From contig OY969706.1 of assembly GCA_963702095.1 (NCBI GenBank), positions 1,920,001-1,984,000 on the forward strand: 64,000 nt of DNA, written 5' to 3'. A program made the translations under genes and the position numbers. Below are positions 1 through 64,000 of the stretch, piece by piece; positions within the stretch are counted from its first letter, which is position 1, and the number at the start of each line of letters is the position of its first letter. The notes beneath the pieces are model-generated. The model ran no database searches. It had not been told where the DNA came from and was given only the letters and a program-made list of their open reading frames with translations. Source of the stretch: Candidatus Bathyarchaeota archaeon (GTDB lineage: Archaea > Thermoproteota > Bathyarchaeia > Bathyarchaeales > Bathycorpusculaceae).

Positions 1-80
1 GCAGGATCAACATAAACCAGCAAAGATGACGATAGAAGAGCAACTGACAAAATGACAGACAGGACACAATCAGCTTTCAT
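1..80 (-). CDS. Partial CDS (5' end), secreted/membrane protein with signal peptide; runs off the window
   Basis: ATG at 80 reads MKADCVLSVILSVALLSSSLLVYVDP, a hydrophobic signal-peptide-like start; AT-rich promoter region upstream. Confidence 0.6.
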   Translation of the reverse strand, partial: MKADCVLSVILSVALLSSSLLVYVDP

Positions 81-292
81 GCGGTCGTAATCCCTTAACT
101 GTTATTATTTATGTAAACGATAAATAGTTTGCTAAATTCCATGAGATAAATAAAAAATGGAAAAGGAATTCTTGATCGACTGGAAAAAACAATTATGACT
201 AAGAAATTAGGTACATAGTTGAAATAGGGGATGTTATATATACCAATAAAAAAGTTAAGGTACGGAAGAGAGGATAGGGGTAAAAGAAGGGT

Positions 293-436
293 ATGTTGAG
301 TAATTTAAAGAAGCGGTTTGATGGGTTCTTCTACAAGTGCGAATACATAAAAGAATGCGGCAAAGTAACCCCGCAATGCAGTGAAGGCGGCAACAGCTAC
401 TGCGGCGAATACAGAAAACGCCTCCGCAACAGCTAA
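293..436 (+). CDS. Small Cys-rich protein (47 aa)
   Basis: Manual translation MLSNLKKRFDGFFYKCEYIKECGKVTPQCSEGGNSYCGEYRKRLRNS; four spaced Cys; stop overlaps the pncB stop. Confidence 0.5.
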   Translation: MLSNLKKRFDGFFYKCEYIKECGKVTPQCSEGGNSYCGEYRKRLRNS

Positions 437-1827
437 GCCGTATGGTTGATTTCTTTTTCAGTTATCTTCAGCTTTAGCTCTTCGACCAAATTCTGAAGTT
501 TTTCACTAAGCTCCACTGGATAGGATGGCGCATTTGTGAGGGCTTTGAATTTTTGAGGTAACTGGGCTAGGTTTTCCGCTGCAAAAACGCGAATCTCCTC
601 CAAAGAAGGCAGTTTATCAGTTAATTTTCCCTGTTCCATGACTTTTTTTAGCATTGGTTCACCCTCTGCGGGTTCGTCAGCCAACGCAATCACGTCCTTT
701 AGGAATGCACCCTCGCCATTTCGGAAACGATAAACCTGTTTTCGCCCCGGCAAAGTAATTTTATTTTTACTGAGCTTCATGATAGGCGCGAATTCGCCAT
801 CGACGGTTTGGGTTTCACAAAGCTTGTAGATGCCGTCGAGGTAGGGGCGGTCGGCGCTGGTTCCCATTTTTGTGCCCACGCCAAACGCGTCAATCGGCGC
901 GTCCAAAGAGAGCAACTCGCTGATTCTGTACTCGTCTAAGTCGCCGCTGGCAAAGATTTTGGCGTAACCAAGGTTTTGGCTGTCGAGGATTTTGCGTACT
1001 TTTTTGCTGGTTTGCGCCAAGTCGCCGCTGTCCAACCGCACCCCGCCCAAGCGCATGCCCTTTGCCTCCAACTCTTTGGCGACGACTGCGGCTTTTTCCG
1101 CTCCCGCTATGTCGTCGTAGGTGTCTATGAGTAGGGTGGATTTGTCTGGGAAGGTTTTGGCGAAGGCTCGAAACGCATCGATTTCTTTGGGGTAGGACAT
1201 GATGAAGCTGTGCGCCATGGTGCCGAAGACTGGGATCCCGTACGCTAACCCAGCGAGCACGTTGCTTGTGCCCTGGCAACCGGCGATGTAGCTGCTTCGG
1301 GCCACTTTCATGCCTGCGTCTATGCCGGGTTCACGGCGCAAACCGAATTCGATGACTGCTTTGCCGTCGGCGGCTTGGACTACGCGACTGGCTTTGGTTG
1401 CGATCATGGTTTGCAGGTTAATGCTGTTGAGGAGGAAGGTTTCGACGAGTTGTGCCTCTATGATGGGGGCGGTTATGCGAAGGAGCGGTTCGTTGGGGAA
1501 AACCAAGGTGCCCTCGGGAACTGCCCAAACCTCACCTGTAAACTTGAAGTCCCGAAGGTAATTGAGGAAGTCTTCTTTGAAACCCTGCACTTTGAGGTAA
1601 GCAAGATGCTCCTCGGTGAATTTGATACTCTGCAAATAACCCAAGGCTTCTTCTAGGCCTGCAAAGAGGAAGTAGCTGCGGTTCTCCGGCAAGCGGCGGA
1701 TGAAGAGGTCAAACGTGGCGGTTTCAAAGTTTTTGTTGTCAAAGTAGGCGGCGCACATGGTTAACTCGTAGAAGTCGGTGAAGAGGCTCATGTTTTCCTC
1801 TTTTAAGTAGCCCAGAAACGGTTTCAT
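433..1827 (-). CDS. pncB: Nicotinate phosphoribosyltransferase
   Basis: LFTDFYELTM, EFGLRR, GTMAHSF (phospho-His), LIDTYD, GVRLDSGDL, FGVGT motifs; true start may be ~1790. Confidence 0.95.
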   Translation of the reverse strand: MKPFLGYLKEENMSLFTDFYELTMCAAYFDNKNFETATFDLFIRRLPENRSYFLFAGLEEALGYLQSIKFTEEHLAYLKVQGFKEDFLNYLRDFKFTGEVWAVPEGTLVFPNEPLLRITAPIIEAQLVETFLLNSINLQTMIATKASRVVQAADGKAVIEFGLRREPGIDAGMKVARSSYIAGCQGTSNVLAGLAYGIPVFGTMAHSFIMSYPKEIDAFRAFAKTFPDKSTLLIDTYDDIAGAEKAAVVAKELEAKGMRLGGVRLDSGDLAQTSKKVRKILDSQNLGYAKIFASGDLDEYRISELLSLDAPIDAFGVGTKMGTSADRPYLDGIYKLCETQTVDGEFAPIMKLSKNKITLPGRKQVYRFRNGEGAFLKDVIALADEPAEGEPMLKKVMEQGKLTDKLPSLEEIRVFAAENLAQLPQKFKALTNAPSYPVELSEKLQNLVEELKLKITEKEINHTA

Positions 1828-1948
1828 AGGTATAAGGAAAATCTAACGGCATTTAATCTTTTCTTAACCATTTCTTGCGTAATGGCCGTTGTATTCTACG
1901 TCAAAAACCTAAATGTTGATTAAAAAAAGAAAAGAGAGTTATATTTCT

Positions 1949-3658
1949 CTAGAAGGGTGGAGGTGGGTTAATTATTCTAACACAATCGAAATCAATACTT
2001 GCTCCGGTACTACCTGTTGTGGTAGCTGCAATCGCTACGCATGAATATTGACCATAATAGGTGCCGCAATTGAGCCATTGAGGACCGTCTGAATGGTATA
2101 GATTTACATCCACTACCGGATTCCCCCAAGGACCATAATAGCTTGGCCCTACATATACTCGAACATGCGTGAGAGTGTTATCAACGGGTGTATTGTATTT
2201 TATTTGAAGAGTACCGAAGAAATTAACGCCACCACCAGTTATACCTCCATACAGGTACCCGCCGTTTTCGACGGCATAAGTCATTGCCTCTATGTGTGCA
2301 TAGTTTCCGTCTTCCTGACCCAGTATCAACGATGGGTTTTGTACAACACCCACTCCGTAAGTATCGCTAAACACTGTCACCATTGACTTGGGCGCCTGAA
2401 CTCCAGAGTCAGGCCAAGCGCTCGAATGTTCGCTCCCAAAATTTAAATTCCAAGTAGGGTAAAAAACCCAATTACCCAGATAGGACATGCAGTATCTGTT
2501 AGTACGGAATCCTTCTTCACCATCGATTGGTGTAGTTGTAATCAAATACCAATTCCATGTATCATAATCGAACCACCAGTGTTCTTCATATATAGATATG
2601 TAATAACTATACATAACTCCGTTTGTTGCACTGTAAACCGCTGGAATAGCAACTTCGGTGATTATAGTGATTATATCCAAGATTATTCCGACTGGTTCCA
2701 AACTCATTAGAACTGCATAAATTTCTAAGATATCCATAATTGTATCAATATGAACTGTTTCATAATCGTACCACCAAACGTAGCTTCCATGGAGGTGCGC
2801 AACATACATATCTTGCCCGTTATCAGCAATTAATCTAACGTCATCGGCCATGTTCTCATAGTAAGGGTCTATAACCGTTCCATTTGGAAGGGTTACCAGA
2901 GCTTTTAGTCCGGTTGCGTTGTCCCTTGGCAGAAAACAAATATTATATTGTCCGGCGGGGTCTTTGAAATTCTGATTAATAGTTGCATTGGCATACAGGA
3001 GTGAGGACTCGTTTTTGTTCCAAACGCTGTCTCCTTGAAACGTGATATCAATACTTTTAGAGTTATTGGCAAAATGAATGCTAGCAGTGTTTTGTTTTGT
3101 TACCGTATCACCGACAATTTTTCGCTCAACTAACGTCATTGAGGAATTGACTGCCCCTCTGATACTTTGCTCGACAGTCGTCAAAATCTCGTTTCCCTTT
3201 TCAGCTCTCGTTCGGGATTCAGAGACATAACTTGAAGAGCCGCCGCTTGAAATTTGTGCCGAATAAGTATACCCACCACTTGTCTTTCCTGCAGACATGC
3301 TCAGATGATTTTCCACAGCTACCGTTTTCGGTCCGTCAACGGCATCAACGATATATGTAGAGCTTTTACTGATTGTTTCTTGCGAACTCAAAATTCCCTT
3401 TTCTACATCAACACGCTCGTCCGTTTTATTTAGCGGCTTTAGTCCAAGAACGTTAAGGTACTTATTGGTAAATGCTTCTGATATGTTCATGGTACTCCAG
3501 TTATCGGAGTCTGTTTTCGGTGTGATGTTTTCATATGGCAAACTAGGTTTCTCAAGTTTTTGTGCCTCAACAGTCATTAAAGGGCTTGTTATCAGCAATG
3601 AGGACAAAATCGCTAATAAAACTGAGCCCGAAATTACTCTTTTAATTGCTTTTTTCAT
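1949..3658 (-). CDS. Secreted hypothetical protein (AT-rich gene)
   Basis: 569-aa ORF with signal peptide and Tyr/Trp/Gly-rich beta-type C-terminus. Confidence 0.7.
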   Translation of the reverse strand: MKKAIKRVISGSVLLAILSSLLITSPLMTVEAQKLEKPSLPYENITPKTDSDNWSTMNISEAFTNKYLNVLGLKPLNKTDERVDVEKGILSSQETISKSSTYIVDAVDGPKTVAVENHLSMSAGKTSGGYTYSAQISSGGSSSYVSESRTRAEKGNEILTTVEQSIRGAVNSSMTLVERKIVGDTVTKQNTASIHFANNSKSIDITFQGDSVWNKNESSLLYANATINQNFKDPAGQYNICFLPRDNATGLKALVTLPNGTVIDPYYENMADDVRLIADNGQDMYVAHLHGSYVWWYDYETVHIDTIMDILEIYAVLMSLEPVGIILDIITIITEVAIPAVYSATNGVMYSYYISIYEEHWWFDYDTWNWYLITTTPIDGEEGFRTNRYCMSYLGNWVFYPTWNLNFGSEHSSAWPDSGVQAPKSMVTVFSDTYGVGVVQNPSLILGQEDGNYAHIEAMTYAVENGGYLYGGITGGGVNFFGTLQIKYNTPVDNTLTHVRVYVGPSYYGPWGNPVVDVNLYHSDGPQWLNCGTYYGQYSCVAIAATTTGSTGASIDFDCVRIINPPPPF

Positions 3659-3849
3659 TTATTTTTACTCCTATATTACACGTCATTCGAACTCGTTAAT
3701 GTTCGCCCGTCAGATTGTCTTTGTTATAATTAATTTATAAGCTTTATTCATATTCTGAATAAACTTTAAATTTCGATGACCTTATATGATTCGGATCTAA
3801 CGTTAATTGAGGTTAAGTGTAATCCTTCTAGCAGGCGAGAAAGAATGGT

Positions 3850-5307
3850 TTGTTGACAAAATTATATAGCCAAACAGCCACTATTACCCCACACCCACGG
3901 GTAACCAACCAAATGACCCCCCAAACGCAGCGATTTAGCCTCAAAGGTGCAATATGTAGCAATTACGCAATCATAGGCATCCTCATAGGCGTCGCCCTGA
4001 TATCGCTCTCCATTGGCCCCTTTCAGAACCCCGACACAACATGGGAATACAAAGCCGCCTCAGGCGTGCTGGAATGGGGTATGCCTTTCACCGAAGTACG
4101 GGGCAGCATGATTAACCAGCCGCCGCTTGGCTTCTACGCGGAGGGGCTTTTTCTACGGGTCTTCGGCGCCTCGATCCAGACAGGCACCATCCTCATTACC
4201 TTGTTTGGCCTCGGCTGCACCCTGCTAATGTACCTCATTGGCACCGCCTTGTATGGCAAAAAAACCGGGTTGATCGCGGCGGCGCTGTTTGCCTTGACAC
4301 CTTGGCAGCTGGTTCTGTCGAACAGTTTCTTGATAGACACGCAGTGCCTCTTTTTTAGTCTCAGCGCCCTCTACGTTGGCATCTTGGCTTTCCGCGGTGA
4401 CTCCACCAAACTGCTCGCCTTGTCCGGTGGGCTGTTTGCGTTGGCTTTCTACACTAAACTCTTCGCGGTCTTCACCCTGATTCCCCTCTTCCTATTCTAT
4501 CTCTATTATCAACGCAGAAACCTCCGAAGCCTCCCCCTCAAAATCGCCGTTTTTTTTGTACCCCTAATTGCTGCCACATTGATATGGTACACAGCTGACT
4601 TTTACATGATGCCCAGCTGGCTCCCAAGCGGCCTAAGCTACATGTTTACCCACTCCGACTTCAGCGACACAAACCCAGCAGGCGCGGCTCCCACTTACAG
4701 TTTCGTCACCACTTTCCTGCTAAACTATGGATTAGGCTACTTTTTTGTGGCAGCCGCTGCCCTTTCCTTGCTTGTGGGGTTCGCTTTTAGAAAACAGTTG
4801 GCTAAACAATTCGCATCTTATGATGCCATCGTTTTGGTGCCTATACTCTTCATCGTCGGCTTAACCGCCTTCCTAGGCGTAACGCTTGACCTAAAGGTGC
4901 CTTACACCAGCGCCATCAAATACCTCTACCAAGCCCTCCCCTTCTTCTGCTTAGCCGCGGCATCCCTGGCAGTCAAATCTGCCTCGATAATTAAATCAAC
5001 GCAATCAAACGCAACTAGAAAAACAGCTTTCGTGTCCATCGGAGCCCTTGGGTTTGTGCTGGTTTTGGCATCTTTGCTTGCGAACTTTTACGCGGCAAAT
5101 CAGCTGTCGACAAGTTCCTTTGTACTCTTTAGGGTCCAACTGGGCCAACATTTAGGCTACTCCTTCGATAACTCCGCCATCGCTGTGGACAGCCCGCTGC
5201 TGGTTCTACAGTACTTGGGCTTCGGGTTAATTCTGCTATCTCTAGTCTACCCCAACAGGCACCTCATAGTCGCCTCCATACAGCGGTTGGTGTACAGAAA
5301 AAAGTGA
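3850..5307 (+). CDS. GT-C fold glycosyltransferase (ArnT/PMT, GT39-like)
   Basis: Multi-TM protein with NPD and NQPPLG motifs in the first loop, LIDT motif, YTK. Confidence 0.8.
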   Translation: MLTKLYSQTATITPHPRVTNQMTPQTQRFSLKGAICSNYAIIGILIGVALISLSIGPFQNPDTTWEYKAASGVLEWGMPFTEVRGSMINQPPLGFYAEGLFLRVFGASIQTGTILITLFGLGCTLLMYLIGTALYGKKTGLIAAALFALTPWQLVLSNSFLIDTQCLFFSLSALYVGILAFRGDSTKLLALSGGLFALAFYTKLFAVFTLIPLFLFYLYYQRRNLRSLPLKIAVFFVPLIAATLIWYTADFYMMPSWLPSGLSYMFTHSDFSDTNPAGAAPTYSFVTTFLLNYGLGYFFVAAAALSLLVGFAFRKQLAKQFASYDAIVLVPILFIVGLTAFLGVTLDLKVPYTSAIKYLYQALPFFCLAAASLAVKSASIIKSTQSNATRKTAFVSIGALGFVLVLASLLANFYAANQLSTSSFVLFRVQLGQHLGYSFDNSAIAVDSPLLVLQYLGFGLILLSLVYPNRHLIVASIQRLVYRKK

Positions 5308-5397
5308 GCGCCAGACCCCCATATAGGTGTAATTTGTTGCCTTATCAACCGTTCTAATACTTAGATTTAATAGTATTAACCGCTAAAGACAGAGACG

Positions 5398-8313
5398 ATG
5401 GCTATGCCGTTAATGTACCCGCTAAAACATGTGTTTCGCAACTGGAAACTGTTCACAGCCCTCCTTATCGGTGTCACTTTGGCGGCAACCTTCTGCGCAG
5501 CCATCGGAGTAAAAGCCAACGTATCCGCCGAGCAAGCCCTCGACAAACAAATCAGCAACATAATAACCGACATGACCTTAAGCGCAAGCCTAAACCGGAC
5601 GAACCTTCCTTTAGCCTACCGCGACCTAACCACTGTTGAGGGCGTAAAAAGTGTAGATACGCTTGCATCCTTCCAATATTCAGTGCGAACATCGAGCGAT
5701 AACTATAGCACCTCATATTGGACGACGATGTATAGCTTTCCAAATTCTTCCCGCATTAACGGTGAATGGTTAAATAAACCCGTAGACGGCATCCCCCTGA
5801 ACTACACTTACATCGTCGCCGGCAGCAACTTAGCCCAAAAATTGCAGGTCGGCGACAACATAACCATGATGGTTAATTTTTACACTACCAAATACTCGAA
5901 CACCACCAGCTTTTACGTTAACTTAACCGTCGCCGGCTTCGCAGAGTTAACTGACACCGGTTATTCGCTTCTTTCCAATGGCGGCGGAAGCATCGTTTAT
6001 GCCGATGATCTTAGGGGATTCTCAAGTGCTTTGCCCACCTCAGGTTACGGCGGATACTACGGTGGCTATAGGAGCGACGGGATGCTCGTTGGCTGGGACA
6101 GCACTCTGGAGCAACTCTGGAGCAAAGCCTTAGAGGGTAGCATTGCACAGATAACCTTCTCTATTAATGTCGACCGCCAGAGCCTCATCAGTCCCTGGAA
6201 CATAGATGCCTCAATTGACAGTCTCAATATAGTCGAGCAGAGAATTCACAACATAGTGCTCGGAACCTCCTTGGAAAATGGTTATGTCTATAATTATTTA
6301 GGTAGCCAGCTTTCTTATTACCAGTACAGTTTCTCATCTATGCTTTATAGTTTCATTGTCGTATCAATCCCTGTTTTCTTCGTGGCTTGGTACTTGGGTT
6401 CTACCGTGTCGGACGTTTCCTTTAACATTCGCCGTAGAGAAATCGGCTTATTATCGACCAAAGGCTTATCGAGCGGTCAAATCCAGCGAATGTTCCTAAC
6501 TGAAGCAGTGGTGATCGGCGCCGTCGGCGGCGCACTGGGTGTGGTCGGTGGATTAATCTTAAACCAATACTACGCTGGCACCGTGGACCTAAATAGTCTC
6601 TTTGCAGGTAGAATGTTTGACCCAACCCTCGCATTGATCACAATCATATTCGGCATCGTTTTAGCCTTAGCTTCAGTGTTTTGGTCTAGCCGAAAAGCTT
6701 CCCGCATACCCGCCGTTGAAGCCCTCAGAGAATACATGCCTATCGAAACCAAATCACGCTTCCGATGGGTCGCTTGGGTAGCGCTCATCTTGGGCAGCTT
6801 CCAAATAGCTGTGTTACTTTCAGGCGTAAACGTACAACAGGCTATTGATCTATGGCGATATGGCGGCGGGGACACCATTATTGGACCCATACTTTCCGAT
6901 GTATGGCGTTACTTTAACGCTATAATGACTTTCCTTGCACCTTTCCTGTTCTTCTGGGGATTCACCAAAGTCGTTATCCGCGATTCCAGCAAATTCCAAG
7001 CGGTTGCATCCAAAATCTCCTCTGTCATGGGCGATTTAGGTGCCTTAGCAGCCAAGAATGTACGGCGAAATGCCGCTCGAATGGCAGCAATAGCATTCCT
7101 AATAGCATTAATCATAGGCTTTAGCGTTCAAGTCACTGGGCAAATCGCAAGCCAAGAAGACTACATCGTCCGAGAGGTACGCAATACTGTAGGCGCGGAT
7201 ATTTCTGTAAGTGAAGCTAACGCTACAAAGGGTCAAATCGTATTCAACGATATTTTAGGTAACGTCACAGGCATTAGCAACGCGACTATAGAGCGGTCGC
7301 TTTGGGTTCCAGTCCATGGCAGCTATAACACCGTCCAGATAAGAACAATTGACCCGAACACTTGGGCAAAATCCGCATATTACGAGCCTGAATGGTTCAC
7401 AGGAAACTCTGTGGACGAGATGATTCGGCAGATGAAGGGAAACAACGGCACCATCATACTTGACCGAAGCATCGCTAAACAGTTAGACAAAAAACTTTGG
7501 GACACAATAACCATCGACTTCAACTCGTGTCCACGTGAGCTCAAAATAGTCGGGTTCTTCGGACCCGAACCCAGTGATAGTGGCAACGGCTACTCGCCAG
7601 TACCCATCTACAACGGCGGTGGAATTAAAGACTCAACAAACTACCTCAACCCAATGTTCTACTCCTATGTCCCCACAGACATATTCAACATGACCTACTA
7701 CAGCCCCATCTACCACCTCGAATCCTTCAGCACAACCTACCTAATCAAACTTGAACCCGGAGCAAACGGCACACAAGTAACAAACCAAATACGCCAAGTT
7801 GCCCCCACCGAAATCTCCAGCGTCGACTCCTTCGACTACCAATGGCGCCAATCCCAAGCAAACAACAACCTCTACACGTACAGTAGCCTCCAAGTCCTCG
7901 ACATCCAAAACTTAGGCCTCGTCTTCGCAGTCCTCTCAGCATCCGTGGGCATGGCGTTGATTGCTGTGGTCAGCTTGAAAGAACGTAGCCGAGAAGCCAC
8001 CTTGATGAGTGTACGAGGCTTATCTTATCGGCAACTGGTTTGGATGTTCCTCACCGAGAACATGGCTATAATAACGTTCTCAGTTATCTTAGGTGCCGTC
8101 GTGGGCACAATACTGGTGTATGGCAGCGTGGTCTCAGCCAACAACACCCTCTACGTTAACCAACTGGTGACGCAACGCCTCGTATTCCCGCCGGATGTGG
8201 TGGGAACCATAGGCGTCTACATCGCCTTAATCTACGCTGCAACAATCGGCGCAATCCTGGTCATGTCACGTCAATACGTAACTAAACTCGAAAAGATGGT
8301 TAGAGCAAGATGA
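5398..8313 (+). CDS. ABC transporter permease, MacB/FtsX family (duplicated)
   Basis: Two FtsX-like repeats (RRREIGLLSTKGLSSGQI; ERSREATLMSVRGLSYRQL) with large extracellular domains. Confidence 0.9.
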   Translation: MAMPLMYPLKHVFRNWKLFTALLIGVTLAATFCAAIGVKANVSAEQALDKQISNIITDMTLSASLNRTNLPLAYRDLTTVEGVKSVDTLASFQYSVRTSSDNYSTSYWTTMYSFPNSSRINGEWLNKPVDGIPLNYTYIVAGSNLAQKLQVGDNITMMVNFYTTKYSNTTSFYVNLTVAGFAELTDTGYSLLSNGGGSIVYADDLRGFSSALPTSGYGGYYGGYRSDGMLVGWDSTLEQLWSKALEGSIAQITFSINVDRQSLISPWNIDASIDSLNIVEQRIHNIVLGTSLENGYVYNYLGSQLSYYQYSFSSMLYSFIVVSIPVFFVAWYLGSTVSDVSFNIRRREIGLLSTKGLSSGQIQRMFLTEAVVIGAVGGALGVVGGLILNQYYAGTVDLNSLFAGRMFDPTLALITIIFGIVLALASVFWSSRKASRIPAVEALREYMPIETKSRFRWVAWVALILGSFQIAVLLSGVNVQQAIDLWRYGGGDTIIGPILSDVWRYFNAIMTFLAPFLFFWGFTKVVIRDSSKFQAVASKISSVMGDLGALAAKNVRRNAARMAAIAFLIALIIGFSVQVTGQIASQEDYIVREVRNTVGADISVSEANATKGQIVFNDILGNVTGISNATIERSLWVPVHGSYNTVQIRTIDPNTWAKSAYYEPEWFTGNSVDEMIRQMKGNNGTIILDRSIAKQLDKKLWDTITIDFNSCPRELKIVGFFGPEPSDSGNGYSPVPIYNGGGIKDSTNYLNPMFYSYVPTDIFNMTYYSPIYHLESFSTTYLIKLEPGANGTQVTNQIRQVAPTEISSVDSFDYQWRQSQANNNLYTYSSLQVLDIQNLGLVFAVLSASVGMALIAVVSLKERSREATLMSVRGLSYRQLVWMFLTENMAIITFSVILGAVVGTILVYGSVVSANNTLYVNQLVTQRLVFPPDVVGTIGVYIALIYAATIGAILVMSRQYVTKLEKMVRAR

Positions 8314-9209
8314 GCGGACAAAACGTAAAAATCAGAGACTTAGTTAAGGTGCATCGCACTGGCAAAATAGAAGTCCAAGCATTAAGAGGCTTAAACCTCG
8401 ACATATCTTCAGGCGAACTCGTCTCCATCATCGGCCCCAGCGGCAGCGGCAAATCCACATTGCTAAACATCATAGGCGGCCTAGACAAAGCCACCGCAGG
8501 TACCGTAACCGTCGGCGACAAAACCGTAACCGACCTCTCTGTGCGTCAACTCGTCGATTACCGCAGAAGAATGGTTGGCCACATATTCCAAAACCTCAAC
8601 CTAATCCCAACGCTGTCGGCTCAGGAAAACATAGAGTTCTCCATGGTGGCTTCAGGCGTCAACCGAGGCAAACGCAAACAACGCGTACAGGAACTCCTAA
8701 AAACCGTCGGTTTAGAAGGCCGCGCCCAACATAGACCTGAAGAACTCAGCGGCGGCGAGCAACAACGCATCGCCATCGCCTCTGCATTAGCCAACGACGC
8801 ACCCGTCTTGCTGGCGGATGAACCCACCGGCGAATTGGACACTGCAAACGCACGGATAATCGCCGAGTACCTTGTGAAAATCAATCAGGACTTAGGCAAA
8901 ACCATCGTCATGGTTACCCACGACCCCAGCGTCGCCCGCGTCTCCACCCGCATATTGCGCATAGAAGACGGCATAATCAAAACCGCGTTGGCTCCATCGG
9001 AGGTTATTGGGCAGGAGAAAGCGCATTCTTACGTCGACCAGATTAAAGCGCGCATCGTTGAGATCAACGCTCAGATACAGCAGTTGGACAGTGAATTCCG
9101 CATGGAAAAGATAGATGGCGACGAATATGTGTTTAAACGCCAAAACCTAAAGCATGTTAAAGATAGTCTCAAAGAAGAATGCAGTCGCATGGGTGTCATC
9201 CCGCCGTAA
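8310..9209 (+). CDS. ABC transporter ATP-binding protein (LolD/MacB-like) with C-terminal helical extension
   Basis: GPSGSGKST, LSGGEQQR, LLADEPTGELD, VTHD; overlaps the permease stop. Confidence 0.95.
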   Translation: MSGQNVKIRDLVKVHRTGKIEVQALRGLNLDISSGELVSIIGPSGSGKSTLLNIIGGLDKATAGTVTVGDKTVTDLSVRQLVDYRRRMVGHIFQNLNLIPTLSAQENIEFSMVASGVNRGKRKQRVQELLKTVGLEGRAQHRPEELSGGEQQRIAIASALANDAPVLLADEPTGELDTANARIIAEYLVKINQDLGKTIVMVTHDPSVARVSTRILRIEDGIIKTALAPSEVIGQEKAHSYVDQIKARIVEINAQIQQLDSEFRMEKIDGDEYVFKRQNLKHVKDSLKEECSRMGVIPP

Positions 9210-9391
9210 CAGCAAAAAACCAACATCTAACGGCTGTTTTTTAGCCGGTTTTTCCTTCTATCGTTTGCTTGTTCTCTGTTAAGTTTTAAACAGAAGGGTT
9301 TTTTGAAAAAGTATTTCCCAATAGCTTAAGTATTACTACACAATACATAAAAGGTGGTTGCCAGAAGAAGTAGTCGGGGGATACCGTAGAC

Positions 9392-11356
9392 ATGGCTGAA
9401 CAGCTAGATAACTATGGCAGTGCAATTATAGTTGATGCATCCACCAAAGAGCCTCTCGATAAAGGTGCGCTTCTTCAACTTTTAAAAACTCACCATGTCA
9501 ACACTAGACCCGTAGAAGAAGATGAAATTTCCCTCAAAGAGGTTATCCCTACTCTGCGGAAGGCTAAGGTTGCGCTGCCGGAAGCCTTCTTCAAAGACCT
9601 CTCTAAGATTCTGGGCATGGACTTTGTAAGCGATTCTGAAATCACCCAACTCTACAAACACGAGCAACAAAGCAAACTTGTCACAGTCCTACCCTACCCC
9701 ATAATCAGCAAATACAAAATTATACCTCTAGACATACAGGGCGCCATCGTACATTTAGCCGTCGACAACCCCTTAGACCAACGCGTTCTGGTCACCCTCC
9801 AGTACCTGTTTGCTCAATGGAGAATCAACCTCCACGTGGTGTCATCCAAATCAATCGAGTGGGCAATCGATAACATATACAGCGAAATCCACAAGAAAAA
9901 AGCAATGCTAGACCTCTACAACCGCACACCTAACCAATCCGCCTACCGAGTGCTCTACCCAAACCAGAAATACTTCCTCATAGCCCTAACCGCAGCAGTA
10001 GTTGTCTCTGCGATTATCAGCTCTGCCCTAACTTTCATGGTGTTATTCGCAGCCGTAAGCATAGCTTACTTCATTGCTAACCCCATCAGAATCTATATTT
10101 CAATCCGAGGCTTCAAAGGAGGCCGAGCGCCAACCAAAATCACACGAGGTGAAATGCTCTGGACCTCTGACGAAGACCTCCCAGTATACACTGTCCTAAT
10201 CCCTGTTTTCCATGAAGCCGGTGTTTTAGCCCAAAACCTCTACAACATGTACCGGCTAAACTACCCCAAAGACAAACTGGACATAAAAGTCCTCATGGAA
10301 GAAAGCGACGAAGAAACAATCAACGAAGCCAAAGCATTGGGCTTGTTCGGCCTACCCCAGAAAAAGATCGAAGGTATTCCAAGCGAGAAATACTCTGAGT
10401 TCCTCAAACTCTTTGACCCCATCATTATTCCAAAAGCAGCAGTGACAACGAAACCGCGTGCCTGCAACTATGGGCTGCTACGTGCAAAAGGCGAGTTATG
10501 TGTCATCTACGATGCAGAAGACAACCCCGACCCTGATCAACTCAAAAAAGCCGCGATCGTTTTTCTACGGTTGCCTAAAGATGTTGTTTGCTTGCAGTCC
10601 AAACTAAACTTCTACAATGCAGACGAAAACATCCTAACTAAATGGTTCAGCATTGAATATGCCAATTGGTACGAGTTCTATTTGCAAGGGCTAGATTGGA
10701 TAGACGCCCCTATTCCCTTGGGCGGTACCAGTAACCATTTCCGCAAACAAGGACTCGATGATTTGGGCAGATGGGACCCCTATAACGTAACAGAAGACGC
10801 TGACATAGGCATCCGATTGGCTAGGCAGAACCTCAAGACTGAAATGCTTGATTCCTACACTTACGAAGAGGCGCCTATTGCCGTTAAAAGCTGGATTGTC
10901 CAGCGGTCACGATGGTTTAAGGGTCATTTGCAAACCTACCTTGTGCATATGCGGCAACCCCATAAATTGTATAAGGATTTGGGCACCGCAAAATTCCTTA
11001 AACTCCAATTAACCTTTGGAACCAGCATATACGTGCCCCTTGTAAACCCCTTCCTGTGGGCTCTTATGGCACTGACATTGGTTATGCCAACCTCCTTTGC
11101 CTGGTTGGTTCCCAGTTACCTGCAGCCGATTTGCCTCTTCAACCTAGTCGTGGGCAACCTCTCATTCCTTTCAATTTACGTGATAGCCTGCGTGAAACTC
11201 AAGAAAAACCGCTACATCCCCTATGCGCTTCTTATGCCCTGTTACTGGGCACTTCTAAGTTTCGCAAGTTGGAGAGGCTTAATACAGTTAATCAGAAAAC
11301 CCTTCCAATGGGACAAAACAAGCCACGGCGTCTCAAAGCAACAAAAAAATAGCTAA
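9392..11356 (+). CDS. Processive GT2 glycosyltransferase with N-terminal GspE/PilB-N (T2SSE_N)-like domain
   Basis: YDAED, TED and QRSRW motifs, C-terminal TMs and WDKTSHG; N-terminal segment KYKIIPL...LAVDNPLD resembles T2SSE_N. Confidence 0.85.
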   Translation: MAEQLDNYGSAIIVDASTKEPLDKGALLQLLKTHHVNTRPVEEDEISLKEVIPTLRKAKVALPEAFFKDLSKILGMDFVSDSEITQLYKHEQQSKLVTVLPYPIISKYKIIPLDIQGAIVHLAVDNPLDQRVLVTLQYLFAQWRINLHVVSSKSIEWAIDNIYSEIHKKKAMLDLYNRTPNQSAYRVLYPNQKYFLIALTAAVVVSAIISSALTFMVLFAAVSIAYFIANPIRIYISIRGFKGGRAPTKITRGEMLWTSDEDLPVYTVLIPVFHEAGVLAQNLYNMYRLNYPKDKLDIKVLMEESDEETINEAKALGLFGLPQKKIEGIPSEKYSEFLKLFDPIIIPKAAVTTKPRACNYGLLRAKGELCVIYDAEDNPDPDQLKKAAIVFLRLPKDVVCLQSKLNFYNADENILTKWFSIEYANWYEFYLQGLDWIDAPIPLGGTSNHFRKQGLDDLGRWDPYNVTEDADIGIRLARQNLKTEMLDSYTYEEAPIAVKSWIVQRSRWFKGHLQTYLVHMRQPHKLYKDLGTAKFLKLQLTFGTSIYVPLVNPFLWALMALTLVMPTSFAWLVPSYLQPICLFNLVVGNLSFLSIYVIACVKLKKNRYIPYALLMPCYWALLSFASWRGLIQLIRKPFQWDKTSHGVSKQQKNS

Positions 11357-12045
11357 TGCGTGCCACCCTGATTGTCCATGATTTTGCTCCAAAATCTTCT
11401 TTTGGCAAAGATAAAAGAGGTAACACCCGTAATCAGCGTTGTAAACACTAGTATGACGTTGGCGGCTGTAACCCAACTGGGAACTTGTGTCATGGCAGCT
11501 AAAACTGCAAAAGACAGATACACAGAGAAGGCTCCGGTTACAATTTCCGCTGCAAAAATGGCTTTCCGCATACGATATGCCCCGGCTTTCATCCAGTTTA
11601 GAGTTGACTCAACCTTTTTGGAGGAATCAGGCAAATCGTCAAGTAACAAAGTCAAACCGCCTAGCATAAAAAACCTGCCCAAGTTTACCACCATGCTGGT
11701 GTCGTTGACAAAAAAAATCATAGTCAAGGGAGCAGGGGAAAAAACCAGCACAAAGGCGACAGCGCAGAGGATGACTAGGATTCCGTAGAAGTAGTGGTGA
11801 AAGAGAAACCTGCCTGTGTGGAGTTTTCTTCCGAGCAATGCGCTTGGGAATATGTTTATGACGGCTGCGATTATGGCGAGCCAGAATATGTTGCCGCTGA
11901 CCAAGTAAGGGTTGAAGGGCTGCCAATTTTGGTAGTACCAGTAGAACCCTGCCAAAACGCCCACGGAACATGCGATGGTGAGGAGCGCATTAAAAATTAG
12001 TGAAACACTGAATATTTTTTTACAAAGTATCCGCGCTCGAACCAT
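11353..12045 (-). CDS. Hypothetical membrane protein
   Basis: About 6 hydrophobic segments, FLFHHYFYG motif. Confidence 0.7.
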   Translation of the reverse strand: MVRARILCKKIFSVSLIFNALLTIACSVGVLAGFYWYYQNWQPFNPYLVSGNIFWLAIIAAVINIFPSALLGRKLHTGRFLFHHYFYGILVILCAVAFVLVFSPAPLTMIFFVNDTSMVVNLGRFFMLGGLTLLLDDLPDSSKKVESTLNWMKAGAYRMRKAIFAAEIVTGAFSVYLSFAVLAAMTQVPSWVTAANVILVFTTLITGVTSFIFAKRRFWSKIMDNQGGTH

Positions 12046-12192
12046 GCTGTGTCCTCGTTACTGGGATTCAAGAAAGCCAGAAGATTCACCTGCTCAAATA
12101 AAGTTTATGCCTGAATGATGCTGGAAACTGCAAAAAAATAAATGCAACTTTTAAAAAAACGGAGATAGAAATATTATCATGCGGTTTACTGA

Positions 12193-12912
12193 TTACATCT
12201 TAGGCGGAATGTAGGTTGTTGTACCATTCAATAGCATCGTTCCAACGACTTCTATCGGTGCAGAACCCAGCCACATGGGAATTGAGACACGCACCCATGA
12301 GGGCACATCAATATGCGACAAAGTAATTGTCCAGTTTGAACTTGGAATTACTGTTGTTTCGTTATGGGCAAAACCAGTAGCTATGGGGATAAACATCAAT
12401 GACATTGGCGGGATTGTAAAGTTACCTCCTAACGAATCTGGCAAAGTAACGTTAAAAGAGGCAGTCAAGTTAGCAAATAATGTTTGATCTTTCATCGAAA
12501 CCTGCAATTGACTCGCGTTAGCAGTGAAGAGATTCATCATAACTGGAGGCGTCCAAATGGGAGTACCATTGACTATACTTTTGACTGTAGACATAACAGT
12601 CTGATTAGTACCAGTCGAAACGATTGCAACCGGCAAATAAGAGTTCATTGTAGGCACCCAAAGATAAAATTCCATCACATTCGCGCCTTCAGTAGTCGAA
12701 GTGTTGTCGACCGCCATTATTGAAACCCTGAGGTTAACAGGATGACTTGGAACTCCTGGGGGTAACTGCATAGAAACAACAGCTCCGTTGCCGGTGTTTA
12801 CCAAGTTGTTTGATGGTATGGCTGTGGGTTGTGCTTGAGCAAAAATCGTAAGTGCAATTATTGTTACCATTGTTGATGCGAGAACAACCGCAATCGGAAT
12901 TCGTTTTCTCAA
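12193..12912 (-). CDS. Secreted hypothetical protein
   Basis: Signal peptide, many N-x-S/T sequons, GGAGGTGA ribosome-binding site upstream. Confidence 0.75.
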   Translation of the reverse strand: MRKRIPIAVVLASTMVTIIALTIFAQAQPTAIPSNNLVNTGNGAVVSMQLPPGVPSHPVNLRVSIMAVDNTSTTEGANVMEFYLWVPTMNSYLPVAIVSTGTNQTVMSTVKSIVNGTPIWTPPVMMNLFTANASQLQVSMKDQTLFANLTASFNVTLPDSLGGNFTIPPMSLMFIPIATGFAHNETTVIPSSNWTITLSHIDVPSWVRVSIPMWLGSAPIEVVGTMLLNGTTTYIPPKM

Positions 12913-13151
12913 CTAAAATCACCTCCAAAAAATCGTTGACTTGGGAAAATAGTTGAAGAAACCCGCCGCCTTTTTTGCGGTTTGGCGACGCACAATTTTC
13001 CATTTCCTTAAAGTCGCGGAATTATTAAAGGGTATTTTCAACCGTTAAACGTTCAAAGTGAGGGTACTCCAATCGCAAGAAAGACTGTCTTACGCTTCAA
13101 TGTTCTTTATGAAGAATAGCAATAAATTGGCTGCTTAATCAACAAAAATAC

Positions 13152-13571
13152 TCATGCGAGTAATAATTTGAAAATACCCAAAGCGAATCCAAGAAACGCT
13201 GTTGCAACAATAAATGTTCCACCCAAAAGCGCGGGGTAGAGTCTACTCGGTTTTAGCCCCAACAATCTACCCACTACCGCTAATTGTATTGGCGACAGGA
13301 CCAAAACACCCATTAGTATGCCAAAGGACCCGTACTTATCGATAATTTTTTGTCCTCTTCTGAGTCTTCTCTCGACCCAATTCCTGATGCCGACCCTCCA
13401 ATTCAGCAACTTATCCATAACAAGAACAACAATGATAATGGAAATAAAATTCAGTAGTATTGCAGCGGGAAAAACAACCACCGGATTGTACCCTACCCCC
13501 ACACCATAGATGATTCCCATGCCGCATTCAAGGAAAATGGACAACAATATGAAAAAGGCTATTTCGTACAC
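13152..13571 (-). CDS. Small multidrug-export-like membrane protein
   Basis: 4 TMs, KIIDKYGSFGILMGV...P pattern. Confidence 0.6.
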   Translation of the reverse strand: MYEIAFFILLSIFLECGMGIIYGVGVGYNPVVVFPAAILLNFISIIIVVLVMDKLLNWRVGIRNWVERRLRRGQKIIDKYGSFGILMGVLVLSPIQLAVVGRLLGLKPSRLYPALLGGTFIVATAFLGFALGIFKLLLA

Positions 13572-13700
13572 CGTTGTTCCATCAGGTTAGGGATTGCTCA
13601 GGAACTGAATATTAATTTTTTGGAAAATCAGGGAAAAACGTCAAGTTGGCTATGGAGTCTTTGAAGTTTCGACTCCGCGGGTTGGATTGTCACAGAGAGC

Positions 13701-13812
13701 CTGTTTTGGTGGGGGATAAGTGTTTTTCTCCACATGCCCTGCATAGTCCATGTTGAAACGGCAACGGTGTGTATGTGGCACAACGTACCCAACACTTTTT
13801 CCCCGCAAACGG
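13701..13812. repeat. Dispersed repeat family B, copy 1 (imperfect long hairpin)
   Basis: First ~58 nt align by eye with 51218-51275 at about 45/58; GGGGATAAGTGTT can pair with AACACTTTTTCCCC. Confidence 0.6.
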
Positions 13813-13851
13813 AAGAAAAAGCCTCAAAACAGATCTCAATGCGCCATTAAG

Positions 13852-14748
13852 TTAAGGATGAACACGCAGCCAATTCTTAACAACCTCAGAAACTGTCCGC
13901 TTCTGCTCAACACTGTACTTGGCGCTCATCTTTGGAATGATACTCTGGTAGAACCAGTGGTCAGCGTCACCGAACACATGAAGGTTTTTGTCGGTGGAAG
14001 CAAATTTCTCCAAAATCAACGTTGAACTACTGGGCAACGCAATGACATCTGACTCGCCATGCATTATCTGCACTGGCTTGTTGATTTTTGCGGCAGTTTC
14101 AGGCATCTTATCCACCAGTTTAGTTTGCACATTGAATAGGTAGCCTAAACCGAATTCTCTGGTGCAGAGCGGGTCTTCGGTGATGAGTGCGTATTCTTCG
14201 CTTCTGCGGAATGCTTCTGGCCACTTGTCAATTAAATCAAACATTTTGTGGTGTTGGATAGCTGGGGCAGCGGCCAGTTGGAGGGTGTCTGAGGTGGATA
14301 ATTTGAAGCCTGTCTCCAGGGGTGGCGAAGCAAGGATTAAACCGTCCAGTTGGTCAGGGTAGTAGGCGGCGTACCAAAGCGTGTAAGCGCAGCCTATGCT
14401 GTGCCCAAAAACATACAGTTTTTTGCCGGGGTTCCTGTTGTGAATGACGCTAACTACTTCATCGATGTCTTGTAGATGACGGTCAAACCCATGGGTGTCG
14501 CCTCTTGGTAGGTCAGGTTCTTTTGAGTTGCCAAAGCCTCGACGGTCAAAAGCGTACACTTCGGTGGAGAAGTTTGCTAGTTCAGGTCCCATGAATTGGA
14601 AAGCGCCTGAATGAACTTCGATGCCATGCATAAACAACACGACTCGTTCAGCCGCGCTTGTGGAGGGCCATCTTCTACAGAACAAATCGAAGTCATCGCT
14701 CATTCTGAGGCGTTCTTGCACTTGACCAAAAGCTTGAGGTGATTGCAT
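13852..14748 (-). CDS. Alpha/beta hydrolase (lysophospholipase/monoglyceride lipase-like)
   Basis: HGIEVH, FDRRGFG, GHSIG nucleophile elbow, HGESD, ADH. Confidence 0.9.
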   Translation of the reverse strand: MQSPQAFGQVQERLRMSDDFDLFCRRWPSTSAAERVVLFMHGIEVHSGAFQFMGPELANFSTEVYAFDRRGFGNSKEPDLPRGDTHGFDRHLQDIDEVVSVIHNRNPGKKLYVFGHSIGCAYTLWYAAYYPDQLDGLILASPPLETGFKLSTSDTLQLAAAPAIQHHKMFDLIDKWPEAFRRSEEYALITEDPLCTREFGLGYLFNVQTKLVDKMPETAAKINKPVQIMHGESDVIALPSSSTLILEKFASTDKNLHVFGDADHWFYQSIIPKMSAKYSVEQKRTVSEVVKNWLRVHP

Positions 14749-14883
14749 AATTTTAAAAACTCCACTCAGAAAAGGAGACTAGTGTATTTAGGGGTTTGTG
14801 ACTCTGGATGAGAACCACAAAACTACAGGACCCTCGCGTCCTAGGACACCAATGCAGATTTATTAGTTGATTACAAGTCTTAA

Positions 14884-15783
14884 ATGCCAACACCCAACCA
14901 CGGATTGTTAGTTATGTCCAAAGTTAATTCCATGCAGGAAAAAGCAAACGCCTTCGACCAAAACAACGCAGTAAAACGGGAAACTGAACTTGCATTCGGC
15001 TCACTTAAGCAGTTTAGACAGAAATATCCCTTCACTGAAAACCTCCGAGAAATCGAGTGGCTCAACCCTGACAAACTCTTCAAACTCAGCCCAGACGAAG
15101 TCGGCGAATTCTTCAAAAGCATCGAAGGCTTCCTAAAAAACCTCGGCTACACCCCACCCAACAGCTCCAACGTTTACCGCAACGCCCGACTCCAAATCAG
15201 CGACTTCAAAAACCTCCTACGCGCCGCCGTCGATGACCGCAAATCTTTGGCGCAGAAGGTGGATGCGCCATGGGAGCGAATCGGCGGCATAAGTCAAGAC
15301 AAAGCTCTGCCCAAAAAAATCATCTACTGCTTCAACTACGAAAAGGGCACCGTTTTGCCCATCTTTAGTAACCAGCATCTGCGGCACTTCACCAACCGCG
15401 TCGTGGATTACCCGACTGGGCAAACGAAGTATTTTTCGCATGGACAAGAATACGAATACTACACCACCGAGTTGCTGAAAACCAAAAACAGCCTTGCCAC
15501 CACTAAAGGCTGGAGTACACTTTACTTTGCCCGTTTTCTCTACGCAAGCTATCCACCGCCAGACAGCGAACCCATAGGCGATAATGCAGCTTCGGAGCGG
15601 AGACTCGGCGGCTTAGCAACCAACGAGCAGCTGGACCTGCAGGGTTTCATGAGGCTGCTTGGTGAACTACAGAAGCAGGGAAAAATCAATGGGGAACAAT
15701 TCAGGGAAAACAGGGCTTTATGGACCGCTCAGCCCAGTGAACGCGAAGCCCTAACAGAGCGGCTAAAGCGACTGCTTGCGTAG
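14884..15783 (+). CDS. Hypothetical protein
   Basis: 299-aa ORF with host-like codon usage; no family recognised. Confidence 0.7.
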   Translation: MPTPNHGLLVMSKVNSMQEKANAFDQNNAVKRETELAFGSLKQFRQKYPFTENLREIEWLNPDKLFKLSPDEVGEFFKSIEGFLKNLGYTPPNSSNVYRNARLQISDFKNLLRAAVDDRKSLAQKVDAPWERIGGISQDKALPKKIIYCFNYEKGTVLPIFSNQHLRHFTNRVVDYPTGQTKYFSHGQEYEYYTTELLKTKNSLATTKGWSTLYFARFLYASYPPPDSEPIGDNAASERRLGGLATNEQLDLQGFMRLLGELQKQGKINGEQFRENRALWTAQPSEREALTERLKRLLA

Positions 15784-17307
15784 TCACTGCGGGGTTGTGG
15801 TTAAGAATTGCTTGTTGTCCACTTTGCATAGGGTTCGGATGAAGTCTCGCCCCATCAGGGATACTGTGCTGAGCCCGATGATGCCGCCTGCCCACTGCCC
15901 CACCATGTAAAAGTTCCGTAGACCCGGCAATGTTTTGCTGACGCCGTTTTTAGTGACTTCTTTCTGGTATTCTTTGGGAGCTCCAAACGCTTGGCCTCCA
16001 TGGAAAGCGCCTGTCCAATGCACCGTTGAAATGGGCGTGACTACATCGCTTGCTTCGACGTTGCCTTGGAAGCCGGGGAAACGTTTCTCGAGTTGCTGCG
16101 CAATCAAATCCGCGACCCTCTGTTTCTCCACACGGTAACTCTCCGGGTTTTCTGAAAGGGCTTTCCAGTAATCGTAGTTGGATTCCATGACAACTTTGAC
16201 GACGGTTTTGCCTTTCGGCGCCATTGTGGGGTCAAAGTTGAAGATTTCAATGTCCAAGCGGTCTCTGGCGACGTCTTCGACTGTTATGGGTTCGTCGAGG
16301 AAACGTACAATCGCATGTGGTTCGCCTGAGAGTGCCATGTTGACGCCGTACCAGACTTCGAGCCCAAACGGTAGCGTCTTGGGGTAAGCTTTGTAGTAGG
16401 CGTTGATTAAGTCGTTGACGTATTTGCCGTCCAACATGCCAAAAATGGTTTGGTAGCCGTCGGCGTTAGAAACCACGCGATCCGCAAAGTGCTCGGAGTC
16501 ATCCTCCAACTGCACTCCCACGGCGGCGTTGTCTTTTACTATTATCTTCTTGACTCTCGCGCGATAGGTAATTTCTCCGCCCAACTCCAGATACCGCTTC
16601 TCGATATTTCTTGACAGCGCCATGGAGCCGCCGATGGGCCATCCGCCGTCGCCCTTGCTCTGCACTGAGAGGAAAATCAGCGGAACCAAGGTGGGCACTT
16701 CTCCAATGTCGTATTGTATAGTGGGGAAGGCTTTGCGCAAGAAAGGGTCGCTGAATTGTTCTGCGTAGGCCTTGAGCAGGAGTTTGCTGTACTTCATCAA
16801 CGAACCCATCAAAGGCAGCATCTTGAGTTTGGCTCCTGCACCACCGGTCATAGCAGCAAACAGGTCCTGCCCACCGAACTGCTTGATAGTTTTGACGAAT
16901 TCATCGATGAGTTTATGGTCTTGTGGCGAGAGTTCTTTTAGGTGGGCTCTGAGTTTTTCAGGGTCAGTATAGAGGCTGAGTACTTTGCCGTCTGCTTCTA
17001 CTTGAACGAACTCTTGGAAGCTGTAGGTCTCCAACCCACGGAGAGCGCCGAGTTCCTGCCATACCTGCGTGTAGACGGAGTGGACGGAGGGGTTGGTGGT
17101 TACGCCGAAGACGTTGTGGACGGCGTAGTCGAAGTTGTAGCCTTTGCGTTTCCAAGATACGCAGACGCCGCCGGGTTTATCCTGCATCTCGAAAATCTTT
17201 GTTTTGTAACCGTTCATTTGGGCATAGCAGCCCGTGGCTAAACCGCCTAAGCCAGCCCCGATCACGATTAATGAATTATTTGTCAATTGAATACTGCTCC
17301 ACGCCAA
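15784..17307 (-). CDS. FAD-dependent oxidoreductase, phytoene desaturase (CrtI)-like family
   Basis: IGAGLGGL, EMQDKPGG, GWPIGGS, LRNFYMVGQW motifs. Confidence 0.85.
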   Translation of the reverse strand: MAWSSIQLTNNSLIVIGAGLGGLATGCYAQMNGYKTKIFEMQDKPGGVCVSWKRKGYNFDYAVHNVFGVTTNPSVHSVYTQVWQELGALRGLETYSFQEFVQVEADGKVLSLYTDPEKLRAHLKELSPQDHKLIDEFVKTIKQFGGQDLFAAMTGGAGAKLKMLPLMGSLMKYSKLLLKAYAEQFSDPFLRKAFPTIQYDIGEVPTLVPLIFLSVQSKGDGGWPIGGSMALSRNIEKRYLELGGEITYRARVKKIIVKDNAAVGVQLEDDSEHFADRVVSNADGYQTIFGMLDGKYVNDLINAYYKAYPKTLPFGLEVWYGVNMALSGEPHAIVRFLDEPITVEDVARDRLDIEIFNFDPTMAPKGKTVVKVVMESNYDYWKALSENPESYRVEKQRVADLIAQQLEKRFPGFQGNVEASDVVTPISTVHWTGAFHGGQAFGAPKEYQKEVTKNGVSKTLPGLRNFYMVGQWAGGIIGLSTVSLMGRDFIRTLCKVDNKQFLTTTPQ

Positions 17308-17360
17308 TTTTTGGGCGTTAACTGTTAATAATATTTTCTACAACGGAAAACATCAATTTG

Positions 17361-18341
17361 TCAAGCCACCAAAAGGCTTACCACCAAGAACAACGCATAG
17401 AGAAAAACAAAGACCCAGCCCTCAAGGCGACCAATTTTTCGTCTCGCCAAAAAATACCAAAGCAACAGATTAGCTATCAAAGAGAAAAGAACAATCCTTG
17501 AAAAAGCGTTAACGTCGATGGTTGTGGGTGAAGACAGCAGAGTTACTCCAAGAATGGCGGTTATGTTTATGAAGCAACTGCCGATAATATTGCCCAGTGC
17601 AAGGTTGACCTGCCCCTTTCTAATCGACGCCAGACTCGTGGATAACTCGGGGACGCTTGTTCCAAACGCAACTATAGTTGCTCCTATAACGACGTTTGGA
17701 ATACCGACGCTGGCAGCCAAAAAAGTCGATGACTCAACAATCAGAAAAGAACAAAAAACAACGCCTAAAGTTCCCCCAATAGCCAAGGCGGTATACTTCC
17801 GAGCCGCCGTCTTCGAAGCAAGAGGCGACGTATTTGGCTCTAAGGGTGTCCTGACTTTGACCAGGCGATACATGTAATAGGCAAAAATTGCAAGCAACAC
17901 AACCCCTATTAGCCTGCTGGCATAGCCGATGTAGAGTAGGACCAAGGGAACCATTGAAGCAACCAACAAGCCAAAGTTGAGGCTGCCCCATTCTTCTTCA
18001 GCCATCTCAGAAACGGTCTTTAGGTTTTTGCGGTAGACTGAGGCAATAATGATAAAGCAGATTCCAAGCACCAAACAAATGTTGACGATGTTGGAGCCTA
18101 ACACGTTACCGATGGATACGCCGACGCTGCCCGGCGAAAGAACCGCGAAAACGGCGATAAGCAACTCTGGCAGCGAAGTCGAAAAAGCCACCAAAATGAA
18201 CCCGACACTGGTTTTTGACATTCCAGTCGTTTCCGCCACTCTTATGGAGTTGGAAACAGTAACGTTACTTGCCCAACTCAGAACAATGAGGGCACCTGCT
18301 AAAACAGCGATGTTCCCAAAAATGCCCAACTGCTCGAACAA
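17361..18341 (-). CDS. Ca2+/Na+ antiporter (CaCA, YrbG-like)
   Basis: Two alpha-repeats: STSLPE...GNVLGSN and GTSVPE...GNIIGS. Confidence 0.92.
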   Translation of the reverse strand: MFEQLGIFGNIAVLAGALIVLSWASNVTVSNSIRVAETTGMSKTSVGFILVAFSTSLPELLIAVFAVLSPGSVGVSIGNVLGSNIVNICLVLGICFIIIASVYRKNLKTVSEMAEEEWGSLNFGLLVASMVPLVLLYIGYASRLIGVVLLAIFAYYMYRLVKVRTPLEPNTSPLASKTAARKYTALAIGGTLGVVFCSFLIVESSTFLAASVGIPNVVIGATIVAFGTSVPELSTSLASIRKGQVNLALGNIIGSCFINITAILGVTLLSSPTTIDVNAFSRIVLFSLIANLLLWYFLARRKIGRLEGWVFVFLYALFLVVSLLVA

Positions 18342-18514
18342 CCAAAAAACTCCAAAAATACTACCTCTTTTATCTTATTAAAATGGTCGTGTCACACAGG
18401 GATAGAGCAAAAAGCGAGAAAAGCGGGATTGACTGATAAACGCCGTGAACTACGTGTTTGTTTCTTCAACCGAAAAGGTGGAGGTAGAGCTTGTTATGGT
18501 GGCTTTCGAGCTTC

Positions 18515-18817
18515 TCAGGGTTGGTACTCGGTTATTTCTTTGCTTGCACCCAAATCTTTGAGTGGAGGCGTCATAGTCACAACGTCGCCGACAGCCTGAA
18601 CCATCTTTGTTGGGATACAAACGGTTGAGCTCCGAAACCGTTTCTTAAAGCCCAGTTCTGTAGCAGCGGTATCGGATAGTTTAACGTACAACTGTGGAAC
18701 TTGCCATGTTGTGGTGTCTAAGATAGCACCTTTTACTTCGCCTACGATGAAGCCGCCAGTTCCAATAACTTGTTTACCAATAATTGTTTCAAAACTTATC
18801 ATATTATTCACCAACAA
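18515..18817 (-). CDS. PRC-barrel domain protein
   Basis: IIGKQVIGTGGFIVGEV...IP...VQAVGDVV. Confidence 0.85.
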   Translation of the reverse strand: MLVNNMISFETIIGKQVIGTGGFIVGEVKGAILDTTTWQVPQLYVKLSDTAATELGFKKRFRSSTVCIPTKMVQAVGDVVTMTPPLKDLGASKEITEYQP

Positions 18818-18947
18818 ATCACTAACCCTTTAAACTTGGGTTTACCTGCATACTCCAATTTCAATTAATTTCCTGAGAATATAAAGCTTGTTACTCAAAG
18901 TTAGAGCAGTTAGCTAAACTGAGGAAACAGCGTAAAACAGAGCAAAT

Positions 18948-19025
18948 TGGCGGGCCCGACGGGAATTGAACCCGCGACCTAAGGATTAAGAGTCCTCCGC
19001 TCTAGCCTGACTGAGCCACGGGCCC
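18948..19025 (-). tRNA. tRNA-Lys (CTT), intronless, encoded CCA
   Basis: Reverse complement GGGCCCGTGGCTCAGTCAGGCTAGAGCGGAGGACTCTTAATCCTTAGGTCGCGGGTTCAATTCCCGTCGGGCCCGCCA folds as a cloverleaf with anticodon CTT. Confidence 0.97.
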
Positions 19026-19153
19026 ACACGCACTCTAAGAACAGCAGGGAATATTTATGCCCATTGATTTGCTCATAGAGTGTTTTTCATAGTTTCTGTT
19101 GATAAATAAAAACCCTTTGCAGCACCGTCAGCCCTTGCTTGCAGCAACGTCAA

Positions 19154-19285
19154 TTCTGCTTGAGAAAAACGCCTCAACCAAACCGCAACCCAAAACACAA
19201 CCCCCCAGCAAAACACAAACCATCCCGCAGTCCACAGGAAGAAGATGAGTAAGGGCGGCGCTGCCTTCTTCTTTAATACTAGAAA
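19154..19285 (+). repeat. Dispersed repeat family A, copy 1
   Basis: TTCTGCTTG-N12-CAACCA...GAAGAAGATGAGTAAGGGCGGCGCTGCCTTCTTC...CTAGAAA, shared with four other loci. Confidence 0.85.
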
Positions 19286-19351
19286 CAAGAGCCGTTTGTT
19301 ACTGCAGCCTGATGCAGACAAGACTAATAGCATCGAGGCACCACTCTTATT

Positions 19352-20290
19352 TTGGCGATAAATTTGACCAATTCTTCTAGCGAAGTTTTCATCCTAAAAA
19401 CCACTGACCGCGCCTCAGGCATCCCCAAACTCCTCGAACAATTCAACCTAAACGATTACTCAGGCAAACAGGTGGCGTTGAAAGCGAATTTTAACAGTGC
19501 CGACCCCTTCCCCGCGTCAACCCACCTTGATACCCTGCGAGCCGTAGTGGAGGCGCTCAAGAACGCAGGTGCAGGGAAGGTTTCGATGGCGGAACGCAGC
19601 GGCATGGGAGACACCCGTGAAGTGCTTGAGCAAATGGGCGTTTTTAGGTTGGCAGAGGAGTTGGGGTTTGAAGCGATCGTTTTAGACGATGTAGGCAAGG
19701 AGGATTGGGTAAAGTTTGACCGTGATGAAACCCATTGGCTAAGGGGCTTCTACCTTGCCAGAGTGTTCCATGACGCCGACAAGGTAGTGCAGACCTGCTG
19801 CCTCAAAACCCACCGTTACGGCGGCCACTTCACATTGTCCATGAAAAACTCTGTAGGCATGGTTGCTAAGAGGGTGCCGGGCGGCATGTACGATTACATG
19901 TGGGAGCTACATGGGTCACCTTTTCAGCGGCAAATGATCGCGGAAATCAACAGCCACTACAACCTAGACTGGGTAGTTATGGACGGTATCAAAGCGTTTG
20001 TGGCGGGTGGTCCCGAAAGCGGCGATTTGGCGGAGCCGGGGTTACTGTTGGCAAGTCGGGATAGGGTGGCGATTGATGTGGTGGGAGTTGCGGTTCTCAA
20101 ATTGTATGGTGCAAGGGGAAAAGTGGGTTCAGAAAACGTTTTTGCCCAAGACCAAATCCGAAGAGCTGCCGAACTTGGCTTTGGCGCACAGTCGCCTAGA
20201 GACATAAAGTTGACTGCGCTAAACAGTGAAGCAGAAGTAGAAGTTGAGCGAATTGACAGAGTGTTGAATGCACAGATACTTACACATTAA
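19352..20290 (+). CDS. DUF362 family protein
   Basis: VALKANFN, STH, CLKTH, TLSMKN, DGI, DRVAID motifs. Confidence 0.85.
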   Translation: MAINLTNSSSEVFILKTTDRASGIPKLLEQFNLNDYSGKQVALKANFNSADPFPASTHLDTLRAVVEALKNAGAGKVSMAERSGMGDTREVLEQMGVFRLAEELGFEAIVLDDVGKEDWVKFDRDETHWLRGFYLARVFHDADKVVQTCCLKTHRYGGHFTLSMKNSVGMVAKRVPGGMYDYMWELHGSPFQRQMIAEINSHYNLDWVVMDGIKAFVAGGPESGDLAEPGLLLASRDRVAIDVVGVAVLKLYGARGKVGSENVFAQDQIRRAAELGFGAQSPRDIKLTALNSEAEVEVERIDRVLNAQILTH

Positions 20291-20313
20291 GCTGCATCCG
20301 AAAAAAGGGGAGT

Positions 20314-21390
20314 TTAGAGGGTTTTGCTGGCGTTTAAGCGTGGTTTGAGTTTTGAGAGGATTTTGGGGCTTGTAATCAACGCAAAAACAAGAGAAATCGC
20401 AGTTAAGGTACCTGTGGCGTAGCCAAGCACAACAGGGTCAGCCAGGGTAATCGTCGACTCTTTGGGACCCACATACTCCGTTGAAGCCACCGCACTCGCA
20501 CAGTACCATGCAACAGGCTGATCAGCAGTGATTCCGCCCCCGACTGAAACGTGATCTATGCCTGCGTTGTGGTTGTTGGTTAAGTTTTGTGCAGCTAAGA
20601 TTTCGACGTCGTTTAGGTAAAAGTGGACTTCTCCGTTCCCAGCGCTCTGTGTGCCCTTGAGTTCAACGAGGTACCAGGTGTTGGCTGCCACGGTCTCTGT
20701 GGAGTTTAGGCTTAGCACTTTGTCGCCGTCAACGTATGCGAGGCTCCAGTGGCAGGCGCCGTTTATGCGGACAACGTTTAGGGCGCAGACGCCGTTTGCA
20801 GGGGTAAAGTTGCCTTCTATGGCAGAATTGTATATGCCTCCGGCGCCGATTATGTTGCCGTCGGTTGTGGGCAAGTTGCCGAAGAATAGGTACCATCGCC
20901 AATTCAGGCTGTCGTAAGTTTGGTTGAGCCACTTGTAGACGTAGCCCCATTGGTTGGTTGTGGCATAGGTGGTGGAGCATTTCAGCATTGAATTAACCAC
21001 GCCCAAGTTGACCCCGCTTATGTCCGCGTTTGTCCATGCGCTTGTGTTGCCTGATGCAAAGTCGTCGCTGAACACGATGGAAGCTGGGTCAGGTGTAGGG
21101 TAGGGATGTGGAGTTGGAATAGGTGTTGGAACGGGGGTGGCGGTTGGCGCTTGTGTCGGATTTGTGGTGGGTGAGGGGGTTGCAGATGGGGATTGTGTGG
21201 GTTTTGCGGTTGTGTCTGGTGTCGGTGTGGTTGTTGGGGTGGGTGGTGTAGGCGTCGGTTTGGGAGTGGCGGTTGGTTGAGTATTGTTGCTATCTGATGC
21301 CGAGGGGGAGTACACCATTGCGGTGATTCCTACGGCAATTAACAAAACAGCGATGACGCCAATGGAGAGAAAAACAGTTTTATTATTCAT
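20314..21390 (-). CDS. Cell-surface protein with Pro/Thr linker, ConA/LamG-like beta domain and C-terminal TM anchor
   Basis: N-terminal TM, PT-rich linker, FSDDFASG start of domain, NTWYLVELK. Confidence 0.7.
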
Positions 21391-21538
21391 TTAAAATTCT
21401 CCTAAACCAGAAGAAGCCAATAGCAAGGAATTCCTTGCCTTCAGAAAATAATATGCGGCGATTAATTATTAATGCATGTGACTGTGCGTTGCCTCTAGCA
21501 AATCAGCGCCAAACACAGCTAGTTTGGGATAAGAACCG

Positions 21539-21856
21539 CTATTCTTCTTGCCTCTGGAACAGTTCAGTAGAAAAAACCTTAAAGTTCTCGCTGGTCGGAG
21601 GTTTCTCCAGTAAATTCTGGATTTTTTTCTTAGATTCGGCAAATGCTTCCTTTGCAGATGAATTCAGTGCTTCTTCATCTTGCCAAACTGTCAAAATCAC
21701 CGCAGTGTTCGGCGCCTCGGTGGAGAACATCGACAAGTAGCCTCGGAACCCCTTGATTAATCTGACCGAAGAGTTGAGTGCGTTGTCGAGTTCTAAAAAG
21801 CCCTCTTCTGCTTTACCTTTCTTAAAAGTCCAAGTTGACATCCTAGCCGAAACCAT
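21539..21856 (-). CDS. Antibiotic biosynthesis monooxygenase (ABM)-like protein
   Basis: KGFRGY...LTVWQDEEAL pattern. Confidence 0.75.
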   Translation of the reverse strand: MVSARMSTWTFKKGKAEEGFLELDNALNSSVRLIKGFRGYLSMFSTEAPNTAVILTVWQDEEALNSSAKEAFAESKKKIQNLLEKPPTSENFKVFSTELFQRQEE

Positions 21857-21898
21857 ACATGTACACCAATTACTGATTGGCTCTTTGACCTTAAATAT

Positions 21899-22417
21899 TT
21901 AGAGGAGGTCGCCGATGCCATAGCGTTGGTCAAGGGCTTTTAGGAGTGCTTTGCGGAGGTCTTCGCCGTAGATTCCTGATGCTTTGAAGCCGCCTACTTC
22001 ATCGGCTAATTCTTTGTCGCCGATTACTTGGTCAAGCCAGCCTTCGAAGTCGCCGCGGTACAAATGGAAATCCAGTGAGTCAGAACACACCTGCTTTATC
22101 TGCCGATAGAACTCTTCGAGTGAATTAGCATTAAACCCCAGTGGTCTATCAACGCCTATGTGGAAGTGGAACGCTTTTTCTGGGGGAACAACGATCGGCA
22201 TTTTTAGGGCGTTTTTGCCTTTTTCAGTTAAGCCGTATCCAGCGCCGACTTTATGCAGAAAGCCTTTTTTCGCCAGTTCCTGCACATCCGCAATTGCCTC
22301 GTCGGGTGTGAGGTGAACTGCTTCTGCGAACACGTGTAGATCCATGCGGTTGGTGGCTTCATGCATGGTTCTTAAAATTCTTAGCTGCTCGTCCTTCAAG
22401 AATTGTCGCCTCGACAC
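21899..22417 (-). CDS. wHTH + DUF5752-like protein
   Basis: N-terminal wHTH (YGLTEKG); AFHF...ANSLEEF...SLDFHLYRGDFEGW...GDKELA. Confidence 0.75.
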   Translation of the reverse strand: MSRRQFLKDEQLRILRTMHEATNRMDLHVFAEAVHLTPDEAIADVQELAKKGFLHKVGAGYGLTEKGKNALKMPIVVPPEKAFHFHIGVDRPLGFNANSLEEFYRQIKQVCSDSLDFHLYRGDFEGWLDQVIGDKELADEVGGFKASGIYGEDLRKALLKALDQRYGIGDLL

Positions 22418-22495
22418 TAACTATAGTGGGGAGGGGCAATTTAAATGTGTCAATACTTAAAGGTGACTTGAATGTTTAGCTATTCGGCTACTCGT

Positions 22496-23254
22496 TTAGT
22501 TGGTTGAAGATGCCTCTTTAATGTAGCCTGCAACCGTTTCATCCGCTAACATATCCATCTTCTTTGTCGCAGTGGGGATAACGGCGATTTTGATTCTTAT
22601 GGGTAATTGCCTTGCATCCAAAGCTTTAACCAAACATTTTACCACAAGTTGGGTGCTTTCTTGTAAAGTTAAGCCTTCGCGGTAGGCGTCCTTGAGTATT
22701 GACAGGGCTGTTTCTTTTCCTGCGCCTATGGCGGTGGCTTTGAATCCGCGGTAGGTTCCGCCTGGGTGAGTGGCAAATAAATGTGCACCTGTTTTGTCGA
22801 CGCCACCTACGAGTATGGCAACGCCGAAGGGTCGTCCGCCGCCATGCTGCGTGTACACTTGCTGGACATCACATATCTTCGCGGTTAAGGCTTCTACATC
22901 GATGGGTTCATCGTAGGTTAGTTTGTTGCTTTGAGCGTCTATGCGGGCTTGGTTGACTAGGACTCGGGCATCAGAGCTCAAACCCACAATCGCCGTGCCG
23001 ATATGGGTGTCTAACTGGAAGATTTTCCATGAGTTGCCTGCTTCTTCTAGCACCTCGGGGTTTTCTTCTGAGCCTAAGACAACGCCTTCTTTGCATTGGA
23101 TGCCCAGTACGGTTGCACCGCGGTTAACTAGTTCCATGGCGTATTCTACTTGAAAGAGTCGCCCCTCAGGCGAAAAAACCGTATTATTATAATCGTAAGC
23201 TCCTGGCCTAGCAAACAGAGACATACAGTGGACACCAGATTTGACACCACTCAA
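22496..23254 (-). CDS. psmA: Proteasome subunit alpha
   Basis: YDYNNTVFSPEGRLFQVEYA and RPFGVAIL motifs. Confidence 0.95.
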   Translation of the reverse strand: MSGVKSGVHCMSLFARPGAYDYNNTVFSPEGRLFQVEYAMELVNRGATVLGIQCKEGVVLGSEENPEVLEEAGNSWKIFQLDTHIGTAIVGLSSDARVLVNQARIDAQSNKLTYDEPIDVEALTAKICDVQQVYTQHGGGRPFGVAILVGGVDKTGAHLFATHPGGTYRGFKATAIGAGKETALSILKDAYREGLTLQESTQLVVKCLVKALDARQLPIRIKIAVIPTATKKMDMLADETVAGYIKEASSTN

Positions 23255-23348
23255 GTATCCGATGGTTCATATAAGGCTACGCTATCTAAATGGTCCAAAC
23301 TAAAGGCGGCGGCAAGTATTTCTGCAGCAGAAACTAAACAGTACCTGA

Positions 23349-23681
23349 GTGTTAGCTTTGGCAACCGATTTTATCATTGTTTTAGTCACAACCAAAGACA
23401 AAGCAGAAGCAGAAAAAATCAGCTTAGCGCTGCTGGAGGAAAGGCTGATTGCATGCGCCAACGTCGTAAGCCCGGTGGCGTCGTGTTTTTTGTGGCAGGG
23501 TAAAATCGACCGTGCAGAAGAATGCCTTGTCGTGATGAAGTCACATAAAGACCTGTTTGCCCAGTTGGAGGCGCGGGTTAGGTTGCTGCATAGCTATGAA
23601 GTGCCCGAGATAGTAGCTCTGCCGATTGTGGATGGTTCGGCTGATTATTTAGGGTGGATGAGGCAGGTTCTCAAACAGTAA
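23349..23681 (+). CDS. cutA: Divalent-cation tolerance protein CutA
   Basis: LIACAN, WQGKI, HSYEVPEI, YLGW. Confidence 0.93.
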   Translation: MLALATDFIIVLVTTKDKAEAEKISLALLEERLIACANVVSPVASCFLWQGKIDRAEECLVVMKSHKDLFAQLEARVRLLHSYEVPEIVALPIVDGSADYLGWMRQVLKQ

Positions 23682-23792
23682 AGCCCTATTCGGCAAGCGT
23701 TTTTTCTGCAATCTTTTTTGGAACTGCAAAAAATTATTTGGTCACAGATTGGCTTGTTTTTTAGTTACCGATAAATACAAGCGCAAAAATAT

Positions 23793-24782
23793 TTGACTAA
23801 GATGCAGGCAATTAAACGCCACAAACTTGCGGCAGTATTCTCCATACTACTCATCGTTGTATTGGCTATTTCAATAATGGCAATCCTCGAAAACACACCC
23901 AAACCCCAGCCTAGGCCATCCCCCACACCGACACCCTCACCAGCTCCAACACCAACCTTGTCCCCGACAGCAACCACAACCGTCGCCCCGACTGAAATCA
24001 CAACCCCAAAAACCCCCGCCACGCAACCGCCCACACATGGAGTCTCACTTTTGCCCGGCGAAGTAAGCGAATATGAAGGCCAAGCCTTAACACCCATCAA
24101 TGCTTACTTAGCTCAAACTAGTGAGCACCCCGATGTTGCCATAGCGGGGGTTCAATACATTGATACTGACACTTACCATTTAGCCATCACTGGAATGGTA
24201 AATAACCCAGTAGATTACACCTACGACCAAGTTGTCAACAACTTTAATTATACTTTGCAAGTTGTAACTTTGCCCTGTGTAGAGGGTTGGGGCGTAACTA
24301 TGCTCTGGCAAGGAGTAACTCTAACTGATCTGCTCAATCAAACCGGTGTGGGTTCGGATGCGAATACGCTTATTTTCTTGGCTTCGGATGGTTACTCTAC
24401 CTCGCTGCCTCTGGACTACGTTAGAGAAAACAACATTATGATTGCCTACAAAATGAACAACCTTACTCTTACGCCGCAGACGGGGTGGCCTTTCTTTTTA
24501 GTCGCCAAAAGCCTCTATGGTTACAAGTGGATAGAGTGGGTAACTGAGATTAACGTGTCAAATGATTCTAACTATTTGGGTTACTGGGAGAGTCGCGGTT
24601 ACCCTAACTTGGCGACTGTGCAAAACGTTGGTGGCAGTGCAGAGTTGCCGAATGGGTTTACGGTTGTTTTCTTGGTTGGTGTTACTGCGGTTGTGTGTGT
24701 TGCTGTGGCGGCGGGGGTTGTTTTGTTGCGGGTGAGGAGAAGACAAACACACACTGTACAGTTTTGTACAGATAAGCCTTAA
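23793..24782 (+). CDS. Membrane-anchored molybdopterin oxidoreductase (sulfite oxidase/MsrP-like)
   Basis: LPCVEGW (Mo-ligating Cys), DGYSTSLPL, YGYKWIEW, GYWESRGY; N- and C-terminal TMs. Confidence 0.88.
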   Translation: MTKMQAIKRHKLAAVFSILLIVVLAISIMAILENTPKPQPRPSPTPTPSPAPTPTLSPTATTTVAPTEITTPKTPATQPPTHGVSLLPGEVSEYEGQALTPINAYLAQTSEHPDVAIAGVQYIDTDTYHLAITGMVNNPVDYTYDQVVNNFNYTLQVVTLPCVEGWGVTMLWQGVTLTDLLNQTGVGSDANTLIFLASDGYSTSLPLDYVRENNIMIAYKMNNLTLTPQTGWPFFLVAKSLYGYKWIEWVTEINVSNDSNYLGYWESRGYPNLATVQNVGGSAELPNGFTVVFLVGVTAVVCVAVAAGVVLLRVRRRQTHTVQFCTDKP

Positions 24783-24785
24783 ATA
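24755..24785 (+). promoter_or_regulatory. Paired TRP boxes (TGTACA-N4-TGTACA) and TATA box of the trp operon
   Basis: TGTACA at 24755-24760 and 24765-24770, TTAAATA at 24779-24785, directly upstream of trpE; matches the euryarchaeal TrpY box consensus. Confidence 0.7.
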
Positions 24786-24825
24786 ACACATTGCTGTATT
24801 GATGTGAACCATACCTGGAGCATGA

Positions 24826-26247
24826 TTACAATGGGGAATCGCCTTTGGCACACAAACCACAACGGCCACCAAGCCGCTAAACTACGTTAAACACAACTAC
24901 CACCAAAACCCACCCATAGAAATCTTTTCAAAACTCCACCAACACTACCAAACCGCCTACCTCCTCGAATCCATCGAAGGCCCCCAAAAACTCGCACAGT
25001 ACAGCTTCTTAGGCTTCGACCCAAAAATCACCATAACCGCCAAAAACGGCGCCGTAACCACAACCAACACCCAAACCGGCGAAACCTCAACCCAACACAC
25101 CAACGACCCCTTCAAAATCATACAGCAGCAGCTTGCACCCTACGCAAACGACATGGTGGACTTCCGCTTCGTCGGCGGCGCCTTGGGTTACATTGGCTAT
25201 GATGCGGTGCGCTACATCGAGAAGCTGCCCGATCAGAAACCTGACACTTTGGGCTTTCCCGATGTTGATATGGGTATTTTTGAGGATGGGTTAGTGTTTG
25301 ACCACACACAAAAGCAAGCTTACTATTATTTCAGGGGCGAAAACCGCCTGGATGAAATCAAGGCGTTGCTACAGGAGGCGCCTGCAAAAGAGGAACCCTT
25401 CACCTACACCCAGCCTAAAGTAGACACTGCGAAACCGGATTTTGAGCAGGCAGTTACTAAAGCCAAACAGTACATTACCGCAGGAGACATCTTTCAAGTT
25501 GTACTCTCCAAACGCTTCGGCTTCCAATACAGCGGCAGCTTACTCTCCTTCTACAAGAGCCTCCGCCAAATCAACCCCTCCCCCTACATGTACTACTACA
25601 AGTCAGGCAACCGCCAAATCGTCGGCGCAAGCCCTGAGATGCTTGTGCGCGTGGACAAACGCAAAGTCATGACTTTCCCCATCGCCGGCACCGTCCCGCA
25701 CACGCTTGACCCAGAGGAGAACTCCCGCTTGGGCAAACAGATGCTCGACGACCCCAAGGAGCGGGCGGAGCACGTGATGCTTGTGGATTTAGCACGCAAC
25801 GACATAGGCAGAATCAGCCGCTACGGCAGCGTGTCAGTTCCTGAGTTTATGCAGATTCACCAGTTCAGCCACGTCCAACACATTGTCTCGCAGGTGGTCG
25901 GTGATTTGAAGGAGGGATTGGAGAGTTTTGATTCATTCAAAGCCGTCTTCCCCGCGGGCACTGTTTCGGGGGCGCCGAAGGTGCGGGCGATGGAAATCAT
26001 CGAGGAACTTGAGCTCACAAGGCGCGGTCCATACGCGGGGGCAGTGGGCTATTTTAGCTGCAACGGCAATGCTGACTTCGCCATAACCATCCGCACCCTC
26101 TTCGCCGAAGGCAACACCGCCTACATCCAAGCTGGCGCGGGTATAGTGGCTGATTCGGACCCTGAGAAAGAGTGGTTTGAAACCGACCATAAAGCCAAGG
26201 CGCTGATGCAAGCGCTGGAACATGCACAGGGAGGCAAGGGGCAATGA
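24826..26247 (+). CDS. trpE: Anthranilate synthase component I (start codon not resolved)
   Basis: Frame open from 24826 including AYLLESIEG...AQYSFLGFDP; GDIFQVV, NPSPYM, KERAEHVMLVDLARND, GAPKVRAM. Confidence 0.93.
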   Translation, partial: LQWGIAFGTQTTTATKPLNYVKHNYHQNPPIEIFSKLHQHYQTAYLLESIEGPQKLAQYSFLGFDPKITITAKNGAVTTTNTQTGETSTQHTNDPFKIIQQQLAPYANDMVDFRFVGGALGYIGYDAVRYIEKLPDQKPDTLGFPDVDMGIFEDGLVFDHTQKQAYYYFRGENRLDEIKALLQEAPAKEEPFTYTQPKVDTAKPDFEQAVTKAKQYITAGDIFQVVLSKRFGFQYSGSLLSFYKSLRQINPSPYMYYYKSGNRQIVGASPEMLVRVDKRKVMTFPIAGTVPHTLDPEENSRLGKQMLDDPKERAEHVMLVDLARNDIGRISRYGSVSVPEFMQIHQFSHVQHIVSQVVGDLKEGLESFDSFKAVFPAGTVSGAPKVRAMEIIEELELTRRGPYAGAVGYFSCNGNADFAITIRTLFAEGNTAYIQAGAGIVADSDPEKEWFETDHKAKALMQALEHAQGGKGQ

Positions 26248-26828
26248 AGGTGCTGGTAATAGACAACTATGACAGCTTCGTCTACAACTTGGTGCAGTAC
26301 ATTGGCGAGCAGGGCGCGGAAACAGCCGTGTACAGAAACGACCAAATCACACTACAAGAGGCTGTGGCGCTTAAGCCTGACCGCATCGTCATCTCACCGG
26401 GCCCAGGCAACCCCGAAGACGACAAATATTTCGGCGTCTGCAAAGCCATCCTCCGAACGCTGAGCCCAACCGTGCCCACCTTAGGCGTATGCCTAGGCCA
26501 CCAAGGCATCATCCACACATACGGCGGCAAAGTCGTCCACGCCAAAAAACTCATGCATGGCAAAACCTGCACCATACGCCACAACACAGAAGGCATCTTC
26601 GAGGGCGTCCGCAACCCCTTCAACGCCACCCGCTACCACTCACTCGCAGGCGAACGCACCAGCATCCCCAGCTGCCTCGAAATCACCGCTGAAGCCATCG
26701 ACGACGGCGAAATCATGGGCGTCCGACACCGCAAATTCCCCATTTATGGCGTCCAATTCCACCCCGAGAGCATTCTGTGTGAAGACGGCAAACTCATTAT
26801 CAGGAACTTTTTGGAGACAAAACTATGA
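26244..26828 (+). CDS. trpG: Anthranilate synthase component II (glutamine amidotransferase)
   Basis: IDNYDSF, SPGPG, GVCLGHQ, RYHSL, QFHPES. Confidence 0.96.
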   Translation: MKVLVIDNYDSFVYNLVQYIGEQGAETAVYRNDQITLQEAVALKPDRIVISPGPGNPEDDKYFGVCKAILRTLSPTVPTLGVCLGHQGIIHTYGGKVVHAKKLMHGKTCTIRHNTEGIFEGVRNPFNATRYHSLAGERTSIPSCLEITAEAIDDGEIMGVRHRKFPIYGVQFHPESILCEDGKLIIRNFLETKL

Positions 26829-27877
26829 TACGCGAAGGAATAGCCAAACTCATCGAGGGCACCGACTTAACCTACGAAGAATCAGGCGCCATCATGACGG
26901 AAATCATGTCGGGCAAAGCCACAAGTCCGCAGACCGCCGCGTTTCTAACAGCACTGCGGATGAAGGGCGAATCGGTGGAGGAACTCATCGCTTTTGCTTC
27001 GGTTATGAGGAGTCATTGCCGCCAAATCCACCCCAAAGTGCAGGGGCGACTGGTTGACACATGCGGTACGGGCGGAGATAGAATCAAAACTTTTAACGTC
27101 AGCACCGCCGCTGCATTCGTCATCGCAGGCGCAGGCGTCTCGGTGGCGAAGCATGGCAACCGCGCAGTCACAAGCAAAAGCGGAAGCGCCGACGTGCTAG
27201 AGAAACTCGGGGTCAACCTCACCGTGGAACCTCAGACAGTCGAAGTTGTCATCGAGCGGGTCGGCGTAGGCTTCATGTTCGCCCCAGCTTTTCACCCGGC
27301 CATGAAGCATGTGGCGCCGGTGAGGCGTGAAATCGGCATTCGAACAGTCTTCAATGTACTCGGTCCCTTAACGAACCCCGCTAATGCTTCGGCGCAGCTG
27401 CTGGGCGTCTATGACCCAAAGCTGGTGGCTCTGCTGGCATCAGCGTTGGGGCGGCTGGGCTGCCAAGAAGCCATCGTGGTACATGGACTCGACGGGCTAG
27501 ACGAAATCTCCACGGTTGGAACGACTGCTGTTGCGCACTTAAAAGACGGCAAAGTAACCGAAACCGAGATGTTGCCCAGTGATTTCGGAGTAAAAAAAGC
27601 TGACATCGCAGAGCTAAAGTGTGGCTCAGCGGAGGAAAGCGCGCAGGTAACCATCAAAATCTTGTCTGGAGAGTTGCTGGGTACCGCGAAAGCCGACATC
27701 GTGCTCGTCAACGCTGCTGCAGGCATCGTGGCTGGTGGAAAAGCTTCCTCGTTTGTACTGGGCATGGAGTTAGCCCAAAAATCTATCACCAGCGGTGCAG
27801 CCTACAGTAAATTAAAGAGTCTGGTTAAAATGTCAGGTGGAAACTTGCAGAAAATTGAGGAGCTTGAGCGTGCATGA
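26825..27877 (+). CDS. trpD: Anthranilate phosphoribosyltransferase
   Basis: DTCGTGGD, NVST, KHGNR, SGSAD, GLDE. Confidence 0.96.
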   Translation: MIREGIAKLIEGTDLTYEESGAIMTEIMSGKATSPQTAAFLTALRMKGESVEELIAFASVMRSHCRQIHPKVQGRLVDTCGTGGDRIKTFNVSTAAAFVIAGAGVSVAKHGNRAVTSKSGSADVLEKLGVNLTVEPQTVEVVIERVGVGFMFAPAFHPAMKHVAPVRREIGIRTVFNVLGPLTNPANASAQLLGVYDPKLVALLASALGRLGCQEAIVVHGLDGLDEISTVGTTAVAHLKDGKVTETEMLPSDFGVKKADIAELKCGSAEESAQVTIKILSGELLGTAKADIVLVNAAAGIVAGGKASSFVLGMELAQKSITSGAAYSKLKSLVKMSGGNLQKIEELERA

Positions 27878-28653
27878 CTGATTTCCTCGACACATTAGCC
27901 AAGGATGCTTTGGACAGTATTGATAGCGGATACTATAAGCACTACAGAACCGTTAAGCCCGTCCGCGCGAGCCTAAAAGCGGCGGTCTTAACATCCAAAG
28001 CTAACGCGGTAATAGCTGAAATAAAAGCGGCTTCCCCCTCCGTTGGAACCATCCGTAGCACTGTGGACGCGGCAGCCACAGCACAGGCGATGCAGAGGGG
28101 CGGTGCAGCAGGCTTATCGGTGCTAACAGAGCCCAAACACTTCAACGGCTCACTACAGGCGCTTAGCCAAGCTCGAGCAGCCGTGAAATTACCCATCCTT
28201 ATGAAGGATATTGTTCTGGTGCAAAAGCAAATTGAGGTGGCCTCCAAGCTGGGTGCCAATGCGATACTATTGATTGAGGCGCTTTTTGATAGGGGCTACT
28301 GCGACGTTGATGACGTAGAGCAAGCCATCGCTAATGCACATGGTTACGGGTTAGAGGTGCTGCTTGAAGCGCATACCGAGGCAGAATATCTTAAAGCGGT
28401 TCAGACCAAAGCGGACATAGTCGGCATCAACAACCGCAACCTAGCCACGCTACAAATCGACTTAGGCACCACCAAAACCATCCTACAGCGGCATGGCAAA
28501 CACGACAAAACCGTGATATCCGAAAGCGGCATCAAAACCGCCGACGACCTCAGATACCTGCGTAGCTGCGGCGCCGACGCTTTCCTAGTCGGCTCCAGCA
28601 TCATGTTAACAGAAGACATTGAATCGAAAGTCAGGGAGTTTGTAGAAACATGA
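27874..28653 (+). CDS. trpC: Indole-3-glycerol phosphate synthase
   Basis: [31 protein letters not shown]. Confidence 0.96.
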
Positions 28654-29845
28654 AGTTAAGTGACAACCCAATAAATGGCAAATATGGCAAGTTCGGCGGA
28701 CGCTTCGTCCCCGAAGTCCTCATGGAAGCTATCACCGAACTCGAAAAAGCGTATGCGCAAGCAAAAGCTGACCCAGCGTTCCAGCGGCAACTGGACTATT
28801 ACCTCGCCGATTTCGTCGGCAGGCCCACACTGCTCTACTACGCCGAAAACCTCACCCGCAAACTCGGCGGCGCAAAAATCTACCTCAAACGCGAAGACCT
28901 CGCCCATGGAGGCGCCCACAAAATCAACAACACCCTCGGACAGGCATTACTCGCCAAGCGGATGGGTAAAACCCGCATCATCGCCGAAACTGGAGCGGGA
29001 CAACACGGCGTGGCAACAGCCATCGCATGCGCCGCGCTCGGCCTCAAAGGCATCGTGTACATGGGCACCGAGGACTGCGAACGCCAACGCCTAAACGTCT
29101 TCCGCATGAAACTGCTCAACACCGAAGTGTACCCCGTCGAATCCGGCTCAAAAACCCTCAAAGACAGCATCAACGAAGCCTTTCGCGACTGGGTAACCAA
29201 CCTCGAATCCACATACTACCTCATCGGCTCCACCATGGGGCCTCATCCTTACCCGATGATTGTGCGGGACTTCCAAAGCGTGATTGGCAAAGAAATAAAG
29301 CAGCAGTTCAAACAGAAAACCGGCGGTTTACCCGACGCTTTGGTGGCTTGTGTTGGCGGCGGCAGCAATGCGATGGGCACCTTCTACCCCTTCGAAGACG
29401 ACAAAGAAGTCAAGCTGTATGGTGTGGAAGCTGCGGGGGAAGGCATCGAAACGGGCAGGCACGCGGCAACGTTGGCGGCGGGGGAAGAGGGCGTGTTCCA
29501 TGGTATGTACACCTACATCCTTCAAGATAAAAATGGCCAAATCCAAAACACCACCAGCATCTCCGCGGGCTTAGATTACCCCGGAGTCGGCCCGAACATT
29601 CCTACCTCAAGACGATAAAGAGGGCGGAATACGGTTACGCAGATGACAAAGAAGCGGTCGACGCATTCCTCACGCTATGCAGAGAAGAAGGCATTCTGCC
29701 CGCTTTGGAGTCCTCGCATGCCTTGGCGTATGCCATGAAGTTGGCGCCCCAAATGCGCAGTGACCAATCCATAGTCGTTACGCTTTCAGGCAGGGGCGAC
29801 AAAGACGTGGAAACCATAGCAAACTACATAGGTGCAAAGATATGA
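28650..29845 (+). CDS. trpB: Tryptophan synthase beta chain (TrpB1); single-base frameshift near 29593
   Basis: [27 protein letters not shown]; after GLDYPGVGP the sequence EHSYLK...[12 protein letters not shown]...LSGRGDKD continues in another frame to TGA at 29843-29845. Confidence 0.93.
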
Positions 29846-30642
29846 CCAGCATAAAAGGAGCCTTCCAGAAAGCCGACGGCGGCTGCCTCATCGGCTACAT
29901 CACCGCAGGCGACCCCTCACCCGAGCAGACGCCCAAAATTGCGGATGCACTCATCAGGGGCGGCGTGGACATTTTGGAGTTGGGGCTGCCGTTTTCTGAT
30001 CCTATTGCGGATGGGCGTACCATTCAAGACGCCAGCCTACGCGCTTTGAACGCAGGCACAACTCCTATGCGGGTGCTTGAGATAGCGGCGGAAATCAAGA
30101 GCCAACATGACATCCCACTGGTGATAATGACTTACTATAACCCCGTGTTCCACTTTGGAGTCGACAAGTACCTTGCAGCAGCCAAAGAGCATGGCGTAGA
30201 CGGCTTCATCGTGCCAGACCTGCCAGTGGAAGAAGCAGACGACTACCGCAAAGCCGCCAAAGCACAGGGCTTAGACACGATTTTTCTTGCGTCCCCAGCC
30301 ACCTCCAAAGAGCGCTTGGTCAAAATCGTGGATGCCTCCTCAGGTTTCCTCTATTTGGTTTCGCGGTTCGGCGTCACCGGCGCACAGAGCAACGTAGAAG
30401 ACTCGACAGTGCAGCTGATAAAAAAGGTGCATCCGTTCACTGAGGGCAAAGTGCCTTTGGCGGTCGGTTTTGGCATTTCCAAGCCTGAGCATGTCAAACG
30501 GGTTATCGCAGCTGGAGCGGACGCAGCCATCGTTGGCAGCGCATTCATTAACATCACCCAAAAACACCAGCGCAACACAGAAGCTGTGCTCAGAGAACTG
30601 CAAATGACTGCCCAAGCGCTTAAGGCAGCCACAAAAATTTAG
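29842..30642 (+). CDS. trpA: Tryptophan synthase alpha chain
   Basis: [36 protein letters not shown]. Confidence 0.96.
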
Positions 30643-30669
30643 TCCCCTTTTTTAGTAGACTAAAAACTG

Positions 30670-30800
30670 TTCTGCTTGTAGAATTTGCCTCAACCAGCAA
30701 GCAACCCGCTTCCGTTGCAAAACGCAAAACACAGCCGCCAACACAACCCCCGAGAAGAAGATGAGCAAGGGCGGGCCTCTCTTCTTCTAAAACTAGAAAA
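30670..30800 (+). repeat. Dispersed repeat family A, copy 2
   Basis: TTCTGCTTG-N12-CAACCA...GAAGAAGATGAGCAAGGGCGGGCCTCTCTTCTTCT...CTAGAAA, just after trpA. Confidence 0.85.
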
Positions 30801-30829
30801 AAATGATCTGGGTATACTGCGCTTTGGAG

Positions 30830-30940
30830 TTAGCTGTCGTCGTCCCAGCATTCAAGGCACATGCCATCGCAGTTGTCATGGTCCTGTTGAGTTATTTGTC
30901 GGCCACAGGTTTTGCATCTAAGTTTGTTGTTTGTGCTCAT
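30830..30940 (-). CDS. Zinc-finger microprotein (36 aa)
   Basis: Manual translation MSTNNKLRCKTCGRQITQQDHDNCDGMCLECWDDDS with CxxC...CxxC. Confidence 0.55.
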   Translation of the reverse strand: MSTNNKLRCKTCGRQITQQDHDNCDGMCLECWDDDS

Positions 30941-31080
30941 TGCCGTTCATCTGCAACCATGCTACATTTTCTTGCTTAATTAGAATTTTCATCGCCGAAT
31001 GCCAAAAAACCATGATTCAAGCCCAACTCCCGCCCTCCTTTTTTGGCATAAGTTTTATAATTGGACTAATCACTCTATTT

Positions 31081-31404
31081 GCGGCGATGGATCTTAGGCG
31101 GTGGGTTAGGGGTCCATTACTTCCGTAAATCCTCTACATGACGGGCTGACATCGGCAGCTGAGGCGTCAAAGGCCGCTTGGAGTTTCATTTCCGAACCAG
31201 TGACTATCCGTCCTTTGGGGCTGGCGGTCAACGGGCAGTTTCCGTAGGGAAACTGTTTCGTTGTTTAGCAGGCGAACCCGGCTAGGCTCGGGAGAGAGCA
31301 ACCTAAGTTTGGACGTTATGCGCTCAAGGGGGTGCGGGTAAGAGCGTAGGGTTTGAGGTTTCCAGGCGGAGTCTAGGCGTCGAACTGCCGCGGTCCATCG
31401 CTAC
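31081..31404 (+). ncRNA. ffs: Archaeal signal recognition particle (SRP/7S) RNA
   Basis: Terminal helix GCGATGGA/TCCATCGC; helix 6 CAGTTTCC-GTAG-GGAAACTG (GNAR loop); helix 8 AGG-CTC-GGGA-GAG-AGCA (SRP54 site); TTTTATAA TATA box upstream; ~320 nt. Confidence 0.92.
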
Positions 31405-31455
31405 TTCTTTATCTTAACGCCTTATCGAAGTCGGAAAAAAGAGTTAAATTTACAG

Positions 31456-31740
31456 TTGGTAATTACATATCAGGCGATTAATGTGCCTTTAGAAAGCGTC
31501 GTTGAGGACTTTCCGTTATTTAATGAAAAAGAGGAAAAAGAACGTTTTCTTCTTGTTTTAGGTCTTCTTGCATCTCGGACTGTCACGTTTGGTAAAGCTG
31601 CCGAAATTTTGGGCATGTCTCGTTCAGAATTTTCAGCGTTGCTTAAAACTATCGGTTTTAAATACAGTTACTTAGATGAAAAAGAGTTAAGGGAAGAAGT
31701 AAAGGCTAGCAAAGGCTTACTTAAGAAGCGATGCAGTTGA
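31456..31740 (+). CDS. UPF0175 family antitoxin-like HTH protein
   Basis: VTFGKAAEILGMSRSEF motif; overlaps a PIN gene. Confidence 0.85.
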   Translation: MVITYQAINVPLESVVEDFPLFNEKEEKERFLLVLGLLASRTVTFGKAAEILGMSRSEFSALLKTIGFKYSYLDEKELREEVKASKGLLKKRCS

Positions 31741-31916
31741 AGGTTACAGCAGACAGTTCAGTTTTGCTGGCGCTGGGTAAACTTGGTTACCCTAAACTTG
31801 TTAATGAGTTGTTTGACAAGGTTTTCGTGGCTCAATCTGTTTTTGAAGAGATAAGCGGAGGCTTCTGGATTGACACAGAATTATGCCTTAAAATACTCAA
31901 AACAAAACAGAATTAA
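31731..31916 (+). pseudogene. DUF3368-like PIN (VapC) toxin, internally deleted
   Basis: N-terminal ADSSVLLAL...VFEEI joined directly to C-terminal GFWID.EL; only 61 aa. Confidence 0.75.
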
Positions 31917-32007
31917 CCGTTCAATTCTACCATCGCCGCAGTTGAAATTTCAGGAATCACCTAAATACTGAAATCTAACCCATCACACTACTTGGCTGTG
32001 AAGACGC

Positions 32008-32538
32008 GTGGATAAACCTGATTACCTCCTCTGGAGCCGCAAATACGACAAAGCCTACGGTTACCTTGCGCAGCGTGAACGCGAGTTAGGCGCCAAATTC
32101 CGCAAAAACAAAGCCCTCAGCACCAAAGACCTCGAATCAGTCGTGGAATGGAAATTCAAAGATGACCCAGAAAAACTTGCCCGTGCACAGGAGCTGGTTG
32201 CCCGCAACACAGAGGAAAAAGTCCAGCGCATCACCAGCCAAACCCTAAGCATCCCAAACGCCGACGACACTTACCGCCTTAGCTGCCTCACCACACTCGA
32301 AGGCATAACACCTGTCCTTGCCAGCATCATCCTCGCGTTCTTTGACCCGCATAACTACGGCATCTTCGACCAAGCAGTCTGGAAACCACTCCTCGGCAAC
32401 GCCCCATCCGGCCTCTACACACCACAGAACTACGTTCGCCTCTTAACTGCAATGCGCAAAACCGCTGCCAAACATAACCTTGACGCCCGAGTCATCGACA
32501 AAGCACTGTACAGGAAAGCCAAAGACATAGCCAACTAA
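32008..32538 (+). CDS. Hypothetical protein with helix-hairpin-helix (glycosylase-like) motif
   Basis: EWK...LTTLEGITPVLASIILAFFDP..YGIFD. Confidence 0.6.
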   Translation: MDKPDYLLWSRKYDKAYGYLAQRERELGAKFRKNKALSTKDLESVVEWKFKDDPEKLARAQELVARNTEEKVQRITSQTLSIPNADDTYRLSCLTTLEGITPVLASIILAFFDPHNYGIFDQAVWKPLLGNAPSGLYTPQNYVRLLTAMRKTAAKHNLDARVIDKALYRKAKDIAN

Positions 32539-34535
32539 ATCCGTTGAAGGGGCAGAGTTACAAAGAATTTTGTACCCACCCCCACCTTGCTCTCAAAGCT
32601 TATGGTGCCACCCTGCGCTTCCACCAGTCGCTTCACCACCGCCAATCCCAGTCCCTGTCCTTTGGCTTTGGTGGTGAACATGGGCTTGAAAATCTTGGCT
32701 TGAACTTCGGGTGGTATACCGACGCCGGTGTCTGCTACGGTGATGCAGACTGCCCCGTTTTTGGGTCGCGCCGAAATTGTGAGTTCGCCGTCGTTTGGCA
32801 TGGCTTGGATGGCGTTGTTGATGAGGTTGGTTAAGGCTCGCCGTAGAAAGGTTGGGTCAACGTCTATTGTTGGAAGAGCGCTTATGTCGATTGTTAACTT
32901 GATTTCGCTTGGCAACGTGATGGTTTCAAACATCTCGGTGATTAAACATGGCAAGTTTACCTTGTGGTACTCTGGGTTTAGTTGCCTTGAGTAGTCTTGG
33001 AGGTCGGCGACGATTTTGTTAATGTAACCAATGTTCTGCTCTATACTGTCGAGGCTTTCGTTCATCTCCGCTGTTGCCCCAGACTGGGGGAAACCGTTTA
33101 ACTCTGTTTTTATCAGGTACACTTCGCCCGTGAGCGCCTGCAGGGGGTTGCGGATGTCATGCCCCACCATCCCCGCCACCTGCCCAATCGCCGCCAACCG
33201 CTCATACTCAATAAGCTGCTTGGTCCGCTCCTCAACAAGTTCCTCAAGGCGCTTGCTGTACTGCTCAATTTCTTCTCTGTCCCGGGTCCGCTGGGTAATG
33301 TCGCGGACGCCGCCGATGAAAAGCAGGGTTTTGCCGTTTCTATCCTTTAAGGCTTTAGCAGTGTCTTTAACAACGATATAGTTGCCATTTTTATGCATAA
33401 CTCGGTACTGCATGCTGTATCGGTCTATGCTTGGGTTGTTCATAGCTTCATTCCAAGTTGCAACCACACGGGGAGCATCGTCTGGGTGTATGCGGCTTAA
33501 GACCCAATCCAGCGTGCGGTCAACGCCTTGATATTTGAAGCCGACAAGTTCTTCTTCGCCTCTTAAGGTCTGAATTTTTCCTGTTTCAAAATTACATTCA
33601 TAAACCATTATGTTGGCTGCCTCTGCTACAACTCTGAAGCGTTCTTCGCTTTTTTTAAGTGCTTCCTCGGCTTGCCTATGCTCAGTGACGTCCTGGTCGA
33701 CACCCACTACATTTTTTGCTTTACCCAGCGCATCTACTTCTCTAACTTGGCGTTGAGCATTAAGAATCCGAACTGAACCGTCAGGACGGATTATACGGTA
33801 ATCAAAGGTTTCCCGGTGGTTCAGAGATGAATTCAGCATTAGCTGCGCGTTTTTAAATGCGGCATCTCGGTCGTCTGGGTGGATGAAGCTTAGGTATTCT
33901 TCCCAAGTGAAGCCTAAGCGGTGGGCTTGGATTCCGAAGATGTGAAACATACCGGGGGACCATTTAGCCGTTAACTCTGAAACATCAAGTTCCCAACTGC
34001 CAAAATGCGCCACCTCCTCCGCTAAAGCTAGAAGCTTGGTGTTTTCAGCGGATACCTGCGCCGCAAGCCTCTGCTCAGTTACGTCTTGGTCGACGCCCAC
34101 AACAACCTTTAGTTGGCCATCCTCTGTGAGTTCTTTTACTTGCCGCTGAGAATGAATTATGCGCACTGAACCATCCGGTCGGATTATACGGTAATAGAGT
34201 TCTCCCTTCTGGTTTACTTTTGCTTGAATGAAAGCATTTTGCATTTTTTTGATTACTTTTTCTAAGTCGTCAGGATGGATAAAACTTCTGAACTCCTCTA
34301 ATGTTAGCCCCTCAGTTTGCGGTTCCAGTCCAAAAATCCGAAACAACTCTGGAGACCAGATTGCCCTTGGTTTAGTAACGTCCCATTCCCAGCTGCCGAA
34401 ATGCGCCACTTCTTCCGCTAAGGTGAGGAGTTTGATGTGTTGGTCGGTTGCTGGGGGGTCAGGTTGTGTTCTCGTTTTTCTGGATTTCTGTCTATCGGCA
34501 ATTAGAAGATGAAAACTTGTTATGGCGGCCGTCAA
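32535..34535 (-). CDS. Cytoplasmic multi-PAS sensor histidine kinase
   Basis: Three PAS_3 repeats (IHPDD), H-box HDIRNPL, NAIQA, DTGVG, FTTK, GLGL. Confidence 0.93.
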   Translation of the reverse strand: MTAAITSFHLLIADRQKSRKTRTQPDPPATDQHIKLLTLAEEVAHFGSWEWDVTKPRAIWSPELFRIFGLEPQTEGLTLEEFRSFIHPDDLEKVIKKMQNAFIQAKVNQKGELYYRIIRPDGSVRIIHSQRQVKELTEDGQLKVVVGVDQDVTEQRLAAQVSAENTKLLALAEEVAHFGSWELDVSELTAKWSPGMFHIFGIQAHRLGFTWEEYLSFIHPDDRDAAFKNAQLMLNSSLNHRETFDYRIIRPDGSVRILNAQRQVREVDALGKAKNVVGVDQDVTEHRQAEEALKKSEERFRVVAEAANIMVYECNFETGKIQTLRGEEELVGFKYQGVDRTLDWVLSRIHPDDAPRVVATWNEAMNNPSIDRYSMQYRVMHKNGNYIVVKDTAKALKDRNGKTLLFIGGVRDITQRTRDREEIEQYSKRLEELVEERTKQLIEYERLAAIGQVAGMVGHDIRNPLQALTGEVYLIKTELNGFPQSGATAEMNESLDSIEQNIGYINKIVADLQDYSRQLNPEYHKVNLPCLITEMFETITLPSEIKLTIDISALPTIDVDPTFLRRALTNLINNAIQAMPNDGELTISARPKNGAVCITVADTGVGIPPEVQAKIFKPMFTTKAKGQGLGLAVVKRLVEAQGGTISFESKVGVGTKFFVTLPLQRI

Positions 34536-34680
34536 AGACGTTTGCCCGTATATAATTAGACTCGAAGTTAACTAAATAAATTGCCCTTTCTCGTCGTAAG
34601 AGCAATTCGCAGAATCTTGTTTTGCTTCATGGTGGCGCCCACACATTCTTTTATCTCCAAACCCCGCTGTAAATGACGTC

Positions 34681-34827
34681 ATGGTTAAGTGTCAATACTG
34701 TGGGAAACCGCTGGAGCCCGAACGTATCTTGGAGAACAGTGTTTTCCGTCTGGAAGCCTACTGCTGCGACCGCTGTGGAGAAGAATTCAAAATAGCATAC
34801 TATCCCCTGCCCCCTGTTACACTGTAG
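34681..34827 (+). CDS. Zinc-ribbon microprotein (48 aa)
   Basis: Manual translation MVKCQYCGKPLEPERILENSVFRLEAYCCDRCGEEFKIAYYPLPPVTL. Confidence 0.7.
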   Translation: MVKCQYCGKPLEPERILENSVFRLEAYCCDRCGEEFKIAYYPLPPVTL

Positions 34828-34890
34828 TGACACATAACCATATATTTTACCAACCCCAAACCGAAATGCCAAAGGAAGGGATAGGGAGAA

Positions 34891-35013
34891 ATGGCTGTCT
34901 GCCCAAACTGTGGAAAACACCTCACAAAACCCACCAAACAGTTCGAAAACATAGCATTCAAAATCTCCGCTTACACTTGTAGCAACTGCGGAACAACGTT
35001 TAAAACCACTTGA
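34891..35013 (+). CDS. Zinc-ribbon microprotein (40 aa), paralog of the upstream gene
   Basis: Manual translation MAVCPNCGKHLTKPTKQFENIAFKISAYTCSNCGTTFKTT; GGGAG RBS upstream. Confidence 0.7.
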   Translation: MAVCPNCGKHLTKPTKQFENIAFKISAYTCSNCGTTFKTT

Positions 35014-35043
35014 TGATTATTTGCATAAATCTTATGTATTACA

Positions 35044-35379
35044 ATGTATTCTCTAGCTATCGGGGTATACATGACTGAAACCGAACAAACCAGCATAGTC
35101 ACCGTCCGCCTCTCCAAACGCAACCTCAGCAGAATAGAAGCCGTCCAGAAACTCGAAAAAGTCGACCGCAGTACCCTCTTCAAAGAATTCATCGAAGACG
35201 GCCTACGCCAAAGAGTCCTGCGCTTCTACAAAAAAGGCAAACTAACCCAACGATGCGCCGCCGAACTCTTAGGCGTCACCCTGAGAGAATTCCTCGAACT
35301 ACTCGAAGAGGAAGGCATACCGATAAACTGGGATTCCGACAGCATAAAACAGTACATGAAGGAAAAATACGGGGAATAA
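35044..35379 (+). CDS. UPF0175 family antitoxin with RHH-like N-terminus
   Basis: VTVRL...VDRSTL, GKLTQRCAAELLGVTLREFLELL; start probably 35071. Confidence 0.85.
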   Translation: MYSLAIGVYMTETEQTSIVTVRLSKRNLSRIEAVQKLEKVDRSTLFKEFIEDGLRQRVLRFYKKGKLTQRCAAELLGVTLREFLELLEEEGIPINWDSDSIKQYMKEKYGE

Positions 35380-35900
35380 GCCTGCCGCATCGGGTTGTTG
35401 TCGCTGACTCAGGACCGCTTATCCATTTCGCCCAGATAAACAGGCTTGGGATTCTTCAGCAACTTTTCGACTACGTCGAGGTGACAGCAAGAGTCAAAGT
35501 TGAAGTTGTAGATGAAGGCATCAAACGCGGCTGCCCAGATGCAGAAATTGTGGGGCAGGCGTTTAGGGATGGATGGCTTAAAGTGGAAACCCTATCTACA
35601 ACCCAATTAAAGCAAGCCCAAAAATTATCGGAGGGCGAAGGCATTTCACTGGCTGACGCTGAAGTAATCCTCTTGTCCGAGAAGAAAAAAGCATTGTTTC
35701 TCTCAGATGACACAGCCCTTTCAGTGATAGCCACAATGTATGGCTTGAAAACCTGGGACACTTGGAATTTGCTTCTTGAAGCTTCAAGCAAAAACTTGAT
35801 TACCGTACCCCAAATTGAAGAAGCAACAAGAAAATTCTACCAAAAACTTCAGAAGCGCAGCAAAGAAGCTAAGAATACCCAGAAAAACTGGTGCCCTTAG
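35376..35900 (+). CDS. DUF3368-like PIN (VapC) toxin
   Basis: VVADSGPLI, EV, ADAEVI, LSDD acidic PIN residues; start uncertain and C-terminus looks divergent. Confidence 0.8.
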   Translation: MSLPHRVVVADSGPLIHFAQINRLGILQQLFDYVEVTARVKVEVVDEGIKRGCPDAEIVGQAFRDGWLKVETLSTTQLKQAQKLSEGEGISLADAEVILLSEKKKALFLSDDTALSVIATMYGLKTWDTWNLLLEASSKNLITVPQIEEATRKFYQKLQKRSKEAKNTQKNWCP

Positions 35901-35969
35901 ACGACATTTAGAAATCGCAGCCTGCCTGCTCCAATTAACAAAACACACAACAGAAAGCTAACTGCTGAA

Positions 35970-36413
35970 TTAACTTGTTGGTTCATCAGTTATGTAGGCT
36001 TTCTCTTCCCGTTTATCGTAGATGAGCGCGTAGTGGTTTAGGATGTCTCTTCCGAGGATACTTGGAATTCTTAGAATACGCTCGTTTAACTGCGGATGCT
36101 TAACTACGCAGATTTTTTCAAGCGTTTCCTCATGGGTTTTTCTGCGTCCTTGGTTAAATGTGAATTTGACGTCTTTTAAGTTGTATGTGTCCACGGTTCC
36201 GCCGATGCCCAACATGCCCTCACCGAGCTTCTCAAGCGCCAAATAATCAATGCCTAACCTAACTGCATCTTTATCGCTGATGGTTGTTCTTGTAGCTCCA
36301 GTGTCCACCAAAAACTCCACTGTGGCGTAAACATGCAGGGTCTGCGATTCAAGTATGGCGGCGACATAGGCTGCTTCAAGGGGTCCGGGCTTGAAAAAGC
36401 AGGGAATCCGCAA
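35970..36413 (-). CDS. Retropepsin-like (clan AA) aspartic protease
   Basis: FLVDTGAT catalytic motif, GIGG flap, ILGRDIL. Confidence 0.88.
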   Translation of the reverse strand: MRIPCFFKPGPLEAAYVAAILESQTLHVYATVEFLVDTGATRTTISDKDAVRLGIDYLALEKLGEGMLGIGGTVDTYNLKDVKFTFNQGRRKTHEETLEKICVVKHPQLNERILRIPSILGRDILNHYALIYDKREEKAYITDEPTS

Positions 36414-36423
36414 ACCGCTGCCC

Positions 36424-36675
36424 CTAAAGAATTAAATCCAACTCTTTAGAAGTCACATACTCAACGGTGATTTGACTGTAAACCCCAGCGTACTTCTTTT
36501 GAAGACGCTTAACAAGCTTGGATAGGTCGCTATCGTGGTCTACTACTGTTTTTTCTAAAACTGCTACCCATTGATCATTAAACTCTTTCCGCAAACTCTT
36601 CAAGTTAGCGGAGAGCCACTTAGCATTTTCTTCATAACTTAAAAGCACCGAAACAGCAGACACCATTCGAACCAT
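36424..36675 (-). CDS. DUF5678-like small protein
   Basis: W...N...LRKEF..QWVAV....VVDHD.D pattern, directly upstream of the retropepsin. Confidence 0.75.
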   Translation of the reverse strand: MVRMVSAVSVLLSYEENAKWLSANLKSLRKEFNDQWVAVLEKTVVDHDSDLSKLVKRLQKKYAGVYSQITVEYVTSKELDLIL

Positions 36676-36956
36676 CCGAATAACACAAGGGGGTATAACT
36701 CTTAAAACATTTTCCTAAAGATGCCTGTCACCAATTGACTGCCTAACTCACAACAAAACACCTCTGAAAACGGGAGCGGTTGGTTTGCACAAAATAGAAA
36801 AGAAAGAGCCTCTATTATGATTGTCACAAAACTTTTTCTAAACTCAATCAAGGGCTGACAAACAGTGACCGAAAAAAAGAAACCGCCTCAAAAACGCAAC
36901 TAGATAAACTCAGCCAAGAAGCAGACCATCCAGAAAACTTCATACCGCTAGAAGAC

Positions 36957-37220
36957 TTGCTAAAAAAATATCCCATCCCAGAGCAAACCGACGAAGCCCT
37001 CGACTACGAAAAGCGTCCGCCAAAACACTGCCCAAACTGTGGCTCAACGAACATAGACAACCAAGAATTAGAATCACGCCAACCCACCTCCGAACTCTAT
37101 GACACCTACTGCAAAGACTGCCAATGGAGCGGCGACATCTCACCAGACATACCATCCACTATTTCAGGGGCAAAACAGAAAAGAAAGAAAAACCGTAGTA
37201 GTGATAGTAATAGCCGATGA
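36957..37220 (+). CDS. Zinc-ribbon protein
   Basis: CPNCGS...CKDC; the reading frame is open further upstream (LSQEADHPENFIPLEDL). Confidence 0.6.
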   Translation: MLKKYPIPEQTDEALDYEKRPPKHCPNCGSTNIDNQELESRQPTSELYDTYCKDCQWSGDISPDIPSTISGAKQKRKKNRSSDSNSR

Positions 37221-37515
37221 AGAACCTAAAAGAAATCACATCCACCATAGAAACGCTCAAGCCACTGCTTAGTGAGCGATATGGAGTGGAAACCATAGGC
37301 GTATTTGGCTCATACAGACGAGGAGAACAAACCCAAAAAAGGACATAGACATCCTCGTCACCTTCAAAGAAGAGGATTACCCGGGGCTGTTTGAGTTTAT
37401 GGCTTTGGAAGAATTCCTATCAGAAAAGCTAGGGTCAAAAGTGGATTTAGTATCAAAAGGAGCCCTAAAGCCCCATATTGGTAGAGGCATCCTTGACGAA
37501 GTCGTCATGGTATGA
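37217..37515 (+). pseudogene. Minimal nucleotidyltransferase (MNT/MntA antitoxin), frameshift near 37340
   Basis: IGVFGSYRRGEQ followed in another frame by DIDILV...LEEFLSEKLGSKVDLV. Confidence 0.85.
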
Positions 37516-37601
37516 AGAACCGCGACTACTGATTTCCTGCATGATATTTTATGCGCAAAACTTAAGTGCAATGTAAACACATCTGTTTACGGTGCAACTA
37601 A

Positions 37602-37820
37602 ATGGCCCAAGTGCAACTTAGGCTTCCCGAAAAAACTCTCGAACAAATCGACCAATGGGTAGCTGAAGGCAAATTCAAAAGCCGCAGCGATGCCATAAAA
37701 ACAATAATCAGCCTCTACGAAGAAAAAGAAAAAACTCTCCGATTCTATGAAATGCTACAAAAGGAAAGCAAAGAAGCCAAAGAACACCCAGAAACACTTA
37801 TCCTCCTAGAGGACCTCTAA
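37602..37820 (+). CDS. Ribbon-helix-helix antitoxin
   Basis: VQLRLPE...IDQWVAEGKFKSRSDAIK. Confidence 0.88.
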   Translation: MAQVQLRLPEKTLEQIDQWVAEGKFKSRSDAIKTIISLYEEKEKTLRFYEMLQKESKEAKEHPETLILLEDL

Positions 37821-37821
37821 C

Positions 37822-38088
37822 GTGTATAATGTGCTTTTGCGCCCTAAAGCTGCGAAGGCACTGCAACAACTCGACCAAACCAATAGGGAACGGATAAAAA
37901 ACGCGCTCAGACAAGTTGCAGACGACCCCTACCAAACCGGAGAACCACTACACCCCTCAGATTTCTGGAAAATAAAAGCAGGCGACTACCGAGCCATCTA
38001 CCAGATTGACGATGACAAAAAAGAGGTAATCGTGCTTTTTGTGGGGCATCGCAAAAATGTGTACGACAACCTCTCAAACGTAATCTAA
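37822..38088 (+). CDS. RelE/ParE family toxin
   Basis: YNVLL...A.KAL..LD, GDYRAIYQID, VGHRKNVY. Confidence 0.9.
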   Translation: MYNVLLRPKAAKALQQLDQTNRERIKNALRQVADDPYQTGEPLHPSDFWKIKAGDYRAIYQIDDDKKEVIVLFVGHRKNVYDNLSNVI

Positions 38089-38313
38089 CATGTTATAGAC
38101 TATGACATGGCTGGAAGGCAACCAATCCTGCGGCTACTTCGGAATCGACACAGACACCATCTACAAAGCAGCCAAAGAAAATCTTCAACCACTAAAAAAC
38201 CAAAATCTAAAAAATATTAAAAGAACAAGAAACAATAACCCCTATATTCTAAAGTCTCTGCCCCGCCCGCCCAACCATAAAACACACAATAAAAGAGTGC
38301 GACTACAACAAAC

Positions 38314-39148
38314 GTGCATATCCATAAGCGCTATGGCAAAGAAGTCACCGTCAAATACCACCCCAAAGCCAAAGCTGCTCGATGTTCGCTGACACGGCAA
38401 ATGGCTATCTTTGAGGGCACTTCAGCCGACTACAAGGCGCTCTGCGAATTCCACTACCGAGCACACCGAACACCACCCACACGCAAAATCTTCACCATAA
38501 AACGCAAAAACGAGCTCTGCGGAGTCATCGTGTATTGTTATCCGCCGCCGATGCGTTTCGGACGCAGACAAGTCTGGAAAGGCAGCATCAAAGAACTGCA
38601 GAAGGAAGTCAGCGTAATCAGCCGCATAGTCATCCACCCAAAATACCGCAGCATTGGCTTAGGCGAAAAACTGGTGCACGACACCCTCCTTTTTGCTGGA
38701 ACCCCCTGCGTCGAGGCAGTTGCGGTGATGGCAAAGTACAACCCCTTCTTTGAGAAGGCGGGAATTCAAAAGATCACACAGAGCAAACCCAGCAAACACG
38801 TCACCAACGCGTTGGAGCAGCTTGCGGCTTTAGGTTTTGATATTTCACTTCTGGCTTGTAGCGGCGCTCATCGAGCAGAAGCTGCTGGAAACCGGTGTTG
38901 ATCCAGTCAAAAACCTCCTCAACGAACTTTCAACGCACGACGGCAGCGTTCGCCGCAGACTCTGCAGCACCGAGAACCCTTTTCCAAGGCACGAAGAGTT
39001 TCTCCAAAAGATTGTGGGTTGGGACGCTGGGGATTTGGCGTTGGCACTTAAGCGGCTTAGTTTTTGTGCCCAGAGCAAGTTTTACTTGTTTTGGGATTCC
39101 AAACTTAAAATAAACGTTCAATGCAGAAAAGAGAAGAGAGGAGATTAG
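38314..39148 (+). pseudogene. Fragment of an ABC-ATPase/GNAT fusion (GNAT half), frameshift near 38862
   Basis: Begins mid-domain (HIHKRYGKEV); FHYR, GVIVY.YPP, ISRIVIHPKYRSIGLG acetyl-CoA motif, MAKYNPFFEKAG; continues in ORF 38837-39148. Confidence 0.7.
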
Positions 39149-39270
39149 TTTTGGTCTACCAGATGTGCGGTGCCGTCGGGGCAGTAGACTTTTTCGTCTT
39201 TGCCTACTTTGCGGTATCTTTCACTGCACATGTGGAGCATTTCACATCCGTCGCAGTCTCGGCTTAGCAT
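39145..39270 (-). CDS. Small Cys/His protein (41 aa)
   Basis: Manual translation MLSRDCDGCEMLHMCSERYRKVGKDEKVYCPDGTAHLVDQN; AGGAGG RBS upstream. Confidence 0.65.
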   Translation of the reverse strand: MLSRDCDGCEMLHMCSERYRKVGKDEKVYCPDGTAHLVDQN

Positions 39271-39708
39271 GGATTTTTTTCGCCTCCTGTTGGGGGTAGC
39301 TCCATCTGCATTTTGTGCTTATAAGCATATGTAATATGGATGTATAGCTCTGGGAGTAGCGGCGAGCAGGGAGAGGCTGTTTTGGATTGCATCCGCTTGT
39401 ATCGCAGACCAGGACTCTACGGGTTGCCCCGTGATTTTAGCGCGTGCCGAACGCGGGAACGGACATACCCCATGAATATGAAGGGCAAGGCGCAGAGATC
39501 TGCTGCTAACACGAGGGTTGCAGTATCCAACATGCCGTCATCCATCTGTCTTCGGTTTTGCTCTGTTAACAGTATATTCCGACGGCTGATATAAAGGGTG
39601 TTGAGAACTGTTCATAACAATTAAGAAAAACCAAACATACGGTCACACCAATTACATATTGCTAATCATACATGCAGAAAAACCCATAGCACCACAGACG
39701 AACGCAAC

Positions 39709-40272
39709 CTAAACCAGATTATCCACACGCACAATTGGCTTGCCCATCACATTGCGCACAGTGTCGACAACCATATAGGGAGAACGCACATACACCATCC
39801 GAGTATGTCTCTCACCCTGAGAGTTCACGGTTAAATCCCCATAACCGAAAACACGACCGCCCAACCCCTGATACAGCATTAAATCACCAAAACCCGAAGG
39901 CGTAACCATAAAAGAATGCAAGCGCACGATGCCACGGCGGACTTCTAATCCGTCTTGGCGTAGGATGTAACTGTTGGCATAGTAGAAAAGCAGCAGCTGC
40001 AGCATACTGATTAGCCATACAAACGTAAACACCAAAAGCGTCCACAAGTACAGAGGAACCCCCAAAAGCAGCACTATCGCTATGCCGCCGTACATTTCAA
40101 GAAACATTACGAACAAAGTGAACAAAACTATCAGTACGGTGCGCACGATCGCTGAGGGTATAACCCAAGGTTTAGCCATCCAAACCACGACACCGCGGTA
40201 AGGCGGCTTGCCAGAAAGAGTCAACGAAAAACACTGTCCACAATATAAAATGGGGAAGGGCGATTTAAGCAT
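39709..40272 (-). CDS. Membrane protein with bacterial PH (bPH_2) domain
   Basis: Two TMs followed by Y.L....L.VRRG...Q.L.GRVFGYGDL.V.S. Confidence 0.75.
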   Translation of the reverse strand: MLKSPFPILYCGQCFSLTLSGKPPYRGVVVWMAKPWVIPSAIVRTVLIVLFTLFVMFLEMYGGIAIVLLLGVPLYLWTLLVFTFVWLISMLQLLLFYYANSYILRQDGLEVRRGIVRLHSFMVTPSGFGDLMLYQGLGGRVFGYGDLTVNSQGERHTRMVYVRSPYMVVDTVRNVMGKPIVRVDNLV

Positions 40273-40284
40273 TCAAGATAGAAG

Positions 40285-40605
40285 CTACATGACCGGTCGA
40301 TGCAACACTACACGCTCGACGGAACGCAGCAGCTGATAACCGAATAAGATTGCCACAAAGTAGGTGGGCCAAAGAATCACCGGCCAGTTCCCCGGGGTGT
40401 AGTTCCACAGACCGGTGGAGACAGCGAAAAACTCCATCATCGCCAAAGAAACCATGCCTCCGCAAGCCAACAGTAACTGCTCTTTAATTTCATGGACAGA
40501 ATCATGCTTTCTGCGGACGAGCATTAAAAGTGCCCAAGCGCCTAAGAAGGCGAATAAAAGCGCATACCAACTTGAGTTAAAATCAAAAAAGACATTCATT
40601 TTCAT
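40285..40605 (-). CDS. Small membrane protein
   Basis: Three TMs, E.FAVSTGLWNY motif. Confidence 0.65.
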   Translation of the reverse strand: MKMNVFFDFNSSWYALLFAFLGAWALLMLVRRKHDSVHEIKEQLLLACGGMVSLAMMEFFAVSTGLWNYTPGNWPVILWPTYFVAILFGYQLLRSVERVVLHRPVM

Positions 40606-40613
40606 TTACCTAA

Positions 40614-41282
40614 CTAATGTTTTATTGTTTTTCTTCCTTTACGTGGGTGAGGGTAAACAGGTTTGTGGTTTGACCAGCATTTCTGGCAGAAAACCGGTTT
40701 GTCTGCTTTAGGCTGAAAAGGCACATCGCATTCAGAGCCGCATTCACTGCAAACCGCCTTATAAGTTGGGGATGTATGGAACGGCTTGAAAAGCTGATAC
40801 TTCTTTAGTTTTGGCCAACCGGTTTTTGCGTAGCGGATCATTTCAGGGTTATTTTTGAGCCACCGCATCATGTGGAAAAAGTTTTTGCCTCGCTTCTCAT
40901 CCCGCTCAGCTAGGGGTTCGTAGCCTAGGTTGCGGATTTCGTCGAGGTAAGCGATTTCTACGAGACGTTGGGTTTCACCTTCGACGTGGATGCGTTTAAC
41001 TCGGTCTTCGCCGTAGACTTTTTGGAGTTCTTCGGCGGCGACGTCGAAGATGCAGCCTTGGCAGATGTGGATGGGCTCGTCTGCTTTGAGGTCAAATTTG
41101 GAAACAAGGCTTGATACAACACGTGAAGATTCTTGGAGGTATTCTTTTTCTCGGAAGATGTCTTGGTAGAATCTGACATCGATTAACTCGTATTTGAATT
41201 CGCCTGTTTCTTCATGGTAAGCGCCGACTACAACGCCGAAAAGCAAGTCGCCGCTTCCTGCGTCGTCAACGATAAGTGTCAA
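40614..41282 (-). CDS. RNase HII-like fold protein with C-terminal CxxC-x17-CxxC zinc ribbon
   Basis: LIVDDAGSGDLLFGVVVG resembles the DEAGRG motif; AVCSECG.EC.VPFQP..DKPVFCQKC; probable TTG start at 41282. Confidence 0.65.
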   Translation of the reverse strand: MTLIVDDAGSGDLLFGVVVGAYHEETGEFKYELIDVRFYQDIFREKEYLQESSRVVSSLVSKFDLKADEPIHICQGCIFDVAAEELQKVYGEDRVKRIHVEGETQRLVEIAYLDEIRNLGYEPLAERDEKRGKNFFHMMRWLKNNPEMIRYAKTGWPKLKKYQLFKPFHTSPTYKAVCSECGSECDVPFQPKADKPVFCQKCWSNHKPVYPHPRKGRKTIKH

Positions 41283-41348
41283 TTGTGCTGTTTCACTCTC
41301 TCTTCTCAACTCAAATTGTCGGGGTAATATAAAAACCCGTCTTACCCA

Positions 41349-41450
41349 GGTTCTGTTAACTTCATGGGCGATGATTCTCTGTGTTAAGAATCGGGTGATA
41401 AATCCTCTCTTTTTTGTGGGCTGGATTTGGGCTGTTAATTTTCGGGTGAT
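41349..41450 (+). repeat. Left end: TIR plus iterated TGTTAA-N3-TCGGGTGAT motifs
   Basis: Motifs at 41354-41372, 41382-41399 and 41433-41450. Confidence 0.9.
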
Positions 41451-41663
41451 GACCGAACCGAGCATTTGAGTTCTGAAGTATCGGGTTGGGCTTCTGATTT
41501 CTGGGGCATCGGGCTAACATTGAGAGTTCTGAACGGGGCTGGCTGTTACTTGAATCGGCTAAATATAACAGCTAAAAACTAAATACCGATTGCACTCGCT
41601 AAATTGCAAAAAAAGTTACAATTAGCCTTAAATACTAACAATATCAGATAACCAACATCAGAA

Positions 41664-41936
41664 GTGTTTAGTATGGAGATAAAACTATTCGAGTTATTTA
41701 GAACCGACACTTTGCGCCATCGCGAAACAGCTAGAATAGTCGTTAATCTCTTAGAAGAAAAAAAAGAAACGCAAAATGTAATAGATTTTGACCAGATTGT
41801 ATTTGCCTCTCGTTCTTTTCTTCACGAATTATTGTGCGATATCGGCAATAAAAAAGTAGTCTTCCATAACACAAACGAGGAGATTAGACAAATGATGGAA
41901 ATAGCGAAAAAGGGAGTACATCCCTTACTAGCCTAA
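41664..41936 (+). CDS. STAS-like (DUF4325) protein
   Basis: R.TA..., IDFDQIVFASRSFLHEL, N.NEEIRQM. Confidence 0.75.
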   Translation: MFSMEIKLFELFRTDTLRHRETARIVVNLLEEKKETQNVIDFDQIVFASRSFLHELLCDIGNKKVVFHNTNEEIRQMMEIAKKGVHPLLA

Positions 41937-42751
41937 CTAACGAATTTATAAATTTCAATATCCTTGGGCGTAAAGTTTAGGGCAACTAAGGAACCATCCC
42001 ATCCAGATTTTAGCTTCAATATCTTCGTTTCATCAGCTTTATGATAAACTAACGCCTTTCCAGACATTATTATCATTTTACCGCCAAACCCATTTACGCA
42101 TAGTTTAGAAATACTTTGTATACCGTTGCCTCTGCCTTTCCAGTCTTTTTTAGAAGACTTGCCCTTAAAGGCATTAATTATTGCCTCATCATCTGTTTTT
42201 GCTTCGTATTCCGTGCCCTTATATGATTTTTTATAACCAATCCCGCAATCGGCAATAACAATCTCGCAAGTTTTTACTTTTGGTTTTTTATAATATTGAG
42301 CAAGAAGCCAATAATTATCAATATGAGCATGTTCATTTACGTTGTTGATTATTTCACTCGTAAAATACTTTAGCGCTGTTTTTTCTACGTTCATTTCCTT
42401 GATAATCCTATTTTCATACTCGCTGAGCATTTCACTGTCGGCTTCTTTGGCAACCATTTTAGTTATTGGTAAGTATTTTTTTGCTTTAGAAAAATCAGCA
42501 ACACCCTCTTGGAACCCAATAGTCTCAAGATAACGGCAAACATCTTCATCTTCTTCCAAACAATTGATTGTTAACTCATTATTGTTGGCATAGACAGCTA
42601 AGGGTAAAATTGAAAGAGGCGTAACAAACTTAACCTGTATTAAGTCAATTGACTTTTTACCACTGTTTATTGCTTTTTCCATTTCTGCAATATTTTTTAT
42701 TAGCTCATCGATTCGTTCTGATATCCCAAAAGGGTTAGCTATTACCTGCAT
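41933..42751 (-). CDS. STAS + GHKL (HATPase) anti-sigma-kinase-like protein
   Basis: IDL..VKFVTP, YLETIGF, SEIINNVNEHA (N box), IADCGIG (G1), GRGNGI (G2). Confidence 0.8.
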   Translation of the reverse strand: MQVIANPFGISERIDELIKNIAEMEKAINSGKKSIDLIQVKFVTPLSILPLAVYANNNELTINCLEEDEDVCRYLETIGFQEGVADFSKAKKYLPITKMVAKEADSEMLSEYENRIIKEMNVEKTALKYFTSEIINNVNEHAHIDNYWLLAQYYKKPKVKTCEIVIADCGIGYKKSYKGTEYEAKTDDEAIINAFKGKSSKKDWKGRGNGIQSISKLCVNGFGGKMIIMSGKALVYHKADETKILKLKSGWDGSLVALNFTPKDIEIYKFVS

Positions 42752-42816
42752 TTAGCCATACCTCGGTAGCCCTCAATGAGGGGAAAGTTGTATTTAAAAT
42801 TGTGTATCTAATGGCG

Positions 42817-43947
42817 CTAAGTATCAATTACCTGCTTGCTTGCGTTTTCTATGATAGTTCGCCATTTATCCTGTCCCTGAATCATAATGCCGCAAGCCTC
42901 GGCGGGTGTTTTGCCGTTTAAAGCCTCATGGGGTCTAACGTAATTGTGGTAAAGTTGATAGCCCTTAAGAATCTGAGTATCGGTCTTCTTTAATCCCCGC
43001 ATGACCTTTTCTCTATCTCGGATTTCTCCGTTCATGCGCTCCATTTTGTTGTTGTGAATATCCCCTCTAAGTTTGATGTGTTTAACATGCTCTGTTCTTG
43101 GTCCTTTTAGTGTCCAGAACTCTTTTTTGTAAGCATCATGATAAGACGCTAACCCATCAGTGACAAACACTGTGGGTTTTTTGCCCATAAGTTCCTTAGA
43201 CATTCTAAGTAGGTTGCGTGCATCATGCTTGTATTTTGTATCTGCGACTTCTTGGGCTATCCAGAAGCGGGTTTCATCGTCCATCATAGCAAACAAGTAT
43301 TTCATATCGCCGTTAATTTTTACCCAAACCTCATCAGCCCGCCACTTATCACCCACATTCGGCTTTATCTTTTCAAGATATTGGGTCATAAGTGTGGTGT
43401 ACTTGTTTATCCATTTTAGGATTGAGACATGGCTGATTATTACGCCTTGGAGTTTTAGGAATTTCTGGACATTGCGTAGGCTTTCTCCTGTGAAGTAGAG
43501 TTGCATGGCAGAGGTAATAACTTGTGGGCTTGCCTTCATCCCGTTAAAACCGACATTGACGCTAAAGCGTTTACCACATGCCTTGCAGAGGTAACGTTGT
43601 AGGTCATACTTTTTGTTGTGACGTATGGCATCCTTAACGATATTTTCTGAACCACAAAAAACACAGCTAGCCATATTTAGGGGTTGGATAACAATATTGC
43701 GTTTGACCTGTTCCTTCATTTTAAGGCTGACTTCAACGGCAACCATGTGTTTGCATTTTACATGACGGAATTGATGGTCTGGGCATTCACAGTTCCATTT
43801 ACCATCTACCATAAAAACCGCATATTCACCGTTTCCGCTTTGAGATTTCACGGTGTAAAAGTTCTCTTCTATACAATTTACTTGACTCTCTTTTGCTTGG
43901 GCGATTTCTAAGCCCCGACTTTCTCTTAAACTGCTAATAGCGTTCAA
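42817..43947 (-). CDS. IS6-family-like DDE transposase with N-terminal SWIM finger and zinc ribbon
   Basis: CECPD...CKH (SWIM), CVFCGS...QRYLCKACGKRF, HTH SLRNV, WRADE/YLFAMMD/VTDG/NNKMER catalytic motifs; intact 376 aa. Confidence 0.92.
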   Translation of the reverse strand: MNAISSLRESRGLEIAQAKESQVNCIEENFYTVKSQSGNGEYAVFMVDGKWNCECPDHQFRHVKCKHMVAVEVSLKMKEQVKRNIVIQPLNMASCVFCGSENIVKDAIRHNKKYDLQRYLCKACGKRFSVNVGFNGMKASPQVITSAMQLYFTGESLRNVQKFLKLQGVIISHVSILKWINKYTTLMTQYLEKIKPNVGDKWRADEVWVKINGDMKYLFAMMDDETRFWIAQEVADTKYKHDARNLLRMSKELMGKKPTVFVTDGLASYHDAYKKEFWTLKGPRTEHVKHIKLRGDIHNNKMERMNGEIRDREKVMRGLKKTDTQILKGYQLYHNYVRPHEALNGKTPAEACGIMIQGQDKWRTIIENASKQVIDT

Positions 43948-43982
43948 CCGCTAACACCTTGCAGTATATTACTAATAGGTAT

Positions 43983-44055
43983 AGCATATATATGCTTTAC
44001 GCTATTATACAAGCGCTATAATAGCAATCGTTATATACAATTGCTATTATACAAG
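43983..44055. promoter_or_regulatory. Operator-like repeat array in the divergent transposase/cargo promoter
   Basis: GCTATTATACAAG at 44001 and 44043, inverted TATAATAGC at 44017, palindrome AGCATATATATGCT at 43983. Confidence 0.55.
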
Positions 44056-44068
44056 TAACCGATGCCTT

Positions 44069-44239
44069 ATGGGCAAAGTACAGATTGAAGCATGGAAATG
44101 TGAGAGATGCGCACATGTATGGTTGCCGAGAAACACCTTTCAAGAGCCAAAAGTTTGTCCAAAATGTAAAAGCCCTTACTGGAATGTACCAAAGCGCAAT
44201 CAAAACATCTCAAAAGAGAAAAAAGGGATTGAAAAATAA
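44069..44239 (+). CDS. Zinc-ribbon microprotein (56 aa), coupled to the R-M gene
   Basis: MGKVQIEAWKCERCAHVWLPRNTFQEPKVCPKCKSPYWNVPK...; TAATG stop/start overlap at 44237-44241. Confidence 0.8.
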   Translation: MGKVQIEAWKCERCAHVWLPRNTFQEPKVCPKCKSPYWNVPKRNQNISKEKKGIEK

Positions 44240-46807
44240 TGTCAGAAAGTCTTTCTCAAGGATTACCTTTTTTGGAACTTAATCAGCAAGGCTTAAAACT
44301 TTACAAAGCAAACGATATACCCTTTACTAATCTCAAAGAAGCAGGATTTAATTGCCAAAAAAGCGCTAAAAAGCCTGACCAGTTTGTAGCGCAAGGCAAA
44401 AATATCTTAATTGGAATTGAGGATAAGGCATCATCAAGCGAAATTGATATTGCATCCAACCAATTAAAAACAAATTATTTAGATGCTCTTCCAGATACAA
44501 AATACTTCATAGCGAGAGCTGGTGAAAGAACTAAAGTATACTATCGAATTGCCTCTAACAAAATTATTGAAATCGGCACAACATCAAAAGGTAAGGAAGT
44601 TATTTGTTTCGCTGCAAAAATAATAACAGGTGAAAACAAAGAAATCCAAAAAAACCTACTTTATTTACCGAGCAAGTTCTTGCTGGGAAAGAGCCTATTA
44701 ACGGTTCAATCGAAATTCAACCCCCAAAAGAGTATTACAACCCTCTAATCGTCAAACAAAATACCATCTATAACCTATGGCAAAAAATATTCGTTTGCAC
44801 AGGCGAGAATGCACATAAATGCCTAGAAACCTTTGTAGAACTCCTATTATTCAAGGGAATATCAGATGCAAAGCTATTACCAAAAGATTTTTCGATAGAA
44901 ACTTTAGCAGACCCTAGTAAAAGCAACTCTCTTGAAACATACAAAAACACAGTTAGAAATTACATAAAAACCAACATATTCCCCACGATATCCAATCAAC
45001 CAGGTGTCATCAATGGTTTCGCATTTCAGGATGAAGAAACAGTTTTTAAGACTGTACTAAAGGACTTAATAGGTCTGGGAAATATAGCTCAGAAACAAAT
45101 CGACCCTGATTTTAAACGCAGAATAATTGAAGCTTTCTTAGGCTCAGCACATAGAGAAGGAACCATAAAAAATGGAAAACATCTAACACCAAGAGCAATT
45201 ATTCAAGCAATCTGGGAGATGGCAGACCCTCAAGAAGGAAAGCGTATCTGTGACCCCGCTTGTGGAGTAGGTGGCTTCGTTCTTAGAAGGTCTCAATTAT
45301 CCTTACGAATTTGACCCCATCAAATACAACTGCTTAGGGATAGATAGGGACGAACAAATGATAATCACGTCGAAAGCTAACATGATACTTCACATACTCG
45401 ACAAATTTCTTGATACAAGCATTGGAAAAAATGCTTTATCTGCAAAGATTAACTCGACATTCTATCAAGCTAAAAATAACGGAACAGGAACTCTGGGCGA
45501 ACTTGTAGAAGTTGCAGACAAAACGGCACAATTCCAACCTAAGCATCAAGCAGACTATGTTTTTTCCAATGTCCCCTTTTACATAAACGGAGTCACGCAA
45601 ATCGATGATAGCCTACGAGATTTAGGGTTCGCAAGTTTCTATAATGGGTGTGGTTTAGGAGTCGAAAGCCGATTTATTAAATATGTTTTGGGTCAGATAA
45701 AGAATGGCGACCCTGGACTTAGCTTTTGTAATTGTAACTGACGGCATATTATATCGGCACAAAGATAAGGCAAGAGAAACAATAAAGGAAAATGCGGATG
45801 TACTCGGTATAATCTCATTACCAGAAGGCGTTTTTCAAAACAACAACTGGAAAACCTCAATTCTAATCCTAAAAAAGAAAGGAGTACAACCTGAGTATTC
45901 ACCCGTATTTCTTTATAATGTTGACAACATTGGAATTTCCCTTGATTCTTACAGGACTCCTACTGAAGAAAATGATATACCTAACATGAAGAGAGCATGG
46001 CAACAGCGTTTTTCGGGAAAAACAAATGATGACCCAAAATGTAAATTGGTTCCAAGAGAGGATTTTATTAACGCTGATAAGTGGTCAGACCTGTTTGCAG
46101 ACTGGAGAAAAGCCGATACATCCAATAACATATCAATTTCGGAGTTTATTGAAAATGCAAGCAGTGTAAACGCTGATATCGGAAAAATGCTTAATGACGC
46201 AGATAAAAAACTTGGAGAAATCTTTGCTATGGATAGATACGCCGAGTTACAACTAAGTAACAAAATTTATTTCCAAGTTCAAACTTCGCCATTTAAAACG
46301 ACTGTAAAAACTGCTCGGCTTAACCCTGGAAGATATCCGTTATTCTCTTCTCAAGTTAATGGTCCAATCGAGTTTATGGAAGACAAGAAAACGCCACCTA
46401 TCTTAATTGGTAATGAAACAAATGGAGAAAATAAGAGACTTATCAGTTGGAATATAAAAGGTGACCCTTGTAAAGATATTAGGGTACACGAAGAACCGTT
46501 TTATGCCACCGAAAATAGAGGACTAATATCTGTAGTAAACGACAAGATTGATTTTCACTATTTGCTTTATTACTTGAGAGAGCATTTGGTTACATCAGGG
46601 AAGTTTAAGCGTTCTAATGAAGCCCATGCTGGTAAAGTAAAGAATATCAAGATTAAAGTTCCGATTGATGATAAGGGCAAAATCGATTTGTCGAAACAAA
46701 GAGAAATAGCTAAGAACTATGAAAAAATAGTGGATTTACGCAAGAAAATGACTGAGAGAATAACAGAGATGCAGACACTATTAAGTGAAATCGATATTTT
46801 CAAGTAA
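44239..46807 (+). CDS. Fused restriction-modification protein (PD-ExK nuclease + N6-adenine MTase + TRD; Type IIG/I-like), three frameshifts
   Basis: KPD...IEDK; GKHLTPR and ICDPACGVGGF in an unlisted frame (~44670-45280); SNVPF motif IV; IISLPEGVF; HsdS-like C-terminus; frame breaks near 44668, 45280 and 45720. Confidence 0.8.
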
Positions 46808-46924
46808 CGGTTTCTTGGTTTCAATTTTATTTTCCTATCTATCACTTTAGAGATATGTTAAGCGAAAAATAGGCAAACCTTATTTGCTTTCAGTTTTAAT
46901 AATATTTGATTTGGTGGTGTCATT

Positions 46925-47311
46925 TTGCCTAAATGCCCATCTTGTGGAACTAATACAGAGAGGGTTTTAAAGGAATGGGATTACTCATCATTCCATGTAA
47001 AGAATATGGAGTGCCCTAACTGTCTAAAAACCTTTAAAGTATACTTCAAAGAAGGCAAGCTTAGCCACATAATTGAGACCAACGAGGCAAATGCTAAAAA
47101 AAGAATAAAAGATTTTTTGGAAAAAACTGGGGGGGCAACAACATTAGAGATAGCTGATATTCTGGAACTTGATGTAATGGATGTTATACGGTTGCTTGGT
47201 GACCTTGAAGACGGTTTCGTTATTGAAAGAATCTCTCAACCAAAAGAGAAAGAGCATATGTTCCGTAAAACAAATAATAAACCAATTGAAAGCGCAATTG
47301 TTGATAATTAA
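46925..47311 (+). CDS. Zinc ribbon + winged-helix protein
   Basis: CPSCG...CPNC, then ATTLEIADILELDVMDVIRLLGDLEDGFVI. Confidence 0.75.
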   Translation: MPKCPSCGTNTERVLKEWDYSSFHVKNMECPNCLKTFKVYFKEGKLSHIIETNEANAKKRIKDFLEKTGGATTLEIADILELDVMDVIRLLGDLEDGFVIERISQPKEKEHMFRKTNNKPIESAIVDN

Positions 47312-47322
47312 CCCATCCTATT

Positions 47323-47414
47323 ATCACCCGACTGTTAACATGGACAATTTCCGCACCTAAACAATCACCCGAAACTTAACAAGAAGAAGTATCGCCCACG
47401 AAGTTAACAGAACC
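47323..47414 (-). repeat. Right end: TIR plus iterated motifs
   Basis: Reverse-complement motifs at 47323-47340, 47364-47381 and 47391-47409. Confidence 0.9.
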
Positions 47415-47497
47415 CTTACCCAAACTACATAAAAACAGGGAAAAACAGTACTAGATACATATTTTTGGAATAAGCATTGTAGAGTTACTACTTTTTG

Positions 47498-47905
47498 TTA
47501 GTGGTTGAGAGAATTATCACAGAATGGCGAGGTTTGCCTTGCAACCCCTGTGATGTTGCCTTCTACTGCTTTGATTAGTAGTTCTGTGTTTACTGGTTTT
47601 GAAAAAGCTATGTCGGCACCACACGCGATTGACGCTATAGTATTTTCCAGTGAAGGATAATCAGTTAAAACTACAGCTATTGTGCTTGGCAGCTGCTTCT
47701 TGGTGAACGTTAGGAGTTCGGTTGCATCGTTGCAGGAAGGACCATAATTGACAATTATGCATGAATAGGCGCTGTTTTGTATCTTCTTTTGGGCTTGCAA
47801 ATGGTCGCCCGCCACCTCAACATTGTAGCCTAATCTGCTAAATAATCTGTCGAAAGCTCCGGAAGTGCGTATGTCCGAATCAACAATCAAGAGTTTTTTA
47901 GCCAT
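47498..47905 (-). CDS. Receiver (REC) domain protein, atypical
   Basis: LLIVDSD, IIVNY (Asn at the phospho-Asp position), VLT, GAD..FSKP. Confidence 0.75.
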   Translation of the reverse strand: MAKKLLIVDSDIRTSGAFDRLFSRLGYNVEVAGDHLQAQKKIQNSAYSCIIVNYGPSCNDATELLTFTKKQLPSTIAVVLTDYPSLENTIASIACGADIAFSKPVNTELLIKAVEGNITGVARQTSPFCDNSLNH

Positions 47906-48051
47906 ACAATCCCCTTTTTGCTGTGAATTACCGTTTGGAAGGTTATAGAACAATGGTTGCTTTGGTACATATTTAGGGGTTTGTTGTAACAGCGTGTAAC
48001 CAACAAAGTCACCAAGCAGCCCTTTTCGCCTCAAAAAAGTGTTTTTTGTTT

Positions 48052-48181
48052 TTTCTAGTTTAAGATGAAGGCAGCGTCGCCCTTACTCATCTTCTTCTGG
48101 CGGGTCATGCAGGCGACTGCATTTTTTGTCCTGCAATTGATAGAGGTTTCTGGCTGGTTGTGGACGTTTCCACAAGCAGAA
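48052..48181 (-). repeat. Dispersed repeat family A, copy 3
   Basis: Reverse complement TTCTGCTTG-N12-CAACCA...GAAGAAGATGAGTAAGGGCGACGCTGCCTTCATCTTAAACTAGAAA. Confidence 0.85.
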
Positions 48182-48513
48182 CAACGGAATGTTGAATAAC
48201 AATTAGATAGCGCTTTTTATTCCTGTTTGAGTAATGAAAACGGTGAGATCTACCAAAACACACGCTTTATTTCTAGAAAAATCCAAAAAAGGGGATGACG
48301 CTGCATTTAGCTGCAGTTACTTCCAGAAGCATATGCCATGATGTTTCTCTTCTTTCTTTGCTTTAACAAACATTTTCAATCCAATCGCAGTCATAGCGGC
48401 TCCGATGCCTGCAAGCACCAGATATTTCTTGTAATGATGCATAAAATCACCCAGAAAACCCAACGGAAAAACATCTAATAAATTTGTGTTGGCACAAAAG
48501 AGAAGAACTCCCA

Positions 48514-48702
48514 CTAAACAGGGGTACCCCCCTCTACTTTTAAACGTTTGATTAGTGCCTCCATGTATTGCCTGTCAAACACCCGGTCTTCAAGTAAAGC
48601 ATTCGCCAACACATGAAGCTTCAAATCGTTTAGCACCGCAGTCTTCCGCAGTTCCTTATGGATGTTCTCGCGGACTTCAACTACAACACGCCTACTCATC
48701 AC
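48514..48702 (-). CDS. Small RHH-like DNA-binding protein
   Basis: RVVVEVRENIHKELRKTAV...L..LANALL. Confidence 0.6.
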   Translation of the reverse strand: MMSRRVVVEVRENIHKELRKTAVLNDLKLHVLANALLEDRVFDRQYMEALIKRLKVEGGTPV

Positions 48703-48707
48703 ATCAC

Positions 48708-50293
48708 CTACGGCTTGGAGGTTTTGTATCGGCTTAAACTGCTGGTTCGGCTACGCAGTACATACACGTAATCCGCTAACAGAGGCTTCTCATGCCCCAA
48801 CTCCAAAGTCGCCTGCATGGTCTGGGTTTTACCGTCAACCCTGTATTCGACGGATTCCACACGGAAATCGCTCTCTACACCTTCGTTGGGTAGGACGACG
48901 TGGATTTTGTCGCCTGCAAGGATGGGGTTGTTGCCGTAGTCGAGCACGGTGGTTTGGAGGCTCAGTGTTTCGGCGGGGTCTTTGAGGTTGGCAAGTAATG
49001 CTTTGGCGTGGGATTCACATTGCAGGTCGCTGGCATACTCTTCGTTGGCATCTACCAGTTCGCGGAGGCCGATGCTGTTTTGGCTTGCCAAATCGTTTTG
49101 GATGCTGCTGTAGCGTCTGCCCCCGAAGTTTAGGCCATCAACCCAGAAGTTGCCTGAACCTACACCCGTAAACCACAACGAGACCTGTACACTGTGGATT
49201 TGGTTCCAGTTGAATTGCCCTGGAATCTGCCATTGATCAGCGCTGTTGGACCCTACTGAGAGCTGTGTCTGGAACCATTTCCCGTCGCCCAAAGTCAATT
49301 CACGGGAGACAAGGTTGCTGTTGACGTCGTGGAGTACGATGGTTGCGTTGCCGTTGAAGCTGGCATCTCGGCTAAGCCAAAGGTTAAGGGTTGGGTATTG
49401 GTCAGCGTCGATTTCTTTGCCGCTGGCTAAGGTGAATCGAGAGCTGGCATAGTAGAGGTTTTGGGCTGCGGTTTTTATGCTGGCGGCGCCTTTGGCATAG
49501 TTGGAGGTGTCTTGGCTGATGCTGCCTGAAACCGCCATCCAAGCGCCGTCGCTGCAGGAGAGGGCTTCGGTCCACCCGTCCTTGTCTAGGGGGACGCTTT
49601 TGTCTTGGGCGCCGTAGATGATGATTCGGTTGCGGACGCGGGTGATGTCTTTGCTGTATTCACACCCTTCGATGCGTTCACTGAGGTCTACCTGGCTGTT
49701 TTTTGTGTTTTTGGGGTAGACTCGAATTTTCCGTCTGGGGCAACCCGATAATCGTAGCCTATTACGCCTGCTTTGTCAGCGCTGCCTGCGATTTCGCGGA
49801 GAATATCCATGACTGGGGTGTCGCTGTAGCTGAGTTTGGTGTAGGTGGTGTCGGTGGATTCTATGAGTTCGGCGCCGCTGCGGCTGTGGCTTAAGCCCAC
49901 GTAGTAGTCGAGGAGGTCTTTGACTATGTCTTCGCCTTTGATGTTTTCGTAGGTTGCGGTGACGACGCGGCGGAAGAGGCGTTCGCCCCAGCAGCGCCCG
50001 CTCACTGTGAGATAGTTTTCTGCTGGGCTGGATTGATACTTGATGTTTTCGACCCGGCAAGTAATCAGCTGGGGACAGCTGGCGCCTCTGCATAGGCTTA
50101 TGCTGCCATCTAAGCCCACGGTGATGGGGTATGAGCCGTTGGGACTGTATTTGCCACTCCAATTCTGCAGCACCACCTCAAAACTGCTGACTTCTTTGGT
50201 GCAGCCCAAATGCAACATCAACTCCACAACGTCACCCTGCGGAGGAGTGACGGAGCCGAAAACGATGGCTACATCGGGGGTGTCAAGGCTCAT
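48708..50293 (-). CDS. Viral tail/baseplate-hub-like protein, frameshift near 49720 (provirus relic)
   Basis: The two ORFs join through FE/YPKNTKNSQVDLSERIEGCEYSKDITRVRNRIIIYG; hub-like N-terminus and AGDKIHV..PNEGV...FRVESVEY C-terminus. Confidence 0.65.
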
Positions 50294-50584
50294 TTATTCG
50301 ACTCCTCTACGGTAGAGTTCGTCTTCGCCTGCCCGGATGATTTTCCGTGTGGCGGTAGCGGTTTGGGCGGTTGTGCTGTTGAAGTTTTGCATGCTGGCGG
50401 TGGCGGTGTTCATGCTGTTAGCGAAGCCATACATGGCGGCGGCTGCGGCGACGATGGCGTCGATGCCTTCTCGGGGGTTTAGGATGATGGTTTTTAAGGT
50501 TTCTGCTTGAAAGTCTTCGGGGCTTCTGTGCCCGCTTTTTATGGTTTTATCGGTTTCTTCCCATGGCATATTACTATACCTCAC
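50294..50584 (-). pseudogene. Chimeric remnant: head-module-like N-terminus fused to tape-measure-like C-terminus
   Basis: MPWEETDKTIKSGHRSPEDF...EGIDAIV switches abruptly to AAAAAMYGFANSMNTATASMQNFN. Confidence 0.5.
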
Positions 50585-50694
50585 ATGTCTGATAGCCAGT
50601 TAATAAGCAAAGAAAGTGAAAAGGCGAATTGTACAACGGGTTGAGCCACGCGGTGAGTCACCGGTGACCATCCTGTTGGGTCATTTACCAGAAA

Positions 50695-50913
50695 ATGGGA
50701 GAAGAGAAATGTATGCCTAGAAAGTGTATAGTTAGAGTTGTGCTTAGCAAGGAGCAAAGAGAGATACTTACCGTGTTGTCTACGCGTTTGGGGACAAGCG
50801 AGAGCGAGGCGATGCGGATGGCGCTTATGGATTACGTGAAAGAATTGAGTTTGATGTCTGAGACGCTGCATCGAAACAGAAACAAGCGCGTGGAGGATCA
50901 AAGCAAGAATTAG
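50695..50913 (+). CDS. RHH (CopG-like) regulator
   Basis: IVRVVLSKEQREIL..LS.RLGTSESEAMRMAL. Confidence 0.75.
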   Translation: MGEEKCMPRKCIVRVVLSKEQREILTVLSTRLGTSESEAMRMALMDYVKELSLMSETLHRNRNKRVEDQSKN

Positions 50914-50923
50914 CTGCAGATTA

Positions 50924-51052
50924 TTTTTAGTGTAGATGAAGGCAGAAGTGCCCTTACTCATCATCTTCTTGCGGGCTTTGCTGGCGACTGCTTTTTTGTA
51001 TCTGCGTCTTGTTTGGGTTGCAGTCTGGTTGAGGCAGATTCCGCAAGCAGTT
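50924..51052 (-). repeat. Dispersed repeat family A, copy 4
   Basis: Reverse complement CTGCTTG-N12-CAACCA...GAAGATGATGAGTAAGGGCACTTCTGCCTTCATCTACACTAAAAA. Confidence 0.85.
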
Positions 51053-51217
51053 CGGTATGCAGCGATTAAGAAGGCTCTGTTGCTCTGCCGACCTATCCCC
51101 TTCCTTATAGGTAGAAAGACAGATTTTCTCTCTTTGTGTGGGTGTGGCGGTTTAGGGGGCACCACAAGACTGCAATTGTGGGCGGTTGCTTTTTGGCTTT
51201 GCAACGTTTTTCTCTGT

Positions 51218-51334
51218 CTGTTTCGGTGTGGGATACACTTTTTTCCCCACATGCGGTGCATGGCTCTATGTTGAAGCAATCAGGATGTGGATGCGAAGCA
51301 TGCACAACCCCCAAAAGAACCCACAATTCCACAG
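51218..51334. repeat. Dispersed repeat family B, copy 2
   Basis: CTGTTTCGGTGTGGGATA...TTTTTCCCCACATGC..TGCAT...ATGTTGAA aligns with 13701-13757. Confidence 0.6.
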
Positions 51335-51413
51335 GCAAAAAATGCATCGTGACCACCAATCTGCATCGAAACAGCTATTAAATTCAAAATTGATTTCTAA
51401 GCAGGTTTGTCTT

Positions 51414-51485
51414 ATGATTTTTGAAGAAGAAGACGATGACTGCTGTTGCGATGAAGATTGCGACTGCGAAGAAGAGGAAGAATAA
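51414..51485 (+). CDS. Acidic Cys-rich micropeptide (23 aa)
   Basis: MIFEEEDDDCCCDEDCDCEEEEE, followed by a pyrimidine/T-rich terminator-like tract. Confidence 0.45.
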   Translation: MIFEEEDDDCCCDEDCDCEEEEE

Positions 51486-51611
51486 GCAAATCCCCTTTCT
51501 TTTTTATAAGTGTGCTCATCATCCGCATACATTGATTTTGAAGTCAATATCGTTCGTAAACGCTTTAAGCCTCCACAGTCTAGTGATGTATTGCTTGATG
51601 AGGCGCAATAA

Positions 51612-52322
51612 ATGCAGGTTAAAAGAGTAGTCCTTATAGCAGCCCTAACAATCGTATTAGCCACCGTCGGCACTGTTGCCGCTGACGAAGCAGGCATAAT
51701 CACGATCAATATATTCAACGATCCAGGCAGCCAACTTAACACCGAAATAGTCAACAGCACAGTTCAGGGACAAACCAACTACACCAACAGCAACGCACAA
51801 CAAAACGTCACCCTAACCAACTCCACCCTAACCATAAACGTCAACGGCCAAAACATCACAATCTCCGCCCAAGGAGACAACCTTACAGTAACAACCCCCA
51901 ATCAAACCCCCCCAAGCAACCAAAACCCAAACAACACACCCCTACTCAGCATAGCCTTTCTCAAATCAGGCCCAAACCAAGAACATTTTCTCTCTGGCAA
52001 CGCCAGCTACCAATATAACTTCAACATCACAGTCGGTGTCCCAACAAGCATGAACTACCCCTACGGAAGAAACGTCACACACGAAGCCCTCTCTAAAGCG
52101 TTAATGCCGCTGGCCGCCAAATACAACTTGGCAACCTACCAAACCGTGGAACCAGGGGACTCTATACAGGTGACGAAAGTTGCGGCGTTAACCACGCAGG
52201 TCGTTGGAGGAGAAAACGTGTTTATCGTATTTAGCAGCAACTACTACTCCTCTGAACAAATACAACAGTTAACAGATGACCTCTACAACGCTTTCAGCGC
52301 AGCGATGAATGGAAACGTGTAA
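51612..52322 (+). CDS. Secreted Asn/Thr-rich hypothetical protein
   Basis: Signal peptide, many glycosylation sequons. Confidence 0.7.
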   Translation: MQVKRVVLIAALTIVLATVGTVAADEAGIITINIFNDPGSQLNTEIVNSTVQGQTNYTNSNAQQNVTLTNSTLTINVNGQNITISAQGDNLTVTTPNQTPPSNQNPNNTPLLSIAFLKSGPNQEHFLSGNASYQYNFNITVGVPTSMNYPYGRNVTHEALSKALMPLAAKYNLATYQTVEPGDSIQVTKVAALTTQVVGGENVFIVFSSNYYSSEQIQQLTDDLYNAFSAAMNGNV

Positions 52323-52726
52323 CCCATTTTTCTATATGATCACCTTTTACCTTCAAGCTACGTAGATTATAACTTCGTTATGTAGATAGTATACTCAAAA
52401 TTAGTCAAGGCATCTTTAGGATTTGTGCTATCAAATCAATCAGACTGCTAATTTTTATGTATAAAATTAGTTTGCTTTTTGTTAAAATATCTTTTTTTTG
52501 CTAGTTTGGTGCATTAAGATAAAAGCATTGCAAAAACTAATTTCCGACGAAAGAATATTTACACGGCACTGTTAAGACATATGACATATTCCAAATTTGA
52601 ATGTATGACAAGCGTGTTATACTACCTTTTATAATACTTAATCTTGCTTGAGCTAATGTGCTTGCAAAAGCGATTAGTTCTAGTTAGAAGGCTGAGAAGT
52701 AAAACCATTGGCGAGATTGTGATAAT

Positions 52727-53764
52727 ATGCAAAAGCGAAATTTCTATCTTACAGCTGTAATGGTTCTCATTGCGCTAATGTTTCTCTCACTTGGCGTTCC
52801 ATTGGCAAGTGCGTATAAAGCCTCTGCTAACTGGGGCTCCTACTACTTACAAGATGCTAATGAAATCGCAGATGAATACGAAGTATGTCAATCCATATAC
52901 AATTACATGGATGGTGCCTACAACTGGGATGCCGTGAACTTTTGTGGTAGTTCAACAACAGCGTCAAACGTTTACCAAACAAATATCAATGTAAGAGACA
53001 GTGGCACTTGCAGTTATTTGGCCACCTTTCATGTAGGTAATTGGTTCTGTTCAGGCATTGAAGGAGGCTATTGGGATTTTGTTTACTATGGCGAATGGCC
53101 CATATGGGAATGGATATCTCTAGGCTATACCACACACTATAATTATTACTCTTATGATGGAACTGGAGCGCAGATTGCGGAGTACTTAATACCATACTGC
53201 TCAAAAACCCACTTTACATTCATATATACCTGCATGAACGGCGGTTTGTATTGGAACGAGGAAAACGGTCAAATAGTTGAGGGCCCAGTCGATGCTGGAA
53301 ACCAGTATTCCCAGTACCCTAATGACAATGAGTTGTACGCATACTTGGACACTGAGAAAGGAACTGGTAGAGTGGGAATGCCGTATGCATGGTTAGGAAC
53401 AACATCAAGGAGTACCGACGGCTACAATGATCCCGACGGATCTGGTTACTGCTATATTGGCTTTCAAGGCAGAGACCCAGATTTGCACCAAGTCTGGGAA
53501 CAGGGAAGCTTTGACGGTACTTTTAGATACAAGCATTGGGTACAATACTTTTATTATCGTCTCTCTAGTGGCGATACAATAAAAGAAGCCCTTGATTGGG
53601 CCACCAACCAAATGGGCGGGGATTATGACTATTTTGACGATTCTCTATTCTATAAGGGCTATAACTTTGGTTATGATACACGACCTGGTTCACCCACATA
53701 CCATGAATGGGTGCTCCTTCGTCAGATGCGAGTTTTCGGCGATGGAAATATATATCTAGTCTGA
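52727..53764 (+). CDS. Secreted hypothetical protein (Tyr/Gly/Trp-rich)
   Basis: Signal peptide; FHVG, FIYTC, YCYIGFQG, GDTIKEALDWA, MRVFGDG. Confidence 0.75.
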   Translation: MQKRNFYLTAVMVLIALMFLSLGVPLASAYKASANWGSYYLQDANEIADEYEVCQSIYNYMDGAYNWDAVNFCGSSTTASNVYQTNINVRDSGTCSYLATFHVGNWFCSGIEGGYWDFVYYGEWPIWEWISLGYTTHYNYYSYDGTGAQIAEYLIPYCSKTHFTFIYTCMNGGLYWNEENGQIVEGPVDAGNQYSQYPNDNELYAYLDTEKGTGRVGMPYAWLGTTSRSTDGYNDPDGSGYCYIGFQGRDPDLHQVWEQGSFDGTFRYKHWVQYFYYRLSSGDTIKEALDWATNQMGGDYDYFDDSLFYKGYNFGYDTRPGSPTYHEWVLLRQMRVFGDGNIYLV

Positions 53765-53777
53765 AGGGTGAAATAAA

Positions 53778-55011
53778 TATGAAAGTGTTAACTTCAAAAA
53801 ATTTTTGGAAATATGCCATTATCCTTATGTTAGTTGCACCTCTTTCTATGAATTGTTTTGCCATCGCTGAAAATAACTCCTCGACAGAACAACCTTTTGT
53901 TTCAGTGTTAGATTCACCGAATTCGCTTCAACTTGAACATAGAGCCCAAGTAAGTTCTTCAATGAGTAACCTATTTGGTCTTGACATGTCAAAATATAAT
54001 GTTACCTTAACAAAACATAACTTAGAGACTAATGGGCCAAATAAGGGGAGAACAGGCGCAGAGAATCTTAAGTATAATCTCTCGACGAGCGGTGGCAACT
54101 TTATTACCATTTCCGCCGATATTTCAGGAGACTCAGTCTATTACCTGTTATCATATTTTGGTAACGATTCAATTCATTATTCACAGGCTTTGCCACAGTC
54201 GCTTTCGGATAAAGCTTCCGCTATTCTTAACCGCTACCAAACGCTCAAGAGCGGGGCATCGTATATCGAGCCAATGCTTGAAGTTGCTAATCATAACTCA
54301 CTAGACCAGTTAGTAACTACAGCAAAAAGTAATAAAAATGGTACTGCCTCAATAGTTGAGAATAACCTGAAAATGGAGATAACATCTAATGACTATCATA
54401 CAGCAGTCTATTTTAAGCCGAGTTTTGAGGGTTTTGATTACCCGAATGTCTTATCGATGAGATTTGACAACCGATTAAATGTAATTGATGGTTTTTCTGA
54501 TAGATGGACTACATATAAGATAGGCGATACTCACGTTAAGATTTCTATGGATGAAGCTGTAGATTTAGCTTGGAAAGCAGCCAACAACATTTCAACTGTA
54601 ACCATTTTTGGTGTTGGAGACGTCTACATTCACTTGATCAAAGACCCGTTGGTCTCCATATCGGGTGCTGTTAGGGATAATATGACGGCTTATCCGCTGT
54701 ATTGGATTCGGATTCCCACTGACAAAGTATACTATACTATCGATCAGGTTCAAGTTGGCGTTTGGGCAGATACAGGCGAAATTGCTTACTGTCAAGCGAC
54801 CGGTTTTGAGGGGCAGCCTGAACCTAACGGTGAAGTTGCACCATCAAGCTCAGTTGCGGCTTCGGCCACTCCAGCTACGTCTGAGGTAACAGATGCAAAT
54901 GCTGCTTCAAACAATACAGCTCTCATCATAGCCGCGGTAACTTGTGGTTTTATTGCCGTAGCTGCTGTTACCTTAGTCGCAGTAAAAAAGAGAAATCATC
55001 GAGGTCGTTAA
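53778..55011 (+). CDS. Cell-surface protein with C-terminal TM anchor
   Basis: Probable start MKVLTSKNFW after a GGGTGA RBS; ISMDEAVDLA PepSY-like motif; C-terminal TM plus KKR. Confidence 0.75.
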
Positions 55012-55204
55012 ATCAAAGAATACGATGAATTGCTGTTTAATGTGGGTCTGTGCAACGTTTTCTTAGGAGTTCAAGCGGTTTGGCGGCTAAAAGACTAAAG
55101 GATAAGCCTAAAAAAAATCGACGATAGGTTCTTATATTTCAATTAAGTCTCATAGGTGCACTCAACGTATATAAAACGGCAAAACAATGGATTGATGGAC
55201 CAAT

Positions 55205-55513
55205 ATGGTTAGAAAAGCACGAATACGCCTCACAAGCACCGATTACGCGAAACTAGAAGAGGTTTGCGGAGAACTACGAAGCATCGCTTCCAAGACAGGG
55301 GTCAAAATGAACGGCCCAGTCCCGCTGCCGACCAAACGCCTACGTGTTCCAGTCCTCAAAGGCCCATCAGGCGAAGGAACCGCGACATGGGACCGATGGG
55401 AAATGCGCATCCACAAACGCCTCATCGACATCGATTCTGAAGAACGTGTCATGCGTCGTATCATGCGTATCCGCGTTCCCGAAGAAGTACACGTAACAAT
55501 CGAGCTTATCTAA
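55205..55513 (+). CDS. rpsJ: 30S ribosomal protein S10 (uS10)
   Basis: [37 protein letters not shown] (archaeal type). Confidence 0.97.
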
Positions 55514-55624
55514 AGCTTAAACTTTTTAATTTTTAGTTCTTCTTTAATTAGCATAGGCCCTAAATCTGTCTCGGCTTAAGCTAACCCATTTGCAGCAGAT
55601 CAGTAGAACAAAAAGTTTCTTACG

Positions 55625-55757
55625 GGCGGCTTGTGGTTTATTGCACAACCAGCCTACAACCCGAAGCTGACGCTGATACCAAACTACAATGCGGCAGGCG
55701 GTCTGCGGGTTGTTGTTGTGTATAGGCGGTTTCTGCCAACAACACACTGTAGAAAAA
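55625..55757 (+). repeat. Dispersed repeat family A, divergent copy 5
   Basis: GCTTG-N12-CAACCA...GTTGTTGTTGTGTATAGGCGGTTTCTGCCAACAAC...TAGAAA with the same spacing as the other copies. Confidence 0.7.
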
Positions 55758-55864
55758 ACAAACACCCGCACAATAGTAACATAGGGAATCGGTAAGTTAG
55801 ATGTCAACTTCTTGGCTTTGCAAACACCTTAAATCCTGCCGCCGTAACCTCAAACGTTTAAGAG

Positions 55865-56053
55865 GTGAATGGAATGAAGGAGTGGCGATGCATCTTAGTC
55901 ACCCATCACGACGAAGTAGCCAAGGTGGTTGCGGAGTGGGAAGCACAGGGTTGGCGATTACACACTTACAACACTGCGGGCATGGGCGGCGCATGGAACT
56001 ACACCGTTAACCATTACCTGCTTTTTGTAAGGGGGAATAATCCCCCGTTTTAA
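55865..56053 (+). CDS. DUF4177-like small protein
   Basis: EWRCILV...EWEAQGWRLH...YLLFVR. Confidence 0.6.
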   Translation: MNGMKEWRCILVTHHDEVAKVVAEWEAQGWRLHTYNTAGMGGAWNYTVNHYLLFVRGNNPPF

Positions 56054-56877
56054 CCGAATATAATGAATGGGAATACTGCGATAACTACTATAACGAGGAC
56101 AATGCTTATGATGAATGCGCCTGCCCAGATTTTCTTGTTTAGAACGAATAACTTGTAGCCATCTAATATTCCGAATGGAATTAGGTTGAATATCGCCATG
56201 AATGCGTTAATGTATGCTAGGAATGCTACTGCAAGATAAAATGGGATACTCATTGGTATTATGGCTAAGGACAGAAATGTCAACGTGAGAATCATATTAG
56301 TTATCACTCCAGCGATGGAGATTTTTATCATGTCTTTGGCGTTTGTGGGTTGACCGCCGATCATCATAGCTCCTGGAGAAATCATCTTGAATGGTAGAAA
56401 TACTGAGATTAGAGTTAAGACTGCGCCCCATGTTGTAAGACGGAATTCAGCCCATAATCCTGCTTTTTGAGCTGTCACTTTGTGTGCTATTTCATGAACC
56501 AAAAATGACACTGTCATCAACCCTGCAAAAAGCGACATTGCTATTATGTCCCAGTAAGCTTGATTGAATAAATATAGATACATAGAGTAGCCGATGCCTA
56601 TGACGAGCAAAGCTGCAATGCCTATATGCTTGATTTCTTTTGGACTCGAGGTAATATAACGCTTTTTCTTATAGGGATCGTGGCCATACACATAGGTATA
56701 ATTGTAAGAACCATCGCCTTGCCGCGTCATCACGCGCTGCTGGGTTTGTGCACGGGCGTTGCTGATTCTGGGGCACTGGTGGTTTTCGGGTAGACGGTGT
56801 GCACTACAGAATTGTCCACCGCAGAAGGGGCAACGGAACGGCATCATGGTTTCTGTATTGCATACTTGACACTGCAT
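56050..56877 (-). CDS. AN1-type zinc finger fused to M50 (site-2) metallopeptidase
   Basis: CQVC...PFRCPFCGGQFCSAHRLPENHQC; HEIAH; FNLIPFGILDG. Confidence 0.88.
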   Translation of the reverse strand: MQCQVCNTETMMPFRCPFCGGQFCSAHRLPENHQCPRISNARAQTQQRVMTRQGDGSYNYTYVYGHDPYKKKRYITSSPKEIKHIGIAALLVIGIGYSMYLYLFNQAYWDIIAMSLFAGLMTVSFLVHEIAHKVTAQKAGLWAEFRLTTWGAVLTLISVFLPFKMISPGAMMIGGQPTNAKDMIKISIAGVITNMILTLTFLSLAIIPMSIPFYLAVAFLAYINAFMAIFNLIPFGILDGYKLFVLNKKIWAGAFIISIVLVIVVIAVFPFIIFG

Positions 56878-57033
56878 GGGGAATGGCGCCTTTTTTAGAG
56901 TTAATGTAGTTGCTTTCTTATATTTTTACGCCAAAAATAACCCAAAAGTTTCCTGAACTCCAAGTTGCATAAATGCTTTAAACAAGTAGACTATAACAAC
57001 AGGCTAAAAGGCGTTTGATGGAGAATCGCTGAG

Positions 57034-58239
57034 TTGAAGCCGTTTAGCTTTGTCCACGCATCCGACCTCCACTTGGGATACGCCCAGTACGGGCTGGAAC
57101 AACGCAGACAAGACTTCGACAACGCGTTTAGCGAAGTCGTCGACAAAACAATCAAACTCAAACCCGACTTCATGATAATCGCCGGCGACCTCTTTCACCA
57201 AGCCCGACCCAGCAACCACACCTTAGAAAACACCATACGCAGCTTCAAACGCCTAAAAGACGCCGGCATCCCCGTCTTAACCGTCGACGGCAGCCACGAC
57301 TCCGCACCCAACACCATAACCAGCACCATCCTCTACCCCCTCGACAGCGCAGGCTTAATCTTCCATCTGCCAAGGCACCGCGGCGCATGCTGGAGCAAAC
57401 CCGGCTGCTGCTACGTGTATGGCATCCCCAACTACCACAACCGCCACAAAACCGAAGAAGCCCTGCCCAAATTCATGGAGGAAAACCCGCCTACACCCCA
57501 AACGGACGTCGCAGACATCTTTGTTTTCCATGGCGCCGTTGACCTCCCAGACATAAAACCACCCTACATTGAAGCGGAAATATCGCCTGAGTTGCTGCCG
57601 GATGGCTTCTGCTACTATGCGGCGGGGCACATACATGACCGTCACATGGGCAAATTCAAAAGCGGCATCTTAGTGTACAGCGGATGCACCGAGTCAGTGG
57701 GCTACGATGAAGCTAAAATCGCCAAAGGCTTCTACCATGTCCAAGTTGACGCGAAAGGACAAGCGTCGCCAGAACTGATAGAGTTAACTTCGCCCCGCAG
57801 ATTCATCATACTAGACGAGGATTATTCGGGGATGGCTTCTGCTAAGATTACTGAGCAAGCGGTCCAGATGGTTAAAGACGCCGACGAAGCAGACGCAATA
57901 ATCATCCCTGTCCTCAGAGGCACCTTGCCCGTGGAAGCCAGCCGCGCCGAAGTCGATGTACCCAAAATCCGCGGCGCCGCACAGAAAGCCCTCCTCGTAC
58001 ACCCCATCGTTCAACTTAAGGAAACAGCGGTCTCCGACGAAGTCGTCGCCTCCATCTTCGAGGGCGGAGTTAAGGACCTTAAAACCAAGGCGTTTGACTA
58101 TTTTATGCAGATTTTCTGTGACCGATACAGCAAAGAAGACGCCGAAAGAATAGCCCACGGCGCCTTGGGCTTAATTGACCCTTTAGCACGTAAACAGGAA
58201 GAGCGAGTCCGCCAAGCCATAGAGGAGCTGGCGAAATGA
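57034..58239 (+). CDS. mre11: DNA double-strand break repair nuclease Mre11
   Basis: SDLHLG, AGDLF, GSHD, FHG, GHIH, YSG; upstream of rad50. Confidence 0.92.
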   Translation: MKPFSFVHASDLHLGYAQYGLEQRRQDFDNAFSEVVDKTIKLKPDFMIIAGDLFHQARPSNHTLENTIRSFKRLKDAGIPVLTVDGSHDSAPNTITSTILYPLDSAGLIFHLPRHRGACWSKPGCCYVYGIPNYHNRHKTEEALPKFMEENPPTPQTDVADIFVFHGAVDLPDIKPPYIEAEISPELLPDGFCYYAAGHIHDRHMGKFKSGILVYSGCTESVGYDEAKIAKGFYHVQVDAKGQASPELIELTSPRRFIILDEDYSGMASAKITEQAVQMVKDADEADAIIIPVLRGTLPVEASRAEVDVPKIRGAAQKALLVHPIVQLKETAVSDEVVASIFEGGVKDLKTKAFDYFMQIFCDRYSKEDAERIAHGALGLIDPLARKQEERVRQAIEELAK

Positions 58240-60331
58240 AAATAGACGTCGTGCAGCTCGAGAACATCCGCAGCCACATCAAATCCACCGTACCCTGCAC
58301 ACGAGGCTTCAACTGCGTCGTCGGCGGTGTAGGCTGCGGCAAATCCAGCGTGCTGTACGCTTTGGACTTCGCGTTTTTCGGCGACTCCGTGGGACGTAGC
58401 TTTGACTATTTGATGCGGGAAGGCGAAGACTCGTGCAGAGTCACCGTGCAGTTCACCCATAACGGCAGCACCTACAAGTTAACTCGCGGCTTAAAACGCA
58501 AAGGCAAAGGAATAAGCCAAGATTTTGAGCAGCTAAAACTCTGGGAGGACGAGAAACTCGTCGCCAGCATGAAAACCGAAGCCATCGCCGAACAATTCAA
58601 AGCCATCACGGGGCTCGATAAGGAGCTTTACCGCGAGATTGTTTGGTTCCGTCAAGAACACCTAAAAGAACTCCTCGACGCGGCACCACGTGACCGTCAG
58701 AGGCGGCTCGATGAACTCTTCGGTTTATCGGACTATGAGGTTGCATGGAGCAACATCGCCCATTACCAGCGCGACTATGAAACCGAAAAACGCCTCCTCG
58801 AAAAAGACCCCGACGTCAACGGATTGGAGAAACTCAACGCCGACTATAACAGGGCAAGCGAAGAATTCACCCTCCTCGAAATGGATTTAGAAGAATCAAC
58901 ACAGAAACTCGCAGTTGCAAAATGGGGGCTCGAAGATGCTAACCAGCGGCTCAAGCGTTGTGAAGAGAAAAAGCTTGCCCTTGAGGATCTTAAACGCAGA
59001 GAAACACGCTTAAACGCAAACATCTCTAACCACACACGCACTTTAGCGTCGCTTACAGAGCAGGTTGAAGGCAAAAAAACCATAATTGACAACCTTCTCC
59101 AGCGTCAGGCGTCATTGGATTCTCAGATGAAGCTGTGTTTGGGCAAGCTTGAGCAGGCTGGGCTGCCAACAAACCAGCCCATCGACGAGTTAGGCGCCTA
59201 CTTATTGGGTTTCGACGACAAAATCTCCCAGTTACGCGCGGAGCAAGAAGCCACTTCACGGAGCATGCAGCAGGACCAGAAAAGAGTCGCCACCCTCTCG
59301 GAAGCCGCACAGGAGAGCAAATGCCCCATCTGCAACCAACCCCTCATGGGCACCTACAAAACCGATCTGCTCCAAAGCATCAAACAGGAAAACACTGAAC
59401 GGGAAAAAACCATCAACCACCTTCGCCTCGAAGTTGCGTCGCAACAGAAAACCAAAACCCTTGCCAACGACGCTTACAGTGGCCTCCAAACTTGCCTGAC
59501 GCGAGGTGCAGATTTGAAGGCTCGCATCGGCGAAGAAGAAGGCAACCTGAAAAATATTTCAGTGCAGCTTGAGAGTCAGCAGCGGCTTGGCGCTGATGAT
59601 CAGAAAGAACTTGAAGCGCTGCTGGTGGAAATAGGCAAATTCGACCTCTCAGAGCTTCAGGCGGCTAAAGACAGGAAAGACCAAGCTCTCAAACAGTACT
59701 ACGCCGTTGAATATAACCTCAAAAACAAAGAGAGTCGCAAAGCGGACTTAGCCGCCGCTTAGACGAAACCAAAGAGCGAATCGGCATAGCGCAGGAGAAA
59801 CTGGAGCGGATGGAAAGAATCCGCCGCACCGTCGAGCTCTTGGGTGCCATCCGAGACGCCTACCGCAGTATCCAACCTAAACTACGAAGCGAATTCGTCA
59901 AGGTTCTGCGCAACTTTGTCCAGCAAGTCCTCGACAGCTTAGTCGGCGGCGAAGGCCCCATGCTAAACGTAGTCATCGACGAAACCTATACGCCGTATGT
60001 GAAGAGTGAGGCAGGGGTGGACCGTGAAGTCAGCAACCTCTCGGGTGGCGAACGCACGTTGTTGGCGTTTGCTTACCGGTTGGGACTGGGACAGTTGATT
60101 ATGCAGTCGCGTACGGGGCACGGGTTGAGCATGCTGGTGCTGGATGAGCCTACAGAGAACTTGGGCAGTGAAGACGGCAGCATTGAGCGGTTGGCGGAAG
60201 CCATCGGCAAATTCAAAGCCATCGAGCAAATCATTGCGGTGACGCATAGTGAGGCGTTTGCGGCTAAGGCGGATCATGTGGTTACTTTGGAGAAAGAGGC
60301 GGGAGTCAGCAAAATTTCAATCGAGCGGTAG
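58236..60331 (+). CDS. rad50: DNA double-strand break repair ATPase Rad50; single-base frameshift near 59755
   Basis: ENIRSH, GGVGCGKSS, coiled coils, CPIC zinc hook; RRLDETKER...LSGGE, LVLDEPT, VTH in the second frame. Confidence 0.92.
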
Positions 60332-60495
60332 TTTTTCTCCTTTTTTCGTCCTGGATTCTGGGTTGTTCGGTAACATTTTATACTTTTGTAAGCTTTTTTC
60401 TTAAATAAATTGATATTTTTAAATTGGTAGCCGTATTTTTTGAAAAAGCTTATATTGATTTTAGTTGAACAAAGTAACAAGTAATCGGTGATTCA

Positions 60496-61026
60496 ATGAA
60501 TAAAAAAACAATCTATATAGTTGTCGCAGTTTTGGTTGTCGTGATTGTTGTCGGCGTAGCCGGCGTTCTGTTATTAAACAATAATAACGGAAACAATGAA
60601 ACAACTCCAACACCAACTCCGACCCCCGCAACCGTCGTTGACGCGAGTACTCTACAATTCAATGTAGCTGAAGACACAAATGGTGCAGTAGTGAACTTTG
60701 AGTTTTCAGCTAAGGACGTACACACTTCAACGGTTGAATTACGAGTAAACATACCAAGTGACTCCGGCAACTACACATACATTTTAAATGCGGGCACTGA
60801 AGAATCATACATCAGTATGGACGATGGCGCTACATGGACTCCGAGTGACTTCACTGTCGACTGGCCATCTGTTGGCGCAATATTCGAAGAAGCAGTAACT
60901 CAACTGGTCCACTGGAACGGTATTGACGCAACCTATTCATACACCGCCTCAACAGGCTCTTCGAACGTTGTCTCAGACATCGTTGTTAATCCAACACTTG
61001 CAGATTCATTATTCGCAACGAGTTAA
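60496..61026 (+). CDS. Membrane-anchored hypothetical protein
   Basis: N-terminal TM, PT linker, acidic domain. Confidence 0.7.
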   Translation: MNKKTIYIVVAVLVVVIVVGVAGVLLLNNNNGNNETTPTPTPTPATVVDASTLQFNVAEDTNGAVVNFEFSAKDVHTSTVELRVNIPSDSGNYTYILNAGTEESYISMDDGATWTPSDFTVDWPSVGAIFEEAVTQLVHWNGIDATYSYTASTGSSNVVSDIVVNPTLADSLFATS

Positions 61027-61194
61027 ACCATAGTTGGTTTTTAAACCAACCCCCTCTTTTCCTTTTTTGACTGCAACCTGATGCTAAAAATAATTGCGTT
61101 TTTTTGTCGTCTGCTCCTTTTAATTCAACCAGTAGTAGTCTGCGGTTGAGCAAAAATTAATAAGGGTAGGGCTGGATAAACCATCCCTAAACCA

Positions 61195-62184
61195 TTGGGG
61201 AAAAGAGGGGCAGACTTGAACCTAAAAAAAATCGCCGTAATAGCAACCATCGCTGTCATTGTTTTGGCAGCGTTTATCTACGTGTATTATTCAACCAACA
61301 CCTCCGCATCACAAAGTGAGGAGGGCATAACGATAACAGATGCTGAAGGGTACCAAACCACCCTCACAGCTGTTCCACAAAGAATCATTTCACTGGCACC
61401 CAGTGTGACACCCATCCTCTACCAGATAGGCGTCGGAGACAAAGTAGTTGGACTAACAGAATATGACAATTATCCATACAACTTCACAGCGTGGTTTGAA
61501 GCAGGAAACATGACCTGTGCCGGCGGTTTCTCAACACCCAACATGGAAGCAATCGCCTCACTTGCCCCCGACGTAATCTTCACAACCAACATAAACGACC
61601 AGTATATACCCAACATGCGCGAACTCGGCTACAAAGTAATAGTAGTCGGCCCCACCAGCATACAAGGCGTCTACGACACCATCAACATGATTGGAAAAGC
61701 AACAGGCACACAAACCGGCGCAGCCACCCTAGTTGACTCCTTAGGCAACCAGATCAGCGGCATAACCGAGAAGATAGCTGCGGCAGGCATAACTGAGAAG
61801 CCAAAAGTGTACTATGAAGTATGGTATGACTCCGCAAGCATCATGGCAGCTGGAGGAGGCTCATGGATCAACGATGTAATCTCAACAGCAGGCGGAATCA
61901 ACATATTTGCCAACGAAACCACAGAGTTCCCAAGCAGCAGTTCCGAAGTGATTGTTAAAGACAATCCAGATGTAATCCTTATACCCACAAACATGGGCGA
62001 CTACCATGGAAGCATTGACGATATTAAAGCTAGACCAGGCTGGAACGCAATAAACGCAGTGAAAAACAACCGCATATACATAATCGACGAAGACGTTTTC
62101 AATCAAGCTGGAATCAGAATTGCAGATCAGGTCCAAGCAGTGGCAGAAAGCCTCTACCCCAACCTTTTTAATTCCTCTTCTTAA
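61195..62184 (+). CDS. Cobalamin/iron-chelate ABC substrate-binding protein (BtuF-like)
   Basis: PQRIISLAPS, PNMEAIASLAPD, INAVKNNRIY. Confidence 0.88.
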   Translation: MGKRGADLNLKKIAVIATIAVIVLAAFIYVYYSTNTSASQSEEGITITDAEGYQTTLTAVPQRIISLAPSVTPILYQIGVGDKVVGLTEYDNYPYNFTAWFEAGNMTCAGGFSTPNMEAIASLAPDVIFTTNINDQYIPNMRELGYKVIVVGPTSIQGVYDTINMIGKATGTQTGAATLVDSLGNQISGITEKIAAAGITEKPKVYYEVWYDSASIMAAGGGSWINDVISTAGGINIFANETTEFPSSSSEVIVKDNPDVILIPTNMGDYHGSIDDIKARPGWNAINAVKNNRIYIIDEDVFNQAGIRIADQVQAVAESLYPNLFNSSS

Positions 62185-62201
62185 GTTAGTGTGGAAAAAT
62201 A

Positions 62202-63278
62202 TTGACAAATGACATCCAAACCGCCTATTCAAAAAGGTCAAAACGTTGGAAACTTATCCTGCTTGGACTAGTAATTACACTGGTTTTTACAGTAATCGTT
62301 TCCCTAAACATTGGGTATGCACCTATTCCATTCTCTGAAATCATCGCAATTCTGGGCAACCATATCCCGTTCGTGGGTGGTGGAGTTAGCCCCGACTCCA
62401 TTTCAGCGGTCAACCAAGCAATCATCATAGACATTCGGCTTCCAAGAATCTTGGCCGGTGTACTTATCGGTGCCGCCCTAGCCACGGCAGGCGTGCTTTA
62501 TCAGGGTGTCTTCAAAAACCCAATGGCTGACCCCTACGTTTTAGGAGTTTCCGCAGGCGCTGCCCTGGGCGCTGGACTGGGTATAATGTTTGGTGCGGGC
62601 TTGAGTTTGCTGGGTTTTCCCATTGTTCAAACCACTGCGTTCATCGCCGCATTGGTCACTATCTTTGTGGTGTATAACATTTCAAGAGTAGGTACAAGGG
62701 TTCCGGAAATGACTCTACTGCTTTCAGGCATTGCCATTACCATCTTCCTCTCAGCTTTATTCCAGATACTGCAGGTTATTGCCCCCAACACTCAACTGCA
62801 TGCTCTAGTGTACTGGCTAATAGGTGGCATATCAAACATAACTTGGGGTGCCTGGTGGTCGATTTTCCCCTTCATTTTTGCGGGAATATTGTTGTCGTAT
62901 TTTTTCGCTCGAGACCTAAACATGATTGCCATGGGTGAGGACACCGCGCAGCATTTAGGCGTCAACACTGAGAGAACCAAACAGATCTTGTTGGCTCTGG
63001 GTTCAATGGTGACGGCTGCAGCAGTATCTATAAGTGGCCTCATCGGATTTGTTGGGTTAATGATTCCCCACATAACCAGACTAATATTCGGCCCTGACCA
63101 TCGAATCCTAATACCTGCCTCAGTCGTCATAGGCGCCATCTTCCTAGTAATCTGTGACGCAATCGCAAGAGTAGCCACCGGCGCTATTGAATTGCCCGTC
63201 GGCGCTATAACCGCCCTTGCAGGCGGACCCTTCTTCATATTCCTACTTAGAAGAAAAAAGACAAGCTACCGCATGTAG
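62202..63278 (+). CDS. Cobalamin/iron-chelate ABC permease (BtuC/FecCD)
   Basis: IRLPR, FKNPMADPYVLGVSAGA, GLIGFVGLMIPH, ELPVG. Confidence 0.92.
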   Translation: MTNDIQTAYSKRSKRWKLILLGLVITLVFTVIVSLNIGYAPIPFSEIIAILGNHIPFVGGGVSPDSISAVNQAIIIDIRLPRILAGVLIGAALATAGVLYQGVFKNPMADPYVLGVSAGAALGAGLGIMFGAGLSLLGFPIVQTTAFIAALVTIFVVYNISRVGTRVPEMTLLLSGIAITIFLSALFQILQVIAPNTQLHALVYWLIGGISNITWGAWWSIFPFIFAGILLSYFFARDLNMIAMGEDTAQHLGVNTERTKQILLALGSMVTAAAVSISGLIGFVGLMIPHITRLIFGPDHRILIPASVVIGAIFLVICDAIARVATGAIELPVGAITALAGGPFFIFLLRRKKTSYRM

Positions 63279-63288
63279 AGTGAACCTG

Positions 63289-64000
63289 ATGGTTACGTTA
63301 AACGTGAATAGTGTCGAATGCCGTTACGGCTCCACTAAGATACTGTCAGACATCAACTTGACGGTTAAGCCAGGGGATTTTATAGGGATCCTAGGACCCA
63401 ACGGGTCGGGAAAAACAACTCTCCTAAAAAGCATAAGCAGAGTCCTCAAACCCTACGGCGGCTCCATCTTAATCGATAAAGAAGACATTTACCAACTAAA
63501 ACCTCTTGACGTCGCCAAAAACATGGCAGTAGTTCCCCAAGACACCGCTGTCGGCTTCAACTTCTCCGTCTTAGACGTCGTTTTGATGGGACGAAACCCC
63601 CACATGGGACACTTCCAAATGGAATCCCCAAAAGACGTTGAAATCGCCCGAAAAGCAATGGAATTAACCAACACATGGAGCTTGGCACAGAGACCCATCC
63701 AAGAATTAAGCGGTGGAGAACGCCAACGCGTCATAATCGCCCGTGCTTTGGCTCAGGAACCGAAAATTTTGCTTTTAGACGAACCCATGAGTCACCTAGA
63801 CATAATTAACCAGTTAGAAGTCATGGACCTCATCAAAAGCCTATGTGTAAACAACGGTTTGATGGTTTTAGCGGTTATCCATGACCTCAACATGGCGGCA
63901 CGTTACTGCAACACAGCCGTGATGCTCAAAAACGGAAAAGTTTACGCGCTGGGCCAAATAGAAAGTGTGTTGACAAGCGAAAACATCCGCAGCGTCTTTG
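63289..64000 (+). CDS. Cobalamin/iron-chelate ABC ATPase (BtuD/FepC-like), truncated by the window end
   Basis: Manual translation MVTLNVNSVECRYG...GPNGSGKTT...LSGGERQR...LLLDEP...IHDLN. Confidence 0.92.
   Translation, partial: MVTLNVNSVECRYGSTKILSDINLTVKPGDFIGILGPNGSGKTTLLKSISRVLKPYGGSILIDKEDIYQLKPLDVAKNMAVVPQDTAVGFNFSVLDVVLMGRNPHMGHFQMESPKDVEIARKAMELTNTWSLAQRPIQELSGGERQRVIIARALAQEPKILLLDEPMSHLDIINQLEVMDLIKSLCVNNGLMVLAVIHDLNMAARYCNTAVMLKNGKVYALGQIESVLTSENIRSVF

What the first reader, a model, noticed from the sequence alone, without database searches (positions are those of the whole stretch)
41341..47422. Complete 6-kb unit transposon driven by a single IS6-like transposase and carrying defence-type cargo
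Seen: 24-bp TIRs beginning GGTTCTGTT, an exact 8-bp TSD (CTTACCCA), an AT-rich interior, one central intact DDE transposase with extra SWIM and Zn-ribbon domains, and passengers on both sides (STAS, STAS-HATPase, Zn ribbon, fused R-M, Zn-ribbon-wHTH). Established: classical IS6 members (IS26, IS257) are ~0.8 kb, start GG..CTGTT, make 8-bp duplications, and move cargo as two-copy pseudo-compound structures. Inference: this is a non-composite, cargo-carrying archaeal IS6-derived transposon, recently inserted, acting as a mobile defence cassette. I do not recognise it as a named family; it is the strongest candidate for a new system here.
Basis: partly seen in the sequence, partly recalled or inferred. 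Interest (0 to 1): 0.88.

Follow-up and report, generated by a model that had tools for sequence, protein, structure and literature searches.

The report
Archaeal IS6-like transposon carrying cargo genes
This is a real 6-kb jumping gene in an archaeal genome, moved by one IS6-like transposase and carrying a restriction-modification gene and other passengers, and it belongs to a large family of such cargo carriers that I could not find described.

Summary
Window 41349-47414 (6066 bp) has inverted ends starting GGTTCTGTTAAC. It is flanked by an exact 8-bp duplication (CTTACCCA) and has 37% GC against 48.5% in its flanks. It holds one intact 376-aa transposase: SWIM finger, Zn ribbon and IS6-type DDE core.

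A genome of the same genus has the two flanks contiguous with a single CTTACCCA, so an empty site exists. Of 80 homologous transposase loci, 45 are bounded by the same kind of ends plus a perfect 8-bp duplication. These elements measure 2.15-12.1 kb, and none is a bare insertion sequence.

At least 17 of 46 elements, counting this one, carry a DNA methyltransferase or restriction-modification gene.

New here: each end holds the terminal site plus one or two further about 20-bp sites, whose sequence changes along with the terminal site from element to element.

Corrections: the fused restriction-modification gene lies in four frames (three frameshifts). An essential tRNA synthetase in this assembly is broken the same way, so I cannot tell decay from assembly error. 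A defence role for the ATPase/DUF4325 pair is unproven.

Verdict: a new variant of a known kind, a cargo-carrying IS6-like transposon. I found no description in the papers I searched.

The parts
41341..41348 (.). Left copy of the 8-bp target-site duplication, CTTACCCA
   Evidence: The congener's empty site holds a single copy.
41349..41372 (+). Left terminal site (the end downstream of the transposase gene): GGTTCTGTTAACTTCATGGGCGAT
   Evidence: The exact 15-nt tip occurs only at the two ends of this element in the genome.
41382..41399 (+). Left subterminal site 2: TGTTAAGAATCGGGTGAT
   Evidence: (repeats D19, I1). Relatives have a site at the same offset, about +34.
41433..41450 (+). Left subterminal site 3: TGTTAATTTTCGGGTGAT. 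A degenerate fourth copy may lie around 41470-41489.
   Evidence: (I10, I24).
41664..41936 (+). 90-aa DUF4325 (STAS-like) protein. The start is probably the ATG at 41673.
   Evidence: Look-alike search 0.92 to DUF4325 clusters. Its 48%-identical L029 counterpart passes Pfam DUF4325. Its own Pfam hit is only E 0.13.
41933..42751 (-). 272-aa GHKL/HATPase-like ATP-binding protein, partner of the DUF4325 gene
   Evidence: Look-alike search 0.98 to 'ATP-binding protein'/HATPase_c clusters. The pair recurs in elements L021 and L029. No Pfam or PADLOC hit.
42817..43947 (-). Transposase, 376 aa: SWIM finger (C53, C55, C65, H67), Zn ribbon (C95, C98, C121, C124), helical DNA-binding region, IS6-type DDE core (D205, D264, E303, R310)
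   Evidence: tblastn against plasmids returned at least 5000 matching records; in the 25 sampled rows every annotated feature under the match that is named as a family is an IS6-family transposase (23-32% identity), and 7 of the 25 rows carry no such annotation.
44069..44239 (+). 56-aa Zn-ribbon protein. Its stop codon overlaps the R-M start codon, so the two are probably one operon.
   Evidence: weak zinc-ribbon hits. Same gene in the same position next to the R-M gene in L064.
44239..46807 (+). Single-chain restriction-modification gene (N-terminal region, N6-adenine methyltransferase, specificity domain). Colinear with 854-aa relatives but split over four frames.
   Evidence: PF02384 and PADLOC MTase_I/Specificity_I on the last piece. 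Frame breaks near 44660, 45283/4 and 45722.
46925..47311 (+). 128-aa protein with an N-terminal CxxC...CxxC ribbon and a probable winged-helix C-terminal part
   Evidence: Homologs in elements L019, L021, L022 and L030. Only weak Pfam support (MarR_2 E 0.004 on the L022 homolog).
47323..47340 (-). Right subterminal site 3 (reverse complement TGTTAACAGTCGGGTGAT)
47364..47381 (-). Right subterminal site 2 (reverse complement TGTTAAGTTTCGGGTGAT)
47391..47414 (-). Right terminal site (reverse complement GGTTCTGTTAACTTCGTGGGCGAT)
47415..47422 (.). Right copy of the 8-bp target-site duplication, CTTACCCA

Best explanation
Window 41349-47414 is an autonomous, non-composite DDE transposon, that is, a cargo-carrying insertion sequence or unit transposon.

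Shown:
- It is a discrete insertion that made an 8-bp target duplication in an intergenic stretch. On my reading, that stretch lies about 45 bp upstream of a zinc-finger protein gene and just past the end of a response-regulator gene.
- The orthologous site in a congener is empty.
- Its only recombinase is one intact transposase with an IS6-type DDE core preceded by a SWIM finger and a Zn ribbon.
- It belongs to a large clade found in records titled Bathyarchaeia or Nitrososphaerota. Bounded members all carry extra genes, most often restriction-modification genes.
- Each end carries the terminal site plus further copies of an about 20-bp motif.

Inferred mechanism:
- Several transposase protomers bind the iterated sites at both ends through the N-terminal zinc modules and helical region.
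- They pair the ends, cut at the GG tips, and join them to target DNA with an 8-bp stagger.
- By homology with IS26-type enzymes, the likeliest route (about 50%) is replicative copy-in, giving a cointegrate that host homologous recombination resolves. No resolvase is encoded.
- Cut-and-paste is the alternative (about 35%).

Cargo: a single-chain R-M enzyme with a small coupled Zn-ribbon gene, a GHKL-ATPase/DUF4325 pair of unknown role, and a small putative DNA-binding protein. The R-M gene would give the element a defence or addiction payload if it is intact in the cell.
For: - Ends and duplication.
- Uniqueness of the tip and of the subterminal motif in the genome.
- Single copy: the next-best transposase in the genome is 55% identical.
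- Empty site with one CTTACCCA in G007:C67.
- Transposase domains and invariant catalytic and zinc residues.
- At least 5000 plasmid records matched by tblastn; in the 25 sampled rows every family-level annotation under the match is an IS6-family transposase (7 rows carry none). The best hit, a clostridial one, also covers the Zn ribbon (residues 64-362, 28% identity).
- Family: 5575 homologs at E <= 0.001. 45 of 80 genome loci are bounded, with perfect 8-bp duplications and sizes of 2153-12099 bp, median 3591 bp when this element is included.
- 44 of 46 elements have lower GC than their flanks.
- Iterated end sites: 32 of 38 elements have a 14-mer beyond nt 24 that recurs at matching offsets, against 5 of 38 interior controls. 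The motif differs between elements and matches each element's own terminal site.
- Cargo: of 81 cargo ORFs (>=120 aa, 37 elements), N6_Mtase 9, Eco57I 7, N6_N4_Mtase 5, HSDR_N_2 4, HSDR_N 3, Methylase_S 3, Mrr_cat 2, RE_BsaWI 1, RE_AlwI 1.
- Methyltransferase-bearing elements: at least 17 of 46.
- A second, different IS6-like element in the same genome (3874 bp) carries an N6_N4 methylase-Mrr fusion.
Against: - No experiment or read data shows movement. No sequencing run could be listed, so there is no population polymorphism, excision or circle evidence.
- The R-M gene is in four frames in this assembly, so the defence payload may be dead here.
- The NCBIfam IS6 model is passed by only 0.2 bits. 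Identity to bacterial IS6 transposases is 23-32% in the 25 sampled rows. Harmer and Hall argue that archaeal and long zinc-finger 'IS6' elements should not be in the family (PMC6807381, passages read).
- Copy-in versus cut-and-paste is undecided. Two relatives (L034, L076) have perfect long inverted ends without a duplication and no second copy in their assemblies. This fits neither route cleanly.
- 35 of 80 loci gave no bounded element with a duplication. Many of these lie on short contigs.
- The transposase structure model was poor, so the fold gives no support.
Confidence: 0.87

Rival explanations
1. The element is a real transposon, but in this genome it is a decaying passenger. On this reading the R-M gene is a true pseudogene with three frameshifts, so the element is not acting as a defence cassette here.
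For: Three frame breaks lie within 2.57 kb, while the other five ORFs of the element are open. Two of the breaks are not in homopolymers: on my reading, each is an extra A in a CTT-A-G context. Loss of a toxic endonuclease after transfer is common (general knowledge, not tested).
Against: All four pieces remain 76-93% identical to an intact relative, with no in-frame stop from a substitution. An essential class-I aminoacyl-tRNA synthetase in the same assembly (genome 1013132-1015759) is likewise split over three frame pieces. Indel errors in the assembly are therefore plausible. The genome scores only 90% complete although it is a single contig.
Confidence: 0.4
2. The clade should be treated as its own transposon family rather than as IS6. 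On this reading an IS6-like catalytic core is combined with SWIM and ribbon modules, multi-site ends and obligatory cargo, and it possibly uses a different pathway such as cut-and-paste.
For: Identity to IS26, IS257, IS1216 and IS6100-type enzymes is 23-32% in the sampled rows, and only over residues about 134-356. The IS6 model score sits at its cut-off. Ends carry two or three sites instead of the 15-20-bp repeat described for IS6 (PMC7986276). No bare insertion sequence was seen among 46 bounded elements. Harmer and Hall propose removing archaeal and long forms from IS6 (PMC6807381).
Against: The tip (GG, then CTGTT) and the 8-bp duplication are the IS6 hallmarks (PMC7986276). IS6 models are the best-scoring transposase family. 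Family limits are a matter of convention. No mechanistic data exist.
Confidence: 0.45
3. The outer repeats are fortuitous, or belong to something else, and the transposase is an ordinary short insertion sequence sitting inside a genomic island or provirus.
For: A phage-tail-like gene (YQBQ-like, 48708-49538) lies 1.3 kb to the right. The region as a whole is gene-poor in annotated functions.
Against: The congener's empty site ends exactly at the outer repeats, with one copy of the 8-mer. No tighter inverted repeat surrounds the transposase gene. The same outer architecture recurs in 45 of 80 independent loci.
Confidence: 0.02

Closest known systems
IS6/IS26 family insertion sequences (IS26, IS257, IS1216, IS6100)
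   Same: DDE core recognised by the IS6 models. The tip is GG followed by CTGTT, and the target duplication is 8 bp. No resolvase is encoded.
   Different: Classical members are 0.7-0.9 kb with one gene and a 15-20-bp repeat, and they move cargo only as two-copy pseudo-compound structures (PMC7986276, passages). This element is one 6-kb unit with a single transposase, at least five further genes, three sites per end and extra SWIM and ribbon domains. Identity is only 23-32% in the sampled rows.
Long clostridial IS6 members with an N-terminal zinc finger (clades h/i of Varani et al. 2021; clades VII/VIII of Harmer and Hall 2019)
   Same: A zinc-finger extension precedes the HTH-DDE region. The best plasmid hit is a clostridial IS6-family transposase covering residues 64-362.
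   Different: Those are 1.2-1.8-kb insertion sequences described without cargo and found in Clostridia (papers, passages read). Neither paper mentions SWIM (0 occurrences). Whether the extra N-terminal domain of clade i is related was not tested.
ISDsp3 of Dehalococcoides, the only IS6 member with a passenger gene named in the 2021 review
   Same: One transposase plus a passenger inside the repeats.
   Different: ISDsp3 is a single about 1.45-kb element with one hypothetical gene, known from one genome (PMC7986276, PMC6807381). Here there is a clade of thousands of transposases with cargo up to about 11 kb. The ISDsp3 sequence was not compared.
Transposons with several transposase-binding sites per end (Mu, Tn7, Tn402/Tn5053, Tn552); recalled, not tested
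   Same: Iterated subterminal sites in the same orientation at both ends, and cargo carried inside a single unit.
   Different: Those systems use a helper ATPase (MuB, TnsC or TniB), and some also a resolvase. No such gene is present here. Their duplication is 5 bp, not 8 bp (recalled).
Single-chain (Type IIG-like) restriction-modification enzymes
   Same: Relatives of about 854 aa carry an N6-adenine methyltransferase and a C-terminal specificity region. Related cargo proteins in sister elements hit HSDR_N, Eco57I and MmeI_Mtase.
   Different: The frame is interrupted three times in this assembly. The N-terminal nuclease motif was read by eye only. No activity or recognition site is known.

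Membership tests
IS6/IS26 family | DDE transposase recognised by the family's profile models (HTH plus DDE with a downstream K/R) | tested here: met
   PF13610 scores 58.3 bits (cut-off 27). NF033587 scores 125.2 bits (cut-off 125, so only just). D205, D264, E303 and R310 are invariant.
IS6/IS26 family | Terminal inverted repeats of 15-20 bp starting GG with a cTGTt motif | tested here: met
   The tip GGTTCTGTTAAC is at both ends. The repeat is longer (51 nt) and holds further sites, which is a difference and not a failure.
IS6/IS26 family | 8-bp target-site duplication | tested here: met
   CTTACCCA is present twice here. 45 of 80 relative loci have perfect 8-bp duplications.
IS6/IS26 family | Small element (about 0.7-0.9 kb, up to about 1.8 kb) holding only the transposase gene | tested here: not met
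   The element is 6066 bp with at least five further genes. The smallest bounded relative is 2153 bp.
IS6/IS26 family | Transposase identity of 40% or more to other members (criterion quoted in PMC7986276) | tested here: not met
   Identity to IS257, IS1216, ISS1, IS6100 and IS26-type genes on plasmids is 23-32% in the 25 sampled rows. ISfinder itself was not searched.
IS6/IS26 family | Movement by replicon fusion (cointegrate), with cargo moved as directly repeated pseudo-compound structures | not testable with these tools
   There is only one copy in the genome. No reads were available.
Unit transposon / cargo-carrying insertion sequence (tIS) | One pair of inverted ends enclosing a transposase plus passenger genes, with a target duplication and an empty site elsewhere | tested here: met
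   Recurrent in relatives with differing cargo.
Tn7 / Tn402 / Mu-type multi-site-end transposons | Helper AAA+ ATPase (TnsC, TniB or MuB) next to the transposase | tested here: not met
   No such gene is among the element's ORFs. The only ATPase-like gene is GHKL-type.
Tn3 family | About 1000-aa Tn3-type transposase, a resolvase, about 38-bp repeats and a 5-bp duplication (recalled) | tested here: not met
   The transposase is a 376-aa IS6-like enzyme, no recombinase is present, and the duplication is 8 bp.
Single-chain (Type IIG-like) R-M enzyme | One open polypeptide with nuclease, methyltransferase and specificity parts | tested here: inconclusive
   Methyltransferase and specificity parts were found, and the gene is colinear with 854-aa relatives. 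It has three frameshifts, which may be assembly errors. The nuclease part was seen only by eye.
Known anti-phage defence systems (PADLOC models) for the ATPase/DUF4325 pair | A match to a defence-system protein model | tested here: not met
   No PADLOC hit for either protein at E <= 0.01.

The most novel reading that the evidence does not exclude
These elements may be a distinct, so far undescribed transposon family of Bathyarchaeia and Nitrososphaerota. On this reading an IS6-like catalytic core has gained SWIM and Zn-ribbon DNA-binding modules and Mu/Tn7-like multi-site ends. The elements would always travel with cargo and would be a main vehicle for restriction-modification genes in these archaea. 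That would make them the first family of cargo-carrying DDE inverted-repeat transposons documented in Archaea, a class that the 2019 survey of thaumarchaeal mobile elements said had not been detected there (PMC6563490).
Probability: 0.5. Interest if true: 0.7.

Novelty: new variant of a known kind. Interest (0 to 1): 0.6.

Why it matters
IS6-type elements are known for moving cargo only as two-copy structures. The family reviews I read list a single member with a passenger gene. This locus and its 45 bounded relatives show a large archaeal clade in which one IS6-like transposase moves kilobases of cargo as a single unit with more complex ends.

That gives three things:
- A concrete route for the spread of restriction-modification genes in uncultured soil and sediment archaea.
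- A simple one-protein, two-end system that could be tried as a genetic tool for archaea.
- A test case for how extra zinc modules and iterated end sites change an IS6-type mechanism.

It is not a new principle of transposition.

Tried and rejected
- Structure: the AlphaFold2 model of the transposase (49-sequence alignment) was poor, with mean pLDDT 66.8 and pTM 0.47, and the catalytic region scored below 50. Foldseek against PDB gave 0 matches at E <= 0.001. Weak rows for ISCth4 transposase and retroviral integrase cores are not evidence. A PDB sequence search gave 0 hits.
- Reads: none was listed for window 40900-47900, and no RNA holder was listed.
- Rfam on 38000-50000: 0 matches.
- A conserved second 'transposition' gene: none was found. 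BLAST clustering of 233 ORFs showed only the transposase in all 38 elements. The upstream ORFs of ten small elements gave no Pfam family above threshold.
- A swapped-flank partner copy for the two elements with perfect ends but no duplication (L034, L076): no second copy in their assemblies.
- The 55%-identical paralog at genome 1161831-1162919: only one recognisable end within 9 kb.
- G007 contig C67 was too short (15.5 kb, ending 788 bp into the left flank) to estimate the assembly's indel rate.
- Composite transposon, Tn3-like, Tn7-like and tyrosine-recombinase island readings were rejected for lack of the required genes.
- Aloposons (PMC8813620, passages read) are tRNA-site integrating elements with giant genes and are unrelated.
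- Literature searches that returned no description of such elements. DUF4325: 3 papers listed, none opened. Supplementary files were not opened.

Full report
**What is there**

CTTACCCA occurs at 41341-41348 and again at 47415-47422. Between the two copies lies a 6066-bp segment (41349-47414). Its ends are inverted repeats starting GGTTCTGTTAAC. The repeat finder extends them to 51 nt at 84% complementarity, and the first 24 nt differ at one position.

The exact 15-nt tip occurs in the 2.94-Mb single-contig genome only at these two ends. With 2 mismatches allowed, all matches (the two ends included) number 6 forward and 5 reverse, against 4 and 3 for the backwards-read control. The interior has 37.3% GC against 48.5% in 3 kb of flank on each side.

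**The transposase**

The only recombinase is the 376-aa ORF at 42817-43947 (-). It matches:
- Pfam DDE_Tnp_IS240, 58.3 bits (cut-off 27);
- NCBIfam IS6, 125.2 bits (cut-off 125);
- SWIM, 23.0 bits (cut-off 19.6);
- an IS1/IS1595-type zinc-binding domain, 30 bits (cut-off 28).

In an alignment of 49 relatives these residues are invariant: the four SWIM ligands (C53, C55, C65, H67), the four ribbon cysteines (C95, C98, C121, C124), and D205, D264, E303 and R310.

In the 25 sampled rows every family-level annotation under the match is an IS6-family transposase gene (IS257, IS1216, ISS1, IS6100, IS26 types); 7 rows carry no such annotation. Identity is 23-32% over residues about 134-356. The best hit, a clostridial IS6-family gene, also covers the ribbon (residues 64-362, 28%).

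**Is it a discrete mobile unit?**

Two independent tests say yes.

First, I searched 40 relatives with the unaltered stretch 39500-49500. One genome of the same genus (G007, contig C67) has the left flank (93% identity, ending at window 41348) and the right flank (81%, starting at window 47415) adjoining. The two matches overlap by 8 bp. The alignment shows a single CTTACCCA at the junction.

Second, the transposase has 5575 homologs at E <= 0.001 in the protein collection. A scan of one genome per species returned 80 loci. Most are from records titled Bathyarchaeia/Bathyarchaeota or Nitrososphaerota/Thaumarchaeota.
- A strict search (exact 10-mer inverted seed, duplication of at least 7 of 8) found 37 loci with GGTTCTG-type ends and a perfect 8-bp duplication.
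- A looser search of the remaining 43 loci added 8.
- In total 45 of 80 loci are bounded.
- Among the other 35, four have end pairs without a duplication (L034 and L076 with perfect 25/25 ends; L035 and L033 weaker). One contig (L058, 2193 bp) is exactly one element. Many others lie on short contigs.

Element sizes run from 2153 to 12099 bp, with a median of 3591 bp when this element is included. No bounded element is a bare about 1.3-kb insertion sequence. The duplicated 8-mers show no strong consensus, and 44 of 46 elements have lower GC than their flanks.

**Ends**

The ends are more than a short repeat. In this element the terminal 24-nt site is followed by TGTTAA-N4-TCGGGTGAT at offsets of about +34 and about +85 on the left (41382, 41433). 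The right end has the same motif at about +34 and about +75 (47364-47381, 47323-47340). This motif occurs nowhere else in the genome.

Relatives keep the layout while the motif changes: CGGGTGAT in L019, L021 and L022; CGTGGGAT in L018, L087, L064, L085 and L070; CGGGAGCT in L057. In each case the motif resembles that element's own terminal site.

Counted crudely, 32 of 38 elements have a 14-mer beyond nt 24 that recurs (up to 2 mismatches) between or within their two ends, usually at the same offset. Only 5 of 38 interior control windows do. I read these as iterated transposase-binding sites. That is an inference.

**Cargo of this copy**

1. 41664-41936 (+), 90 aa. The look-alike search points to DUF4325, a STAS-like domain (0.92). 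Its 48%-identical counterpart in L029 passes Pfam DUF4325. Its own Pfam hit is only E 0.13.
2. 41933-42751 (-), 272 aa. The look-alike search points to HATPase_c-type ATP-binding proteins (0.98). By eye it has the N, G1 and G2 boxes. Pfam, NCBIfam and PADLOC are silent. The pair recurs in elements L021 and L029. Its function is unknown, and I found no literature on it (listing only).
3. 44069-44239 (+), a 56-aa Zn-ribbon protein. Its stop codon overlaps the start of the next gene. The same pairing occurs in L064.
4. 44239-46807 (+), a single-chain R-M gene. Full-length relatives are about 854 aa (44 found, best 76% identity over the last piece). The window is colinear with P0121 over all 854 residues at 76-93% identity, but in four frame pieces.
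5. 46925-47311 (+), 128 aa, with a CxxC...CxxC ribbon and a probable winged helix. Support is weak (MarR_2 E 0.004 on the L022 homolog). Homologs are present in L019, L021, L022 and L030.

**Is the R-M gene dead?**

I cannot tell. Three frame breaks in 2.57 kb, with all neighbouring genes open, look like decay. On my reading, two of the breaks are single extra A's in a CTT-A-G context rather than homopolymer slips.

Against that, there is no other damage to the gene. An essential class-I aminoacyl-tRNA synthetase elsewhere in this assembly is split over three frame pieces in the same way. The one-contig genome also scores only 90% complete. I therefore rate true pseudogene at about 40%.

**Cargo of the family**

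Of 81 cargo ORFs of at least 120 aa from the 37 relatives found first, the Pfam hits were: N6_Mtase 9, Eco57I 7, UPF0020 7, N6_N4_Mtase 5, HSDR_N_2 4, HSDR_N 3, Methylase_S 3, MmeI_Mtase 3, Mrr_cat 2. Single hits included RE_BsaWI, RE_AlwI, Fic, SocA_Panacea, TBP, AAA_14/DUF4143, DUF3800 and a nested DDE_3 transposase. The PADLOC hits were dominated by methyltransferase and specificity models.

Mapped to elements, at least 17 of 46 carry a DNA methyltransferase:
- WIN (this window's element), L018, L019, L021, L022, L025, L027, L030 and L064;
- L023, L087, L036 and L061;
- L057 and L085;
- L017;
- L029, by tblastn similarity only.

This is a lower bound, because most ORFs of the 8 elements added later were not scanned. 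Many cargo ORFs have no family.

Six elements have a small AbrB-like gene, read by eye, divergent from the transposase gene. The same genome holds a second, different IS6-like element (genome 1193229-1197102, 3874 bp). It has 22-bp perfect ends, a 9-bp flanking repeat, a 306-aa ribbon-plus-IS6 transposase, and an N6_N4 methylase-Mrr fusion.

**How it most likely works**

Shown: a discrete insertion, an 8-bp duplication, one intact DDE enzyme, iterated end sites, and no resolvase, helper ATPase or second copy.

Inferred:
- Several protomers bind the sites through the zinc modules and helical region, pair the ends, cleave at the GG tips, and join them to the target with an 8-bp stagger.
- Because the catalytic core is IS6-like, I favour copy-in with cointegrate formation and resolution by host recombination (about 50%) over cut-and-paste (about 35%).
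- Nothing here discriminates between the two routes. The two relatives with perfect ends and no duplication have no partner copy in their assemblies.

**Comparison with what is known**

The IS6 review (PMC7986276, passages read via find) describes 15-20-bp repeats. It names one member with a passenger gene (ISDsp3) and describes zinc-finger extensions only in clostridial clades h and i. Harmer and Hall (PMC6807381, passages read) find archaeal and long forms only distantly related and propose excluding them from the family. Neither paper mentions SWIM (0 occurrences).

The 2019 survey of thaumarchaeal mobile elements (PMC6563490, passages read) says that DNA transposons with passenger genes had not been detected in archaea. 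Aloposons, described later, are tRNA-site integrating elements of another kind (PMC8813620 and PMC11529989, passages read).

Seven further text searches found no description of IS6-like cargo transposons in these archaea. ISfinder, TnCentral and paper supplements could not be consulted, so prior naming is not excluded.

**Verdict**

I file the element as working like a unit transposon driven by an IS6-like enzyme. It meets the IS6 features of core, tip and duplication. It fails the features of size, single gene and sequence identity. Novelty: a new variant of a known kind. Interest: 0.6.

Noticed in passing
L116:229-4102 (own genome 1193229-1197102, outside the window): A second, different IS6-like cargo element of 3874 bp. 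Its ends are GATACTGTTAAGTTAAGTTACC and it has a 9-bp flanking repeat, CTTAGGGGA. It carries a 306-aa Zn-ribbon plus IS6-type transposase without SWIM, a 460-aa N6_N4 methylase-Mrr fusion, and a 244-aa unknown protein.
   Followed up: partly
own genome 1013132-1015759 (outside the window): An essential class-I aminoacyl-tRNA synthetase is split over three frame pieces (187, 604 and 102 aa). This suggests indel errors in the assembly and bears on every apparent pseudogene in this genome.
   Followed up: partly
window 48037-48189: An about 140-bp sequence just upstream of the response-regulator gene recurs at 6 or more other places in the genome (77-82% identity) and in congeners G005, G007 and G014. 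It may be a small repeat element or a shared regulatory region. No Rfam match.
   Followed up: no
window 48708-51279: The 276-aa ORF at 48708-49538 matches YQBQ-like (33.8 bits, cut-off 27), which I recall is a phage-tail-like (PBSX-type) protein family. The neighbouring ORFs have no Pfam family. This may be a remnant of a tailed provirus beside the insertion site.
   Followed up: no
L107:2027 and L107:3026 (G007 contig C14): Two ends very like this element's (89% and 81% over about 100 nt) lie 1 kb apart in the same orientation, not inverted. They may be solo or nested ends.
   Followed up: partly
L034:8653-12023 and L076:1285-4405: Two relatives have perfect long inverted ends (59 nt and 65 nt) but different 8-mers on the two sides, and no second copy in their assemblies. 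This is unexplained. Possible causes are a rearrangement, an adjacent deletion or an assembly join.
   Followed up: partly
L113:8576-11159 and L115:8650-11586 (IMG/VR contigs): Bounded family members with perfect 8-bp duplications sit on contigs classed as viral (55 kb and 76 kb). The L115 element has the same ends, duplication and size as L042, which is on a contig binned as a bacterium. Viruses or proviruses may be vehicles, or the binning may be wrong.
   Followed up: partly
own genome 1161831-1162919 (locus L002): A full-length paralog of the transposase (55% identity) has only one recognisable GGTTCTGTGAAG-type end within 9 kb, at genome 1163941.
   Followed up: partly
window 45283-45284 and about 45722: On my reading, two of the three frame breaks in the R-M gene are an extra A in the same CTT-A-G context. 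This could be coincidence, a systematic base-calling error at a modified motif, or real mutation.
   Followed up: no
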